Below, piece by piece: positions 1 to 64,000 of a DNA stretch of 64,000 nt (position 1 is its first letter; the number at the start of each line of letters is the position of its first letter). Position numbers and translations under genes: made by a program. The stretch is from Coleofasciculus chthonoplastes F2-STO-03. Lineage in GTDB: Bacteria; Cyanobacteriota; Cyanobacteriia; Cyanobacteriales; Coleofasciculaceae. The DNA lies in NCBI GenBank assembly GCA_040222015.1, contig JAVJWO010000047.1, forward strand, positions 64,001 through 128,000. Direction: 5' to 3'. The notes under the pieces were generated by a model. That model worked only from the letters and a program-made list of their open reading frames with translations, was not told where the DNA came from and made no database searches.

Positions 1-9
1 CTTAAGATG

Positions 10-100
10 AATGGCACTGACTGGTATGCTGGTGGGCAATGCCCACCCTACGGTCTATCAAAGGTTTCGGCGATCCCCAAAGGCTTATTTCAGTACCATT
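10..100. repeat. MITE-like element with imperfect terminal inverted repeats (AATGGCACTGA...TCAGTACCATT) and an internal REP hairpin GGTGGGCAATGCCCACCCTAC
   Basis: Related copies at 41837-41942, 48651-48737, 61299-61344 and a truncated one at 35827-35862. Confidence 0.7.
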
Positions 101-104
101 GGAC

Positions 105-1082
105 TTAAGGTTTTTTCATCGGCGTTTTCTTCCTCTTCTTCTTCGCCTTGCTTTTCTCATAATCAATTTCCCTAAGCTTCTTAGTAATTCGGCTAAAATA
201 CTCTTGCAGATAGGCTTCCAATGTGGTTGTGTCTTGGGGCTCAAGACCAAAAACCGGATAAGCCTCATCCATGGAAGCCATCATCGGTTTCCCCGTCGCT
301 AACACCTCCGTGAATGCCAAGCGATCCGCGATATTCCACCCCCACTGAAAGAAGCGGGTAATCTGGCGCATCGCCCGCAAGAAATTAATCGGGAGTCGAG
401 CAATCCTGGCATCCTTTGCCGAGAGTCGCTCACATAGACTAATAATCTCATCGGCTCGCCAAGCTCGTGTTCCCACAACCGGAAAGATTTTATTTGTCGT
501 TTCCGGAACCTCAAGAGCGCGAACGGCAAATTTAGCGATATCCTGAGTATCCATATACGCCGTGGGCGCCGCTTTCCCAGTAATCCAAACCGCTTGCCCT
601 TCCAGGATGGGTACAGCATACTGCATAATCAGCCCTTGCATAAACCCAGCGGGCTGCAAGATGGTGTAGTTTAATCCCGATTCTGCCAGAAACACTTCAG
701 TACACCGTTTAATCTCCATCAACGGCACCTTGGGGAATTTCTCACAATTGAGAATCGAGAAAAAGACAAAGCGTTCCACTCCCGCCGCCGCCGCCGCTTG
801 AATCAGCGCCACCTTGCCATCCCAGTCTACCTGTTTAATCGTCAGAGATCCTGTTGGTCTAGAGGTTGCTGCATCAATCACGGCGGTTATGCCTTCAAGA
901 GCAGGGGGTAACGTCTGTGGTTCACACAGGTTACCTTGAACCAATTCCGCTCCCCATTCTTTCAAAAACGTGGCTTTCCTAGGGCTACGCACTAGACAGC
1001 GTACCTGATGACCTTCATCCAGCGCCCGACGAACCACCTGTCTTCCTAAAGTGCCTGTTGCACCGACGACCAACAAGTTCAT
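105..1082 (-). CDS. ycf39: Ycf39-like atypical SDR / NmrA-family NAD(P)H-binding protein (photosystem II assembly)
   Basis: GATGTLG Rossmann motif; RKATFLKEWGAELV and VPLMEIKRCTE segments typical of Ycf39; 325 aa. Confidence 0.85.
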   Translation of the reverse strand: MNLLVVGATGTLGRQVVRRALDEGHQVRCLVRSPRKATFLKEWGAELVQGNLCEPQTLPPALEGITAVIDAATSRPTGSLTIKQVDWDGKVALIQAAAAAGVERFVFFSILNCEKFPKVPLMEIKRCTEVFLAESGLNYTILQPAGFMQGLIMQYAVPILEGQAVWITGKAAPTAYMDTQDIAKFAVRALEVPETTNKIFPVVGTRAWRADEIISLCERLSAKDARIARLPINFLRAMRQITRFFQWGWNIADRLAFTEVLATGKPMMASMDEAYPVFGLEPQDTTTLEAYLQEYFSRITKKLREIDYEKSKAKKKRKKTPMKKP

Positions 1083-1134
1083 TTATAAAATTTTGCCTGT
1101 AAACTTAACATTTCTATATAATTCTATCAGAATT

Positions 1135-1227
1135 TGTCATTGGTCATTGGTCTTTTGTCCTTTGTCATTCGTCATTCGTCGTTTAGTCGGGGCGGGTGTA
1201 GGGTGCGTTAGCGAAGCGTAACGCACC
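1135..1227. repeat. Heptamer STRR array followed by a GTAG-type REP hairpin
   Basis: (TGGTCAT/TTGTCCT/TCGTCAT)n at 1135-1180; GTAGGGTGCGTTAGCGAAGCGTAACGCACC at 1198-1227. Confidence 0.8.
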
Positions 1228-1463
1228 ATTGCAAACTGACACACCGAGCGAAGTCGAGGTGTTCCCCATCACCCCATCACACAAATCTACCCTTCGCCGC
1301 CTTGGATTTTGAGTAACAAAAATCCCAAACCCATACCCACGAGAATTAGAGTAAAGGATAGTACAGCAGCATTGAAAATTTCAGCGTTCATGTGTTATCT
1401 CCTCTGGCGATCGCTAAACAGGCTCTAAGTTATAAGATTATCGTGATTGGGTTCAAATCGAAA

Positions 1464-2564
1464 ATGAAAACAGAAAAACATTTGTTTACACAATCAAGCC
1501 ATCCCCCCCGAGGGCGTCCCCGTTTAGCTGTCACCTTGGGTGATCCGGCGGGGATTGGTGCGGAGGTGGTGCTGAAGGCGTTGGCAGATGAGCAGATGAC
1601 TCAGGATGCTGATATAACAGTCATTGGCAGTCGCTCGTTGTTACAGAAGGCGTATCAGGAATTGCGGCACACCGTAGACAGTACCACGCCTCTAGCTGAA
1701 CCGGATAACCTATCCATATTAGATATCCCTTTAGACGCCTCAACCGAACGTCAGATTACCCTGGGGCGGGGAAATGCGGCGAGTGGAGAGGCGAGTTTTG
1801 CTTACTTGAAACGTGCGATCGCGCAAACCTTGGCGGGTGAGTTTGAGGGAATTGTCACCGCGCCGATTGCCAAGTCATTCTGGAAAGCCGCCGGACATGA
1901 TTATCCCGGTCAAACCGAAGTGCTAGCACAGGCGGCTGGTGTAGAGCGATTCGGGATGTTATTCGTCGCGCGATCGCCTCATACCGGGTGGCTATTGCGA
2001 ACCCTGTTAGCCACAACCCATATTCCCTTGGATCAAGTCCCCCATACCTTAACCCCAGACTTGATGAGAACAAAACTGGATTTACTGGTGGAGTGCTTAC
2101 GGCTGGAGTTTGGCGTAGAAACCCCTCGCATTGCCATTTCTGGGTTAAATCCCCACAGTGGCGAACAGGGACAATTAGGGAGTGAGGAAAAAGACTGGTT
2201 GATTCCCTGGCTCGAACAGGAACGACAGCAACGTCCTCAGCTAAAATTAGATGGACCGGTACCACCCGATACCCTTTGGGTAAAAGCGGGTCAAGCCTGG
2301 TACGATAATCCGGCAATCCCCAATCTCCCCGATGCATACTTGGCACTTTATCATGACCAAGGCTTAATTCCGGTTAAACTCATGGCATTTGACCGAGCGA
2401 TTAACACCACAATTGGTCTACCCTTTGTGCGAACCTCTCCGGATCACGGTACAGCTTATGATATTGCCGGTCAGGGAATTGCTAATCCTACCAGTATGAA
2501 AGCGGCGATTCAACTAGCGGCACAATTGGTGCGACACAGGCAATTTTTGTCGGGGCGGGTTTGA
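1464..2564 (+). CDS. pdxA: 4-hydroxythreonine-4-phosphate dehydrogenase
   Basis: [32 protein letters not shown] and RTSPDHGTA motifs; ATG at 1464 preferred over the GTG at 1392. Confidence 0.95.
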
Positions 2565-2761
2565 CGGATAAGTAGGTAGGGATAATAAAAGTTAACGGCA
2601 CAGATCGTCATTACTAAACCCACCCTGCCAAATCATCAATAATTATCATATTTAATTGATTCTGTCAAGAGGTGATTCCGATAAAGCTAGATGTTAGCGT
2701 AGTGGAGCTAGTCCCTCTTTTTCGGCTGAGTCATAGGATAGCAGTAGGATCAAGCAGAGTA

Positions 2762-5700
2762 ATGATAGAACAGGATCTCAAAGGCGATCGCTCCTTAGTT
2801 TTAGAAACAGCATGGCAGCGATATGCCCAGCTTAAAACCCAAGCTGCAATCACTTATAGACAATATTTGAGTCTTCGGGGCGGATCAATTTTGCTCAGTG
2901 CGATCGCCACATTCCTAGCGGTGGTTATCGCCAGTACAGATAGGCAACTCATCGCCGCCCCACCGGGACGACTATTAATCATTGGTTTAGTTTTAGTTCC
3001 GATTATCAATGTGATCATTTTGGCGATTAGTCGCAACCTGCAACAAGGACAGTATTGGCAAATCCTCAATGCTGGTGCTGAGGAAATTCGCAAAACGATC
3101 TATCTGTATCGGACATTGCTACCGGGACAAGAGAATCGTCATCAATGGTTGAATGAACGAGTTACAGCGATTCAACGCCAGGTATTTGATAGTATTGGCA
3201 GTGATTTAGTAATGCAACCCTATACCGGTAATCTTCCCCCGGATGAGAGGGGCGAATACCAAAATCATGATCCGGGTTTTACGGATTTACTGCCCCCAGA
3301 TTACTTGCATTATCGCCTAGAAGCGCAACGGCAACAATATACCCAAGAACTCGCCCAACTCAACACCACTCGCACTCGCTTACAAATTATCCTGTTCAGT
3401 TTGGCTGGATTGAGTGCATTGTTACCCGTTTTAGGGGTGAGTGTCGGTGTCTGGGTGGCGTTTACCCTGTTTTTGGCAACAGCATTCAGCCTGTGGTTAG
3501 AACTAGGACGAATCGACGATCGCGTGAATGCGAATAACCAGCTAATTGTAGCTCTCAACATGATTCGCGATCGCTGGCAAACGTTAACCGCCAAAGAGCA
3601 GACAGGCGAGGAATTTTTTCAGATCGTGCTGGCGACAGAAAATACACTCTGGAATTACTATAGTCAACCAATTTCCGAACGGCGTCAAATTGCCACACCC
3701 TTGCTGGAGCCGAGTGATGATTTACTCACAGAAGCGCTCAAAGAACCTGTTGTCGAACTCCCCGAAGAATCAAACAAAGTTGAAACCCTAGCCGTTGCCG
3801 CCCAAACCCCCAAAGAAACGGTAACGTTGGAGGTAGTCAAAAAAGTTGAAGAACCTCCTCAGGAGCCGCCGAAAAAGGGATTACCTCATGCCTTTGTGGT
3901 CATGCCCTTTGGACGAAAAAAAGGACCCGATGGGCTTTGGATTGACTTTAACAGCATTTATCGAAACTTAATTAAGCCAGCCTTAGAAGAGGCAGGATTT
4001 GAGTCATTTCGTGCCGATGAAGAAATGGTTAGCGGCGATATTTTGACGGATATGTTTCAGGAGCTATTGCTCGCTGACCTAGTTCTGGCAGATTTAAGCA
4101 TTGATAATGCCAACGTATTTTACGAGTTAGGCATTCGCCACGCCCTGCGTAAGCGCGGCTTGATTCACATCCAATGTGGTCGGGCTTACATGCCTTACGA
4201 CATTTTCAATGTGCGAACACTCCCCTATCACTGTGATGATAGCGGTTGTCCTGACCCAGAGTATTTACACAAAGACAAGCAGGCGATCGTGAAAATGGCG
4301 CGTGCCACCTGGGATTCGGACAAAAACCGCATTCATAGCCCAATTTTCAGTATTTTAACCGGACTGGATGAACCCGATCGCAAGTCCTTGCAAACCCCCC
4401 TGGCAACCGGATACTGGCAGGAATACAAAGAATGGCAAGAGCGGGTGGTGCTTGCCCAGCGACAAAAGCGGATTGGGGATGTCTTGTTATTAACCGAAGA
4501 GGTAAGTAATCCCCTAATTAAAGAAGAAGCCCTGGCGGAAGCAGGGAAAGCCCTAAAAAATCTAGGCAATCATGCCCTAGCGCTCAAAGAATATCGCCAA
4601 GGCTTGAAAATCAACTCCAAAAATTCTGAGTTTCGTAAAGAAGAAGCCTTTCACCTCAGCCGCTTAAAGCAATTTGATGAAGGGATTGTCAAATTAGAAT
4701 CATTGCTCCAGGATGAACCCAGAAATATAGATGCACTCTGTTACTTAGCTCGCATTTACAAAGAAATGTGGCGCAATGAATGGAAAGAAATCTCAGATCA
4801 GCCGGAGCGGTTGAGCGCTGCCTATGATGCCGCTCACTTACTCAAAAAAGCCGTTGATACCTATCTCAAAGCCTATCGGCTGAATCACAATCACTATTAT
4901 GCTGGGATTAATGCCCTAACCTTATTAGTCCTTCTCGATTATTTAGTCCAGCATTGTGACATCGATAGTGATGCCGAAGGAGAAGCCCTGCGGCAACAGT
5001 TGCCCAATCTCAAAGGGGCGGTTCAATTCTGCCTGGAAAGTGCAGTTAAGACCAATGAAAATGATACCTGGGCGTATGTTTCCTTAGGAGATTTAGCGGT
5101 ATTAGCAGCCGACCATCCGAAACAGGTAATGCGAGCCTATAAAAAGGCGCTAACGCTACTTTGGAACAATAAATTTGCCCTAGAAGCCACCCTAAATCAA
5201 CTGGAACTTTTGGCGGCGCTTTCTTTCCGCCCGGAATATGTACAAGCAGGACAAGTGGTGATCCAAGGGGAACTCGACCGACTGAACAATCAAACGGCAA
5301 TAACGGCGGATGAGAGCGAACCAGAACCCACACAAGTTATCCTCTTTTCCGGTCACATGATTGATAGTCCCACCAGGGAGCAACCGCGTTTTCCCGCCGC
5401 CATGGAAAATGAGGCGCGGCAAAAAATTGAGGAGACTCTGGATAAGTTAAAACCCAGTACCAATTGCTTGGCAATTGCTCCCGGTGCAGCCTGTGGCGGT
5501 GATATTTTGTTTATCGAAGCCTGCTTAAAGCGGAATATGAAGGTGGAGGTATTTCTGCCCTTTACCCCAGCTCAGTTTATTCTCGAATCCGTTAGTTTTG
5601 CTGGGGATAACTGGGTATCCCGTTTCTATACAATTCAGAATCACCCTAATGTGTCGTTTAATCTGCAACCGGAACGATTGGGAGACGTGCCGATAGGGGA

Positions 5701-5923
5701 TAATGCCTTCGAGCGCAATAATCGCTGGGCGTTGTATTCTACCTTAATGTATGGCATTGATCGCGTGCGACTGATTGTTCTGTGGAACGGTAAAGGCGGT
5801 GACGCGCCCGGAGGTACAGGTGACATGGTTCATCAGGTACGCCACTTAGGAGGCGTGGTTGAGCATATTGATACCACCAAATTTGACTACTGGAACACGA
5901 GGACGAAGGTATTAGCCAGTTAA
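2762..5923 (+). CDS. Multidomain conflict-system protein: two SLATT-like 2-TM modules, NDT/DRHyd (ASK-like) hydrolase domain, TPR (DUF4071/TPR-S-like) region, C-terminal SLOG-like domain
   Basis: Two TM pairs each followed by a W-containing helix (QYWQILNAGAEEIRK; LWLELGRID); AFVVMPFG...RADE...ADLVLADLSIDNANVFYELG; TPR helices; VILFSGHMID...GAACGGDILF...VFLPF...LWNGKGGDAPGGTGDMV. Confidence 0.75.
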   Translation: MIEQDLKGDRSLVLETAWQRYAQLKTQAAITYRQYLSLRGGSILLSAIATFLAVVIASTDRQLIAAPPGRLLIIGLVLVPIINVIILAISRNLQQGQYWQILNAGAEEIRKTIYLYRTLLPGQENRHQWLNERVTAIQRQVFDSIGSDLVMQPYTGNLPPDERGEYQNHDPGFTDLLPPDYLHYRLEAQRQQYTQELAQLNTTRTRLQIILFSLAGLSALLPVLGVSVGVWVAFTLFLATAFSLWLELGRIDDRVNANNQLIVALNMIRDRWQTLTAKEQTGEEFFQIVLATENTLWNYYSQPISERRQIATPLLEPSDDLLTEALKEPVVELPEESNKVETLAVAAQTPKETVTLEVVKKVEEPPQEPPKKGLPHAFVVMPFGRKKGPDGLWIDFNSIYRNLIKPALEEAGFESFRADEEMVSGDILTDMFQELLLADLVLADLSIDNANVFYELGIRHALRKRGLIHIQCGRAYMPYDIFNVRTLPYHCDDSGCPDPEYLHKDKQAIVKMARATWDSDKNRIHSPIFSILTGLDEPDRKSLQTPLATGYWQEYKEWQERVVLAQRQKRIGDVLLLTEEVSNPLIKEEALAEAGKALKNLGNHALALKEYRQGLKINSKNSEFRKEEAFHLSRLKQFDEGIVKLESLLQDEPRNIDALCYLARIYKEMWRNEWKEISDQPERLSAAYDAAHLLKKAVDTYLKAYRLNHNHYYAGINALTLLVLLDYLVQHCDIDSDAEGEALRQQLPNLKGAVQFCLESAVKTNENDTWAYVSLGDLAVLAADHPKQVMRAYKKALTLLWNNKFALEATLNQLELLAALSFRPEYVQAGQVVIQGELDRLNNQTAITADESEPEPTQVILFSGHMIDSPTREQPRFPAAMENEARQKIEETLDKLKPSTNCLAIAPGAACGGDILFIEACLKRNMKVEVFLPFTPAQFILESVSFAGDNWVSRFYTIQNHPNVSFNLQPERLGDVPIGDNAFERNNRWALYSTLMYGIDRVRLIVLWNGKGGDAPGGTGDMVHQVRHLGGVVEHIDTTKFDYWNTRTKVLAS

Positions 5924-5929
5924 ATAAAT

Positions 5930-5957
5930 GTAGAGACGCGCCATGGCGCGTCTCTAC
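5930..5957. repeat. REP-like palindrome GTAGAGACGCGCCATGGCGCGTCTCTAC
   Basis: Perfect palindrome; related copies near 11432, 31279, 43017 and 47186. Confidence 0.85.
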
Positions 5958-6067
5958 AGGCTATCCTTGTTGCTCTTAAGGATTGACGTGGCTTAATCTT
6001 AAGATCATTGTCCTCGATGACACGGTTAAACTGATGGTTAAAATATTCTCTCTCTAGAGTCAATTCA

Positions 6068-6826
6068 ATGAAAAACTCCTGTACTTTAACCTTTAACAAT
6101 AACCTCACCGCCCATGTTGTTCAAGTCCACAGTCCCACGGCGTTGGCGGCGGCGTTGCACCAGCTTGGTCTTGACCAACCCCGTCCTACCCTGGCGTTAG
6201 TGGGTGGAGCGAGTAAGATTAGTGAGTCTGACAAAAATGATTTGCGACGCATTTTTCTCGAAGTGATTGCGCCTCTGGCTGAACAACTGGGAGTGGTGGT
6301 TGTCGATGGGGGGACGGATGCGGGGATTATGCAATTTATAGGTCAAGCGCGGACAATGATTGGTGGGACATTCCCATTAATTGGTGTCGCCGCGATTGGT
6401 ACGGTTATGCTTCCTGGTGTTAAAAGCATGAATGCTGATGCGGCGATGCTAGAGCCAAATCACACCCACTTTGTCTTAGTTCCAGGCTGCAATTGGGGAG
6501 ATGAATCCCCCTGGTTATCTGAGATTGGTAGTCATTTAGCTAAGGGGTTACCTTCGGTGACGATTGTGGTGAATGGTGGCGAGATTACCTGGCAGGATGT
6601 GGCGCAAAGTGTGAAAGCTAAGCGACCTGCGATTATCCTAGCTGGGAGTGGACGAACGGCTGATAAATTGGCAGCCGCATTGCAGGGAGAGGTAACCGAT
6701 GAACGAGCCACAGATTTAGTGGCATCGGGACTTTTGCACGCTATTGATGTGAGTAAAGATGCAGCAGCACTGGCTCATCTGATTGCACAGATGCTTTCTC
6801 GACCTGCGGATGCGTTGCCCGAATAA
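6068..6826 (+). CDS. LSDAT-type SLOG domain protein (prokaryotic homologue of the TRPM N-terminal SLOG)
   Basis: LVGGA, VVDGGTDAGIM, PLIGVA, LEPNHTHFVLV, WGDE, VNGG and GSGRTAD motifs. Confidence 0.85.
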   Translation: MKNSCTLTFNNNLTAHVVQVHSPTALAAALHQLGLDQPRPTLALVGGASKISESDKNDLRRIFLEVIAPLAEQLGVVVVDGGTDAGIMQFIGQARTMIGGTFPLIGVAAIGTVMLPGVKSMNADAAMLEPNHTHFVLVPGCNWGDESPWLSEIGSHLAKGLPSVTIVVNGGEITWQDVAQSVKAKRPAIILAGSGRTADKLAAALQGEVTDERATDLVASGLLHAIDVSKDAAALAHLIAQMLSRPADALPE

Positions 6827-7091
6827 ATTGTCTCCAAATAAGGTGGGAAGAAGCGTTGACATTGATTCGGTTAAATCGGAGGTTTTAGAGTAAGTGTAAT
6901 TCGGAGATTGATGCTAATGTATTTTTTTTTATGACATAATAAAAATTAAGTTGATTGAGACGTATACCGCTGATCCTGTTTGAATGGTGCATAAAGCATT
7001 TGTTGCTAAAACTAAATTATTCGCTGGGTCATTTCATAATGTCTTAAGCCCACCCTTGTTGTATAGACTCTTGCAGATCAAGGCATAGAAC

Positions 7092-8489
7092 GTGGCAAAA
7101 AAGAACTCTTACAGTCAATATCTTAGGCAACACCTGAGTAACTTAATCGAGCAGACGGACTTGCCCACCTTGAAAAAGGACTTTATGAAAGCCCGGTGGT
7201 TGGATCAAGTGCTGTGGCTGGAAGGACGGGCAACCAAGGAACGCGATCGCCATCACTCTTTGAGGTTACTAACGATTATCGGCGGTGTTATCGTTCCCGC
7301 TCTGGTGGGATTCAAAAGCCCAAATCCTCAGATCCAGGAAATTGTCGGCTGGAGTGCGTTTGGGTTGAGTCAAGCCGTAGCCGTTTCCGCCGCCGTGGAA
7401 GAATTTTTCGCTCATGGGGAAAAATATAAGCAATTCCGCAATACAGCCGAAAATATGAAAATTGAGGGCTGGCAATTCCTGCAAATGGCTGGACAATACA
7501 GTCAGTTTGAATCCCACGACGATGCTTATGCTACGTTTGCCTATCACGTTGAGCAGTTGATTCAGAAAGACGTGCAGGGTTTCGTCGCTCAGTTTGAAGA
7601 AACAGAAAAGAACAGCAAGCAAAAGACAGAAGAAACAGTGGCTCAAAATTCGGCTCTAGCCCTGGAGAATCTCAACCAGCAAATGGAGTATCAGGAGCAA
7701 TTGCGGCGACTTGAAGCGGAAAAACGCCGCTGGCGAGAAGAGAAAGAGCGTTTGGAAAATGAGCGTTCAGCGTCCCTGGAAGATGCGGAAAACAATGGGG
7801 AAGAGGTCCAGACTACCCCGGTTACTCTCGAAGACTTGCCCCCGCTAGGTGCCGCCGCAATGGTTTGGTTTGAAGAAGACGAACCGGAAGAACCCAAAAA
7901 ACAAGCATCGATGAATGGTCAAGGAAATAGTGAGCCAGCCAAACCCGCCGTACCCCAACTGATTACACCCGAACAAGCGTCCAAAATAATGGATTGTCCC
8001 CTAGACGATAGCCAGAAATATTTACCGGGGGTATTGGAGGCGCTGCAAGACTATGACATTTTGGATAAGCAGGTGCTAATTGGTTTACTGGCAACGGTGC
8101 GAGTGGAAACCAACGGGTTTAAACCCATTAATGAGTTTGGTGGAACAAAATATTTTACTAAACATTATGAAGGACGCCGGGATTTAGGCAACGTGCATCC
8201 AGGAGATGGAGCGAAGTATCACGGTAGAGGCTACATTCAGATTACGGGGAGAGCCAATTATCGCACGTATGGGCAAAAATTGGGGGTGGATTTGGAGAAT
8301 AATCCTGAATTAGCTCTAGACCCGGAAATTTCTGCTAAGATACTAGCTTGTTACTTCAAAGATAGAGGAGTCGCCACTGCTGCAAAAGTGGGAGATTGGC
8401 GTAAAGTCAGAAAATTGGTGAATGGCGGCTATAACGGTTGGGATGTTTTTTCTAAGTATGTTGAGAAAGGTAAGGCGGTAATTGGTTAA
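7092..8489 (+). CDS. DUF4231/SLATT 2-TM domain, coiled coil, acidic linker, C-terminal GH19 lysozyme/chitinase-like domain
   Basis: RWLDQVLWLE...IIGGVIVPALV...RNTAENMKIEGWQF (DUF4231-like); VETNGF...INEFG and YHGRGYIQITGRANY...NPEL...VNGGYNG (GH19). Confidence 0.85.
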   Translation: MAKKNSYSQYLRQHLSNLIEQTDLPTLKKDFMKARWLDQVLWLEGRATKERDRHHSLRLLTIIGGVIVPALVGFKSPNPQIQEIVGWSAFGLSQAVAVSAAVEEFFAHGEKYKQFRNTAENMKIEGWQFLQMAGQYSQFESHDDAYATFAYHVEQLIQKDVQGFVAQFEETEKNSKQKTEETVAQNSALALENLNQQMEYQEQLRRLEAEKRRWREEKERLENERSASLEDAENNGEEVQTTPVTLEDLPPLGAAAMVWFEEDEPEEPKKQASMNGQGNSEPAKPAVPQLITPEQASKIMDCPLDDSQKYLPGVLEALQDYDILDKQVLIGLLATVRVETNGFKPINEFGGTKYFTKHYEGRRDLGNVHPGDGAKYHGRGYIQITGRANYRTYGQKLGVDLENNPELALDPEISAKILACYFKDRGVATAAKVGDWRKVRKLVNGGYNGWDVFSKYVEKGKAVIG

Positions 8490-8492
8490 GGT

Positions 8493-8693
8493 ATGGAACC
8501 CACAGAAGAAGTTTTTTTTCAAGTTCAGGAACTCAAGGAAGCGATTCAGGAACTTAAAGAGCAGATCAAAGCAATGCAATCGATAAATGAGGTGCAGCAA
8601 GAGTCAATTACGTCTTTAATTGCTCTGTCTCAGAAGCAAACGACGGTGATTGAGCAGCAAACCTCTGTGATTCAGCAATTGGTGAGTCAGTAA
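8493..8693 (+). CDS. Small coiled-coil protein
   Basis: Starts 3 nt after the upstream stop with AAGG in front; heptad Q/E-rich pattern. Confidence 0.6.
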   Translation: MEPTEEVFFQVQELKEAIQELKEQIKAMQSINEVQQESITSLIALSQKQTTVIEQQTSVIQQLVSQ

Positions 8694-8720
8694 GGGAAAG
8701 ATACAGCAGCACGTTCGTAG

Positions 8721-8739
8721 TCAGCACGAAGCGTGCTGA
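8721..8739. terminator. Hairpin between convergent genes
   Basis: TCAGCACG-AAG-CGTGCTGA. Confidence 0.45.
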
Positions 8740-8755
8740 TAAATAGGGTCTATCA

Positions 8756-11380
8756 TTAATGCAATACTCTGACCAGCTCCTTAATTTTGGCAGACTGCCG
8801 ATCCTTGAATTGATCAGGGAAACTTAATTCTAGCGCGATTTTATTCGGCGAAGAACTACTGCTATCCCCCGGAACCAGAATTTCTAATGAGAGAATTTGG
8901 GTTAAAAATCGCTCCCGTGATTGGCTAATGGCGTCTTGACTTAACAGCAAGCCCACTAAGGGTTTTTCTTGCTGCATTTTCTTTAAATTATCAGGCTTAA
9001 GTAATTTAGCATTCGATGTAATAGAATCATCGAGTTCTAATCGCAAACTTGTCGCCCCAATTGCGGTCACTGTTGCCAAATAAAAGTCTCCTTCCCAAAA
9101 CAATTGAGCTGAAGCTTGAACCCGTTTGCGGACTTTTACTGCCCCTTTATCCACCTTAAATTCCTGGAAAGCACGGAAAAGACCTGTAGCCAAAAATCCT
9201 AAAGACTGCAACGGTTTATCCACATATTCCCGTGTTTGTGAATACCATTCCTTCACGTCGGAATACGTCACTAAGGTTAAATTATCTCGCTGGGATTGGG
9301 TGACATTAATAAACTTAACCGCCAATTCCATTTGATGCTCATTGACCGACTTTGCCACCACAATCTGAGCCTCCATAATCACCCTTGCCCCATAATCACC
9401 CACCAATTCAACTTCGATTTCATCGGGTAAATTGGGTTGACCTTCGACTTCTAAGATCATTCGAGTTCCGGTTTCCGAAACATCCAGCGTCACGCCACTC
9501 CAACTTTTGTCATAGCTGTAAATTGTTGCCCCCAGCCGTCGCCGTAAGCGGTGGGCGGTGCGTTCTTGGGGTTGTTCAAAGGCAACCAGTAATGCTGCCA
9601 TTAACAGAGTTAAGTTAAAAACACACCACAAGGCGTTAACCAAAACTGCCTCTGTATCCTCTGGACGTAGGATCAACCAAAAAGGAACAGACGCTAATCC
9701 TAACACCACCAAACCGGTTATACTTAACAAACCCCGTACAGATTGCCAATCAAAATTGGAGAAGCTAAATTCCCGTTTAATCAGGGTCATGTCTTTGTCC
9801 GTGACGTTAAAAGAACCCAGATTGGGATTAATTAACGCCATTGTCGTCACATACCCCGCCTGGAATGCCATGACAAATTCAAAAATTTCATTCCAGAAAG
9901 AAAAGCGCACATGCTTATACGTAATGTAGTTGGTATTAAGGGATAAGAGAATATGAGGAAGTGCATAAGCCAAGGTTTCCAATCCCAAACCCTGAATCGG
10001 GTTGATTCTAAACAATAAGAATAGGGTTGGCGCGATCGCATAAATCAGTCGGGGATAACCGTAGAAGAAGTGAGATGTGGCGCTGAAATAACAAATCCGC
10101 TGGGGAATCGTCAAGTTTAGCTTACGGTTTAACACTGGATTTTCAATCCGCAAAATCTGCGCCATACCCCGCGCCCATCGGACTTGCTGACCCACATAAG
10201 AGGAAAAGTTCTCTGGGGCGAGACCCGCAATCATGATTTTATCGTAGTAAAATGACTTGTATCCCAGAGAATGCAATCGGAATGCAGTATGACAATCTTC
10301 AGTTACGGTTTCGGTAGCAATCCCACCCACTTGTAGGGCATATTCTTTGCGAATGACTGCCGCTGAACCACAGAAGAATGCCGCATTCCAAAAGTCATTT
10401 CCTTTTTGGAGGACTTTATAAAATAACTCATTACCAACTGGAATCCTGCCATCTGTACGCAGGTTCCGTTCAAAAGGATCGGGATTAAAAAACCAGTGGG
10501 GGGTTTGCACAAAAGCCAGTTTTGGATCAAAAAAGAAGCCCGCTACGTGTTTAAGGAAATCTCGGACAGGAATATGATCACAGTCAAGAATCATGACCAA
10601 ATCCCCTTTGGTGCGACGAAACGCGGTATTAATATTCCCCGCCTTGGCATGTTCGTTATTATCCCGCGTCATCATCGTGCAGCCAACTTCTTCGCACATT
10701 TTTCGTAATTTTTCGCGACGGGCTTTATATTTCTCGGCTCGACCATCATCTAAAACATAAACCTTTTTTTTGTCTTCCGGATAGTCAATTGCAATGGCTC
10801 CAATTGCCGTTTTGCGGACAATTTCGACATCTTCGTTATAGGTGGGAATATAGATATCGACCTTGGGCCACTGGTCTTGAGGATATGCCGACAAATCGAC
10901 CGGTTCACGGTCTTGAATATGCAAGGTTTGAAAATAAGCTAGGACTAGGGTGAGGATGGCATAGAGTTCAGCGATCAACAGCAATACACAAAATAAGCCA
11001 TTGATAAAGGCATCAAAGTTGAGCGTGTAGTTGAGGCGATAGTAAAGATATCGAGATGTGGTGACTAAACTTAACCACACTAAAAAGAGGTGATAGTACT
11101 CACTAATTTGTTGATCATTAACCCGGTTTTCCGCTCGCACAACCACTTGCCCGATCGCCAAAACAAAAAAAGCGACAACCCCTTGCTGCCAAACCTTGAG
11201 TGGGGTAATCACTAGGGGAATCGAAATCACCAGTAGAAATAGAACCAGCCATTTTAAATGACTGATACCAATGCGTTCCAATGTACGGTCAAAAAACCGA
11301 GGCAGAACATCAACTAGCCAGTCAGTGGCAAAAGGGCGTCGGGGACGAAATCGCTGGAATTTAGATGAAAATGAGGACAT
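8756..11380 (-). CDS. bcsA: Cellulose synthase catalytic subunit (GT2 plus PilZ)
   Basis: DDG, HAKAGN, DCDH, FFCGS, TED and QQVRW motifs; PilZ motifs RTAHR and DVSETG; multiple TM helices. Confidence 0.93.
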   Translation of the reverse strand: MSSFSSKFQRFRPRRPFATDWLVDVLPRFFDRTLERIGISHLKWLVLFLLVISIPLVITPLKVWQQGVVAFFVLAIGQVVVRAENRVNDQQISEYYHLFLVWLSLVTTSRYLYYRLNYTLNFDAFINGLFCVLLLIAELYAILTLVLAYFQTLHIQDREPVDLSAYPQDQWPKVDIYIPTYNEDVEIVRKTAIGAIAIDYPEDKKKVYVLDDGRAEKYKARREKLRKMCEEVGCTMMTRDNNEHAKAGNINTAFRRTKGDLVMILDCDHIPVRDFLKHVAGFFFDPKLAFVQTPHWFFNPDPFERNLRTDGRIPVGNELFYKVLQKGNDFWNAAFFCGSAAVIRKEYALQVGGIATETVTEDCHTAFRLHSLGYKSFYYDKIMIAGLAPENFSSYVGQQVRWARGMAQILRIENPVLNRKLNLTIPQRICYFSATSHFFYGYPRLIYAIAPTLFLLFRINPIQGLGLETLAYALPHILLSLNTNYITYKHVRFSFWNEIFEFVMAFQAGYVTTMALINPNLGSFNVTDKDMTLIKREFSFSNFDWQSVRGLLSITGLVVLGLASVPFWLILRPEDTEAVLVNALWCVFNLTLLMAALLVAFEQPQERTAHRLRRRLGATIYSYDKSWSGVTLDVSETGTRMILEVEGQPNLPDEIEVELVGDYGARVIMEAQIVVAKSVNEHQMELAVKFINVTQSQRDNLTLVTYSDVKEWYSQTREYVDKPLQSLGFLATGLFRAFQEFKVDKGAVKVRKRVQASAQLFWEGDFYLATVTAIGATSLRLELDDSITSNAKLLKPDNLKKMQQEKPLVGLLLSQDAISQSRERFLTQILSLEILVPGDSSSSSPNKIALELSFPDQFKDRQSAKIKELVRVLH

Positions 11381-11431
11381 ATTCAATGGTAAGGGTTAGT
11401 GAACAAGAAGGTAGAAGGCAGGGGGAGCAAT

Positions 11432-11582
11432 GTAGAGACGTTGCATGCAACGTCTGGGAGCTGGGGGAGCTGGGGGAGCAGAGGGAGCTGGGGGAGCTGG
11501 GGGAGCTGGGGAAGATTTTCCCAATGACAAATGACCAATGACCAATGACCAATGACAAATGACCAATGACAAATGACCAATA
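11432..11582. repeat. Composite intergenic repeat: REP hairpin, 9-bp (GGGGGAGCT)n array and 7-bp (CAATGAC/AAATGAC)n STRR
   Basis: Tandem arrays directly visible between bcsB and bcsA. Confidence 0.85.
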
Positions 11583-11583
11583 A

Positions 11584-14160
11584 CTAATGACTCTTTTGAT
11601 CACTAAGTCGCTTGAGATAGAACTGAGAAATCCCATAGAGCAAAAGCGCGATCGCGAAAATGCCAGCCGGTAAGAAAAACCAATTGTCTTGAATAAAGCG
11701 TGACACCTTACTCAACACTCCCGTATTTTCAATCCGACGAGTCGAAGGCGCACGTTCTAAGAATTCCAATGTGTAGGCATCCGGATCATAGCTAGCCGAA
11801 TCTTGCTGATTGCTGCTGATCAGTACCGTATCTTCCTGGAGTTGGAAGAAAAACGGATCTTTCTTAATCACCTCAAGCACTCGTGCTAACCCATTCGATG
11901 TCTGTGCCGTTAGCGCCAACAGCACCCGTTCCTTGTTATCAGGTGACATAACTTCCTTAATCATGCCTTCGTTATCCGGTAAGGCTTGAATGCTGCCTTG
12001 ATTCCATTGGCGAGAAAAAGCATTCCGTAAGCGGAAACCACTGCCATCAAACACCTCGGGGAAGGGAAATTGCTCTCTGGTACCAATTCCCACCAAATGG
12101 TGACTCTCGCGCACCTCAGCAGGCAACGTTGTCGTTGTATAGGCATCTAAATTAACTGAATCTGCCTTACTCAGTCGTCCCAGACGTTCGCTAATAGTTA
12201 ACAACGTCAGCAAATCCGTATTACTCGGAGAATCCGGCACAACAATCGCGGTTCTGGACAAATCCTGGGGTGCAGCAAAGGGATAACCTTCCTGGAACAG
12301 TTCTAAATCGGGGAGTTGTACCGATTGTTGGCGGTTCAGGTTGAAGCTAGTGTCTGCATGGAGAGTTCCCGTCAATTGTTGGTCAGTGACTTTACCACAT
12401 ACACCCGGTTCTCTGGGATTGAGGCGGAATGCCACTTCCACTTGGGAATCGGGTTTAATTAAGTGCGGCGGTAAATCTACCTTCAATCGTTTTCGCTTGG
12501 CACCGTCTTCTGAACTCAACCGCGCCCCACCGATAAACGTTCCATCCAGTAAGACTTCTACCGCAGAAGTCCGGGGATTAACTTGCGGACTATAGCTATA
12601 GTGCATAGTCATGGAACTTCCCCGCGCAAATTGGTCATCCGGCAAAGCGTGAAAATCAATCAGAATTGGGGGGGCGCCTGACCCGCGTACCGTGATGTCT
12701 TGAAATGGCTCCCCGTTGGCTTGGGTTTGAATTTCGCTGAGGGTAAAGGAATTTTTTTCCGGTAAATAACCGGGCCAATTCCGGAGTGATGGTGTGTCTA
12801 CCTCTTTGAGGCTATTCACCAATACAGCTTGACCTGTACCAAATTTACGGCTGTCAGGCTGGACTAAAAACTGGGCAGCTTTGGCAACACCGTCCGCCCC
12901 ATTGCCTGTCACCACTAAAACGGGAACTGCTCCATCTAAAGTCGTGGTCATCATTAAGATACCCACGTCACTGGGTAAAGCGACTTGGTTCCCATCTAAA
13001 ATTTGATTCCCACTGATGCTAAAGGGCAGATCCAAATCCGCTAATGCAGGTTGTTCGGCGGGTGTGCCAATGACGACCAACCGTTGACCCCACTCGACAT
13101 CCTCTAAATCGTTGATGATTTCCGTATCAATGGGACGGAATTCTGCCATTCTGCCTAATGCGGCTTGAAAGCGAGACGCGGCGGTTAACCAGGTGTCGTT
13201 AACCTTGGGCAAGAGATAAACAATGCGATTGGTATCTAAACTGAGGTCGTCAAAGAAAGGATAGGGATAGCGGCTAAAGTTGAGCGGAATCGGTTGGGGC
13301 TGATATTCAAACTGTAATTCTGAATCCGGTAGTACTTCTGTCCAAAGCGTGGGGTCACCCGGATCGCTACATTTTTCGTCATTGCTTTGGCGAGCGACAA
13401 TTGTCAGTTCGTTATAGTCCTGAATCAGTCGAGAGGGGACGTTGAAGAGGACGCTGCCGATTTCCGATTGTTGGCGGTTGAGGGGGACTGAACCCACACT
13501 TGTGCCATTAACTCGGACGGTGAGATTGGAGTCCTTGGCAATTAGGGCAGGTGAATGCTGGAACCGAATTAGGGCTTTCGCCCCTTGGATTTTCCAGCCC
13601 CGGGGACGGGTAAAGCCGAGTCGCGCTTCAGAATACACCCCTCGGAAGCGGAAGCGGTTCCCGACGATGGGGGAGCGATTGAATTGCAGGATGTATTCTT
13701 CTGTGGGTAAGGGTTCAGCCTCTGCCGTTTCTTCCTCGCGAGCAGGTGAGGAGGATGCAGGAGAACGACGTGCGGGTGCAGGTTCTTCGGGTTCAGTTGA
13801 TGCCGGTGCGGAACGAGTGGGCTGGCTCTGCGGCGGCGGTTGACTAGGTGCAGGCGTCGTTCGCTTGCGCGTTGGCGATGTGGATTTTTTCGGGGGAGAC
13901 GCCGGAGCGGGTTTGTAAACAGGTTCTTTCTGGGGCGTGGTGGGTAGGGTATATTCACGAATTAACTGATCTTCCTGCTCTTGCAGGCTACTGTCGCTTT
14001 GAGCGACGGCAAAGTTGGTCGTGATCACCAGCCCGACGACTAAAACGCTACACAGAAGCAACAATCCGAGTCGCGTTCCTGTAGATACACGGGTGGAGCG
14101 CTGACGTCCGCGATGGGTGGAAGGATTTGGAGATTGGGAGTGACGAAACAGGCGTTTCAT
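11584..14160 (-). CDS. bcsB: Cellulose synthase periplasmic co-polymerase subunit
   Basis: Signal peptide, Pro-rich linker, BcsB-like repeats (SNLTVRVNG, YPYPFFD, LPDLELFQEGYPF), C-terminal TM helix; adjacent to bcsA. Confidence 0.88.
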   Translation of the reverse strand: MKRLFRHSQSPNPSTHRGRQRSTRVSTGTRLGLLLLCSVLVVGLVITTNFAVAQSDSSLQEQEDQLIREYTLPTTPQKEPVYKPAPASPPKKSTSPTRKRTTPAPSQPPPQSQPTRSAPASTEPEEPAPARRSPASSSPAREEETAEAEPLPTEEYILQFNRSPIVGNRFRFRGVYSEARLGFTRPRGWKIQGAKALIRFQHSPALIAKDSNLTVRVNGTSVGSVPLNRQQSEIGSVLFNVPSRLIQDYNELTIVARQSNDEKCSDPGDPTLWTEVLPDSELQFEYQPQPIPLNFSRYPYPFFDDLSLDTNRIVYLLPKVNDTWLTAASRFQAALGRMAEFRPIDTEIINDLEDVEWGQRLVVIGTPAEQPALADLDLPFSISGNQILDGNQVALPSDVGILMMTTTLDGAVPVLVVTGNGADGVAKAAQFLVQPDSRKFGTGQAVLVNSLKEVDTPSLRNWPGYLPEKNSFTLSEIQTQANGEPFQDITVRGSGAPPILIDFHALPDDQFARGSSMTMHYSYSPQVNPRTSAVEVLLDGTFIGGARLSSEDGAKRKRLKVDLPPHLIKPDSQVEVAFRLNPREPGVCGKVTDQQLTGTLHADTSFNLNRQQSVQLPDLELFQEGYPFAAPQDLSRTAIVVPDSPSNTDLLTLLTISERLGRLSKADSVNLDAYTTTTLPAEVRESHHLVGIGTREQFPFPEVFDGSGFRLRNAFSRQWNQGSIQALPDNEGMIKEVMSPDNKERVLLALTAQTSNGLARVLEVIKKDPFFFQLQEDTVLISSNQQDSASYDPDAYTLEFLERAPSTRRIENTGVLSKVSRFIQDNWFFLPAGIFAIALLLYGISQFYLKRLSDQKSH

Positions 14161-14581
14161 AGGAGAACTATTACGGTTGATGGAAATGCCCAGTTTTTAT
14201 TGCTTGGGAACTAACTTATGCGATTCCAACTATCTGGAATTCGGGGATGTTTAAACGAGGCAATTTACGGTGTTGGGTTAGGCGATTGCTTGACCCAACT
14301 GATTGTTGCCAAACGGACAAACTCCCCCTAAACGATGGCAAGCCACATCGTTTACTAAAGAAATCCACTAGAATTAGGCGTGTTTGTAGATAGCATTCCC
14401 GCTTCAGTCCAACGAGTAACAGGTTGACTGAACCCGGTTATTTGTAGAAACGGTGGTGACATTTTCTAGTCCTCTGAATCGGTATTCGACTCGATGCCAC
14501 CCTGATATAAGATGCGATTATTCGGGTTACGAATAAATTCTTAATGGTTTAAAGCCTTGACAGAGGAGATTGACCTCTGTA

Positions 14582-15859
14582 TCATTTCCTTATTGCATTT
14601 CTGGAAAACTGCTGCTGGGATTGGAAAAATTCGGAATTCATTACCAGGTCAGGTGATACAAGGGCGAGCCAGGCTAAGTTTTGAGTATAGTAGGCAGATT
14701 CATCATCCCAAATTCCCTGATTGTATTGGGGTACAAGTTTACTCTCTAATAGTTGTTCAGCTAGAGCCGGATTAATTAAGCGCATAGCGATATAAAGCAT
14801 GGCATATTGGGAGGTGGCATCGTATTTAACTAATGATTCTCCATCGAGGTTAATGCGAGCTGGCAAGCGAGAAGACGATTGCCATTGATCTTCAAGGTAT
14901 TGGGTTGCTGTTTTCAGGTAATTGAGTGCCTCCGTTGATTGAAACCATTCGGCATCCCAAGCGACTCGCCACCAGACGCGATACGCATCAAAGCTATATA
15001 CGCTTTTCAGTTTGCTTTGTGGGGGTATGGACTGAAATTGATTGGTCTGTAAATTCAAAGCAATCCAGTCACTCGGTAACCCAACCGCCGAAACTTTAGA
15101 GGAGTTTTCTAAGACGTAGTAGCTACTATCTATCAAACTCAGCCAGTCTCGTTCGGGATCAACCTGAGCAAACAGGCGAAACGCATAAGGGGCGAGATAG
15201 GAGGGATTAAGATAAAGCGTTGATGGCGAAGGGACAAAGGCTTCCTTAGGTCCAGGAAGGAGATAACGCTTGCCATCGGGTGCAGCGATGGTGGAGTAGT
15301 CCCACAAATCGCGCAGCTTGATTCGCGCTAACTCCAGGTAGTCTGGGCGATTCCAGCGGCGGGATGCCCAAATTAATGCGGTAATCGCATCAATATCAGC
15401 ATCGCTGGCAAAATTTCGATCAATGGCACCCCAATTTTCCTGATCATCTTGACCCCACAGCCAAACCCAAAGATTGTCTTCAGGTTCGCCAGTTTCTGAG
15501 AGTCGATGCAGGTTCGCTTCTGCCCAGTCTAAGGTGAGGGCAAATGTGTTTGGGTCATTAATCAATACAGCCCTGAGCATAGCGTAGGCTTGTCCCTCTG
15601 AAGTAGAGCGATCGCTCGCTTCGTAGTCGATTACTCGACCGTCTTCTTGAATAAATTGTTGTCTGTAGATGACCCAGCTTTGTTCGAGTATATCCTGGAT
15701 AGGCGGCGATGGGGATAAAACGGGAAAATCAGCCACAGGGGAAGCCGTTACAGGAGAGGGAGAAGGGGAAACCGAGGCTTCCGGTGGTTCAGGTTCGGAG
15801 AATTTTATGGATACACAACTGGTGAGATTCAACAGCAGTAACATAGCGCTTGTAGTCAT
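14582..15859 (-). CDS. bcsZ: GH8 endoglucanase (BcsZ-like), probable lipoprotein
   Basis: STSEGQAYAM, ASDADID, LNPSY and FDAYRVWW motifs; lipobox LTSC; the longer ORF start lies inside an STRR array. Confidence 0.88.
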   Translation of the reverse strand: MTTSAMLLLLNLTSCVSIKFSEPEPPEASVSPSPSPVTASPVADFPVLSPSPPIQDILEQSWVIYRQQFIQEDGRVIDYEASDRSTSEGQAYAMLRAVLINDPNTFALTLDWAEANLHRLSETGEPEDNLWVWLWGQDDQENWGAIDRNFASDADIDAITALIWASRRWNRPDYLELARIKLRDLWDYSTIAAPDGKRYLLPGPKEAFVPSPSTLYLNPSYLAPYAFRLFAQVDPERDWLSLIDSSYYVLENSSKVSAVGLPSDWIALNLQTNQFQSIPPQSKLKSVYSFDAYRVWWRVAWDAEWFQSTEALNYLKTATQYLEDQWQSSSRLPARINLDGESLVKYDATSQYAMLYIAMRLINPALAEQLLESKLVPQYNQGIWDDESAYYTQNLAWLALVSPDLVMNSEFFQSQQQFSRNAIRK

Positions 15860-15917
15860 GCTTGTAGTCAGCGCTTTAGCGCTTCTTCTGCTAAAGTGCC
15901 TACTACGAACCCAGTGA

Positions 15918-15993
15918 TTTGTCCTTTGTCCTTTGTCCTTTGTCATTTGTCAGGGAATGGGGAATGGGGAATGGGGAATGGGGAATGGGGAAT
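15918..15993. repeat. STRR heptamer arrays (TTGTCCT)n and (GGGAATG)n
   Basis: Direct tandem repeats. Confidence 0.85.
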
Positions 15994-16004
15994 AACGCGC
16001 CAAA

Positions 16005-18293
16005 CTAGAACCGTTCCCATGGGGGTTGAAATCCTCGTCGTTGTAAAAAGTCTTCCCGAATTTGTTGCATTTGAGTCGATAGTTCTGGATCTAACGTTCC
16101 TCCTTGTTGCAATTGTTCAACTTGCATGGTTTCTAAATCCGCTAAGGCTTCTAGTTGATCATCTTGAACTCGTTTCAGTCCAATCATTGCTTGACGAATT
16201 CCTTGATTATTAGGGTCAAGGGCTAAGGCTTGAGAATAGAGATTTCTGGCTTCATCTAATCGGCGCTGTCGGAATCGAACCCCAGCTAGGGCGGATAATG
16301 CCTCTTGATTATCGGGTTGGGCAGATAAAATTAACTGATAGGCTTGTTCAGCGAGTTCTAAATCATCGATCGCTTGACCAATTTGTCCTTGTAAAAAGTA
16401 GTTGCGGATGTTGGTGGGATCACGGGCGACTAATTGCGCGACTCTAACTCTGGCTTGTTCGGGACTGCGTTGGGCGATAAGCTGAATTGAGCGAATTTGT
16501 ACAGGCAGATTCGTTGGATCAAGCTGAAGCAGTCTGTTATAAAGTGCCTCCCGTTCAGGAGATGGCGGTAATGCTCCCACCAGAGTAAATAGTTCTGGCG
16601 GCGCATTGGTAGCGGGTTGAGTCTGTAGCCAGTAATTGAGAACCCCTTGGGCTTGGGATTCTGAAATCAGATCCGCCTGATATGCTAGGTTAGCGCGGGC
16701 GAGTTGCAGTGTTGTGTCCTGGGGATTACGGGCAATTAACTGATCAAATACAGCCAGGGCTTCTGTGGGACGATTTTGTTGTAGTCGTATATTTGCCAAT
16801 CCCCGTATCGCCGCGTTGAGAAGATCTCGTTCGGCTGGATTACTGGTAATTAAAGCCTGATAACGCTGGGCGCTGGCTTCTAAGTTTCCTTCCCGACGCT
16901 CAATTTCTGCGGCTAATAATTGGGGGGCTAAGTCTTCCGCGCCTGCGGGGGTAGCTGTATAAGCAGCTAACGCCTGTCTTGCTCCAGCAAGGTTATCGTT
17001 TTCTAACAAAATCTGGGCGATGCGGAAATTTAAGAAGGGAACATTGACACCAGATTGGAGGAGATTGGTGTAAATAGGTAATAATTCCGGTCCTGGGGGT
17101 TCAATCCCGGCTAAAGCTTGGGCGATGAGTTGGCGTTGACTAGGATCAGCCGGGAGCGGTTGCAGGGCGCTTAATAGACGGGCTTTGAGTTCGGCTTCGG
17201 AAATTAACCCCAGTTCCCGTTCCAAGGCGACTTGTTTGACTAAGAGAGTGCGGTCATTGGGTTGTAAGCTGATGAGTTGTCGATAGAGATTCAAAGCGGT
17301 TTGCTGTTGGTTGGGTAATCCGCTAAATACGTCAGCAATTTCCCGTAAAAGTTTGGGTTCGGGGTTGGGGGTTTGATTGAGCGCCTGATTATATAAATTC
17401 GCAACTTGTTGAGTCAGGGCTTGGTTCCCTGTCTGATTGCGAATCTCATTCAGCGCTCGTGCTAAGGGTAATGTTGCACTAGGATTGCCTTGTAGGGGGG
17501 TTAAGATATTTAAGGCGTCAGTGGGCTGTTGATTGGCGAGATAGGCTTGGGATAAAGCCGTTCGGGTAAAAATCGCCAATTGTTGATCAGAGAGGAGTTG
17601 GGGCGATCGCAGTTGTCCTTCCAGAATCTGGACAGCCGCCGCCGGATTCCCGGTTTCTTGTAAGGCGCTGGCATAAGCGAGGGCGGGATACCCAGTAATT
17701 TGTCCTCCTGTCGCCAGGTAACGGTTAAACAGTTCCAATCCCCGTTCGGGGTTACCGCTATTGGTAAAGGTTTCCGCCGCCCCCAGCAAAATATTGGGTG
17801 GGGGATTTCCTTGTAGGACAATTTGATAGTCCGCTAAGGCTTCGGCAAATTGTTGTTGAAAACCGTAGAGTTGGGCTCGCAACGCCCGGGCTTCGATATC
17901 GTTGGGATTGAGATTCAGTAATGTGGTGAGGGCTTCGATTCCCTGAACCTGCCATTCGGATCGATAGGTTCCGAATAGACCCACTGATTTTAAGGCTAAT
18001 GCATTGGTGGGATCTTGTGCCAATACTTGTTGATAAGCATTCCAGGCTTGGTCAAGATTCCCCTGTCGTCGATGAGCGATCGCTAACCCTAACTTGGCAT
18101 CCAAGGAATCCGGATAGCGCCGTACCGCTGCTTCAAATGCCGCGATCGCGTCTTGGACTCGTCCTTGACTCAGCAGCGAAAAGGCTTCGCGAACTTCAGT
18201 GGGTACGGTTTGGGCATAAACAGCCGGGATGGTGTACACCATCGGTGCGCTAATGGCTAATCCAGCTAATCCTAATCCAATGAGTTTAGTCAT
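16005..18293 (-). CDS. Secreted TPR protein, probably equivalent to the BcsC periplasmic scaffold
   Basis: Signal peptide ending AVYA; TPR motifs along the whole length; sits within the bcs operon. Confidence 0.75.
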   Translation of the reverse strand: MTKLIGLGLAGLAISAPMVYTIPAVYAQTVPTEVREAFSLLSQGRVQDAIAAFEAAVRRYPDSLDAKLGLAIAHRRQGNLDQAWNAYQQVLAQDPTNALALKSVGLFGTYRSEWQVQGIEALTTLLNLNPNDIEARALRAQLYGFQQQFAEALADYQIVLQGNPPPNILLGAAETFTNSGNPERGLELFNRYLATGGQITGYPALAYASALQETGNPAAAVQILEGQLRSPQLLSDQQLAIFTRTALSQAYLANQQPTDALNILTPLQGNPSATLPLARALNEIRNQTGNQALTQQVANLYNQALNQTPNPEPKLLREIADVFSGLPNQQQTALNLYRQLISLQPNDRTLLVKQVALERELGLISEAELKARLLSALQPLPADPSQRQLIAQALAGIEPPGPELLPIYTNLLQSGVNVPFLNFRIAQILLENDNLAGARQALAAYTATPAGAEDLAPQLLAAEIERREGNLEASAQRYQALITSNPAERDLLNAAIRGLANIRLQQNRPTEALAVFDQLIARNPQDTTLQLARANLAYQADLISESQAQGVLNYWLQTQPATNAPPELFTLVGALPPSPEREALYNRLLQLDPTNLPVQIRSIQLIAQRSPEQARVRVAQLVARDPTNIRNYFLQGQIGQAIDDLELAEQAYQLILSAQPDNQEALSALAGVRFRQRRLDEARNLYSQALALDPNNQGIRQAMIGLKRVQDDQLEALADLETMQVEQLQQGGTLDPELSTQMQQIREDFLQRRGFQPPWERF

Positions 18294-18372
18294 TTGTCAT
18301 TCGTCATTCGTCTTATGTCTTATGTCATTGGTCATTCGTCTTATGTCTTATGTCTTATGTCATTCGTCATTT
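18288..18372. repeat. STRR heptamer array (GTCATTC/GTCTTAT)n
   Basis: Direct tandem repeats. Confidence 0.8.
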
Positions 18373-18403
18373 GCCTCATCTCCCCCATCTACCCCGGCTC
18401 TGT

Positions 18404-21400
18404 TCAATCGATAGGAATCACATCAAATTCAGTTTTCAAGCGCACACCGACATCGGTTTCGGAGAAGTTATTCCGTTGCTGGATGGTAAATCCTAAACGG
18501 AGATTGGATAAGAATCGGAAATCATAGAATAGTTCTAAAACGTCGGGATCTTCTTCTCCTTGGTTATTCGATAATTCTTGCCCATAGCCTAATCCTAGGC
18601 GATCATTTTGGGTAAATACATCCAAAAAGCTCACACCAAAACTATAGGTCGTCGCCGCTTCGTCAATTTCTCGGTTGATATACCGACCATAGCGACCAAA
18701 GATGCCCATATTCCAATCAGGGATAAAGTATTCAGCATTGAGACCATACGCCTCTTCCCGATCATCTTCTTCCAGTCCCACATTATTGTCCCCGCGTGCG
18801 ATGGAGAAAATTTCGTTAAATCCTGTTTCTGAACCCGCATCGCGATTGGTGGCATAAGTGCCGCGAATAATGCCATTGCCATAACGTAAACCCACTTCAC
18901 CGGCAAATCCATCTAAGGCAAAATCACCAATACTTCCCGATGATGAAAACGCCGCTGCTTTGGCTTCAATAGTGTCGGTCAATGTCCAATTAACCAAGAC
19001 GCCGGGACGAGAAGAAATTCCGGTGGCACTTAAGGCTGGATTGGTTTGAAAAACCGGATTAAAGAAATGGGTGACCCCATCTTTAGCAAAGCTATTGCGA
19101 TCAAAGTAAGACGTTAAATCGAGTTGACCGAGTACAAAGCGCAAATTCGGTAAATCGGTAAACGGAGCGGTAGAAAAATAGAGTTCATTAATGTTTAATC
19201 CCTGGTTGGGAGAATCAGCTAAACCACTATCTTCGCTAGTTAAATCTAACGTGGCAGCAAATAGCGCTTTCGGAGTTAGAGGATAGACACCAGCCAACCG
19301 CGCCCGCGCCACAGAAGAGTCGCCCTGTACCACATAGCTTCCTTGGAATGCTAAGGAAGGATCTCGTAAGGCTGTGCTGCGTAGTAGAGAGGAGGATGGA
19401 TTGGACTGAGGTCGTCTTAATGTTGGCGGAGGACTGGGAATGGGGGGAGGTAATGTTGGGTTAGCTGTACCGGGTACAACGACTGGATTGGGTGATCCGA
19501 AAGGAGACTGTGCCACTGTATTCATCCCATTGGACGGATTGACCGTGGGATTAACCATTGGAGGTAGTGCGGCTTGGGTTTGCGGCTGGACATAAACCTG
19601 TCCTGTCGCCGGATTATAACCGTTAAAATTTGGTGAATTTGGGTTAATTGGTGCAGGTAAAACGGCTTGGTTTTGCGGTAAATAGGAAACCTGTCCGCTA
19701 CCCGGATTATAACCGTTAAAATTTTGGGGATTTGGATTAATCGGTGCAGGTAAAACGGCTTGGTTTTGAGGTAAGTAGGAAACCTGTCCGCCACCCGGAT
19801 TATAACCGTTAAAATTTGGTGAATTTGGATTAATTGGTGCAGGTAAAACGGCTTGGTTTTGCGGTAAATAGGAAACCTGTCCGCTACCCGAATTATAACC
19901 GTTAAAATTTTGGGGATTTGGATTAATCGGTGCAGGTAAAACGGCTTGGTTTTGAGGTAAGTAGGAAAACTGTCCGCCACCAGGATTATAGGGATTAAAC
20001 CCAACTGGAATCTGAGTCGGTACCGTTAAGCCAACTTGGGACATTTGGGGAATGTAAGCAACCTGCCCCCCGCCCACGTTATAAGGATTTCCCCCCATGG
20101 GAACTCCCATGGGTTGTACTGGCACAAGGATAAAGGTTTGAGGCAAATAAGGAACTTGTCCTCCCCCTGGGTTGTAGGGATTACCCCCTAGAGGCATTCC
20201 CATGGTTTGGACAGGAACTAAGATTACGGTTTGAGGCAGATAAGGGACTTGTCCCCCTGGATTGTAAGGATTGACTCCTCCAGGAAAACCCTGAGTTGAC
20301 ACAGGAATAAAGTTAGGAGTGGGGACAATATAAGAGGGTTGTCCTCCCGGTTGGTTGTAGGGATTGACACCTGCTGTCCCAGCACCGGGCATAGGGATAA
20401 GATTAGGCGTTTGGGTGACAAAAGAAGAGGATTGTCCCCCAGGTTGGTTGTAAAGATTATTACCCATAGCCGCCCCCGCATTGGGCATGGGGATAACCGT
20501 AGGCGTTTGGGTTCCAGACAGGGACTGTCCCCAGGTTGGGGTGTAGGAGTTAGGACTCATCGCCGCCCCAGTACCGGCCGTAGGGATAGTATTAGGTGTT
20601 TGAGTAAACGAAGAGGGCTGTCCCCAAGTTTGGGTGTAGGGATTCACGCCCTGGGGTTGAACATTCGGTGAAACAACCGTGGGAAAGGCGGGAAGCTGTC
20701 TTGAGTTAGATCCCGTAGAACCCAGAGGAATCGAGTTTGTCGGTACAGGGAGGGGAGATGAATTTTGGAACAGAGTTGGAAGCTGCGCCACCTTCACCTC
20801 GAAGGTATCCCTAAACCGGACTGAGGTTTCAGTGGTAAGGGGTTGGTTACAGGGGGTTGAATCGTGACAATTGTGATCAGAGGAAAATTCGGGAATAAAC
20901 GGTTCTTCCTCAATAGCTAAGGGTTGGTGAGCAGAGTTTAAAGCTAGTTCTAATAAACCCGACTGAGTTGATAGACTAGCTTGAATCGGGGGATTGGGGA
21001 TGGGGGAAGCAATACGGTTGGAATACGCTCTAGTTTCTACGTCTTCTGTTCTCCCTGTTCCGCTATCTTTTGCCCTATCGATGGAGGCGGGATTATTGTC
21101 GTTATTTTGTCGTTCCTCGTGTCTGGCTGGAACGGTTTGGTCAAGGGTTTCATCAATTTTCGCCGCAATAGCATTAGGTTCAAGGGCTACGACTGAAGGG
21201 TTAGAATTCAGGCTTGTCGAGCCAGCAGTATCTCGTCTTGAGACATGCTCCACCCTTTGGGCAGAAACGGGCGCTGGATCTGGATGTTGGTTTAGCTCAG
21301 AACCAGGTTTATGCAAGCGATCGGCTTGATTCAGAGATAATTGGAAATCACCGGACGGTTTTTCTTGTCCAATATCTTGTTGATTGGCGACTTCTGAGTC

Positions 21401-21580
21401 AGGTAGAGTCGCCTGAGCGGGTTTAATTTCAAGTAATCCTAGCGTCCAGAAAACGATAAGTGATCCAATACTAAGCAGATTAATCCATAGCAGCGGCTTA
21501 AGCAAGCCGAATCGTTGAGAATCAGGGACTATTAAGTTCATTACCGGAGTTGGTTTGACCGATTGATGTTTGCCCTGCAC
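18404..21580 (-). CDS. Outer-membrane carbohydrate-porin-like (OprB-type) beta-barrel with a very long P/Q/N/G-rich N-terminal region
   Basis: C-terminal GQLDLTSYFDRNSFA, GIFGRYG, DRLGLGYG, ELFYDF and GVRLKTEF strands; low-complexity N-terminus; start codon uncertain. Confidence 0.7.
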   Translation of the reverse strand: MQGKHQSVKPTPVMNLIVPDSQRFGLLKPLLWINLLSIGSLIVFWTLGLLEIKPAQATLPDSEVANQQDIGQEKPSGDFQLSLNQADRLHKPGSELNQHPDPAPVSAQRVEHVSRRDTAGSTSLNSNPSVVALEPNAIAAKIDETLDQTVPARHEERQNNDNNPASIDRAKDSGTGRTEDVETRAYSNRIASPIPNPPIQASLSTQSGLLELALNSAHQPLAIEEEPFIPEFSSDHNCHDSTPCNQPLTTETSVRFRDTFEVKVAQLPTLFQNSSPLPVPTNSIPLGSTGSNSRQLPAFPTVVSPNVQPQGVNPYTQTWGQPSSFTQTPNTIPTAGTGAAMSPNSYTPTWGQSLSGTQTPTVIPMPNAGAAMGNNLYNQPGGQSSSFVTQTPNLIPMPGAGTAGVNPYNQPGGQPSYIVPTPNFIPVSTQGFPGGVNPYNPGGQVPYLPQTVILVPVQTMGMPLGGNPYNPGGGQVPYLPQTFILVPVQPMGVPMGGNPYNVGGGQVAYIPQMSQVGLTVPTQIPVGFNPYNPGGGQFSYLPQNQAVLPAPINPNPQNFNGYNSGSGQVSYLPQNQAVLPAPINPNSPNFNGYNPGGGQVSYLPQNQAVLPAPINPNPQNFNGYNPGSGQVSYLPQNQAVLPAPINPNSPNFNGYNPATGQVYVQPQTQAALPPMVNPTVNPSNGMNTVAQSPFGSPNPVVVPGTANPTLPPPIPSPPPTLRRPQSNPSSSLLRSTALRDPSLAFQGSYVVQGDSSVARARLAGVYPLTPKALFAATLDLTSEDSGLADSPNQGLNINELYFSTAPFTDLPNLRFVLGQLDLTSYFDRNSFAKDGVTHFFNPVFQTNPALSATGISSRPGVLVNWTLTDTIEAKAAAFSSSGSIGDFALDGFAGEVGLRYGNGIIRGTYATNRDAGSETGFNEIFSIARGDNNVGLEEDDREEAYGLNAEYFIPDWNMGIFGRYGRYINREIDEAATTYSFGVSFLDVFTQNDRLGLGYGQELSNNQGEEDPDVLELFYDFRFLSNLRLGFTIQQRNNFSETDVGVRLKTEFDVIPID
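19611..19990 (-). repeat. Coding tandem repeat, four units of 93 bp (31 aa)
   Basis: GGATTATA-like anchor recurs at 19611, 19704, 19797, 19890 and 19983. Confidence 0.92.
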
Positions 21581-22423
21581 CCTGTCGCCACTTTAGCAAA
21601 GGACTTAGTCCTTGGCGATTCATATAACCTTGGTTGAATGAAGGTTGAATCTTGTCTTAATAGATAATGGAGGATAGCCAGTGACGCTTTTTGGTTATAA
21701 ACATCCACCTGCTTTAGCTAAAACCACTCGGTTACGTCTGAATTCCAGAAAATTGATAGGTCAATTCCCACCATATTTTTTAGGGTACTCTTGCCGCAAC
21801 CGTTCACCTACGAACTAATCCTCACCCGGAAATTTTGCCGAGTCAATGATAGTTGACTAAACAATTTAAGGGAGTTAATTCGAGAAACGTTTAGCTGTAA
21901 ATAGAACGGTTTGGGCAAAGCCTGAATCCGTCCCCTAGTAATTTCACCCAAAGGTACAAGGCATTGAGCGCCCGAAGCCTTGAGTGACTATTCCTGCGCT
22001 CGTTGCCGAAACAGCGATCGCGTTCTCATCAACCTCCTTTGATCAGATCAAAAGTTCAATCAGCTAACGGTGTTGGCGAGTGCAACACTATAACAGATGC
22101 AGATACTTTGACTTTACCGAATGGGTACTCATTTCGTAGACCGTATTTTCACAAATTTTTCGCTCTTAGAGCGAAAATTGCACCCCTGAGTAATTTTTAG
22201 CTCATCTGGCGATAGGTTCCCTAGGCTGTAATTTTTCATTCAGCGCGGGATGAATCACCAGTCCCTATCTAGTTTAATGCGTCCGTTAAGAGAGCCTCCA
22301 TAACCTTTGGGGAATTGGAGTGGCAAGTGAGCATTCCTCTACAACTACGCCTTAACTTCTCAGTTTTAACATATTGAAAGAATTTGCCAAGGGGAATCAG
22401 GGGATAAGGCTTTAGCCTGGGTG

Positions 22424-22548
22424 TAAGTATCTGAACATACAATTCTGTTCACTTTACTAAGAAATGTTAACAAGCCTCAAACCCTTACTGTTGCCTGTTG
22501 CCTGTTGCCTAATCTCCACCGTTAACTTTACTTTTGTCAGACTACTTA
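22424..22548. repeat. MITE-like element (TAAGTA...TACTTA ends) with an internal CCTGTTG heptamer repeat
   Basis: Imperfect terminal inverted repeats; relatives at 49474-49610 and partial copies near 2569, 23470 and 41813. Confidence 0.55.
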
Positions 22549-22748
22549 GTACATCTGGACGGGGGGAACTTCAGCTTAAAGAAGCGATCGCAGAGCAGGG
22601 GGCTAGCCATTTTCATTTTACTTACGCCGATTTATCACACTCTCGTTGTCGATACTGCCATGTCTTTTGTCCGAGAGCTGGATTAGCTGGGGTGCGTTCA
22701 ATCGTTTTAGATTAGAGGTAAGGATGTAATGATTCAAGAGGTCTGATT

Positions 22749-23348
22749 GTGGTCTTTGCTCAAACCAGTTCCCCAGATGTAGGAACAACTCGCCTCACGC
22801 TAGACGAGTATCGGGCGATGGAAGAAACCCACCCGGAACGTCATGAATACCGCAACGGAGAGATTATTACAATGTCGGGAGGTTCTGAAGCCCATAGTGC
22901 GATCGCTAGCAACTTATTAATTTACTTGGGGTTTTTGCTCAGAGATACCGATTTTCGTTTGTATAACAGCGACTTGCGAGTTTGGATTCCTGAATATCAG
23001 TGTGGGACTTATACTGATTTGATGGTGGTTAATGGCTTCCCAGAGTTCAATGGTGAGCGCAATGATGAAATTCTCAATCCTTTCCTGATTGTCGAAGTTC
23101 TATCGCCTTCTACGGAAGCCTATGATCGAGGTGAAAAGTTCAGAAAATATCGTTCTCTTGCTAGTTTTTGTGAATATCTGCTGGTGAGCCAAGCTGAACC
23201 CTACATTGAGCAGTATCATAATCTTGAGCCTAGCAGTAATGATCGCTGGCTGTGGCAAGTGTACTCTAACCTTGAGCAGGTGATCGTCCTGCACAGTTTA
23301 AACATAGAAGTTCCCCTGTCTGAAATCTATCGTCGCATTAATTTTTAA
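22749..23348 (+). CDS. Uma2 family (DUF820) endonuclease-like protein
   Basis: RHEYRNGEIITMSGGS, YTDLMVV, IVEVLSPST, DRGEKF and EYLLVSQ motifs. Confidence 0.92.
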   Translation: MVFAQTSSPDVGTTRLTLDEYRAMEETHPERHEYRNGEIITMSGGSEAHSAIASNLLIYLGFLLRDTDFRLYNSDLRVWIPEYQCGTYTDLMVVNGFPEFNGERNDEILNPFLIVEVLSPSTEAYDRGEKFRKYRSLASFCEYLLVSQAEPYIEQYHNLEPSSNDRWLWQVYSNLEQVIVLHSLNIEVPLSEIYRRINF

Positions 23349-23490
23349 GGGTTATTTCGGCGGACATGATATCAAACCCTTACACTTACAAAGGACGAAG
23401 GACGAATGACAAATGACGAATGACGTAGCTTGCTTCTCGCTCTCGCGAGTTCTTCACCGTTCACGTTAATTATGTCCACCTACTTATAAC

Positions 23491-23521
23491 CCAGCACTCT
23501 AATCTGCGATTAGAGTGCTGG
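23491..23521. terminator. Probable bidirectional terminator hairpin
   Basis: Perfect 14-bp stem CCAGCACTCTAATC-TGC-GATTAGAGTGCTGG between convergent genes. Confidence 0.6.
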
Positions 23522-23580
23522 AGGATGTCACGCGAAGGGAAACAACCAAACCCACCCCTATCAATCAACACTTAGAAAAA

Positions 23581-24948
23581 TTAACGCCCAACTCCGACAT
23601 AGCGGAACCCAGCGTCTTCTAGCACGTTAGGATCGAGAAAGTTACGACCATCAATAAGCACGGCATTATGCATCAGCTTCGCCATCTTGCCATAATCCAG
23701 ACTCTGGAATTGTTCCCAGTCGGTGACTAATACCAAAGCGTCACAGCCATCTGCCAAGCGATCGGGATCACCTTCCACCTGCACACCAGATATACCGTGA
23801 CTCATCCCACTCGATGAAATAATCGGATCATAAGCCTTGACTTTTGCGCCCAACCGATTGAGATTTTCAATCAGAATCAATGCGGGAGCATCGCGCATAT
23901 CATCCGTATCCGGCTTAAAGGTTAATCCCAACAATCCTACTGTTTTACCTTTGAGGATTTTAAGTTCTTGCTGGAGTTTTTCCACAGCAATTAAGCGCTG
24001 ACGATGATTGACACTCACCGCTGCTTTCAACAGTTGAGCATCGAACCCATAATCATCCGCCGTATGAATCAACGCCGAGACATCCTTCGGAAAACAGGAA
24101 CCGCCCCAACCAATCCCAGCTTGCAGGAATTTACCACCAATGCGAGTATCTAAACCAATGCCTTGGGCGACTTGAGTCACATCCGCGCCCACGCGATCGC
24201 AGATATTGGCGATTTCGTTAATGAAGCTAATTTTGGTGGCTAAAAAGGAATTGGAGGCATATTTCACCATTTCCGCTGAACTCAAATCCGTCACCACTAC
24301 CGGAACCGGGGGTAGGGATTTATCTTCAGCAGGTTCACGCTTAACGATTGGCGCATAGAGTTCCTGCATCATGGAAATAGCGCGATCGCTATTACTCCCC
24401 AACACAATGCGATCGGGGTTAAAGGTATCATAAATCGCTGATCCTTCCCGCAAAAACTCCGGATTACTCACCACATCAAACTCAACACTTGTGTCTGACG
24501 TCGTACCTCCAGAGGACTTCTGGTGAGCAGTGACACCATCCATGACAATCATTCGTACCCAATCCCCAGAACCAATGGGCACTGTTGACTTATTCACAAT
24601 CACCTTGTAGCCCCCATTCAGGTGATTGCCGATCCCACGGGCTACGGCTTCCACATAGCGAGTATCACTTTCACCATTGGGTAATGCTGGCGTTCCCACC
24701 GCAATAAACAGAATTTCGCCATGAGCGACACCCCTCGCCAAATCCGAGGTAAACTCCAAACTGCCCGCATTACTGCAAGCTTGCATCAGTTCCGATAGTC
24801 CCGGCTCATAGATGGGCGACTGTCCTGATTTCATTAATTTGACTTTTTCTTCATTGTTATCCACACAGATAACATGGTGTCCGATATGGGCTAAGCACAC
24901 CCCGGTTACTAAGCCAACATATCCAGTACCAATAACACAAACGCGCAT
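23581..24948 (-). CDS. ugd: UDP-glucose 6-dehydrogenase
   Basis: GTGYVGL, KSTVPIG, NPEFLREG, GGSCFPKD and FKPDTDDMRDAP motifs. Confidence 0.95.
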   Translation of the reverse strand: MRVCVIGTGYVGLVTGVCLAHIGHHVICVDNNEEKVKLMKSGQSPIYEPGLSELMQACSNAGSLEFTSDLARGVAHGEILFIAVGTPALPNGESDTRYVEAVARGIGNHLNGGYKVIVNKSTVPIGSGDWVRMIVMDGVTAHQKSSGGTTSDTSVEFDVVSNPEFLREGSAIYDTFNPDRIVLGSNSDRAISMMQELYAPIVKREPAEDKSLPPVPVVVTDLSSAEMVKYASNSFLATKISFINEIANICDRVGADVTQVAQGIGLDTRIGGKFLQAGIGWGGSCFPKDVSALIHTADDYGFDAQLLKAAVSVNHRQRLIAVEKLQQELKILKGKTVGLLGLTFKPDTDDMRDAPALILIENLNRLGAKVKAYDPIISSSGMSHGISGVQVEGDPDRLADGCDALVLVTDWEQFQSLDYGKMAKLMHNAVLIDGRNFLDPNVLEDAGFRYVGVGR

Positions 24949-25075
24949 GAGCTGATCCTCTCTGGTAGATGGTAGGACTCAGGGCTATCTAGCGGATTGA
25001 TTCGTGTCCTAGTAAGCCCCTATGCCCCTATGAGTTAATACTGTAGTCGCTTAACTGGAAACAAGGGAATACCCT

Positions 25076-27004
25076 TCAGCCGTTAAGCGATCGCGCGCGG
25101 AAATCCTCAACAGTCGTTTTTAACCCCTCCTGTAAAGGTATAGTCGGTTGCCAACCCAATAACGTCTTCGCTTTCGTAATATCCGGACGGCGACGTTGCG
25201 GGTCATCTTGCGGTAAATCCTGAAAGATAATTTCTGAATCCGGATTCACCATATTTTGCACCGCCTGCGCCAATTGTAAAATCGTATACTCATCCGGATT
25301 CCCCAGATTAATCGGTCCGGTATGCTCATTATTCATCAACCGAATTAATCCTTCTACTAAATCCGATACATAACAGAAACTGCGCGTTTGTGAACCCTTA
25401 CCATACACCGTTAACGATTCACCTTTAAGCGCTTGCACCACAAAATTACTTACAACTCGCCCATCATTTTCCAGCATCCGAGAGCCGTAGGTATTAAAAA
25501 TACGAGCCACCCGAATGTCCACACCGTTTTGCAGATGGTAATCAAACGCCAACGTTTCCGCCACTCGTTTCCCCTCGTCGTAACAGTTCCCGCAAAACGC
25601 GACTCGTCCATGGCGACGCACACACACCACATGATTCTGCACATTAACGCAGTAAACATTGCCAGCATATCGAAATGGCTCTGGGGTGACTAAATGAGCG
25701 TCTTTTATCGGTCGAATATTCACCCGATATAAATCACGACCTACAGCATGAGACACAACAGACGCCGCATAACCGCAACGCATGGCTAACTCTTGGACAT
25801 CATCAGCCAGTTGTTTTGATTTCGTGTAATAAACATAGCCATCTCCGCGCTGGGAATCATCTCCCATCATCAGCGCCTTAAACAAAATCAGCGACTGACG
25901 CTTGGATAATGATAAAAACTGGCGCGGAATATATTTATCACCCGACTTACCTAGAGGGAGTAAAATTTCTGCCAGTTGTTTACTACAAATCCTGAATTGG
26001 TGGTCATCCGATGAGAAAAACTTAAAGCCGAGGTTGGTTAAACAGTGGGTGATTTTGGCTCGACCTTCTGGATTTTCTTGAGCAATCAGGATGTTATAAT
26101 CAGCTACCTCATAGTCACGTCCACCAACAACCCGCCCTCGTCGTCGGACATGAACGCAGCCTTCAGAAATGTAGTAACCGAGGAATTCCAACCAATCATC
26201 CATCCGAATTCGCTCGATGCTAACCTTCGCGTTTTTCGGTGCAGTTTCCAGTTCAAACCATTCTGGTTCTTCTCCCTGAAACTCACCCCCAGTAGGGACA
26301 CGCCAAGAATGCCAATGTCGGTCTTCATCCGCACGCAAAAATTGCAATTTTCCGGTTTTACTGCGTACATACATCCAGTGATTTGGCGTTACACACAGAT
26401 CGAATTTAGCATTGGCAAACCGGAGCAAATTACCCACGTAAGGCTGCACAATATACTCGTCCGGGACGTGATACTCGACTTGATTATCGGGATTAAGAGT
26501 CGCCACTCGCACCCCTGGCTGTAATTGGGGAAAAGGAACCCAGCCATTTTCCGTTAAAATTTCAGTTTCAGCGTCGTAACAACTGCGGGGTCCAATTGGA
26601 TTAACATTTCCTCGGTATTCTTCGGGTTGAGGATGAACTTCCGGATCACCATACACTTCCGAGGTTGAAGCTAATAAAAATCTCGCCCCTACCCGCTTGG
26701 CTAACCCCAACATATAGAGGGTACCCATAACATTGGTTTTAATCGTCTTGACAGGATTGTACTGATAGTGTATTGGCGAAGCCGGACAAGCCAGATGATA
26801 AATTTGGTCAACCTCGACGCGAATCGGTTCGGTAATATCGTGGCGGATCAGTTCAAAGTAGGGATGATTCAGCCATTTGACGATATTTCGCTTGGTGCCA
26901 GTATAGAAGTTATCCAGACAGAGAACTTCATGACCTGCTTCCATTAACCGATCAACGAGATGGGAACCAATAAAACCAGCACCACCTGTAACTAGAATTC
27001 TCAT
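25076..27004 (-). CDS. UDP-glucuronate decarboxylase (UDP-xylose synthase), interrupted by an intein
   Basis: GGAGFIGS, HLACPASP, ASTSEVYGDP, RS|CYDEGKR and DGRVVSNF; removing the 332-aa insert leaves a 310-aa SDR of normal length. Confidence 0.93.
   Translation of the reverse strand: MRILVTGGAGFIGSHLVDRLMEAGHEVLCLDNFYTGTKRNIVKWLNHPYFELIRHDITEPIRVEVDQIYHLACPASPIHYQYNPVKTIKTNVMGTLYMLGLAKRVGARFLLASTSEVYGDPEVHPQPEEYRGNVNPIGPRSCYDAETEILTENGWVPFPQLQPGVRVATLNPDNQVEYHVPDEYIVQPYVGNLLRFANAKFDLCVTPNHWMYVRSKTGKLQFLRADEDRHWHSWRVPTGGEFQGEEPEWFELETAPKNAKVSIERIRMDDWLEFLGYYISEGCVHVRRRGRVVGGRDYEVADYNILIAQENPEGRAKITHCLTNLGFKFFSSDDHQFRICSKQLAEILLPLGKSGDKYIPRQFLSLSKRQSLILFKALMMGDDSQRGDGYVYYTKSKQLADDVQELAMRCGYAASVVSHAVGRDLYRVNIRPIKDAHLVTPEPFRYAGNVYCVNVQNHVVCVRRHGRVAFCGNCYDEGKRVAETLAFDYHLQNGVDIRVARIFNTYGSRMLENDGRVVSNFVVQALKGESLTVYGKGSQTRSFCYVSDLVEGLIRLMNNEHTGPINLGNPDEYTILQLAQAVQNMVNPDSEIIFQDLPQDDPQRRRPDITKAKTLLGWQPTIPLQEGLKTTVEDFRARSLNG
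25586..26581 (-). mobile_element. Intein of 332 aa with a LAGLIDADG-type homing endonuclease region
   Basis: Block A CYDAETEILTENGW; block B VTPNH; block C FLGYYISEG; block E ALMMGDD; block H TKSKQLADDVQEL; block F/G VYCVNV...FCGN followed by Cys+1. Confidence 0.92.
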
Positions 27005-27070
27005 AGGTTTTTCCGAATAGAGCGATCGCGTAAGCTTAGTGCGGTAAAGTATCAAGCTCTACCATGTTAC

Positions 27071-28460
27071 AATATAGCGATGGTGAAAGCCTCTGTGCTC
27101 TCTTCCAGGGGATGAAACCGAGTTCGGCGTATAGCCAAGCAACTTTAGTTGCGAGTGTTAATCAGCTTGTACCATAATTCTACTATAAGTTTGACGTGGT
27201 AAAATGATTGTCTACGAGGGCAAACTAAAAGGTAAAGAGTATCAGTATAGACGGCTTGATGAAGCTATCCGTACTGGCTTGTTTATCCGTAATGCTTGCC
27301 TTCGCTATTGGGAGGATGGTCATGCTAAGAGCCGGAATGATTTCTCTAAATACTGCACAGTACTTGGGCATTGCCAAAAATTTCCGTGGGCGAGAAAGCT
27401 AAACTCACAAGCCCGACAAGCTATGTCTGAGCGCACCTGGGCTAGTATTAGCCGATTCTTTGATAACTGCAAAAAGAAAATTCCCGGCAAGAAGGGCTAC
27501 CCCAAATACAAAAAAAACCGTCCTAATCACGGTTCCGTGGAGTACAAAACATCCGGATGGAAACTATCAGAGAATCGCGACCAGATCACATTCACTGACG
27601 GTTTTCAAGCCGGAACGTTTAAGCTATATGGGACTCGTGACCTAAACTACTACCAACTTGGGTCAATCAAGAGGGTTAGGATAGTTCGCCGCGCCGATGG
27701 TTATTATGTTCAGTTTTGTATAGACCATGACAGAACTGAAGATAGGGAGCCAAAGGGCAATACTGTAGGATTAGATGTTGGGTTAAACCACTTCTATACC
27801 GACTCAAACGGTCAAACGGTTGATAATCCGAGATTTTTGAGGAAGTCAGAAAGGCAACTAAAACGTCTCCAGAAGCGGGTATCTAGGAAGTTTAAGAAGG
27901 GTCAACCCCAGTCCAATAACTACAAGAAGGCTAAACAGAGGTTAGCCAAGAAGCACTTAAAAGTCAGCAGGCAACGTAAAGACTTTGCAGTTAAGACGGC
28001 ATTGTGCGTAGTCCGGTCTAACGACTTGGTAGCCTACGAGGACTTGCAAGTGCGGAATATGGTCAAGAATCATCATCTGGCTAAATCGATCAGCGACGCA
28101 GCTTGGTCTGAATTTCGTAGATGGCTTGAGTATTTTGGGAGAGTATTTGGTGTGGCGACGGTTGCCGTTAAGCCTCACTACACCTCCCAGAACTGTTCCA
28201 ATTGCGGTTGTGTTGTGAAGAAAACGCTCTCAACGAGAACACACCAGTGTAAATGCGGATGTGTCTTAGACCGTGATTGGAATGCAGCCATCAACATACT
28301 CAAAGAGGCACTTCGTACTGTGGGACACACAGGAACGCTCCAGGATTACTGGATAAACGCTTCGGGACAACTTGCCCTCTGGGGTATTGATGAAAATCAA
28401 TATTCTAAGGTGATTGGATGAACGAAGAATCCCCCGCGTTTTCAACCGGGGGAGTGTCAA
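27071..28460 (+). mobile_element. Non-autonomous IS200/IS605-family (IS1341-like, IS608-type ends) element carrying tnpB only
   Basis: TTAC at 27067-70, AAAG at +16..+19, then the left hairpin; GAAT, right hairpin CCCCC...GGGGG and terminal TCAA ending at 28460; no tnpA. Confidence 0.8.
27204..28421 (+). CDS. tnpB: RNA-guided endonuclease TnpB
   Basis: RuvC-I GLDVG, RuvC-II AYEDL, Zn finger CSNC...CKC, RuvC-III DRDWNAAINI. Confidence 0.95.
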   Translation: MIVYEGKLKGKEYQYRRLDEAIRTGLFIRNACLRYWEDGHAKSRNDFSKYCTVLGHCQKFPWARKLNSQARQAMSERTWASISRFFDNCKKKIPGKKGYPKYKKNRPNHGSVEYKTSGWKLSENRDQITFTDGFQAGTFKLYGTRDLNYYQLGSIKRVRIVRRADGYYVQFCIDHDRTEDREPKGNTVGLDVGLNHFYTDSNGQTVDNPRFLRKSERQLKRLQKRVSRKFKKGQPQSNNYKKAKQRLAKKHLKVSRQRKDFAVKTALCVVRSNDLVAYEDLQVRNMVKNHHLAKSISDAAWSEFRRWLEYFGRVFGVATVAVKPHYTSQNCSNCGCVVKKTLSTRTHQCKCGCVLDRDWNAAINILKEALRTVGHTGTLQDYWINASGQLALWGIDENQYSKVIG

Positions 28461-28869
28461 ATTGAAATCCAGACTGGCAAGTCCTTGCCATGCTGAAAAT
28501 CGCTTAATTCCTTTCAGGACGTGAAATTGAGACAAATTCAACGCCCAACCCCTGACAATCGCTCTTGCCTGTGGTTATGATATTAGTTGAACTTTCTTAA
28601 CACAACTAGATCTTAGGCAAACCAACGCGGTTTAGGGTGCAGGATTTGAGCGTTGACGTGCCATACCTCAAGAGTTTTACCTGATTCGCTAACAAAACTG
28701 CCAAATTTATTTTGGCTCAAAGGTTGTCGCTCGATCCTCACGGATCGAAGTGAGGCTGTAACCTGGCACAACGTTGCTGGGAGGTTTCTGAGGGGAATTT
28801 TATGGCAATTTTTCCGTCAGAGATATTAATTCGGTGCTTGATTTGTATCTACCTGCTTGAACTTAATTT

Positions 28870-31008
28870 ATGTTGCTAGAGACTTTAAACTCACCAGAGT
28901 CTGTCCTCGCTCAAATGGATACATTTAGTACCGGGAAGTTAGAACTGTGGTTTCAGCCCGTTTATCAAACAGCGACGGGTGCTGTATTACACAATGAAAT
29001 ACTTCTGCGTTGGCGAGACGAAGCCGGAAATCTGCACTTACCCCAGGAATTCTTACCCACGTTGTCGGATACCGGACAACTGCAAAAGACTGATCGCGCC
29101 GTTATCCGTAAGGCAATAGAACTCTTAGCGGAACAGCCGGATCGATGCCTGTCGATTAATCTTTCGGGAGAGGGATTAAATAACTTTGAACTGATCGAAT
29201 ATATTGAAACACTTCTGGATCAGTCAGGAGTTGACCCGAAGCAACTGAGTTTTGAGCTAACCGAATCAACCATCGCCAAAGATTTTCCCACAATTCGGGC
29301 ATTTGTCCGCGAACTCAAAAGTCTCGGTTGTGCGATCGTTCTGGATAACTTTGCCAGTCGCGAATTAACATTGTTTCAATGTCAACAACTGGCGGTTGAT
29401 CTGGTTAAAGTTGATGGTCAACTCATCCAACGCTTAAAAACAGAACCGAGTAGTCGTGTCTTAACCAAAGCCATTCTCGAAGGCATTCAGGCGCTGAGTC
29501 AGGTGGCGGCTAAATTTGTCAGCGATGCGGTTACCCTCTCACTGGTGGAAGAAGTCGGGATTGATTTAGTCCAAGGACACCATCTTAAAACCCCTAGTCC
29601 AGCACCCGATTGGACGGAACTGGTTCGCCCAGAGGAGGAACAGGATTCACCCACGGCTGAAGTCCAAAAATCTACTCAATCCTGGCGTTTCCTGGTGGGA
29701 ACTGGGTTTGTGGTGCTGGGATTAGGGGCAGTTGGTGTGGGGATTGCCTCCATTGGCTATCGCCTCAGTCACTTAGTTGTAGACGGTAGCACGATTAACG
29801 GGCGAATTGTGCGGCTACAAGCGCCAACCACTGGCAATATTCAAGCCTTTTACGCCCAGCCAGGGGTCGTTGTGAAATCAGGACAACTTCTCGCCCGGAT
29901 TAGCCAAGAACCCAGTCCCCAAGAACAAGAAGCCCTACTCCGCCTAGAACGCGCCCAAGACCAAGAACAAATCCGCAATCAGCTTGAAAGTCTCGAATTA
30001 CAAGGGCAGATTCAGGTGAATGCAACTCAGCTAGCATCGGCAAAACAGTCCCTAGCATTACTGAAAACTCAGTTACAGCAACTTGAACGTCGAGACCAAG
30101 CCGTGCGCCAAGTGGATGTAGAACTGGGCTTAGAGTCGATTAAGGAACAACAAGCCGTGGTTCAAGCAGCACAGGCAAAAGCTGAAGCCGCCCGGTTAGA
30201 TTATCAACGGTATCAAAAGTTATTAGAAGCCGGGGGTGTATCCGCACAGGAAACCGATCAATTGCGCTTACTCTGGCAATCCGCACAAGCCGAAGTTCAG
30301 CAAGCCAAATCTGTCCTAGATGGGACGCAAAAGGCGGTCAATGCTGCCCAAGCGGGTATTGCTCGCAGTAATCGCAATAATATTATGGGCGGGGTTCTGT
30401 CCGATCAACGGATTAGTTTGCAGCAGACGATTCAACAGCAATCGGTGGTGGTGAATACGATGGAAGCTCAATTGGCTAAACTCAAGCAGCAGCTAAATAA
30501 CAGCCAGTCTCTACAAAAAAATGCCCCTTCTCTGGTTAATGATCTCAAACAACTGCAAAGCGAACGGAAAGTGCAAAACGTGTCAGCGCCTTTTGCGGGT
30601 GTTGTCTACACAGCGGAACGAGAACAAGGTGAACAAGTTAATCAGTTAGAACCGATAGTGACGCTACTCGATTGCAATAACCTGTGGGTAGAAACCGTGG
30701 TTAGCGCTGAACAAGCCAGTTCAATTAATACCGATAAACCCGTGACTGTAGGACTAGCAGGTTATGCCCAAACAGTCAAGGGTGAAATTGACTTAATTCA
30801 GCCAATTAGTAATATGCAACAGCTTAATAAGTTGACCCAGGTTCAAGCCCTACAGCCTGCGATTCCGCCTAAATTGGTGGGACAACCGTTGACGCGGATT
30901 ACAGTACAAATTCCACCGCCGCCGCAACATGAGAATTCCCAACAGTTCTGTGGATTGGGACAAGCGGCGAGGCTAACGTTTCCGAAGAAACTTTTTGGTA
31001 ATCGTTGA
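28870..31008 (+). CDS. Degenerate EAL domain, TM helix and HlyD/Alg44-like membrane-fusion domain
   Basis: FQPV, EILLRW, SINLS, FELTE, LDNFAS, VKVDG and QGHH; TM FLVGTGFVVLGLGAVGVGI; APTTG...V.SGQLL, long coiled coil, APFAGVV...LLDC. Confidence 0.82.
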   Translation: MLLETLNSPESVLAQMDTFSTGKLELWFQPVYQTATGAVLHNEILLRWRDEAGNLHLPQEFLPTLSDTGQLQKTDRAVIRKAIELLAEQPDRCLSINLSGEGLNNFELIEYIETLLDQSGVDPKQLSFELTESTIAKDFPTIRAFVRELKSLGCAIVLDNFASRELTLFQCQQLAVDLVKVDGQLIQRLKTEPSSRVLTKAILEGIQALSQVAAKFVSDAVTLSLVEEVGIDLVQGHHLKTPSPAPDWTELVRPEEEQDSPTAEVQKSTQSWRFLVGTGFVVLGLGAVGVGIASIGYRLSHLVVDGSTINGRIVRLQAPTTGNIQAFYAQPGVVVKSGQLLARISQEPSPQEQEALLRLERAQDQEQIRNQLESLELQGQIQVNATQLASAKQSLALLKTQLQQLERRDQAVRQVDVELGLESIKEQQAVVQAAQAKAEAARLDYQRYQKLLEAGGVSAQETDQLRLLWQSAQAEVQQAKSVLDGTQKAVNAAQAGIARSNRNNIMGGVLSDQRISLQQTIQQQSVVVNTMEAQLAKLKQQLNNSQSLQKNAPSLVNDLKQLQSERKVQNVSAPFAGVVYTAEREQGEQVNQLEPIVTLLDCNNLWVETVVSAEQASSINTDKPVTVGLAGYAQTVKGEIDLIQPISNMQQLNKLTQVQALQPAIPPKLVGQPLTRITVQIPPPPQHENSQQFCGLGQAARLTFPKKLFGNR

Positions 31009-31062
31009 ATTGGGATTTATATCTCAATTTTTTTTATCTGTATTCCCTTGATTGCAAGTTTA

Positions 31063-31153
31063 TAGGACTTAGGCAAAGGATCTATAGGTAGGGTGTGTTA
31101 GCGTAGCGTAACGCACCTTAACCAATATATATGGTTTGGCTGCGTAAGTCCTG
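31063..31153. mobile_element. 91-bp MITE (AGGACTTA.GCA TIRs) carrying a REP hairpin, 5-bp TSD GTTTA
   Basis: GTTTA at 31058-62 and 31154-58; sibling of the element at 33507-33597. Confidence 0.82.
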
Positions 31154-31205
31154 GTTTAGTTACATCTTTTGTGAGGTAAAACATGATAACTGTAATCTCT
31201 CTTGG

Positions 31206-31302
31206 TCGGGGCGGGTTTAGTTACATCTGGGTGAGGTGACAAATGATAGTCGTAAAACCCGCCCCTACAAATAATTCAAGACGCGCCATGGCACGTCTCT
31301 AC
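31206..31302. repeat. REP-like inverted repeats (GGGGCGGGTTT...AAACCCGCCCCTAC) plus a GACGCGCCATGGCACGTCTCTAC palindrome
   Basis: Similar pairs at 2549-2628 and 57026-57092. Confidence 0.7.
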
Positions 31303-31315
31303 ATTCAAAAACTCT

Positions 31316-33409
31316 ATGACTCGACTATTTCGTTGGCAAAATATTTCGTCCTATCTCAATTGGTTCGCCCTGCTGAGTCTTTCCGCCTTCGGTTTTATTG
31401 GCTTTTACTTGCTGCGTAACCCAGAACAATTAGACCTATTAGGCATATCTGGTTTAATTAGTATGGGGCTGATCGGCATTTGGCGATGGTCATGGTGGGC
31501 GCTGCAAGTGATTCGTTCTCGGATTTACCTACACTGGGTTTTTCCCCGGTGGCGCAAACAAGCCGATCGCATCCCCCTTGACAAGTTACCGCCTGTTTGT
31601 TTATTAGTCCCTACCTATAAGGAAAAACCCTGGATCACGGAACGAGTCTTCCGAGTCATCGCCCAAGAAGCCCAAAGCCTCTCTCATCCCCTGACACTGC
31701 TAGTTACCAGTAGCAGTAATGCAGAAAATGCTGCCATTTTAAAGGTACTTAAATCCGTTGATCCGGAACTCAGTTGTATTCGCCTAATCCAAATGGTGCA
31801 GACGGGGGAAGGGAAGCGCAAAGCCATGGCGGATGGATTACGAGAATTAGCGCGTTTAAATCTACCCCAAAATGCCGTTGTTGGTTTAATGGATGGCGAT
31901 TCTGAACTGACGCCTGGAACCTTACGTCGCTGTTTGCCATTTTTTCGCCTATTTCCCAAAATGGGGGCGCTGACAACGGATGAGTTACCGATTGTTGAGG
32001 GATCGTATCTGTTTTCTGAGTGGTTCCATTTACGCCTATCCCAGCGTCATTATCAAATGTGTTCTGTGTCCCTGTCGCAAAAAGTCATGTGTTTGACAGG
32101 ACGCTTTTCCCTATTTCGGGCGGAGGCGGCGCTGCATCCTACATTTGCGGATCAGTTAGAACTGGATACGTTGGATGATTGGTTGTGGGGACAGTTTAAA
32201 TTCCTCTCTGGCGACGATAAAACGACGTGGTATTGGCTACTGCGCCGAGGTTACGATATGCTTTATATCCCCGATGTGATTGTCTATTCCATTGAGACGA
32301 TTTCTGGGTCATTAGTTGATCGCGCTTACCAGAATATGCGCCGTTGGTATGGGAATATGCTGCGGAACAGCGATCGCGCGATCGGCTTGGGTCCGGGTAA
32401 GGCGGGATGGTTTATGTGGTATTGTCTCCTGGATCAACGGATTAGTTACTGGACGACTCTAATCACTCCCGGTTCGTTATCAATTTGTTTAGTTCAAGGA
32501 TATTGGTTAGCCGCTGGACTCATTTTCTGTTGGATTCTTTGTACTCGACCGATCATTTTAACCATCATTTTCTGGGGGCGACAGTCTCGGCTTAAACCGA
32601 TTCATTTACCTGTCTTTTTAATCGCCCAGTGGAGTTCCTGCATTATCAAAATCTGGACTCAGATGAACCTTGCCCAACAAAAGTGGTCGAATCGAGGCAA
32701 TCAAAGTATATCAGCCGCCGGATCGGGGTTGGAACGGTTGGTTAAAGTGAGTGTGTCTCGTTTTCTTTATGTCTCCCAGTTATTTGGCTTTGTGATTATT
32801 TTATGTTGGTTTGCTAGCCTTCTCAGTCCCTTACAAGATGTGGTAGGTTTATGGTCAAACAGTAGCTGGGCGATGAGTCAATCGGTTCCCCCTCAAATTA
32901 TTGAAGCGATTGATCATGGAATTATTCCCAATGATGGTAAAGATGATGCCAAATCCCTCCAGGCGTTAATTAATCGTCTTTCGGGGGAAGACCCGGTTCA
33001 GATTAATTTACCCATTGGTGAAATTGATTTGTTTCATCCCATCGAAATTAATCGCAGTCACACGATTATTAAAGGGCAAGGGATGCGGCGAACGATTTTA
33101 CAAGCGCATATTAGTAAACCCGATACAGAAGCCGTTCTAGTCATGCGACCCCTAATCGAAAAACTGGATTCTCATCAGAATCGGATTCAGGATATACATT
33201 TAAGTGGATTTACACTCCGGAAAAAATCACCCAACTCAACTGAAAATATATCTGCTGTTAGCAGTATCATTTTGGAAAATGTAGTAGGGTCTTCGCTGAG
33301 AAACCTTGATTTAGCAAACAGTAGGAATCGGGCTTTAATCCTGCGTAATACGGAGGATGTAACTGTCGAGTATGTGTTGCCAGAGACAGCAATAAAGAAA
33401 AAGGAATAA
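31316..33409 (+). CDS. Alg8-like processive GT2 polysaccharide synthase with a short C-terminal pectate-lyase-like beta-helix start
   Basis: IGIWRWSW, GKRKAM, MDGDS, LTGRFSLFRA, FLSGDDKTTW and RRWYGNMLR match Alg8; C-terminal GIIPNDGKDDAKSLQALI...IKGQG. Confidence 0.82.
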   Translation: MTRLFRWQNISSYLNWFALLSLSAFGFIGFYLLRNPEQLDLLGISGLISMGLIGIWRWSWWALQVIRSRIYLHWVFPRWRKQADRIPLDKLPPVCLLVPTYKEKPWITERVFRVIAQEAQSLSHPLTLLVTSSSNAENAAILKVLKSVDPELSCIRLIQMVQTGEGKRKAMADGLRELARLNLPQNAVVGLMDGDSELTPGTLRRCLPFFRLFPKMGALTTDELPIVEGSYLFSEWFHLRLSQRHYQMCSVSLSQKVMCLTGRFSLFRAEAALHPTFADQLELDTLDDWLWGQFKFLSGDDKTTWYWLLRRGYDMLYIPDVIVYSIETISGSLVDRAYQNMRRWYGNMLRNSDRAIGLGPGKAGWFMWYCLLDQRISYWTTLITPGSLSICLVQGYWLAAGLIFCWILCTRPIILTIIFWGRQSRLKPIHLPVFLIAQWSSCIIKIWTQMNLAQQKWSNRGNQSISAAGSGLERLVKVSVSRFLYVSQLFGFVIILCWFASLLSPLQDVVGLWSNSSWAMSQSVPPQIIEAIDHGIIPNDGKDDAKSLQALINRLSGEDPVQINLPIGEIDLFHPIEINRSHTIIKGQGMRRTILQAHISKPDTEAVLVMRPLIEKLDSHQNRIQDIHLSGFTLRKKSPNSTENISAVSSIILENVVGSSLRNLDLANSRNRALILRNTEDVTVEYVLPETAIKKKE
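33332..33390 (+). repeat. 59-bp direct repeat A (3' end of the alg8-like gene); second copy at 35864-35922
   Basis: 57 of 59 identical by manual alignment. Confidence 0.92.
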
Positions 33410-33429
33410 AAAGAATCTGATTTTCATAT

Positions 33430-33616
33430 TCTTCAGGCTGACTACATCAAGTCCGGGCAATCGTCTGATCAGCCAACGCAATATGGCTCCGTTAAAGTTT
33501 TCGTCATTGGACTTACGCAAAACCTCTATGTGTAGGGTGTGTTAGCGTAGCGTAACGCACCTTTGCCACGATATGTGGTGTAGCTGCATAAGTCCTGCGT
33601 CAGTCAAAAGACGCAC
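33430..33616 (-). pseudogene. DUF5615 PIN-like toxin remnant, interrupted by a MITE and truncated
   Basis: Removing the MITE and one TSD restores GTG-RLLTDENFNGAILRWLIRRLPGLDVV. Confidence 0.7.
33507..33597. mobile_element. 91-bp MITE carrying a REP hairpin, 5-bp TSD CGTCA
   Basis: CGTCA at 33502-06 and 33598-602; GGACTTACGCA...TGCATAAGTCC ends. Confidence 0.85.
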
Positions 33617-33684
33617 TTGATATCAGCTCACTAGTGCAGCGGGCGTAGAAATAACTAACTAGTTAACAAGCTACCTAAAAGCAG

Positions 33685-33867
33685 CTACCATAAGCCTTCT
33701 AGCCTTCTGCCCTCTGCATTCGGACTTCTGCCTTCTTGTACTAGGTATTGATGGCGAGCAAGGAGACGTTGCCTGAGATTAACCAAGTTATAGTTTTGAG
33801 CCAGTTCCTGTCTGTGCTGTTGAGCTTTTTGGCGATTAACATGATTTTTTTTATTTTGACTTGACAA
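33685..33867 (-). pseudogene. Probable C-terminal remnant of a DUF433-type antitoxin
   Basis: QQHRQEL...NLRQRLLAR resembles the tails of DUF433 genes that precede DUF5615; located directly upstream of the toxin remnant. Confidence 0.4.
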
Positions 33868-33946
33868 AGTGGCTCAAAACGGTAAGCTAATTAGCAATTG
33901 TATATTTTGAATCCTTTCGGTCGTCGTTGCTTTTGATCGCATCCAT

Positions 33947-34462
33947 TTGATCGCATCCAATGGACTTCTATCCGATGACAACCTTGCCATGCCAAGTTTA
34001 ACCTTGGCGAGTCTGAATCAACCAAGTGAAGAGAACTCTGATTCACTTGAATTGGATTGCCTCAAGTGGGAGGCAGAATTCTCATTTATCAGTTATGGGG
34101 TGCGTATTGGCGTTCGCGTCAATGAAGCAAGGATGCTGGAATGTCTTCCTGATTATTTGCCCCCCGGTTGGGAGCCTTCTACCTCACCCGATGTAGATCA
34201 ACTGTACTCGCTGATTGGTGATGAATCGAATTATCAACTCTGGCGCGATCGCGAGATACTGGCTGAAGCGAGTTTACCGAGTGTTGTTTCTGGTACTTTC
34301 CGGATGGCAGGGAAGCGGGGGGAAGCCGCAGCAGTAGCGGTAGCGTTGTTGCACCAATTGGATGATTGGATTGAGGATTCCTCCGATATTGCACCTGTCG
34401 CTTTAACCATCAAACCCGCGAACCTCCCAGAAGAAAAAAGAAAAGAAATGCGATCGCGCTAA
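33947..34462 (+). pseudogene. Hypothetical protein, possibly an internally deleted HPr-kinase-related protein
   Basis: YGVRIGVRVN...LPPGW...DQLYSLI N-terminus joined to a RGEA-type C-terminus with no P-loop core between them. Confidence 0.4.
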
Positions 34463-34504
34463 TATTTAAGTTTTGAGATGGAAGCAAGCAACTGAGGAAA
34501 AATA

Positions 34505-35107
34505 ATGACGACGCTGCTAATTCAAACCCAAAGTGTCCCCCTGACGGTGAATTTTCCTGCTCTCAAATCGATTAGTGTTGAACAATTCTACGAATTCTGT
34601 CTAGCCAATCGCGATTTGAGAATCGAGCGTACTGCCAGTGGGGAAGTTATTATTATGCCACCAGCCTTTTCAGATACAGGGAATCGCAACATGAAAATTG
34701 CTCAACAAGTTGCGAACTGGGCAGAACAAGATGGTACGGGTGAAGTGTTTGACTCCAGCGCTGGCTTTACCTTACCCAATGGAGCAATCCGCTCCCCTGA
34801 TGGTTCATGGATTAAACTAGAGCGCTGGGATGCCTTAAGTGAGGAACAAAAAGCCTCTTTTGCACCGATTTGTCCAGATTTCGTAATTGAGTTACGTTCT
34901 CAGAGCGATACCCTTAGTGGATTGCGAAACAAAATGCAGGAATATATTGACAATGGTACATTACTCGGCTTGTTGATCGACCGCAAAAACAGAAACGTTT
35001 ATATCTACCGCCCCAATCAAGAACCGGAAATCTTGGAGAATCCTGAAACAGTCAGCGGTGAGCCAGTGCTACCAGGATTTGTCTTGCGGATGGCAAAAAT
35101 TTGGTGA
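34505..35107 (+). CDS. Uma2 family (DUF820) endonuclease-like protein
   Basis: IERTASGEVIIMPP, FDSSAGFTLPNGAIRSPD, CPDFVIELRS and KMQEYIDNG motifs. Confidence 0.93.
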   Translation: MTTLLIQTQSVPLTVNFPALKSISVEQFYEFCLANRDLRIERTASGEVIIMPPAFSDTGNRNMKIAQQVANWAEQDGTGEVFDSSAGFTLPNGAIRSPDGSWIKLERWDALSEEQKASFAPICPDFVIELRSQSDTLSGLRNKMQEYIDNGTLLGLLIDRKNRNVYIYRPNQEPEILENPETVSGEPVLPGFVLRMAKIW

Positions 35108-35157
35108 TTGACTGTCCTAACCGTTGTGGCGGTTGCAATACAATCCAACATCCTATC

Positions 35158-35772
35158 TTAATGCAAATTTTGTTCACATCGCTGAAAAATATAGCGCAGC
35201 AACCCTAAAATCTCGTCGAGATGAGCAATTCCATAGAGTAATGTTTCATACACCTCACCTTCAGTTGTTAATTTATAAAACCGCCAACCATCTCCATTGG
35301 TAACGATTCCAAACACATCAATCTCCTGCTCGCGTTGGCGATTTTGCCAGGAACACGCTTGCATTTCTACTAAACACTCAGCTAATCCTTGCTCAAAGTT
35401 ATCTTTTTTGGCTTCAACAATACAGAGATAAGGAGATTCAATATAAGCCTTACGTTCAGTAATCAAATAATCAACATTTCCTGTAGTGATATCAGAGTCT
35501 AGAGCCGCCCCTTTCCATATTTTTAGTTTTTTATAGGGTTGGATAGCTTCTTCGCAAATTGCGTCAATCACTATTTTTTTAGATTCTTCATACTTTTGTA
35601 AATCAAAACATTGTAATCTAGCCCAGCGTTCTTGGAAAAAGGGACTGGGTGTAACAGGTTTACTATCAATATTCCAGGGTAATAATTCACTGATGCTTAA
35701 TTGCTTGAAGGCTTCTGTGGTATTAAAGCTAGCAAAGTTTTTTTTCTTTCGCTTTTTGGCATTTGACGACAT
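35158..35772 (-). CDS. PD-(D/E)xK-like protein (HsdR N-terminal-like)
   Basis: VDYLI...IVEAKKD...GLAECLVEM...FGIVTNGDGWRF. Confidence 0.7.
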   Translation of the reverse strand: MSSNAKKRKKKNFASFNTTEAFKQLSISELLPWNIDSKPVTPSPFFQERWARLQCFDLQKYEESKKIVIDAICEEAIQPYKKLKIWKGAALDSDITTGNVDYLITERKAYIESPYLCIVEAKKDNFEQGLAECLVEMQACSWQNRQREQEIDVFGIVTNGDGWRFYKLTTEGEVYETLLYGIAHLDEILGLLRYIFQRCEQNLH

Positions 35773-35863
35773 TTTGCGCCTTCCTGGTTAAAAAATACGC
35801 CGAAGGGTGAGGGCTTTAGCTTAGAGTGAATGGCACACTCCTCGTATTCTGGTGGGCAATGCT

Positions 35864-35922
35864 GCTTTAATCATGCGTCATACGGAGGATGTAACTGTCG
35901 AGTATGTGTTGCCAGAGACAGC
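35864..35922 (+). repeat. Second copy of the alg8-like 3' end (repeat A')
   Basis: Matches 33332-33390. Confidence 0.92.
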
Positions 35923-36004
35923 GATTCGGGGAGAGTATAGCGGTTCTCAATTGCTAATACTATACCAAAAATCCGGTAAAATTATAAGTTAGTTTGATGA
36001 AGAG

Positions 36005-36289
36005 ATGAGCAACCTTAGTCCAAACACGATCCGGCGTCTCGCGACGCTCTTCGCTCCGGAAGATGCCGATGAAGCTACTCGGCTCCTCGAGCAAATAGAG
36101 GTCGGGAGTGGGTATGCCTATACCCGTCTTTGTGAGAGAATCTGTACTGCCGCGCTCAAAGTCAGCCAGGGCGACCTAGCGGAACTACGGAACGCGATAA
36201 AATTGGCTAAGATCGATTGGAGGGATCTGCTGGTCGAGGCTGGGTTCGCGGAAGACCCGCTGTTGCACGAGACCTGGTGGCCAGATTGA
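36005..36289 (+). CDS. Small hypothetical protein (DWRDLL-type), apparently foreign
   Basis: Clean 94-aa ORF, visibly more GC-rich than its neighbours; ERI..AALKVSQGDL..L..AI.LAKIDWRDLL. Confidence 0.7.
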   Translation: MSNLSPNTIRRLATLFAPEDADEATRLLEQIEVGSGYAYTRLCERICTAALKVSQGDLAELRNAIKLAKIDWRDLLVEAGFAEDPLLHETWWPD

Positions 36290-36291
36290 AG

Positions 36292-36404
36292 GCAAATGTT
36301 GTTCACATCGCTGAAAAATATAGCGCAGCAACCCTAAAATCTCGTCAAGATGAGCAATTCCATAGAGTAATATTTCGTACACCTCACCTTGAGTTGTTAA
36401 TTTA
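36292..36404 (-). pseudogene. 113-bp duplicate of the 3' end of the 35158-35772 gene (repeat B')
   Basis: Matches 35163-35275 with 5 mismatches by manual alignment. Confidence 0.9.
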
Positions 36405-36460
36405 GGGCTTGCTGCATGAGTGTGGAAGATAGACCAGATATAGTTTTGACCGCTACCTAA

Positions 36461-37636
36461 TTAACCCAAGATACTCGTGTATACCTCTTCCAGGCAAGCC
36501 GTGTTCCGCTGCAGACTAAATCGTTGCTCTACGCGCTGACGTGCCGCGATCGCAAACGCTCCCCTCATCTGTGTATCCTGCACCAGAATCAAGATACATT
36601 TTGCCAGATTTTGCCAATCCCTTTCTCGAACCAGAAACCCTGTTTCGCCATCCACCACAGCTTCAGGAATCCCCGCACTCCTAGAACTCACCACAGGTAA
36701 TCCCATCGCCATGGCTTCTAAAATAACTATCGGCAGCCCCTCTGTCTCTCCCCGATCAGTCGTGATACTTGGCGCACAGAGTACAGAAGCACAATTCATC
36801 CACATTTTAACCGTTTCTGGTGCTTGTACTCCCAGGAAACGGTAGCGACTTAATCCCTTTTTCGCTAACGTTTCTAAACTCTGACGCAGAGAACCATCGC
36901 CAATCATCACTAACTCGACATCGGGTCTAATTTTTTGCACCTCAGCCATTGCCCGAATTAAATAGTCGCACCCTTTTTTTTCAACCAAACGCCCCACAAA
37001 CAAAACCGTTGATTCTCGCTGAACCTGGGAATCCGGCATAAATTTATCGACATCAATGCCAATATAACCAACTTTCACCTTGTCCGCTGGACATCCTTTT
37101 TCTATCAGTTGAGAACGGATAAACTGGGAAACCGCAATTAAACAATCGGCTTCTCGAAAAAGTATCTCGCGCCTTCTCCCATAAAACTCCCGAAAAAACT
37201 GCCCCCGTCGCTGGAAAAAATCTTCCCCATATTCATACCACGTTTTTCCGCTTACCTCGATTTCCGCCGTGGCATAATAGCCATGGAATGTAACAACTAG
37301 CGGAATACCTAACTTCCGAGCTAAAGGTAATGCTAAAACGCCATCCAAGCCAAAATGAGCGTGAATCAAGCTAGGTGATAAATTTTTGATTCGCCTCAGC
37401 CAATTTGGATGAAGTACGCCAGCTAATTTATACGCTGTCTTCCACAAACCGGGCAAGGGTTTTTCATCATCCAAAACCAGGCAATTTTCCTTTAGTACCA
37501 TAGATTTAGCACTAGGCAGATAGGAAGAACCAACGTAGAACCCTTGATAAGACGTAAAACTTTCAACTTGAGCCGGAATAAACGTTTCTGAATAAGGTAA
37601 CAGTTGGTCGCGGTAAATAAGAACTATTTTTTTCAT
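36461..37636 (-). CDS. Glycosyltransferase family 4 (WcaL-like)
   Basis: HAHFG, FVGRLVEKKG and EGLPIVILEAMA motifs. Confidence 0.92.
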   Translation of the reverse strand: MKKIVLIYRDQLLPYSETFIPAQVESFTSYQGFYVGSSYLPSAKSMVLKENCLVLDDEKPLPGLWKTAYKLAGVLHPNWLRRIKNLSPSLIHAHFGLDGVLALPLARKLGIPLVVTFHGYYATAEIEVSGKTWYEYGEDFFQRRGQFFREFYGRRREILFREADCLIAVSQFIRSQLIEKGCPADKVKVGYIGIDVDKFMPDSQVQRESTVLFVGRLVEKKGCDYLIRAMAEVQKIRPDVELVMIGDGSLRQSLETLAKKGLSRYRFLGVQAPETVKMWMNCASVLCAPSITTDRGETEGLPIVILEAMAMGLPVVSSRSAGIPEAVVDGETGFLVRERDWQNLAKCILILVQDTQMRGAFAIAARQRVEQRFSLQRNTACLEEVYTSILG

Positions 37637-37648
37637 TAATGATTTAGC

Positions 37649-38557
37649 CTATTTCGGCAGCAGAGGACGCAGGATCGACTTAGCTAGACTGCGAATTAAC
37701 GGAGGACCAGTCAACGGAGAGAAAGCCAGTTCTGGTGCAACGTTAGACGCTTTTAAATAACTCTGCCAAGCCGTTCTATAGTTCCCCTTTCTATATTCAT
37801 TTTCCGCGCTTTGCGACAAACGAGCGCTTTCTCGAATCCGGTTTCCCTTGGGTTGCTCTGTAGCCGGAAGGCTATCAATAAACTCCTGAAACACTTTTTC
37901 TCTGAGTTCTTCTATATTTTTCGGTCGCCACTGTTTACCGTGAACGCGGTAATCTAGTACAATATCTGGAATAAGAGCAACTTTACCCAATTTAGCCACT
38001 TTCAGCCAGAGTTGCCTATCCTCACAGATTATCAGATCGGGTCGATAACCCCCCACTTCTCTAACAACCGTTGTTCGGTATAAATTCTGACCTGAAATCG
38101 AAGACCAACCCGCCAGCAATTCCGACCAAATGAATTTCTCTAAATAAATGATTTGATGTTCTATTTTCAGGGCATAGTCACCCGCTTTAAATTTCCATCT
38201 TGCACCAACTGAAGCCACAAGGTTGTGATTTTTAACCAAAGGTTTGACTAAATTTGCTAAAGCATTTTGACGCAGTAAATCATCATCATCAAGAAACATG
38301 ATGAACTCTCCTCTAGCCTCTTTTAAGCCTCGGTTCCGTGCTGCCGAACGTTCATGATTTTCGGGTTGCTTAAATATCCTAATATTAGGTTGATTTCTGG
38401 TGGTTAGCCACGTCCAAGTTTCGTCTTCAGAAGCATCATCGACAATCAGAAGTTCCCAATTTTTAAAGTCTTGGGCTTCAACGCTAGCGACAGCTTCTTT
38501 GAGAAATTCCAGCCGATTATAAGTTGAAATTACCACAGAAACCAAGGGATGATGCAT
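37649..38557 (-). CDS. Glycosyltransferase family 2
   Basis: VSVVISTYNR, VDDAS, ARNRG, FLDDDD and CED motifs. Confidence 0.92.
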   Translation of the reverse strand: MHHPLVSVVISTYNRLEFLKEAVASVEAQDFKNWELLIVDDASEDETWTWLTTRNQPNIRIFKQPENHERSAARNRGLKEARGEFIMFLDDDDLLRQNALANLVKPLVKNHNLVASVGARWKFKAGDYALKIEHQIIYLEKFIWSELLAGWSSISGQNLYRTTVVREVGGYRPDLIICEDRQLWLKVAKLGKVALIPDIVLDYRVHGKQWRPKNIEELREKVFQEFIDSLPATEQPKGNRIRESARLSQSAENEYRKGNYRTAWQSYLKASNVAPELAFSPLTGPPLIRSLAKSILRPLLPK

Positions 38558-38567
38558 TACTTTTACC

Positions 38568-39470
38568 TCAAACGGTTAACCAGCTTGTTAAATCTTTATC
38601 AAGAAGCTCTTGAAGCTTCAATATGTCTTCTCGATACTCTTCTATCAGTTGTTTACGAACCTCTGGAAGCAGGGGAGGCTTGGGACGGCGGTTAAGGTTT
38701 AATAATCTGGATTTTACCGACTTACGTAATTCAGGTGAAACAAATTTACGCAAAAATGTACTGGTTGAATTGCGAGGATCGAGAACCTGACTTAGGGTTT
38801 TATTTTTAGGGATGTAAGTAACATTATGTTGCTTAGATACATCAGGAATAAAATTATCATCTACTTGCAAAAAAAAGAATATATCTTTCATCACGACATT
38901 AGGATCATTATTCAAGTCTTCATACAAATAAACCTTAATATGATCTGGGTCAAAAATATCAAAATAGCGTTTGATCTGACGGTAATAAAATCCTCTCTGT
39001 TTATAGTGCCACCAAGGCAACCAATTTTGATGAATCCTTTCTTTTTCTGCGACCAAAGCTTGAGCAAAATCTTCTATGAATTCGCGATTTTCCGCAATCA
39101 TATAGGTAAACTGTGAATAAGCTCTCTCAACTGGATCACGCAATATGGCAATTAATTTAACATTAGGAATGTAATAGTTAATACGTTCTGCTGCCTGGGG
39201 CTGATAAAGATACCAAGTTGAAGCCTCACCAATGGCAATTTCTGTTGATACATTTTCAAATAGACTTAGGTAGGCATTGAGGGTCGCATATCTCTTAATT
39301 TTTTCTACACCAGGACCTTGAAAATTTTCTACTGCTTGCCCATCAAGAGCAAAAAAATAAGGTTCTTTAACAGGACTCATATAAATTTGTGGGTGCTGCT
39401 CTAAGAAACGATAAAGAGCAGTTGTTCCTGCTTTTGCTGCACCGATAACTAAAAAATTAGGAAATGTCAT
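38568..39470 (-). CDS. PAPS-dependent sulfotransferase
   Basis: 5'-PSB IGAAKAGTT, KEPYFF, and 3'-PB LRDPVERAYS. Confidence 0.92.
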   Translation of the reverse strand: MTFPNFLVIGAAKAGTTALYRFLEQHPQIYMSPVKEPYFFALDGQAVENFQGPGVEKIKRYATLNAYLSLFENVSTEIAIGEASTWYLYQPQAAERINYYIPNVKLIAILRDPVERAYSQFTYMIAENREFIEDFAQALVAEKERIHQNWLPWWHYKQRGFYYRQIKRYFDIFDPDHIKVYLYEDLNNDPNVVMKDIFFFLQVDDNFIPDVSKQHNVTYIPKNKTLSQVLDPRNSTSTFLRKFVSPELRKSVKSRLLNLNRRPKPPLLPEVRKQLIEEYREDILKLQELLDKDLTSWLTV

Positions 39471-39503
39471 ATTTTTGGGGTTTTGCTAATGAGATTATCT
39501 TAT

Positions 39504-40715
39504 TTATTTACCTAAAAGTGTATTAATTTTGGTTTGACCAATTCTGGCTCGTTTACACAAATCGTAGAATGCGGCTAAAAACTGAGATTGATTATGGTTG
39601 GCTAGAACCCATTCTCTACCTTCTTTACCTAAGCGAGTTCGTAACTCCCGATCCTCTATCAGGCAAGTCAAACCGTCAATAAACTTAGGAATACTGTCCA
39701 TCCCACTCCCATCCCAACGCCCCACATAAATCCCGAACCGAGACACGACATCTTGAGGATTAACACAACTTAACAAAGGAGTTTCACATTTGAGTGCTTC
39801 TTGGAAGCTGACAGCTAATCCTTCATGAATAGAGGTGTTAACCAAGACCCAGGCTGAAGCCAGAAGGCGAACTTTTTCTTCTCCTTGAACATGACCCATT
39901 AGTTTCACATTATCAGGTAAGTTATCGGGTTGCCAAGCCCCCTTGCCTTCAAAATGAGGTTGTCCCATAAAGATAAACTCGACATCCGGAAAATGGCTGG
40001 CTAATTCGGCAAAAAGCCAAGGGCGTTTATAGGGGTCAAGACGGGCTAAAAAAATGACGCTTGGTTTTTCACTTTTGACAATCTCTCCCGGTTCTATATC
40101 AATAATATTGGGCAAAAAATAAACTTCTGGCGGTTGTACTCCGTAAGTTCCTAAAACTTTATCTTTGAGAAAAGGTGCAGGAGTGGCAAAGAGAATCCGA
40201 CGCCCCATCCATTTTGATTGGTTAACGACTCCAGCAAAGGATGTACAGTCAAAGCATTTTAGCCCTAAGGGCAACATATTTTCTTGCCCCGGAATGCGTA
40301 CTGTATTAATTTTTTCGACATCTTCTGGCGGACGCGGATCACGTACCCAAAGAACGATAGGTGTGCGCGGTAGCAGCCAAAATAAAGGGCGATAATTTGG
40401 GCGGTAGTCAATCGATAGGATTAAGTCGATTTTTTCACTCCAAATGCGACGAGCATAAGCCCATTTATTGGGCTGACGCAGGATGAGAGGTGTTTGATGA
40501 ATTCGGGAATCGGGTTGACTAGATTGAGCGTAGGATTCACCCGCAATAAAGACGACATCCACGCCTAAGTTGGGATTAGCGTTAAAGCAGTTAGCCACTT
40601 GCCGTGTCGCCCAGCCAAATCCGCCCATGCGACTGACAGATAGATCGAAAAATTCGTTAGCAATTACACCTACTTTTAGATTTCCTTGGGAATGTTTGGG
40701 AGTTGATTGGTTCAT
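39504..40715 (-). CDS. Glycosyltransferase family 4
   Basis: FLARLDPYKRP and NTSIHEGLAVSFQEA motifs. Confidence 0.88.
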   Translation of the reverse strand: MNQSTPKHSQGNLKVGVIANEFFDLSVSRMGGFGWATRQVANCFNANPNLGVDVVFIAGESYAQSSQPDSRIHQTPLILRQPNKWAYARRIWSEKIDLILSIDYRPNYRPLFWLLPRTPIVLWVRDPRPPEDVEKINTVRIPGQENMLPLGLKCFDCTSFAGVVNQSKWMGRRILFATPAPFLKDKVLGTYGVQPPEVYFLPNIIDIEPGEIVKSEKPSVIFLARLDPYKRPWLFAELASHFPDVEFIFMGQPHFEGKGAWQPDNLPDNVKLMGHVQGEEKVRLLASAWVLVNTSIHEGLAVSFQEALKCETPLLSCVNPQDVVSRFGIYVGRWDGSGMDSIPKFIDGLTCLIEDRELRTRLGKEGREWVLANHNQSQFLAAFYDLCKRARIGQTKINTLLGK

Positions 40716-40748
40716 GAAATTAATAAATAATTAAATTTAGCGCCAAAA

Positions 40749-41690
40749 CTAACGTTTTCTCAAATAGAAAGGACTTGCTAAACTATTAACTAGCAATGAC
40801 ATTTCACTCGCAGCTACGATATCAGTCGTCATCACCCGGCGGTATTTTAACCAATGAATTGCGAGGCGACGAAAATCGTTAATCAGATACAAGAAAAACA
40901 TAAAGGGACGTTGCCATCGTTTATATCGTAGCATACGAGTATGATGGCGACCCCTGCCGATTCCCTGAAAAAACTGCTGTAAGTATTGCTTTTCCAAGCG
41001 GGTTTTGGGAATGTAATGCTCGATATGCATTTCCGAGTTATACCAAATTTCCCAGCCAGCTTTTTGTATGTAGATAAGGGCTTCTATATCTTCACCTTTT
41101 GCGGCTAAGGATTGACCAACTGGTCCTTGTAAAATCAAATATTTGGGGATGCAGTCTAACCAAGCCTGTTGGCGAATGACTAATCCAGCACCGGGGGGTA
41201 ATACTCCCTTGGCTCTGTAGGTGTTGAAACAAATGGTTTGTTGACGTTCAACGATAGGCAAAAAGCCAGCAATGCGTTCAAAGTTTTCCGGTGGAGGAAC
41301 TTCAAACGTTCCATGAATTTGACTGCCGTAAGCACCAGATTGGGGATGAGACTGAGCAAATAAGTAAGCTTGCGCTACCCAGTCTAATGCCGGTAAATTA
41401 TCGTCGTCTAGAAAGCCAATCAGAGGAGATTGAGCTTCTTGAATGGCGCGTTGCCTTGCATAATAGGCTCCTGGCTGGGATTCAAAAAAGTATTTGAGCG
41501 GAAATGCTTGAGTCCAGTTGCGTTGATAGTCTTGAATAATCTTTGCTGTATTGTCTGTACTGTTGTTATCGACGACAATAATTTCCCAATTGATATTTTC
41601 GGTGTCGCGCTGTGATCGCAGTCTTTCCAACAGGGCTGGTAAGTAATTTTCACGATTGTAAGTGCGAATAGCTACAGTAAATTCAGGCAT
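40749..41690 (-). CDS. HpsE-like GT2 glycosyltransferase
   Basis: FTVAIRTYN, VVDNNSTD, GFLDDDNLP, LPPGAGLVIR and GEDIE, typical of the hormogonium-polysaccharide HpsE family. Confidence 0.8.
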   Translation of the reverse strand: MPEFTVAIRTYNRENYLPALLERLRSQRDTENINWEIIVVDNNSTDNTAKIIQDYQRNWTQAFPLKYFFESQPGAYYARQRAIQEAQSPLIGFLDDDNLPALDWVAQAYLFAQSHPQSGAYGSQIHGTFEVPPPENFERIAGFLPIVERQQTICFNTYRAKGVLPPGAGLVIRQQAWLDCIPKYLILQGPVGQSLAAKGEDIEALIYIQKAGWEIWYNSEMHIEHYIPKTRLEKQYLQQFFQGIGRGRHHTRMLRYKRWQRPFMFFLYLINDFRRLAIHWLKYRRVMTTDIVAASEMSLLVNSLASPFYLRKR

Positions 41691-41836
41691 TGAGTTTATT
41701 ATTTACTAATAATTTTTTGGGAATAGCATCATTAATTCAATGGTAATTTTTTTGGTTTGGGAGAAAAATAGTTTTCCGAAAATTTAATGAAAACTTCACA
41801 AAATAATCGCGATAAGTAGGTAGACACAATTAAGTA

Positions 41837-41942
41837 GAATGCCACTGACTGGTATGTTGGTGGGCAATGCCCACCCTACGGTATATCAAAGGTTTTGGTG
41901 ATTCCCTCTTTTTACTGGGGAGTTCTAAATTCAGTGCTATTC
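41837..41942. repeat. MITE-like element with REP hairpin (same family as 10-100)
   Basis: GAATGCCACTGA...TCAGTGCTATTC ends with GGTGGGCAATGCCCACCCTAC inside. Confidence 0.7.
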
Positions 41943-41957
41943 GAGTGAATTTTTCGG

Positions 41958-42860
41958 CTAGTTGTTGACGTCTGAAACAGAAAAATCAGCAAAATCGACA
42001 TACACATCTTTCGGAGTTGCCCAAGAGGGATCACCACCGCCAAAAAAGGTGGAGAAGAATATGCCATCAATTTTGAGATCATCAACGGTACGGAATGTTA
42101 ATCCTTGCTCATCTAGAACCATAGTTCCATCTAACCAAACTTTAACCTGACCATTAGCTTGACCCGGTTCATTCAGGACAACCTCCTGCTCAATATGATG
42201 CCAAGTTCCGGGGATAAATTGCCAATTTCCCCGACCAATTGATGTGCCGTATTCGTCACTGGTGGGTAGATAGGCATACAGTTCCCCATCGCCATTTCGT
42301 CTCCACATGAAGCGCGTCGAAAATCCATCGGTTCCATCAGGCGTTTTTCCGCCACTAGCACCGTCACCGCCGTAAAGTCCTGGCAATTTCCCCCCCTTAA
42401 CAAAGTCAAAGTCGTCGGAAAAACGAACATAATAACTCAAGCGCAGAGAATCTTTAGCGGGTAAACCTAAATCCGCATAAAACTGCGTACCTCCTAAGGG
42501 GGCGTCATTTTTTCGAGAAACCGTAGGGCTAGCTGAACCAGCCGGATACTTCACCCGCAGCACCATCTCAAATCTGCCGTCGGCGTCTTTAATTACTTCA
42601 CTATTTTCTAAACCCCACTGTTTCTCACTTTTAAAATTCCAAGATTGCTGCCAATCCGTTGCTGCAAAGCTATCTGACCAAAGCGGGGTAACATCAGCGT
42701 TAGAGGCTACATCTTGACGGGTTTCTGTGGAATTGCTTAAGGCAGAAGAGGACTCTATTTCATTTGAAGCAGTCTGAGCGCAACTATTCAGCATGATGAC
42801 TAAAAAAGCTGCACTTAATAATTGACCTGAAGCGCTTAGATGCTTAAATTTGATTGACAT
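41958..42860 (-). CDS. Polysaccharide lyase family 14 (polyuronate lyase), lipoprotein
   Basis: YYVRF..DFDFVKGGKLPGLYGG, GFSTRFMWR, ELYAYLP and FSTFFGG; lipobox LNSC. Confidence 0.85.
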   Translation of the reverse strand: MSIKFKHLSASGQLLSAAFLVIMLNSCAQTASNEIESSSALSNSTETRQDVASNADVTPLWSDSFAATDWQQSWNFKSEKQWGLENSEVIKDADGRFEMVLRVKYPAGSASPTVSRKNDAPLGGTQFYADLGLPAKDSLRLSYYVRFSDDFDFVKGGKLPGLYGGDGASGGKTPDGTDGFSTRFMWRRNGDGELYAYLPTSDEYGTSIGRGNWQFIPGTWHHIEQEVVLNEPGQANGQVKVWLDGTMVLDEQGLTFRTVDDLKIDGIFFSTFFGGGDPSWATPKDVYVDFADFSVSDVNN

Positions 42861-43057
42861 GGGTTTGGCTTAAACGTGCGGGATAGTGTAGAGTTTTGAG
42901 CATTTTCATCTTGATGCACCCTCAACCATCCAATTTAATCCTTGCTCTCGGCTTTTGTCAGCCCTTGACTGAAGGTCGGATATTTAATTTCTTGTCCCCC
43001 AGCTTCTCCTGCTCCCAGACGCGCCATGGCGCGTCTCTACCTTGCCCCCCAGCTTTC

Positions 43058-44869
43058 CTACTGGGGTTCGAGGCGCAATACTGCCATAAATGCTTCCTGA
43101 GGCACATCAACTGTACCTAAAGATTTCATCCGCTTTTTCCCTTTTGCCTGCTTCTGCAACAATTTTTTCTTACGGCTAATATCCCCGCCGTAACATTTAG
43201 CGAGTACGTCTTTCCGTAATGCAGGAATATGTTCGCTGGCAATTACCCGACTTCCAATTGAGGCTTGCAGAGGAATTTTAAATTGGTGACGGGGAATTAA
43301 TTCCCGGAGTTTTTCCACTAACGCCCGACCAACACTGTAGGCTTTATCCCGGTGGACAATCATTGCCAGAGAATCCACTGGATCACCATTAATTAACACA
43401 TCGAGGCGAACCAGAGTGTTTTCCTGATACCCAATCAGGTGATACTCCATACTGGCATAACCGCGCGATCGCGATTTGAGTTGGTCAAAAAAGTCAGTCA
43501 CGACTTCCGCCAGAGGTAATTCATACACCAAGGTGGTTCGCCCTTGGGTTAAATACCGCATATCTTTAAACTCACCCCGCCGCGTTTGGCACAGTTCCAT
43601 CAGCGTCCCCACATAAGTTTCTGGGGTAATCATCTCGATGCGAACATAAGGTTCTTCAATTTTCTCCCGCTGCTGGGGTGGAGGGAGTAAGCTGGGGTTG
43701 TCAATTTCCAAAACCTCCCCATCCATATTCGTGACTCGATAGACCACTGATGGAGCGGTAATGATTAAATCTAAATCATACTCCCGTTCTAACCGCTCCT
43801 GGACGATTTCCATGTGCAATAAGCCCAAGAAACCACATCGGAAACCAAACCCCATGGCGCTGGAGGTTTCGGGTTCATAGTTGAGAGCCGAATCATTGAG
43901 CTTGAGACGGTTGAGAGCTTCGCGTAAATCTTCGTACTGATCCGCGTCGGTGGGGAATAAGCCGCAGAACACCATAGGTTTGGCTTTCTTATAACCCGGT
44001 AAGGGGTTATCGGCGGGTTCAGCAGCTAGGGTAATTGTATCGCCGACACGGGCATCTTCTACGGTTTTAATCGCCGCCGCTATATATCCCACTTCTCCGG
44101 CGTGGAGTTGATCAACCTGGATTTGCGTCGGTGACAATACACCCAGTTCATCAATTTCATATTCTTTTTTGGATACCATCAGGCGAACTTTTTCCCCAGT
44201 TCTGACGCTACCATCCATCACCCGGAAATAGACGATGACGCCTCGGTAGGGGTCATAGTAGCTATCGAAAATCAAGGCTCGCAGGGGCTGATTGATGGTA
44301 TCCTGGGGAGATGGAACCAGATGGACGATGGATTCTAAAATTTCATCAATGCCAATTCCCTCCTTTGCCGATGCGAGAATGGCTCCGCTACAATCGAGAC
44401 CAATGATCTCTTCGATTTCTGAGATCACTCGTTCGGGTTCTGCTCCTGGGAGGTCAATCTTATTCAGAACCGGAATAATTTCGAGGTCATGCTCCAAGGC
44501 TAAATAAACATTTGCCAGAGTTTGAGCTTCAACCCCCTGAGAGGCGTCTACCACGAGCAATGCGCCCTCGCAAGCGACCAGCGATCGCGAGACCTCATAA
44601 GAGAAATCCACATGACCCGGGGTGTCAATTAAATTGAGAACGTATTGCTCACCATCTTGCGCCCGATAGTTCATGCGAGCGGCTTGCAGTTTAATGGTAA
44701 TCCCGCGCTCCCGTTCCAATTCCATGTTGTCCAGGAACTGTTCCTTCATCTGGCGATCGCTCACCGTACCGGTTGTCTGTAAGAGGCGATCGGCTAAAGT
44801 GGATTTACCATGATCAATGTGGGCAATGATGGAAAAATTGCGAATGCGAGAGACAGGAACATCAGTCAT
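43058..44869 (-). CDS. lepA: Translation elongation factor 4
   Basis: [29 protein letters not shown] and [14 protein letters not shown]; real start MTDVPVS at 44869. Confidence 0.97.
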
Positions 44870-45069
44870 AGAATTATCGGGTGACAAAAAATCGGAAACA
44901 CGGAATGGATGGTTCTTAATGTATTTTAATGTTTCTTGCCAAAATGGGGACAATACTCCTGATACTCTAACTCCAGAGAACCTTTTCGGGCTGATTGCGT
45001 CACGAATCTCAGGTGGCAAGGAGCAAGTTGTCGTAAACTGTAGTGTAGGGGAACACCAAAACGCTGAAA

Positions 45070-45300
45070 ATGAATAATCATGCCATTCATCGAGAGCATT
45101 CAACAAACAAGGAAGAAATATCTATCCTCATGGATGCTCAACTGTTAGACCAAATCAAACACTTAACCAATGATCCGTCTAAGGTGATAGAAACAGCCAT
45201 TCGTCAATGGCTAAGAGGAGAGCGCGATCGCGATGATGAGCTAACCCGCACCTTGAGACGAAATCCACCAGTACCGCCACGAGGCGAATGGAACGATTGA
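45070..45300 (+). CDS. Small hypothetical protein, ribbon-helix-helix-like
   Basis: [14 protein letters not shown]...[12 protein letters not shown] pattern; divergent from lepA. Confidence 0.65.
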
Positions 45301-45425
45301 GAGCCAATAGGTTCGTCGCTTTAATAGTTCGCCTGAGGCTCCAGGGCGTTAAGGGGTTGCATTTATGTCTGTCTTGGTGCGAGCGCTAATCCTTTCGCTG
45401 CTTGTAGTTTCCCGGTTTCTTGTAG

Positions 45426-47135
45426 ATGATTGCTCCTGCTGATTTCCACCATCCTCGATTTGGGTATACCACTATGCAATCTACTACTGCACAAGGCAAG
45501 TCCAGCTTTTTGCAGGAGTTAGAGGTTGAGCTGATGTGTAGCCAAGATGCATCAGGTCAGTATCACTCCTTTTATTGGCGACAAGCCGAGCAGTATGATT
45601 TAACTCAAGAACAGGTTATTGGGGTTCCCCTCAACGAAACCTTTCATCCCATTGCTATAGATGCTTATCGGGATCGAATCCAGCGGATTCTAGACAACCG
45701 CACCCCAGAACGCTGCATCCATGACTTCTGTTATGGCGATCAAGTTTTTCCCTTTGAACTGGTGATCAGCCCAATTTTACAAGCAGACGGTCAGGCAACT
45801 CAGGTTTGGGTGATGGGTCATCTGTTACCTGAGGGTTCGGTGCAAAAAGTGATCGATTCGCTGGTACCGTTAAGTGTCGATCCCAATCAAAAACTACTCA
45901 CCCAAATTGCCCGCCGGATTCGCCGGACGTTAGACTTAGATACAATCTGGCAACAAACGGTAGACAGTTTAGGGAAAGCTCTACAAGTCAGTCGCTGTAT
46001 TATCTGTTCATACAAACCCGACTACATTGATGTCAAGGTGGAAGCAGAGTATCGCCAAGAGTCATTAGAGGAAATGTTGGGGATGACGCTGGAACTAGAG
46101 TCGGAACTGATAATGAAACAAGCGATGTGGAGTTCCGAACCCGTTGTAGTTGACCAAGTCGCCCCGAGTCGGTTTCAAGAAAAATCGCTGCTGGTGGTTT
46201 CCACGTCCTATAAAGACGAACCCAATGGGTTAATTAGTTTACAACAGTGCGATCGCCACCGTCAGTGGAGTGATGCGGAAATTGAGCTAGTGCGGGAGTT
46301 AGCCGAACAAGTGGGAACCGCGATCGCTCATGGTACTCTCTATAAAGAACTGGAACTAGCCAGAGAACAAGCTGAAGAAGTATCCCGTCTCAAGAGTGAA
46401 TTTCTTGCCAGCACGTCTCACGAATTGCGGACGCCCCTAAATGGGATGATTGGCTTTCTCAAGCTGATTCTGGAAGGAATGGCGGATGACCCCGAAGAAC
46501 AGCGAGAGTTTATCCAGGAAGCCCATAATAGTGCCTTACACCTGCTCAACATCATCAACGATATCTTGGATATCGCCAAGATTGAAGCCGGAAAAATGGA
46601 GCTGGAGTTTAGTCCAGTTGAGTTAGAGTATCTATTTAATAAGGTCTATGATTTTACCGCGCAGCAAGCCCATCACAAGAACTTGAGTTTCACCCTGGAA
46701 ATTCCCGCCGTCTACGATGGCATTGTTATGTATGGGAACTATCAACGGTTGCTACAGGTGATGCTAAACCTAGTGGGGAATGCCATCAAATTCACCGATG
46801 AAGGGGGAATTACCATCAGCGCCGAAGTCATTCGCAAGAAAGTCCATTTTCAGGGACAGGAGTTTCCTGGACATGTGAAAGTGCGGGTTGCGGATACAGG
46901 GATTGGGGTATCCTTGGATAAGCAAGACAAACTCTTCCAATCTTTTAGCCAGGTACATGGTGGACTCAATCGTCCTTACGGGGGAACCGGGTTAGGGTTA
47001 GCTATTTCCCAAAAGCTAGTGGAAACCATGGGCGGTGTCGTACATTTCTTCAGCATGGGGGAAAACTTAGGTTCAACTGTGACATTTACTGTACCCCTTT
47101 ATCAAGAACCCGTGATGGTGTCGCGCACAGATTGA
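45426..47135 (+). CDS. Sensor histidine kinase (PAS-like, GAF, HisKA, HATPase)
   Basis: IRRTLDL...QCDRHRQW (GAF); SHELRTPLNG; NLVGNAIKFT; DTGIG; GGTGLGL. Confidence 0.93.
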   Translation: MIAPADFHHPRFGYTTMQSTTAQGKSSFLQELEVELMCSQDASGQYHSFYWRQAEQYDLTQEQVIGVPLNETFHPIAIDAYRDRIQRILDNRTPERCIHDFCYGDQVFPFELVISPILQADGQATQVWVMGHLLPEGSVQKVIDSLVPLSVDPNQKLLTQIARRIRRTLDLDTIWQQTVDSLGKALQVSRCIICSYKPDYIDVKVEAEYRQESLEEMLGMTLELESELIMKQAMWSSEPVVVDQVAPSRFQEKSLLVVSTSYKDEPNGLISLQQCDRHRQWSDAEIELVRELAEQVGTAIAHGTLYKELELAREQAEEVSRLKSEFLASTSHELRTPLNGMIGFLKLILEGMADDPEEQREFIQEAHNSALHLLNIINDILDIAKIEAGKMELEFSPVELEYLFNKVYDFTAQQAHHKNLSFTLEIPAVYDGIVMYGNYQRLLQVMLNLVGNAIKFTDEGGITISAEVIRKKVHFQGQEFPGHVKVRVADTGIGVSLDKQDKLFQSFSQVHGGLNRPYGGTGLGLAISQKLVETMGGVVHFFSMGENLGSTVTFTVPLYQEPVMVSRTD

Positions 47136-47148
47136 GCAAAAGGCGAGG

Positions 47149-47251
47149 TATAGCAATCGCCATAGCGGTTAGGACGCATCTTATGGTAGAGACATTGCAT
47201 TTTAGTCTCTACAACAGTTCGTTTGTCCTAATCGATGTGTCTACTGCTATA
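47149..47251. repeat. MITE-like element (TATAGCA...TGCTATA ends) with an internal GTAGAGAC...GTCTCTAC hairpin
   Basis: Terminal inverted repeats plus inner TTAGGAC/GTCCTAA inverted pair. Confidence 0.65.
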
Positions 47252-47552
47252 TCCTAGTGCAGCGTCGCAGAAATAGCCTTAAATCAGTACCATTCCGTTA
47301 GGTTGGTAGCTGGAAAACTTATTGAATTGAAAAGACTTACTGGCGAAGGCATTTCCTGTTCCCTGTTCCCTATTCATTCTATTTTATTCAAAAAGTTAGG
47401 GGAATCCCCTAAGTCTGACACCTTCCCCTAACTGTTTATTTAAGATAATCACTACCGTCCAGCCTCTAGAGGATACTGTTGGCATAAGGAAAGTTCTGCC
47501 AACTATTCTGAACTCAACGTAAGCGATTAGAGTTGAGTCAGGAACATTATCT

Positions 47553-47924
47553 ATGAATACTCAGGCTGGCATAGTATTAAACCTAATTCTTTGGGGAACG
47601 GTTTTGAGTCAGCCTGTCATTGGCATTCAACCTCATCAACGTTTCCTGATGTTACAGTTTCACCCTCAAGCTGGACAGGATTTATTATTAATCCAAAAAA
47701 ACGTCATCCAAGTAGACGAACCCCCACTCAATCCAGGTTCTCCCGATGAACGGATACCAGCAGGAACCCACAAGGGCAATAGTTTGGCTGTTTTGCCAAC
47801 ACGGAAGGATGGGGTAAGAGTGGAAGACGAACCGACTCCACCAAAAGAGCAGATACCAGGGGGTAGTCGGTGGATTACACAGACAGATCCCCGACTTTTC
47901 CAAGAAGTCGGGGATCTTGCTTAA
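47553..47924 (+). CDS. Small putative secreted protein
   Basis: Hydrophobic N-terminus; two related motifs ERIPAGTH and EQIPGGSR. Confidence 0.5.
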   Translation: MNTQAGIVLNLILWGTVLSQPVIGIQPHQRFLMLQFHPQAGQDLLLIQKNVIQVDEPPLNPGSPDERIPAGTHKGNSLAVLPTRKDGVRVEDEPTPPKEQIPGGSRWITQTDPRLFQEVGDLA

Positions 47925-48149
47925 GGCTGTACTTCATCAACCTGAAATCTGCTGTAAATCAATCTTAAGGAAGAGGCAGATGCGGCGACAATTTTTTAAT
48001 AAAAATCATCCGATCCTTCTAGGACAAATCTATGTAATTTGATAGAAAACCTAAACCCGATCGCTTTGTTAACCTGATCACAGTGGTGGTAAAGAGGCTC
48101 ACTGGAGATTGAACAGCCCCTCGGCTGGAACAAATAGATTAGCACTGGT

Positions 48150-48324
48150 GTAGGGTGCGTTAGGCGCATAGTTTTTTATTCACTTTTATTTCCCACAGAA
48201 CACTCATGCGCCGTAACGCACCACCTTGGTTGGTGTGTTACTAACGCACGATGGCGGACTGACACAGCTAAAATTGTGGAATAGATTTGACGTTTAAACC
48301 GGGCGCAAGTCCTTGCGCCCCTAC
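48150..48324. repeat. Cluster of GTAG-type REP hairpins
   Basis: GTAGGGTGCGTTAGGCGCAT...ATGCGCCGTAACGCACC and GGGCGCAAGTCCTTGCGCCCCTAC. Confidence 0.7.
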
Positions 48325-48750
48325 AATTATAATCCACCAAATAAGGTGTGCTACGCCACTACCCAAATTACAATTAATGAGGCTTTTTACTCGCGATATC
48401 TTGACATTAATAATTTATAAATAAGGCATAAGATAGAAGAGAAAGATTGGCAAATGTAAACCCGCGCAGGCGGGTTTTGTTTGTGTAGCTGCGGTTTCTA
48501 ACCGCCCAGCTAAATTGTTGTGGGGAATTTTTTATGATCACTTCGGTTAGGGCGCACGTCCGTGCTACGGGATTGTGGTATTGTTATCCTCATTAACGGA
48601 ATTGCGATCGCGAAGATGGGAAATCCCTTCCGGATGGCAAAACCTATAAGGATGTAATGCTGGTGGGCAATGCCCACCCTACGGTATATCAAGGGTTTTG
48701 GCGAGCGGAACATGCAGAAGGCGAGCGTGCCATTCAACTTAAAATCCAGA

Positions 48751-49467
48751 TTAGCTCAGGGCGCGGCGTTGAGCGTCTAACAACTCCTTAATGCCTATTT
48801 CTGCCATATCAATTAACTGATTTAGCTGAGTCCGACTAAAGCTTTCTTCTTCCGCCGTCCCCTGAATTTCAATAATATTTAATTCGTCGTTCATGACAAT
48901 ATTGAAATCCGTTTGCGCGGCGACATCTTCTTCGTACTTTAAATCCAAAAACGGCTCACCCGCCAACAGTCCCACCGAAACCGCCGCGATTTGGTGACGG
49001 ATTGGCGATCGCTCTAATTCTCCAGCTTGGACTAATTTATCTAACGCCTCAGCCAGGGCGACGTATCCCCCAGTAATCGAAGCGGTGCGAGTTCCTGCAT
49101 CAGCTTGCAACACATCCGCATCCACAAACACCGTGCGTTCTCCTAAGGCGGTTAAATCTACAGCCGCTCTTAAACTGCGTCCAATCAATCGTTGAATCTC
49201 TTGAGTTCGACCCGATAGTTTGAGTAATTCCCGCGTTTGGCGTTGGGGTGTAGCGCCGGGAAGCATCCGATACTCGGCGGTTAACCAACCACTACCCGTT
49301 CCTTCCAGAAATCGCGGGATTCCCGGCTGAATGGTGACATTACACAACACCTGGGTATCACCACACTTGATTAATACAGAAGCTGGTGCAAATTTAGTGA
49401 ATCCGCGTACAAAACTGATGGGACGCAGTTGGTTGGGTTGGCGATGATCAGGACGTTGCCAAGACAT
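48751..49467 (-). CDS. rph: Ribonuclease PH
   Basis: [27 protein letters not shown] and [14 protein letters not shown] motifs. Confidence 0.97.
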
Positions 49468-49473
49468 GGTAGT

Positions 49474-49610
49474 TAAGTAGGTGTGAACAATTAAAGTTAA
49501 CGGTGGGGATTGTCATTCGTCATTCGTCATTCGTCATTTGTTTATGTAAGGGTTTGAGGACTATTGACATAACTTGTCGGGTGTTAGGTTTATTTCCACT
49601 AACCTACTTA
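49474..49610. repeat. MITE-like element (TAAGTAGGT...ACCTACTTA) enclosing a (GTCATTC)n STRR
   Basis: 9-bp perfect terminal inverted repeat. Confidence 0.65.
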
Positions 49611-49628
49611 TTTCCGATTCAAAAAATT

Positions 49629-50252
49629 TTAATCGTCCAGTTCAAGTTTGTGCAAGATATTCTGCTGAACTTGCTCTGGCGGTTGGTCGCCGTTGATCGT
49701 CAACAGCTTTTGACGATAGCCATAGTACTCCAGGATGGGAACCGTGCGCTCGTAGAATAACTCGATGCGGCGCGGGACAATTTTGGGATGGTCATCCAGA
49801 CGAGACTTAGTTGATGGGGTGCTATCTTGAGCCTGGTTTTGGGTTGGCGGAGTCTGTTCCGAAGGAACGTATCGCGCCACGGAACGAGTCATCATCACCG
49901 ATTCAGGTACGGTTAAGTAAATCGCCCAATTTAGCTGCTGATTTAAGTCCTCAAGCAGAAAATCCAATTCCTCGGCTTGGAACGCGGTACGGGGATACCC
50001 CTCTAACACCCAACCTTTCGCCGTGTCGGGTTGCAGCAGGCGCTGGCGCATGAATTCGATCAGGATTTCATCCGGGACTAATTCTCCCTTCTCGACGTAG
50101 GGCTGCGCCTTATGACCTAAGTCGGTTTGAGATGCGATCGCACGACGCAAAATGTTACCACTGGAAATCTCCACGATCCCCAAATGGCGACACAACTGTC
50201 GCGCCTGTGTGCTTTTCCCTGACCCTGGACCTCCCAGAATCACTAGTCTCAC
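49629..50252 (-). CDS. Adenylate kinase family protein (short-lid paralogue)
   Basis: GGPGSGKSTQA, GELVPDE and LEGYPRT; GTG start at 50252 preceded by GAGGAG. Confidence 0.88.
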   Translation of the reverse strand: MRLVILGGPGSGKSTQARQLCRHLGIVEISSGNILRRAIASQTDLGHKAQPYVEKGELVPDEILIEFMRQRLLQPDTAKGWVLEGYPRTAFQAEELDFLLEDLNQQLNWAIYLTVPESVMMTRSVARYVPSEQTPPTQNQAQDSTPSTKSRLDDHPKIVPRRIELFYERTVPILEYYGYRQKLLTINGDQPPEQVQQNILHKLELDD

Positions 50253-50748
50253 GATAATAGCTCCTCTGTTCCTAGCCTGGACAAGTCTTTCATCAATGTT
50301 GCACAAATCCTTTGCATCTGGGCAGGTTTTGACGCTACTGACCGTCATTTTGCCACGAATCCCCCTGGATGAACATTCTCCGGGACTTACTCTTGACGGA
50401 CTTGTAGATATGGTGTTTGATTAGGGATGCCACTGAAAAAAATACGCTATATCTTGTTCGCTGCATCGATTGAATTTCTAGTTAAGTTCCTTGAATTACT
50501 TGTAGGTTTTGTGATACAGTGACAATGTAGGCAGGGATAGGGGAGAAGGAAAGAATTATTGGACTTGAGTTAAGTTGTAAACGGCTATAATCCCCAAACC
50601 AAAAGGATTCGGTGGAATAGTAGCAGAAACAGGCGATCGCGAGACACGGTTAACAGCGAATTCTGCCAAAAAGCTGTCTAAAGCGACCATGAGACACTGA
50701 TCGAGGAAAGCTTGAGCAGTGTCCATTAGATTCATTGCTCTTTAATAG

Positions 50749-51291
50749 TTGACTATGGTTTCCCAGTTAGAAACTCCTACCCTTAATTCAGCGCATCACC
50801 TGACCTACAGCCTAGAAGGGCTGGTACAAGTCTTTACCAGTGCCCAGCGCAGCTTTTTTACCAATGTGATTGCCCAAGGCTTGAGAATCGCTGGACAGGG
50901 GACACCCGTGCTAGTGGTTCAGTTTCTCAAAGGGGGTATTGGTCAAGGACACCAGCATCCGATTCGGTTGGGACAGTATTTAGAATGGATTCGCTGTGAC
51001 TTGCCACGATATATTGATACCCCAGAGTTAGATGAGGCAGAACATAAATCCCTGAAGCAGTTATGGCATCATACTCAGCAGGTGGTGTATGAGGGGAAAT
51101 ATTCTGTCGTTGTCCTTGATGAATTGAGTTTAGCGATCAACTACGGCTTAATCCCCCTCAGTGAAGTCTTGAGATTTCTGGAAAGTCGCCCCAGTTCAGT
51201 AGATATTATTCTCACAGGACCCGATATGCCACCAGAACTTCTAGAGGTGGCTGACCAAATCACAGAAATTCGTCGCAGTCATCAGCCTTAG
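50749..51291 (+). CDS. CobA/BtuR-like cob(I)alamin adenosyltransferase paralogue with a degenerate P-loop
   Basis: VVQFLKGG, VVLDEL, IILTG and ADQITE present; GKGKTT replaced by AQRSFF. Confidence 0.78.
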   Translation: MTMVSQLETPTLNSAHHLTYSLEGLVQVFTSAQRSFFTNVIAQGLRIAGQGTPVLVVQFLKGGIGQGHQHPIRLGQYLEWIRCDLPRYIDTPELDEAEHKSLKQLWHHTQQVVYEGKYSVVVLDELSLAINYGLIPLSEVLRFLESRPSSVDIILTGPDMPPELLEVADQITEIRRSHQP

Positions 51292-51359
51292 TAGGGGCTT
51301 GGTTACTGTACAATTTTGTACAGGAAAGTGTTTTGTCGCTCATTCTAAGGTAAAGTGAC

Positions 51360-52256
51360 ATGGCAACGGAAGCGAGAGCGGTTCGTTTCCAGATTGGAAA
51401 CATTGAGGTTTCTGGTTATCAGCTAACCTCTGATCAGGATCAGCGTCTGTTGTTCACCCACAGGCAAATCGCCGAAGTCGTGGGTAAAAGCAAGGGAACA
51501 GCGCAAAAGTTTTGTAAATCAAACGAAAACAACTTGCCAGAAACCGTCAAGACTGTGGTTCCGGATAAACCCAGACCGATCGCGTTATCATCCTGGGATG
51601 CAGCCGTAGCGTTTTGGCAACATCAAGCTAATGCTGGGAATGAGACAGCAACAGCTTTGGTAGAAGCAGCGCGTTCCACACCACCAGAGACTCTCCAGAT
51701 TGAACCAGCGAGTGAGATAGAGCCAGTTGAGACATCCTATCCCAAAGACATCGAAGGCGCGATCGCACAATTACCCCAAACCGATGAATTCCCCCTTGAT
51801 AACCAACTCCAGCAACTGGATCAGGGGTTACGGTTAATCGCTAAATGGTTAGAAGAAGCGGGATTGGATCAACGTGCGATCGCGTCTTGGAAATTGAATG
51901 TACTCACCCAGCGTTTTCCGGCTTTAGCCAGTGCTGCGAATCAAGCACAGCAGCTTTTAGTCACCCATTCGGTTGAGGAGCCATCCGGGATGATCGCCTC
52001 CCAAGTGGCTGAGAAGGTGTCAGCGCAATTAGGACGAAAGGTTAAAGCCGCTCAAGTTAACGCCGCACTCCATGAATTAGGCATTCAGGAATGGACTAAA
52101 CCTGGTTCCAGAGAGCGACGACTTACCGAAAAAGGAAAAGAATACGGGCGAGCCATGCTAGCCACATCCAAAACCAATACCTGGAGTGGAGCGCAGTTGC
52201 GATGGTTTGATAATGTTGTTCCTTTGTTATGTGAATATTTGGCAGATTCCAAATAA
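51360..52256 (+). CDS. Putative DNA-binding protein with a phage antirepressor-like C-terminus
   Basis: HTH-like QIAEVVGK; ASQVA...AAQVNAALHELG...LTEKGKEYG...QLRW. Confidence 0.55.
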   Translation: MATEARAVRFQIGNIEVSGYQLTSDQDQRLLFTHRQIAEVVGKSKGTAQKFCKSNENNLPETVKTVVPDKPRPIALSSWDAAVAFWQHQANAGNETATALVEAARSTPPETLQIEPASEIEPVETSYPKDIEGAIAQLPQTDEFPLDNQLQQLDQGLRLIAKWLEEAGLDQRAIASWKLNVLTQRFPALASAANQAQQLLVTHSVEEPSGMIASQVAEKVSAQLGRKVKAAQVNAALHELGIQEWTKPGSRERRLTEKGKEYGRAMLATSKTNTWSGAQLRWFDNVVPLLCEYLADSK

Positions 52257-52279
52257 AATATGCCCCAGTTCGACCAGCC

Positions 52280-52759
52280 TTAGCCGTAATCTATCGGTAA
52301 TGACAGAGGTTGTGTTGGATTCTCGGTACTCCACTGCTCTAGAATCTTTTGCAAACGAGCTAAGGCATCTTCATCGCTACTAAACTTAATTTCAGCAATA
52401 ACAGTGGGGATACCTCTAGGAAACCGTGATATATTCTTATCTTTTTCGTAAAGTAGAATCAACGGGATATTATGGATTTCTGCATAAGCTAATTCCATCC
52501 CAACGCCAAAAGAAGGACAACCCAGGTAGGCGATGACTAAATCTGACGAACTAACTTGGCGCTTGTCTGTCTCAAAAACTTGTCGAGCGCTAACATCAGG
52601 GTTATTAATCGGATCGGTTTTGAGATGGGGAACATAGACTTGAAATTCCATCGTTTCACAAAGCTCCCCAATCGCTTCATAAAATGCCTTGAGTTTTAAA
52701 GGATTTTCAACTCCAGTTAACGCACCTGAAATGTAAATGTGTGCTTGAGTTTGATTCAT
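52280..52759 (-). CDS. Nucleoside 2-deoxyribosyltransferase / DNPH1(RCL)-like nucleotide N-glycosidase
   Basis: IYISGAL, VYVPH, D...V..SDLVIA and SFGVGMELAYA motifs. Confidence 0.85.
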   Translation of the reverse strand: MNQTQAHIYISGALTGVENPLKLKAFYEAIGELCETMEFQVYVPHLKTDPINNPDVSARQVFETDKRQVSSSDLVIAYLGCPSFGVGMELAYAEIHNIPLILLYEKDKNISRFPRGIPTVIAEIKFSSDEDALARLQKILEQWSTENPTQPLSLPIDYG

Positions 52760-52821
52760 AACTTAATGAATAAAGACACCTAAGTTAATTAGTTAATTCA
52801 GGATGATTTATTTAAAAGATA

Positions 52822-53577
52822 TTATTTGGCTTTTAATATCTCGACAACAAAAGGACTTATACCACCGATAACAGCCGCTAAAGAAGCGCCTATCACTGGA
52901 TTAATTAAAGAGGTTACAATACCAATAGCTAAAGCGACAACAGCAAAAGAAGCCATCCCGAATAATCGATTTTGACGTTCCCGTCTTTCCCTCTCTTTCT
53001 CTTCTTTTATTTCTCGCTCCTGTCGTTGTTTTTCTTGATTAGCCTTCTCTCTAAGCTGCTGTTTTTCTTGACTAGCCTTTTCTATAAGCTGCTGCCAGAT
53101 GTCATCTCTGTCAGGAGGTCTTCCAACAGACACTTTAGCTTGAGAATCTACTCTGAAAAAGCAAACTGTGCAGAAAGAATCTCCCAGTCGAAGTTCTACA
53201 GGACTATCGCGATAGTTGTGGCAAGAAATTAAAAGTTTACCAGTCCATCCGGGATCTACAGTAGTAGAGATGTGAGATAATCCTTGAGAATTAACCCGTG
53301 TAGCCATGGCATGAATAGTTGCTCCCACCTCCCTTGATAAAGTTATAGACTCCAACGTCTCAATAACTACTGTATCCCTAGGTTCAATTTCAATTCCACC
53401 GTCTCTTTCAATATTTTCTTCACGTTTATTATTCCAAGAAAATCCTTTTTTTCCAACTCGCAAATCATAACCAACCGGTGTTAAATACTTTTTATCAAAA
53501 GGCTCTATTGAGATTCCTGTATCTGGATCTCTCTTTTGAGATTCTAGTTGTTTTTCAATATCAACATCGCTAAACAC
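52822..53577 (-). CDS. dCTP deaminase/dUTPase-fold protein with a C-terminal coiled coil and two hydrophobic helices
   Basis: IEPF...PVGYDLRVG, TLESITL and VDPGWTGKL; E/K/R-rich coil; MASFAVVALAIGIVTSLI and IGASLAAVIGGISPFVV. Confidence 0.75.
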   Translation of the reverse strand: MFSDVDIEKQLESQKRDPDTGISIEPFDKKYLTPVGYDLRVGKKGFSWNNKREENIERDGGIEIEPRDTVVIETLESITLSREVGATIHAMATRVNSQGLSHISTTVDPGWTGKLLISCHNYRDSPVELRLGDSFCTVCFFRVDSQAKVSVGRPPDRDDIWQQLIEKASQEKQQLREKANQEKQRQEREIKEEKERERRERQNRLFGMASFAVVALAIGIVTSLINPVIGASLAAVIGGISPFVVEILKAK

Positions 53578-53619
53578 AGTTCCTTGACCTCAACTATTAG
53601 TTTGGGTATGAGATAACGG

Positions 53620-54162
53620 TTATACGCTAGCTCTAGCAACAGACGTCGGCTTTAATAAAAATGATGCCGCTCTGTTTGCTGTTTCATCAGATAGCTGAAT
53701 TTTTTTCAGGGTAACTAAACCCTCATTGATAAATGAATCTCTAACCAGAATGCTTCCTCCACTGTTAAAGGGAGTTTCATAAAAGACTTCATGGATGCCA
53801 GCAGAAATGATCAGTTTTAAACAAGAAAGACAAGGTTCTAGGGTGACGTAAATACTGGCATCAGTCGTCGCAATGCCATGTTTAGCCGCTTGTGCCAGCG
53901 CATTGGCTTCAGCGTGAACAGCGCGAGATGGCATCTCTTTACTGGCATCACAGCTACTTAAACCTGGGTAGCAATATCCCTGTTCTGTACAATGAGCTGA
54001 TCCGGCGGGTGATCCATTGTAGCCAGTGGCTAAAACTTGTTTGTTTTTAACAATTACTGCACCAACCGGAAAAGCCAAGCACGTTGAGCGAGTAGCGGCA
54101 AGTTTTGCCAGCATGAGGAAGTATTCATCCCATGTTGGTCGATCTTGATCAAATGGTGTCAT
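53620..54162 (-). CDS. dCMP deaminase (ComEB-like)
   Basis: RPTWDEYF, RSTC, VGAVIV, TGYNG, HAEANA and PCLSC zinc motifs. Confidence 0.93.
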   Translation of the reverse strand: MTPFDQDRPTWDEYFLMLAKLAATRSTCLAFPVGAVIVKNKQVLATGYNGSPAGSAHCTEQGYCYPGLSSCDASKEMPSRAVHAEANALAQAAKHGIATTDASIYVTLEPCLSCLKLIISAGIHEVFYETPFNSGGSILVRDSFINEGLVTLKKIQLSDETANRAASFLLKPTSVARASV

Positions 54163-55655
54163 TTACTATCCTGGGTATAGAGCTTATTCGTTTTCAGTGA
54201 TTCAGCGGCTTTCTGTAACTCCATTCCTAAATAAGCGGCATGATCGGGTTGAATAGCTGGGGAAGCTGCACAAATTTCCCTGATCAGCGTTAGGGGATTT
54301 TTGCCTGAATAGCAAGCAACGACTTCACCACTACCCGGAGTTGTTTGTTTAACAACGATTTTGTTGGCGTCAATTTCAATTAAAAAGTTACCCGCCGGGT
54401 CATAAAAGTCTCGATTCCGACAAATTGCAGGATATTGTTTTCGGATTAACTGATCTGCATTTTCCCAGGTATCATCATAAATATGAGCGCTCTGACTGAT
54501 AGTAATCAATGGTCCCATTCGCAAATCATAACTAGAGCGCTGGGCAATTTCGTCTCGGATGTACTGTTGCAGGGCGCGTAGTCCCATGGCGTTCGAGGGC
54601 CACGCCATGTACATATCATTACTGCGGAGAGTCGCAGTCAGGGATAACTCATTATCGACAACCCTCGCCCAAAGGTGATTCAGACAAGGACTACCCCCTT
54701 GTTCGTGATCCTTAACATCCCACAGAGACATCACGGCACTTGCCGCATCAATTTCTCCAATTAATTTAGTAATAATCTGCTCAATTTGGTCTTTGCCAAA
54801 CCATGAACGGAGGCGTTGACCGTAAGTATATTTCACACCTTCTCGATAAGGCGCATCATCTAAAATTTGGTGAATGTACTCCTGAATAAAAGCGCGATCG
54901 CAGGGTAAATAGTTGGGTTCAGGGAAATAGAACCCTGGGGGTTCATCCGTCACCACCGCCATCAAATCAATTAATTCTTGCCATTGCCCATCATAACCCG
55001 TGGGACGAATGGTTCCAGTTGTTTTAATCCGATGAATAATTTTGACCCAGGTTTCAGCAATCGTCTTGCCTTCGATTCGATGTCCGTAGCGCGGTCCCGG
55101 TAAAACTGTTGGTACGGCTTCAGTTAGGGGAAATTCTAGCGGCGCACCCCAGGGTTCAACCCTATCCCTCACCGCATAAGACTTTACCTGACTCACCGCT
55201 TCAGCCATTGATTTCGCCTCTTGCCACTCCACCGATTGCCGGAGAGTCTCCAAAGCATTAGCCTCAATTTCAATATCGATATAGCCAGGAATCGCAGATC
55301 GAATCACCCAACAGCGACGCCCTGTATCGCTGAACCCTTCAGTAAAACCATTGCGGAAGAAGTCTAATAAGCATATCCCACCCCCAGCATTTTTGTCTTC
55401 TTTCGTAGCGTTGAGAACCAGAAGGTAGCGGACATGAGGATTCGCTAATAGATTCCGGATCAGCAGGCTGATACCCCGTGTCGGACTATAGAGTTGACCG
55501 ATAACAGCAAACTCATGAGGTTGTAACTGTTTGGCGATCGCACCTTTAACCGTCCAACCTGTAACCACCGCCGTCTGACCCGTACCGTAAATGAGCTGGT
55601 TGGGCTTGTGTAGGGGTTTGTACTGGAATTGAGTAATCTGAGCGCTAGCTGTCAT
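54159..55655 (-). CDS. Thymidylate synthase (ThyA fold) fused to an MtrA-like N-terminal and a DUF4346-like C-terminal domain
   Basis: YTYGQRL, SPCL, RSNDMYMAWPSN and SAHIYD; IRNLLANPHVRYL; DPAGNFLI...HAAYLGMELQKA; 4-nt overlap with the downstream gene. Confidence 0.85.
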   Translation of the reverse strand: MTASAQITQFQYKPLHKPNQLIYGTGQTAVVTGWTVKGAIAKQLQPHEFAVIGQLYSPTRGISLLIRNLLANPHVRYLLVLNATKEDKNAGGGICLLDFFRNGFTEGFSDTGRRCWVIRSAIPGYIDIEIEANALETLRQSVEWQEAKSMAEAVSQVKSYAVRDRVEPWGAPLEFPLTEAVPTVLPGPRYGHRIEGKTIAETWVKIIHRIKTTGTIRPTGYDGQWQELIDLMAVVTDEPPGFYFPEPNYLPCDRAFIQEYIHQILDDAPYREGVKYTYGQRLRSWFGKDQIEQIITKLIGEIDAASAVMSLWDVKDHEQGGSPCLNHLWARVVDNELSLTATLRSNDMYMAWPSNAMGLRALQQYIRDEIAQRSSYDLRMGPLITISQSAHIYDDTWENADQLIRKQYPAICRNRDFYDPAGNFLIEIDANKIVVKQTTPGSGEVVACYSGKNPLTLIREICAASPAIQPDHAAYLGMELQKAAESLKTNKLYTQDSK

Positions 55656-55706
55656 AGGAGGCTGCGAGTTAAGAAATCTCTAGCCTAGAATAGCAAAGAA
55701 ACGGAG

Positions 55707-56978
55707 TTACACAGCAGGTAAACGCACCTGAAAGCAGCTACCCACCCCAACCTGACTCGTCACCGTGATTTTCCCACCATGACGTTGCGCGATCGCTTGA
55801 GCAATAGCTAAACCCAACCCTGTCCCCCCTTCTCGGCGAGAACGGGCTTTGTCCGCCCGCCAGAAGCGATCAAACACAAAGGGTAATTGTTCTCGCTCAA
55901 TGCCAATTCCTGTATCCTTAACACTAACAACGGCAAAGCGATTATTTTTCGCTAAAATTAGGTCTACTTTCCCTTTAGCAGGCGTGTATTGAATCGCATT
56001 TTCCAGCAAGTTACAAAATAAACGACTCAGTTGTGATTCATCCCCTACCACAGAAACTGTAGCTAGCCACTGAGACTGGATTTTCACCTCTTTGTCTTGT
56101 GCAAAAGGTTCTAATAACTCCAGCAAGTTCTTTAAAATCTTATTCAGAGAGATTGTGATTTTCTCACGGCTAGGCGTTGATATCTTACTATCGTTTCGCG
56201 CTAAAAAAAGTAAGTCTTCTGATAAGTGACTCATCTGATCCGTAGCACTCGCGATCGCCGCTAACTTTTTCGCATCTTTAGGATGAATTCGTTCCGGATG
56301 ATTTCGCATCACATCAACCGATGCTTTAATCGCCATCAAAGGACTGCGTAACTCATGAGACGCATCCGCCGTAAACTGTTTAAGTTGCTGAAAACTTTGC
56401 TCAATTGGCTCCAAAGCTTTCTGTGTCAACCACAGTCCGCCCAAACCCACTAAACCTAACCCCATAACACCACCCATTCCCAATCCCCACAGCATTTGGC
56501 GTTGGAAGATTTGGATATCCTCCATCGATTGTGAGGCACGAATATACCCTTCTAGAGAGGGCTGATTGGGGGTTGAGCCATCTTTAAACACCGAAATTGT
56601 ATACGTGCGAACCTGTCTGGGCTTTTGCTTTTCTTCTTGAGTTTGAGAACCGACTCGGAGTCGAGAGTCCAACTCTAATGCACCTCGACTTGCCAACAGT
56701 TGACCCTTGGCATCAAACCATTCTAAACTTTGCTGATCCCGATTAAAAATATCGCGCCAGGGAACCGCATCCACTTGATTCAGATATCGAGGTCCCTTCA
56801 TTTTGACAGGCGTAAACGAGGCGGCAGCGGCTTGAGCCAGAGTCAATAGTTTTTTATCCAGTTGGTAATAAAGATTGCGGCTAACAAAGACATAAACTCC
56901 CGTGCCAAAGAGACTCAAAATTGCTGCCATTACAGTTAGGTAAGACAACAATAGACGCCAGCGTAAACCTTGAAACAT
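55707..56978 (-). CDS. Membrane sensor histidine kinase
   Basis: Two TM helices; ADASHELRSPL, NLLENAIQYT, DTGIG and GTGLGL; ATG at 56978 because the longer ORF start lies in a REP. Confidence 0.93.
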   Translation of the reverse strand: MFQGLRWRLLLSYLTVMAAILSLFGTGVYVFVSRNLYYQLDKKLLTLAQAAAASFTPVKMKGPRYLNQVDAVPWRDIFNRDQQSLEWFDAKGQLLASRGALELDSRLRVGSQTQEEKQKPRQVRTYTISVFKDGSTPNQPSLEGYIRASQSMEDIQIFQRQMLWGLGMGGVMGLGLVGLGGLWLTQKALEPIEQSFQQLKQFTADASHELRSPLMAIKASVDVMRNHPERIHPKDAKKLAAIASATDQMSHLSEDLLFLARNDSKISTPSREKITISLNKILKNLLELLEPFAQDKEVKIQSQWLATVSVVGDESQLSRLFCNLLENAIQYTPAKGKVDLILAKNNRFAVVSVKDTGIGIEREQLPFVFDRFWRADKARSRREGGTGLGLAIAQAIAQRHGGKITVTSQVGVGSCFQVRLPAV

Positions 56979-57127
56979 TCTAAGAACCGTATAGATGTAG
57001 CATCCTACGTCTGAGTTTTGATTGTGTAGGGGCGGGTTTATGTGCTTTCGTTTCACTATGTATAATAACATTTATTCAAAACCCGCCCTGTATGATGTTT
57101 AAATTATAAATCTTCCCCAATCACCAA

Positions 57128-57799
57128 TCATTGTTTTAAACGATAACCCAAACCATAAACCGTTTCAATCAAATCACTGGGAGCGCCACCCGCTTCAAGT
57201 TTCTGTCGTAAACTGCGGATATGCGCTTTCACCGTCGCTTCTTCCGGGAGTCGCTCAAAGGGCCACAGGTGTTCTAAGATTTGAGCGCGGCTAAACACAC
57301 GACGACCATGGCGTAAGAAAAATTCTAACAACGAATATTCTTTAGGTGAAAGCGATAGGAGGAGATCTTGATAAAAAACTTCACAGGTACTTGGATCTAA
57401 CCGTAGTTTACCCCACTCCAATACCGGGGGGGCGGTGGAAACACCCCGACGCAGTAAGGCTCGAATACGAGCTGATAATTCTTCTAGGTCAAAGGGTTTA
57501 ACCAAATAGTCATCAGCTCCTGCATCCAATCCCACAACCTTATCAGTAATTGTATCCTTAGCCGTTAGCATCAGAATCGGAGTACTACAGCCTTGGGAGC
57601 GTAGTCGCCGACAAAGTGTAATCCCATCGATTTTGGGTAACATAATGTCGAGCAAAATTAAGTCATAGGTGACAGAATCAGCGAGATTTAACCCCTCCTC
57701 TCCATCATGCACCACATCGATCGCATAATGTTGATCGGTGAGATCTTCTTCTAGGGCATCGGTAATGCGCTCATCATCTTCCACGAGTAAAAGTCTCAT
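57128..57799 (-). CDS. OmpR-family response regulator
   Basis: LLVEDD, LDIMLP, LTAK, GADDYLVKPF and IETVYGLGY motifs. Confidence 0.96.
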   Translation of the reverse strand: MRLLLVEDDERITDALEEDLTDQHYAIDVVHDGEEGLNLADSVTYDLILLDIMLPKIDGITLCRRLRSQGCSTPILMLTAKDTITDKVVGLDAGADDYLVKPFDLEELSARIRALLRRGVSTAPPVLEWGKLRLDPSTCEVFYQDLLLSLSPKEYSLLEFFLRHGRRVFSRAQILEHLWPFERLPEEATVKAHIRSLRQKLEAGGAPSDLIETVYGLGYRLKQ

Positions 57800-57869
57800 T
57801 CTGACACCTGTTACTTAATATGACTTGTCACTCCCAAGGTAAGCTGTTCACGTTCTGATCAAGCTATGG

Positions 57870-58097
57870 TTATGGCGTAGCCTCACCGTCTTCCTCTTCT
57901 TCTCCAGGCATAGCCTCAGTTTCTTCCTCCCCAGGCATAGCCTCAGTTTCTTCCTCTCCAGGCATAGTCTCGGTTTCTTCTGCTGGAGTTGGCTCTTCTA
58001 CACCCGTCTCATCAGGTGTAGTTGTATCAGTCTGACAAGCTCCCAGCAATGATGTCAAACCCAACAACAGTGAAAAAGCGATAATCTTCAGCTTCAC
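57870..58097 (-). CDS. Small acidic lipoprotein with a 27-bp (MPGEEETEA) tandem repeat
   Basis: Lipobox LGAC; AGGAGG upstream; repeat anchor at 57904, 57931 and 57958. Confidence 0.8.
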   Translation of the reverse strand: MKLKIIAFSLLLGLTSLLGACQTDTTTPDETGVEEPTPAEETETMPGEEETEAMPGEEETEAMPGEEEEDGEATP

Positions 58098-58342
58098 AGC
58101 ATTACCTCCTAAAATTTTCCAAATTCAACCTTCTTACCGGGGTAATCAAGTTGCTTATACGTTTCTACTTGGCGTTAATCGCCGTTAAACCCTTAAACAG
58201 CCCTGAATTTTTCGGGTTCATCTGCCAAGTTAAACTCAAAAAGTAAAAAACTCGATAAAACCGCCCAATAGTTTCCGTCTTGCCATAAAACCCGTAGCCA
58301 CTCCGGTAGGCATCATCTTGTCATGAGTCCGATCTCCGACGC

Positions 58343-58468
58343 CCTAGTGCAGCGCGGCAAAAATACTTGAGCAGCTTCGTAGATACGATGAAGCAGGGGG
58401 AGCAGAGGGAGCAGGGGAAGCTGGGGGAGATATTAGCTGTTCAGTTATTTCTGCTTTCTTGCACTAGG
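58343..58468. repeat. MITE-like element (CCTAGTGCA...TGCACTAGG) enclosing a 9-bp GGGGGAGCA array
   Basis: 9-bp terminal inverted repeat; left-end relatives near 33631 and 47253. Confidence 0.65.
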
Positions 58469-58708
58469 TTCAAGTCATAAGCTGTCACACATTTAAATTG
58501 GGAATGGGTAGCGAGCAAGATGCAAAGCCTGCGGCATGGCTTCGCTTAACGCATTACAAGGGTTTTGCCGTTTTTGACATTAAGGTTTAAATGCCGAACA
58601 GCTTACCAGACGGGTGACTTCCATCGATCTGAATTGCTTTGTCGCCAAATTCTGCGGGAGCAACCGTATTGATAAATGCCTGTGCTGTCTTCAGCCGAAT
58701 CCCCTGTA

Positions 58709-60784
58709 TCAGAAATTATCTTGATAAAATCGGTAAAATGAATAATCATCTTGGAATGCATAGTCATCAAGAACATGATGAATAATACCGCTATCAATGA
58801 AAATTTGTCCGATGCGAATCGCTTCTTGTCGAGAACTCTGAGTCCGTTGTGCTAGCCATTCCACGGCTTCTGCACCAATGAAGCATTGAGGATAAAGATT
58901 TCCTCGATAGCGACGATCTTTTATTTCCACACCATCTGCACCCCGCATCGCTGCAACTAATGCTTCAATTTCTGTCTCGGTTAGGGTTTTGGCTGGAGTG
59001 ATTGTCCGGGATACTGATCCGGATATCTCAGTCGTAGACGTGAGCGAGTCTTGCGGTTGAGAATGGGGAGTATGGTTGGATTGATTCTCATTCGCAGGCT
59101 CAATTGATCGAGGAGAAAATGTCGATGAATCCCGATCTAATAACAGATTGAAAATTTCGTCAAGTTTAGGCGATCGCAGATGTAAATCCCGTTGCGGAAA
59201 GGGAATCTCAATCCTATGATGTCGCAGACAGGCTTCAATCCGATAGTTGAGATCGCTTTTAACTTTAAACTGTTTCTTCGGTTCTCCAGTCCACACCAAT
59301 AAATCAAAGTCGAGGGAACTCTCCCCAAACCCCTGAAACCATACCTGAGGCGGCGGTTGCAGCAGCACTTCGGGATGATTTTTGATAGCTTCAAGTAAGG
59401 CGGTTTGCACTTTCTCGATATCTGAACCATACGCCACACCCACAGGAATCCGCAGCCGAGAAATCGGGTTCCCATGACTCCAGTTAATTACCTCAGTCTC
59501 TAAAAAGCGGGAGTTGGGTACGATAATGGTGACTTGATCTAACGTACAAATCTCCGTACTGCGTGCGCCGATGCGTTCTACGGTTCCCAGTAAATCACCC
59601 ACTTTGACAAAATCACCGATTTGGATGGGGCGTTCAAAGGTAATAATAATCCCGCTAATAAAGTTATTGGCAATATTCTGAACGCCAAAACCAATCCCTA
59701 CACCGAGAACACTGGCAAGAATGGTTAAAGACCCAACATCTAAACCCCAAATTTGTAACAGGACAATCCATCCGAGAAAGGTGAGAACATATTGAGTGAG
59801 GACAGTAATCACCTCTTGCAATCTGGGTTCAGCCCCGGTGTGGGCTAAGACATAGGATTTAAACAGCTTAGTCAGAAAACTAACCGCAAACCACAAGCAA
59901 ACAGTTAAGCCCAAAAGCAATAGTAATTCTAGGGCAGAATATTTACTACTACCTAAGCTAATCACAGGCGCATTGAGAATATCAAAAACCTTAGCGATAA
60001 AATCAAATAACTCATAGCGCCAAATCCGACTGGCGGGAAACAAATCGGTCACATAATAGGCGATCGCGATCCATAATCCGCCCTGTAACCCTAGTCGGGC
60101 AAGGCGTACCATGAATTGGGCGGGATCTTCCCAGGCGTGAAACGAGGAGGTGGGTTGTCCTAGCCACACTCTCAAGCGATGAGACACCCATTTTCCCAGA
60201 AACAGTAAACCAACATGAATCGCGATCGCAACCAGTATCGCCCCAAGGACAAAGCCTAACGCCTGACGAATATAGGCGGGCGATCGCTCAAATTCTGCTT
60301 GTACAAATGCCTTTTCCAGAATTCTCTGCCAAATTCGGGCTTGCTGAAGAGCCGTTAGTTCTGGTAGGACATCCTTGTCGGTTACAGTGAGTAAATGGTC
60401 TGACTCAAGCAAGGAAGGAATAGTTAGGGTGGTTTGATCCTCTGTCTGATTCACTTCAACGCTGACAGGTTGAGAGGATTGCACCGCTTGCGCCAAAATA
60501 TCGTTAATCCGCTTTGCCCGATTTTCGGCTGTATAGTTATTATTTAAACTTCTTACCTGTAGTAAAACGCGACCATCTAGCACGATGGGTGCTTTGTCAT
60601 TATGATTGGTTGGGGAGGTTTGGGCAAAGCTGGGAAATGGGTTCAGCGTCAGCAGTAGCGTCAGCAATGCCAACAGGATAAACCGCCAACGTTTTAGAGG
60701 GAGCCAACGTTTTAGAGGGAGCGGGAGCTGGGGGAGCTGGGGGAGCCGGGGGAGCTGAGGGAGCCGGGGGAGCTGAGGGAGCAT
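58709..60784 (-). CDS. MscS-family mechanosensitive channel with an N-terminal periplasmic domain and a C-terminal DEP domain
   Basis: LGVGIGFGVQNIANNFISG, ERPIQIGD, IVPNS, VGVAYGSD and IPFPQRDLH; DEP-like IKDRRYR...CFIGAEAVEWL...GIIHHV...FYRF. Confidence 0.88.
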   Translation of the reverse strand: MLPQLPRLPQLPRLPQLPQLPLPLKRWLPLKRWRFILLALLTLLLTLNPFPSFAQTSPTNHNDKAPIVLDGRVLLQVRSLNNNYTAENRAKRINDILAQAVQSSQPVSVEVNQTEDQTTLTIPSLLESDHLLTVTDKDVLPELTALQQARIWQRILEKAFVQAEFERSPAYIRQALGFVLGAILVAIAIHVGLLFLGKWVSHRLRVWLGQPTSSFHAWEDPAQFMVRLARLGLQGGLWIAIAYYVTDLFPASRIWRYELFDFIAKVFDILNAPVISLGSSKYSALELLLLLGLTVCLWFAVSFLTKLFKSYVLAHTGAEPRLQEVITVLTQYVLTFLGWIVLLQIWGLDVGSLTILASVLGVGIGFGVQNIANNFISGIIITFERPIQIGDFVKVGDLLGTVERIGARSTEICTLDQVTIIVPNSRFLETEVINWSHGNPISRLRIPVGVAYGSDIEKVQTALLEAIKNHPEVLLQPPPQVWFQGFGESSLDFDLLVWTGEPKKQFKVKSDLNYRIEACLRHHRIEIPFPQRDLHLRSPKLDEIFNLLLDRDSSTFSPRSIEPANENQSNHTPHSQPQDSLTSTTEISGSVSRTITPAKTLTETEIEALVAAMRGADGVEIKDRRYRGNLYPQCFIGAEAVEWLAQRTQSSRQEAIRIGQIFIDSGIIHHVLDDYAFQDDYSFYRFYQDNF
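60720..60783. repeat. 9-bp (GGGGGAGCT/C)n array in frame at the mscS 5' end
   Basis: Translates as (LPQ/LPR)n; a related array in the opposite orientation lies at 61459-61522. Confidence 0.8.
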
Positions 60785-60839
60785 TTTTAGGGATGGGTTA
60801 TTTTCACAAATGACTACTAGCGCCGGATTTAAGAAATCA

Positions 60840-61253
60840 CTAATTGGGTAAATTAATTGGATAAATTTGATGCTTCATAAGCCAGGGTGAAGGATTGTTG
60901 ATCATGTTGACGAAACCTGTTAAAACTTGGTTGTACGTTCCATAAACTTCTCGACCGACTTGAATATCCATATAGCTACATTTAACAGCAAACTCTATCC
61001 AAGTTTGAGTTTCAGCCGCTTCTGCTTCGCAGTCATTTAGTTTAGCGATGAAAGCAGCTTCATATCGTCTTTTACGCCAGGCTTCTGCTAGATTGGCACA
61101 AACTGAGCGAGAAGAACGACGAATCTGGTCAGTTAAAGAATATCGCTCCTCTACAGGAAATTTTTTGGATAACTCGAAAATTATCATGGCTGAATCAAAC
61201 GCCATCTTATAAACTTCTAAGTCTCTATGGCTTTTCAACATGTTTCTACTCAT
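60840..61253 (-). CDS. Four-helix-bundle protein (23S rRNA IVP-like family)
   Basis: RDLEVY, FPVEERYSLTDQIRRSSRSVCANLAEAW and EAAETQTW motifs. Confidence 0.9.
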   Translation of the reverse strand: MSRNMLKSHRDLEVYKMAFDSAMIIFELSKKFPVEERYSLTDQIRRSSRSVCANLAEAWRKRRYEAAFIAKLNDCEAEAAETQTWIEFAVKCSYMDIQVGREVYGTYNQVLTGFVNMINNPSPWLMKHQIYPINLPN

Positions 61254-61522
61254 CTTCCTCGACTAAACCAAATACTTACTACTCAAATAAACTATAAGTT
61301 GAATGTCACGCTCCTCGTATTCTGGTGGGCAATGCCCACCCTACTAGCTTGGCAAGGTTAAAACGGTGGTCAAGTATTTTCAAGGAACCCTTATGAGAGT
61401 AGCGATCCAGAAAAATTTTGCCCACAACTTTAAGCTTGCCAGCCTACTATGGTGTATCTTCCCCAGCTTCCCCAGCTTCCCCAGCTCCCCCAGCTTCCCC
61501 CGCTTCCCCCGCTTCCCCCGCT

Positions 61523-62071
61523 TCATTTCACCAGACGACTACTAGACGGCGCTGTGGGTGAAGGTTGAGGGCGCGATCGCTCTAAAATAGTGCTGGCTAC
61601 TGCCCATGCACCAAATGTGGTTAACAAGAGAACGCCTATCCCAATAGACCAAATCACTACTTTTTGTTGGGGGATAGACTTCACCGACGGTTTAAAACTG
61701 GCTACATTGGGACTCTGGGCGGTGGCGTTCAGGTCATTACTGTGGACTAAGGTGGCGGTCATTTTATAGGGACCCATCCGTAGGGTATCTTTAAACGAAA
61801 TCGGTTGATTGGCTTGACGCAGGGGTCGCCCATTCAGAAATGTACCGTTAGCACTGCGTTGATCGGTAATATAAATTTGGTTATTTGCCACCGTAATCAG
61901 GACATGAAACCGGGAGATCTCTGGGTTAGCCAGTTCTAACCGAGATACCGACTCTCCTCCCCAATACTCTGGCATTTGATCCAATTCTCGACCGATCGCG
62001 ATCGGTGCAGCTAAGAGCGATCGCTTGACTTCCCCCATTTCTGGATCTTCCCAGGTTAATTGAATATACAT
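61523..62071 (-). CDS. FHA domain protein with a C-terminal TM helix
   Basis: IGR, ISRFH and SANGTFLNG motifs; TM VVIWSIGIGVLLLTTFGAWAV. Confidence 0.88.
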   Translation of the reverse strand: MYIQLTWEDPEMGEVKRSLLAAPIAIGRELDQMPEYWGGESVSRLELANPEISRFHVLITVANNQIYITDQRSANGTFLNGRPLRQANQPISFKDTLRMGPYKMTATLVHSNDLNATAQSPNVASFKPSVKSIPQQKVVIWSIGIGVLLLTTFGAWAVASTILERSRPQPSPTAPSSSRLVK

Positions 62072-62314
62072 AGACGTGGTAGACCTCGAACACCTGCTAT
62101 AGTAATGGTTCCCGTTTTTTGAGTGATCGTGCAGGCATTCACCGAAACTGCAACGCCTGTTGTCACGTCAAGTTTTTTGGGTCGTCGATTCAACAATCGG
62201 GTAAAGGATTTTTGATAACGGTGATGATGATTTGATTCCTATCAAAATCATATCGTTAAAAATAATTACGATAATAGGTTAAGGATGCAGTTTTCCTGTA
62301 ACGAGGGGTAGGGT

Positions 62315-64000
62315 ATGAGTTTCAATCTTTTCCGTCGCTTTCAATCCACGAATACGGATCAACCCCTCGGTGGACGCTATAAAATCGAGCGTCAACTAGG
62401 AATAGGTGGATTTGGTCAAACCTTTCTGGCGCAAGATCTCCATTTACCTGGACACCCTCAATGTGTGATTAAGCAACTTAAACCGAAAACCACTGACCCC
62501 GCCAGCCTAGAAACCGCTAGACGCCTATTTGACACCGAAGCTCAAGTTCTCTATCAACTGGGTAATCATGACCAAATTCCCCGGCTGCTGGCACATTTTG
62601 AAGAGAATCAGGAATTTTATTTAGCACAAGAATTAATTCTTGGCAATCCCCTCACCCAGGAATTGAAAAAAGGTCAACAATGGTTAGAATCTAAAACCAT
62701 TGCCCTACTACAGGATATTCTCCAGGTTTTGGCGTATGTCCATGAGCAAAATGTCATTCATCGCGATATCAAACCCTCTAATCTGATTCGCCGCCAGCCG
62801 GATGGCAAAATTGTCTTGATTGACTTTGGTGCGGTAAAGCAAGTCACCACCCAATTTAGTCATCCTCAATCGGGACAAACCAATTTAACCATTTCCATTG
62901 GTACTCAAGGCTATGTTCCTAAAGAACAGTTGGGTGGACAACCCCGGTTTAGTAGTGATGTGTATGCGGTGGGTCTATTAGGGATTCAAGCCTTAACCGG
63001 GACACATCCTCGATTGCTGCGGGAAAATCCAGAGACGGGGGAAATTCAGTGGCGTGATTTAGCCCCTCATGTTAGTCTCAACTTGGCTGAAATTCTGGAT
63101 CAGATGATCCGGTATGATTTCCGCGATCGCTATCAAACTGCTACCGAAGCCTTAAACGCCCTACAACGTCTATCCAGCGATATTCCAGCCTCCGATACAA
63201 CGCAACGATTACCCGATTCCTCAGACACCACAGCATCGATTCCAGAACATTCAAAGCCTTCTCAAGAGCAGGAGAGAGGTTTGGAGAGAGGTCTTCCAGA
63301 TTCCCCAACTCCATCCCCATCAACCACCAGTAGCACTCAGTTACCCGAAACCTGGCGGAATTCCCAACCCGCATCAGGGAGTTCGGTTCCCACAATCGTT
63401 ACACCGGGTTCAAACCCAAAACGAGGGCTTAATCTTTGGTGGGTTGTAGCAATTTTAGGCATTGTCGGCGGAACGGCTGGAGTCGCGACAACACGGCTGA
63501 TTCCGCAGTTTACCAGCAAAACGACGAATCAGAGTCAGGAATTAACTGTTAATTCTGCGAACTCTGCAACTCAACCATCGCCCACATCATCCCCTGAACC
63601 TTCCCCCACGGATGAGACACCAACGAATCCCAGTTCAGACTCAGAGTCACCTACCTCTGAACAGCCTACTCCTGATACACCAAAAACAGGTGAACAACCG
63701 TCTCCTGTTCCTTCACCGGAATCAACTCCTTCCCCTTCTGTGAAAAAGTCACCCCCAGTAACTCAAAATCCTGCACCCCCCAAACCAGCAACGCCAACGC
63801 CAACTCCCGTAGCGCCAAAGCCAACCAAGGTTCAGCCAACACCATCACCCGTTCCATCGGCTTCTCCTTCCCCTAATACCGCCAACGCCAAAACCCATTG
63901 GCAACGCTGCTATGATTTAAACACCCAGCAGCGTCCCCAAGAAGCGATTCAGGCGTGCGATCGCGCTTTAGCCATTAATCCTGATTATCCGGAAGCCTTG
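62315..64000 (+). CDS. Hanks-type Ser/Thr protein kinase with TM helix, Pro-rich linker and start of a TPR region (partial; absent from the ORF track)
   Basis: Manual translation from ATG 62315: RYKIERQLGIGGFGQTFLA, CVIKQLK, HRDIKPSN, LIDFGAVK, SDVYAVG; TPR-like segment at the window end. Confidence 0.93.
   Translation, partial: MSFNLFRRFQSTNTDQPLGGRYKIERQLGIGGFGQTFLAQDLHLPGHPQCVIKQLKPKTTDPASLETARRLFDTEAQVLYQLGNHDQIPRLLAHFEENQEFYLAQELILGNPLTQELKKGQQWLESKTIALLQDILQVLAYVHEQNVIHRDIKPSNLIRRQPDGKIVLIDFGAVKQVTTQFSHPQSGQTNLTISIGTQGYVPKEQLGGQPRFSSDVYAVGLLGIQALTGTHPRLLRENPETGEIQWRDLAPHVSLNLAEILDQMIRYDFRDRYQTATEALNALQRLSSDIPASDTTQRLPDSSDTTASIPEHSKPSQEQERGLERGLPDSPTPSPSTTSSTQLPETWRNSQPASGSSVPTIVTPGSNPKRGLNLWWVVAILGIVGGTAGVATTRLIPQFTSKTTNQSQELTVNSANSATQPSPTSSPEPSPTDETPTNPSSDSESPTSEQPTPDTPKTGEQPSPVPSPESTPSPSVKKSPPVTQNPAPPKPATPTPTPVAPKPTKVQPTPSPVPSASPSPNTANAKTHWQRCYDLNTQQRPQEAIQACDRALAINPDYPEAL

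Follow-up and report, generated by a model that had tools for sequence, protein, structure and literature searches.

What is the function of a gene run in which thymidylate synthesis is encoded next to a membrane-anchored protein of the Dcd/dUTPase fold? In Coleofasciculus chthonoplastes F2-STO-03, four co-directional ORFs lie on the minus strand within 52280-55655 of the window, that is, the whole 64-kb stretch of DNA analysed. The initial annotation named a thymidylate synthase, a dCMP deaminase, a Dcd-fold protein with two transmembrane (TM) helices (hereafter DcdTM) and an NDT protein, in agreement with the ORFs and the Pfam and NCBIfam matches (Table 1), and proposed a defence module that senses nucleotides and acts through a membrane effector. 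Our results speak against the latter proposal and somewhat favour a housekeeping de novo thymidylate operon with an optional pair, DcdTM and NDT, for pyrimidine-nucleotide sanitising or supply. A sanitising role for the pair was the second option of that annotation and is plausible.

Table 1. Features of the gene run and its convergent flank, in window coordinates.
Feature	Position	Strand	Length and basis
Three-domain thymidylate synthase (gene 1)	54159..55655	-	498 aa; Pfam + NCBIfam
dCMP deaminase, ComEB/DCTD type (gene 2)	53620..54162	-	180 aa; PF00383, TIGR02571
DcdTM, whole gene (gene 3)	52822-53577	-	251 aa; PF22769
DcdTM head, aa 1-150, Dcd/dUTPase fold without deaminase Glu	53128..53577	-	PF22769, Foldseek
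DcdTM charged helical spacer, aa 151-206, ER/K type, variable length	52960..53127	-	Model, composition
DcdTM two-helix membrane hairpin, aa 207-251, and stop codon	52822..52959	-	Model, TM prediction
NDT-fold protein, cyanobacteria-specific (gene 4)	52280..52759	-	159 aa; PF05014
298-aa ORF between NDT and CobO-like gene	51360..52256	+	No family assignment
CobO-like P-loop NTPase (PRK07414), convergent flank	50749..51291	+	NF005648, 288 bits

Sequence context of the run

The first two genes share 4 bp, and the remaining intergenic gaps are 42 and 62 bp. GC content was 0.36-0.41 in windows over 52200-53800 and 0.43-0.51 in the surroundings; by gene, it was 0.39 and 0.40 for the pair of genes 3 and 4, compared with 0.47 for ThyA. 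No HIP1 site (GCGATCGC) was found between 51883 and 54894. The higher AT content of genes 3 and 4 and the lack of HIP1, both pointed out in the initial annotation, thus stand as observations but not as marks of foreign origin. The GC offset recurred in 29/29 related loci (mean 0.36/0.38 versus 0.41-0.45) and is therefore a property of the genes rather than a trace of recent import, and the 3.0-kb HIP1-free gap is unremarkable because other gaps among the 48 sites of the window span 3.7-6.9 kb. The flanks contained no mobile-element or defence genes according to ORF, Pfam and NCBIfam analysis. The 298-aa ORF had no Pfam or PHROG match and only weak NCBIfam matches to transposase helix-turn-helix models, and among L019-L069 it recurred in the closest relative (L019) alone.

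Thymidylate synthesis and inheritance of the locus

Gene 1 consists of a weakly matched MtrA-like N-terminus, a Thymidylat_synt domain and a C-terminal PterinBD-DUF4346 domain, the core being of the archaeal ThyA type. It scored 124.8 bits against TIGR03283, under the cut-off of 174.55. Alignment to solved ThyA chains showed that the catalytic Cys (SPCLNH), RSND, the Asn of PSN and AHIYD are kept, and that neither Arg of the S-R-R phosphate motif is. The genome, which is 99.99% complete, had one PF00303 match (gene 1) and one PF22769 match (DcdTM), and a profile search of it detected no ThyX, PF00692, PF08761, TK or FolA. With no ThyX, second ThyA or TK, dTMP can come only from gene 1. Gene 2 matched dCMP_cyt_deam_1 (PF00383, 94.9 bits) and TIGR02571 (E 8e-38), shows the HAE and PCxxC zinc motifs in translation and is 68-97% identical in 27/29 related loci. 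It was the only ComEB-type dCMP deaminase found, which indicates that dUMP is made from dCMP.

The ~500-aa DUF4346 synthase was present in 23 of 53 genomes of the class, none of which had ThyX, and the remaining 30 all had a ThyX match (29 above the cut-off). Three-domain ThyA and ThyX are exactly mutually exclusive in this sample. All four genes were found on one strand in 26/29 cyanobacterial loci (L019-L047), with DcdTM followed by NDT in 28/29, so that the distal pair is linked to genes 1 and 2 elsewhere as well, a point in favour of the initial annotation. The convergent CobO-like gene adjoined the cluster in 21/29 loci, and in ThyX genomes, too, CobO-like, Dcd and ThyX genes were neighbours. 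We conclude that the CobO-like gene marks the ancestral cyanobacterial dTMP locus, in which the Coleofasciculus run sits, that the combination of CobO-like gene, Dcd and thymidylate synthase is kept across the class whichever synthase is used, and that three-domain ThyA has taken the place of ThyX in situ in roughly four of every ten class genomes sampled.

Identity to the proteins of the window co-varied across the genes in related loci (r 0.56-0.94). Five sampled genomes had ThyA and dCMP deaminase without DcdTM and NDT, and among the 29 loci DcdTM was interrupted in L038 and truncated in L045, indicating that the dCMP-deaminase route can do without the pair. TM-anchored Dcd-like proteins had Dcd, dUTPase, dCMP deaminase and ThyA3dom as recurring partners within the class, and ThyX in G078; in other phyla, the partners were dUTPase (L051), ThyX (L063), ThyA/DUF4346 (L049) and deaminases (L066 and L068). 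Some distant relatives had DndB/HsdM/RelA-SpoT-like genes (L062) or a SIR2-like gene (L065) as neighbours.

Architecture of DcdTM and the NDT-fold protein

DcdTM matched PF22769 (DCD) with 52.2 bits (cut-off 27), which assigns it to the Dcd/dUTPase beta-barrel fold, and it is the sole member of this superfamily in the genome, in which canonical Dcd and dUTPase were absent. The best matches of its head by both profile and fold were archaeal Dcd-type dUTPases (9ln0 and 9ln3, 'dUTPase P45'; 8y1w, Thermococcus pacificus dUTPase with dUMP), with profile E-values of 7e-26 for 9ln0 and 2e-25 for 8y1w and, as the top Foldseek matches, TMt 0.83-0.87, rmsd 1.3-1.4 and 33-35% identity for 9ln3, 8y1w and 9ln0. 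Foldseek also matched the head to Dcd and Dcd-Dut chains. A classical trimeric dUTPase was not recognised (no PF00692 match; TIGR00576 18 bits, cut-off 102.55).

The motifs were read by profile alignment with solved chains of Dcd, Dcd-Dut and dUTPase. In dCTP deaminases, the catalytic Glu is E138 in Escherichia coli and E145 in Methanocaldococcus jannaschii, and the R-S-S...R motif of E. coli Dcd holds Ser111 and Arg115. DcdTM keeps GYDLR and DPGW, and both deaminase signatures reported as missing, R-S-S and the catalytic Glu, were indeed absent. The Glu position is occupied by Ser, and no Glu was found there in any of the 112 scorable family members (S 97, A 9, Q 2, L 2, T 1, H 1) while one of 130 representatives had it. 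Judged from this sequence, DcdTM cannot deaminate dCTP, as the initial annotation had suspected. In HMMER alignments, the R-S-S of Dcd and P45 corresponds to M-A-T (M-V-S in the family) and the next Arg to Ser/Asn, a mapping that is uncertain: an alternative gapless register keeps one Ser and a Lys or Arg. Motif IV Gln is replaced by Thr137, with C136 and T137 invariant, and DcdTM has a cluster of invariant Ser/Thr/Cys/Asn and a signature of its own, S-x-I-S-T-T, also invariant. The loss of motif II Arg and Ser and of motif IV Gln makes canonical dUTP hydrolysis doubtful.

The motif III Asp (of DPGW) is kept in 129/130 scorable representatives, D108 being invariant in the A1 family. Its replacement by Asn in one lineage (G030, G139, G148) that occupies the same operon slot argues for binding without catalysis there; this lineage is conserved over its whole length and is sister to the B/C lineage (support 99/97). 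The head as a whole is under purifying selection (dN/dS 0.17-0.19). A true dUTPase adjoined DcdTM in G022 and G102, so that DcdTM is not simply the dUTPase, and DcdTM also co-occurred with true Dcd. Since a true dUTPase was present in only 6/53 class genomes, its lack is the norm of the class and forces no dUTPase role on DcdTM here. That DcdTM hydrolyses its putative ligand, as opposed to binding only, appears somewhat short of an even prospect.

Like DcdTM, the archaeal Dcd-type dUTPases have GYDLRVG and DPGW without the deaminase Glu. However, they are soluble, of ~155 aa, and retain R-S-S and motif IV Gln, whereas DcdTM has M-A-T/M-V-S and Thr, the S-x-I-S-T-T signature and an extra tail of 100 aa with the helix and TM hairpin. 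E. coli Dcd and the bifunctional Dcd-Dut enzymes (Mycobacterium tuberculosis 2qxx, M. jannaschii 1ogh, Bacillus halodurans 4xjc) share PF22769 with DcdTM, but the similarity is weaker (E 1e-9 to 1e-3), and their catalytic Glu, deaminase-site Ser and Arg, and Gln are missing from DcdTM. In related genomes, a canonical Dcd of ~195 aa has the same place in the pathway and locus as DcdTM, beside CobO-like and ThyX or ThyA3dom genes, yet canonical cyanobacterial Dcd formed a separate long-branched clade (100/100).

The AlphaFold model of DcdTM (pLDDT 93.5) consists of a beta core (1-142), a long helix (155-225) and a further helix (227-249), and a TM helix was predicted in 109/110 full-length family members. 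The membrane anchor that had been suggested is thus supported, and DcdTM is, according to the model, a membrane-anchored protein in which a charged helix of variable length carries the head, with a two-helix membrane hairpin beneath. The coil of the initial annotation looks more like a single charged helix of the ER/K type: 73% of its residues are E/K/R/Q/D, and even the best heptad register has hydrophobic residues at only 4/15 a/d positions. The spacer is 22-56 aa long across the family and nearly neutral (dN/dS 0.45-0.95), which fits poorly with a signal-transmitting device, whereas, within the protein, constraint is strongest on the TM hairpin (dN/dS 0.05-0.12).

Gene 4 matched Nuc_deoxyrib_tr (PF05014, 33.9 bits, cut-off 28.8). 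In line with the initial annotation, the 5'-monophosphate hydrolases DNPH1 and MilB ranked first by fold (Foldseek TM 0.6-0.72, with NDT also matched) and by PDB sequence matches, at only 18-20% identity and with weak E-values of 0.002-0.1. DNPH1 (2'-deoxynucleoside 5'-phosphate/hmdUMP N-hydrolase) and MilB/BcmB/BlsM (CMP or hmCMP N-glycosidases) share with it the NDT fold and an aligned catalytic Glu: GVGMELAYA of gene 4 aligns with GTHVEIGWA of MilB, and E89 is invariant in 25 sequences. Gene 4 differs from them in its own invariant motifs, PHxxTDP and SRFPRGIP. Its family appears to be cyanobacterial only, by the names shown for some of 120 listed matches (288 in total), and was found in 5/151 genomes, each time next to DcdTM and without PF00692. 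Gene 4 is probably a pyrimidine (deoxy)nucleoside-monophosphate N-glycosidase. Both DcdTM and gene 4 belong to families that appear to have been unstudied so far.

Possible roles of the DcdTM-NDT pair

In the favoured reading, DcdTM and NDT would be optional accessories that together guard or replenish the pool of pyrimidine deoxynucleotides. The head of a DcdTM trimer would bind a pyrimidine dNTP (dUTP, dCTP or a 5-modified form) near the membrane and probably release the monophosphate; dCMP deaminase would convert dC-type monophosphates to dU-type ones, NDT would cleave those that must not be re-phosphorylated, and the remaining dUMP would pass to ThyA. The model substrate is hmdUMP, after the human route outlined in PMC13184875, in which DCTD and then DNPH1 convert hmdCMP via hmdUMP to base and deoxyribose phosphate. 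The likeness is a functional analogy: here a DNPH1-like hydrolase is encoded alongside a dCMP deaminase, possibly with a dNTP pyrophosphatase upstream, and the effect may be the pre-emptive clearance of 5-modified dU nucleotides described there. In contrast, human DCTD and DNPH1 are soluble and encoded by unlinked genes, and the five genomes with only ThyA and deaminase lack NDT. It also counts against the favoured reading that it gives no explanation for the membrane location of DcdTM and that the L062 and L065 relatives lie among DndB/HsdM or SIR2-like genes.

A possible but doubtful alternative is that DcdTM is a non-catalytic sensor, regulator or tether that binds dTTP, dUTP, dCTP or a dNMP and serves to control the neighbouring dTMP enzymes or hold them at the membrane, or else gates its own six-helix bundle, with NDT as a regulated drain for dUMP/dCMP. 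DcdTM has lost the Arg and Ser that bind phosphate as well as motif IV Gln, but new invariant residues fill the pocket, and the conserved Asn lineage, the co-occurrence with true dUTPase and true Dcd and the strong constraint on the hairpin all point in this direction. Against it stand the variable, near-neutral stalk, which would be a poor conformational transmitter, the lack of an output domain and the almost universal motif III Asp. Its extreme form, in which the trimer is a non-enzymatic membrane device operated by pyrimidine dNTPs (three heads and a six-helix bundle, P2X-like) and couples the dUTP/dTTP state to the membrane or to neighbouring enzymes, seems to us unlikely.

Very unlikely is an anti-phage module in which a trimeric membrane effector senses dU or modified nucleotides, or which destroys the modified precursors of phages. 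Kongming is a mobile operon that brings together a deaminase, a sensor and an effector that depletes NAD. The run resembles it and dCTP deaminase defence in encoding a deaminase next to a house-cleaning-enzyme fold and a membrane element; genes 3 and 4 form an optional, faster-evolving, AT-richer add-on, distant relatives have the neighbours mentioned above, and gene 2 matched the PADLOC dCTPase model PDLC02373 at the domain level. However, this match covers the deaminase core only: gene 2 has no kinase-like N-terminal part and scored 91 bits against NF041025 (cut-off 400). No SIR2 or other effector family was detected in the run and its flanks, and no effector gene apart from the TM hairpin. 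In PADLOC-DB 2.0, proteins 3 and 4 matched no family at E 0.01, and no relative was found in IMG/VR with the patterns used. The locus is ancestral, fixed, core and syntenic, and the pair is co-inherited with the sole thymidylate synthase; the low GC content is common to all 29 loci, the HIP1 gap is ordinary, and the DcdTM stalk is a neutral spacer.

Phages build hypermodified bases with ThyA homologues and accessory dNTPases and deaminases. That gene 1 is likewise a dUMP hydroxymethylase that serves to make a modified pyrimidine for the cell's own DNA, with DcdTM and NDT clearing the canonical precursors, is highly improbable: its MtrA-like and DUF4346 domains are unusual and FolA was not found, but it has the uracil-specific Asn and the catalytic residues of ThyA, substitutes for ThyX one for one across the 53 genomes and is the sole possible source of dTMP.

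The housekeeping operon with its optional pair remains our preferred reading. If the membrane device were true, it would work beside a three-domain ThyA that runs without a FolA-type reductase, and the way in which many cyanobacteria produce and regulate dTMP would be one so far undescribed.

A thymidylate synthase gene run in its genome

An ORF scan of the window placed four minus-strand ORFs in a head-to-tail run at 52280-55655. No terminator-like site was found on that strand inside the run; the promoter/terminator scan performed at chance level. Gene 1 is a fusion of MtrA-like, archaeal-type ThyA and PterinBD-DUF4346 parts (ThyA3dom), and it is the genome's only thymidylate synthase. Pfam and NCBIfam assigned the ThyA core, a C-terminal PterinBD-DUF4346 part and a weak MtrA-like N-terminal stretch; alignment to solved ThyA chains showed that the catalytic Cys, the R-S-x-D motif, the uracil-reading Asn and the H/Y motif are retained. 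Gene 3 (DcdTM) combines a Dcd/dUTPase-fold head, a charged helical spacer and a two-helix membrane hairpin, and gene 4 (NDT) has the NDT fold.

Features of the gene run, its flank and related loci (L, fetched locus; G, sampled genome)
Feature	Position	Strand	Length	Remark
Gene 1, thymidylate synthase	window 54159-55655	-	498 aa	PF00303; TIGR03283, E 3e-36 (under its cut-off)
Gene 2, ComEB-type dCMP deaminase	window 53620-54162	-	180 aa	4 bp overlap with gene 1
Gene 3, DcdTM	window 52822-53577	-	251 aa	match to dCTP-deaminase-like family PF22769
Spacer of DcdTM	window 52960-53127 (aa ~165-186)			11 extra residues compared with most relatives (alignment columns 175-186)
Gene 4, NDT	window 52280-52759	-	159 aa	Nuc_deoxyrib_tr match barely above cut-off
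ORF between NDT and CobO-like gene	window 51360-52256		298 aa	no known family; weak IS630/IS21 helix-turn-helix matches; among fetched loci, only in the closest relative, L019
CobO-like P-loop NTPase	window 50749-51291			PRK07414
Stand-alone PterinBD-DUF4346 copy	G000 (own genome) C130:151542-151859			separate from the synthase fusion
Interrupted DcdTM	L038 7001-8799			interrupted by ~1.1 kb
Truncated DcdTM	L045 7001-7792			cut after residue 136; runs directly into a 5'-shortened NDT
Asn-lineage genes	L079 5774-6613; L080 5664-6512; L083 5494-6330		~280 aa	TM-anchored; in the DcdTM operon slot

The assembly is 99.99% complete. PF00303 and PF22769 each matched once in the genome, both inside the run, and searches for ThyX, classical dUTPase, dimeric dUTPase, thymidine kinase and FolA found none; the genome therefore needs the operon. 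Besides gene 2 there were three cytidine-deaminase-fold matches, and the 186-aa one looks TadA-like from its motifs. dTMP synthesis is essential and a classical drug target. We sampled 151 genomes of the phylum, including 53 of the window's class. A DUF4346-bearing synthase of ~500 aa was present in 23 of the 53, none of which had ThyX, whereas the remaining 30 all had a ThyX match (29 above cut-off), so that ThyA3dom and ThyX were exactly mutually exclusive in the class. In about four in ten sampled class genomes, dTMP is thus made by a three-domain ThyA, as yet unstudied, instead of ThyX. FolA-type DHFR was found in some of the 23 carriers (five strong and three weak matches). The mode of action of ThyA3dom may be unlike that of classical ThyA, and a literature search on an MtrA-ThyA fusion in cyanobacteria found no paper. 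A stand-alone PterinBD-DUF4346 protein of ~130-145 aa occurred in all 53 class genomes, and a Bacillota MAG (L049) encodes a 477-aa ThyA/DUF4346 relative.

The initial annotation had pointed to AT-richer distal genes and to an absence of HIP1 sites. The low GC is real: 0.39 and 0.40 in genes 3 and 4 versus 0.47 in gene 1. The same offset appeared in 29 of 29 related loci, with mean GC of 0.36 and 0.38 versus 0.41-0.45 and GC3 of 0.26 versus 0.32-0.39. The HIP1 gap also exists, spanning 3.0 kb across the run, but several other gaps of 3-7 kb separate the 48 sites of the window, and it is no sign of import. With the offset in all 29 loci and an ordinary HIP1 gap, recent import is unsupported.

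Conservation and rearrangement of the locus

A pattern scan limited to a single genome for each species yielded 51 loci. Strains carrying this four-gene cluster include several of Nostoc and Anabaena. Among these, 29 (L019-L047) came from cyanobacteria of several orders and from MAGs labelled Chloroflexaceae (one) and Anaerolineae (one). The grouping of the two distal genes with the first two, on which the initial proposal was built, recurs elsewhere: in 26 of the 29 loci all four genes occur and share a strand, and three of these 26 have the order ThyA-DcdTM-NDT-deaminase. In the others, the deaminase is absent from the contig (L042), the locus stops after DcdTM (L047), or a 4.4-kb contig holds DcdTM and NDT only (L046). 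Identity to the window's proteins co-varied among the genes (r 0.56-0.94). The DcdTM-NDT pair can be lost, because DcdTM is interrupted in L038 and truncated in L045.

A CobO-like gene is convergent with the run in 21 of the 29 loci. In ThyX genomes, CobO-like, a ~195-aa Dcd and ThyX adjoin (e.g., G010, G127, G069, G078, G028, G130, and G142); the cluster in the window thus represents the ancestral dTMP locus, at which ThyX has been displaced in situ. Class-wide, the CobO-like gene adjoins Dcd and the thymidylate synthase, whichever synthase is present, suggesting a role linked to dTMP synthesis rather than corrinoid adenosylation. We rejected this neighbor as the mark of a corrinoid-dependent synthase, because the same gene adjoins Dcd and ThyX in ThyX genomes.

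The accessory genes were surveyed in the 23 ThyA3dom genomes.

Accessory gene arrangements among the 23 ThyA3dom genomes
Arrangement	Genomes
ThyA-deaminase-DcdTM-NDT	G000, G136
ThyA-DcdTM-NDT-deaminase (DcdTM ~280 aa; motif III VNP for DP)	G030, G139, G148
ThyA-DcdTM-dUTPase-deaminase	G102
Dcd, then dUTPase-DcdTM-ThyA on opposite strand	G022
Dcd-DcdTM adjoining ThyA	G084
Dcd-DcdTM apart from ThyA	G035
ThyA adjoining Dcd, without DcdTM	G040, G118
ThyA-deaminase only	G090, G096, G151, G180, G121
Tmk-ThyA	G182
ThyA with no listed partner within the 8 kb searched	G099, G105, G061, G032, G124, G154

From these arrangements, a TM-anchored Dcd-like gene is present in at least 9 of the 23 genomes, and every Dcd-like partner carries a C-terminal TM segment. 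One ThyX genome (G078) has ThyX-DcdTM-Dcd-CobO-like. The NDT subfamily, counted by protein query since PF05014 missed it as a genome probe, occurred in 5 of the 151 genomes, each time adjoining a DcdTM; PF00692 was absent from these five and from the sampled genome G002. A true dUTPase was found in 6 of the 53 class genomes. A requirement for DcdTM for want of a dUTPase was rejected, as the other 47 lack one.

A membrane-anchored Dcd-like family

Profile alignments to solved chains bore out the residue changes first reported for gene 3. The protein keeps GYDLR and DPGW, but has M-A-T where Dcd, Dcd-Dut and P45 (an archaeal Dcd-type dUTPase) have R-S-S, and a Ser opposite the deaminase Glu. That Glu was present in none of the 112 scorable proteins among 120 relatives listed, and deamination by DcdTM is excluded. 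The membrane anchor was likewise upheld, with TM helices predicted in 109 of 110 listed relatives that have a full tail. In the AlphaFold model (27-sequence alignment, pLDDT 93.5), a beta core (residues 1-142) leads into a 70-residue helix, after which comes another helix (227-249). What the initial description called a coil reads as an ER/K-type spacer rather than a coiled coil: E/K/R/Q/D make up 73% of it, only 4 of 15 a/d positions are hydrophobic in the best register, its length varies from 22 to 56 residues across the family, and its dN/dS is 0.45-0.95. The 11 extra residues of the window's own spacer fall in a repetitive QEKQ-type stretch, and the closest relatives of gene 3 are 240 aa long, versus 251 aa here.

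The nearest solved proteins to the head are active Thermococcales Dcd-type dUTPases, namely P45 (9ln0/9ln3) and the Thermococcus pacificus enzyme (8y1w), with profile E-values of 7e-26 (9ln0) and 2e-25 (8y1w), TMt 0.87 and rmsd 1.3 A. Like DcdTM, they lack the deaminase Glu. Unlike them, DcdTM has lost the Arg and Ser of motif II. The motif IV Gln, kept in P45 and bifunctional Dcd-Dut, is lost in DcdTM and absent from E. coli Dcd. Asp108 is retained, and DcdTM has invariant residues of its own (S101, S104, T105, T106, N121, C136, and T137). Selection was gauged from two comparisons, because the values for L009 and L019 were identical and both probably represent a single genome. It was purifying in the head (dN/dS 0.17-0.19) and in the TM hairpin (0.05-0.12), versus 0.04-0.06 for ThyA. 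Since selection is purifying while motif residues are lost and new invariant ones have appeared, the pocket is maintained yet remodelled. Putative hydrolysis of pyrimidine dNTPs is possible.

Searching 1.84 billion representatives with a profile recovered 157 clusters at E <= 1e-30, and 1378 when the limit was <= 1e-10; in the ESM Atlas only DCD-named clusters were found. Among the best 150, the motif III Asp was present in 129 of 130 scorable members, the deaminase-position Glu in 1 of 130, and a predicted TM segment in 109 of 121 long-tailed members. Members outside cyanobacteria belong to Patescibacteria, Bacillota, Gammaproteobacteria, Nitrospirota, Bacteroidota, and Bathyarchaeota, and 15 of 17 such proteins, among those listed, have the anchor. 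Their neighbors include ThyA/DUF4346 together with a HAD hydrolase (L049), dUTPase (L051), ThyX (L063) and deaminase-domain genes (L066, L068). Two loci have defence-like neighbors instead, namely DndB/HsdM/RelA-SpoT-like genes in L062 and a SIR2-like one in L065. Partners of the Dcd, ThyX, hydroxymethylase-like ThyA and HAD kinds adjoin family members in L049, L063, L070, L071, L074 and L093. Thus, across several phyla, a sizeable membrane-anchored Dcd/dUTPase branch without the deaminase Glu recurs beside thymidylate synthases, Dcd, dUTPase and dCMP deaminases. A literature search on such a protein found no paper, a term search of PMC10733785 found nothing on TM forms, and the T. pacificus enzyme had bare mentions in reviews.

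In a head-domain tree, canonical Dcd (100/100) and dUTPases (99/98) formed separate long-branched groups. The window's DcdTM type formed a clade (99/96), and a lineage with Asn in place of the motif III Asp was sister to the G022/G102 type (99/97). The TM forms are compatible with a single origin. The Asn lineage reads GHIGTRVNP, is conserved at full length and has no PF22769 match; its derivation as a decayed copy of the window's DcdTM was rejected, since the tree places it as sister to the B/C lineage. The Asn lineage and the co-occurrence of DcdTM with true dUTPases point to putative binding as the common denominator of the DcdTM forms.

NDT and the role of the operon

The best sequence matches to NDT were MilB, BcmB, BlsM, one NDT and DNPH1 (E 0.002-0.1, catalytic Glu aligned). 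MilB, BcmB and BlsM are CMP or hmCMP N-glycosidases. The gene 4 model (pLDDT 79.5) gave DNPH1 and MilB as top fold matches (TM 0.6-0.72). Its family has 288 matches, the names of which, where shown, are cyanobacterial only, and 42 positions are invariant in 25 sequences. Several records (e.g., P0123, P0126, P0193, and P0196) name it 'XRE family transcriptional regulator', a label without support from its fold or motifs, and relatives of gene 3 are called 'dCTP deaminase' or 'deoxycytidine deaminase' despite having no catalytic Glu. Public annotation of both genes is therefore misleading.

In human cells, as described in PMC13184875, DCTD turns hmdCMP into hmdUMP, which DNPH1 destroys before it is re-phosphorylated. 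By analogy, a dCMP deaminase and a DNPH1-like gene in one operon suggest the DCTD-DNPH1 logic.

We consider the run very probably a housekeeping dTMP operon. The optional, putative DcdTM-NDT pair would most likely handle pyrimidine deoxynucleotides barred from DNA, or supply dCMP/dUMP to both upstream enzymes. The initial annotation had proposed a nucleotide-sensing defence module with a membrane effector, drawing on the sensor-plus-TM layout. This is unlikely here: the cyanobacterial context is core rather than mobile, the locus holds the sole thymidylate synthase, and IMG/VR yielded no relative with the patterns used. As this case shows, low GC and a 'sensor plus TM' layout can be features of a core operon. 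Although the operon is ordinary in role, two of its families and its three-domain thymidylate synthase are unstudied. Its DNPH1-like hydrolase hints that bacteria have a counterpart to the hmdUMP sanitising route of human cells.
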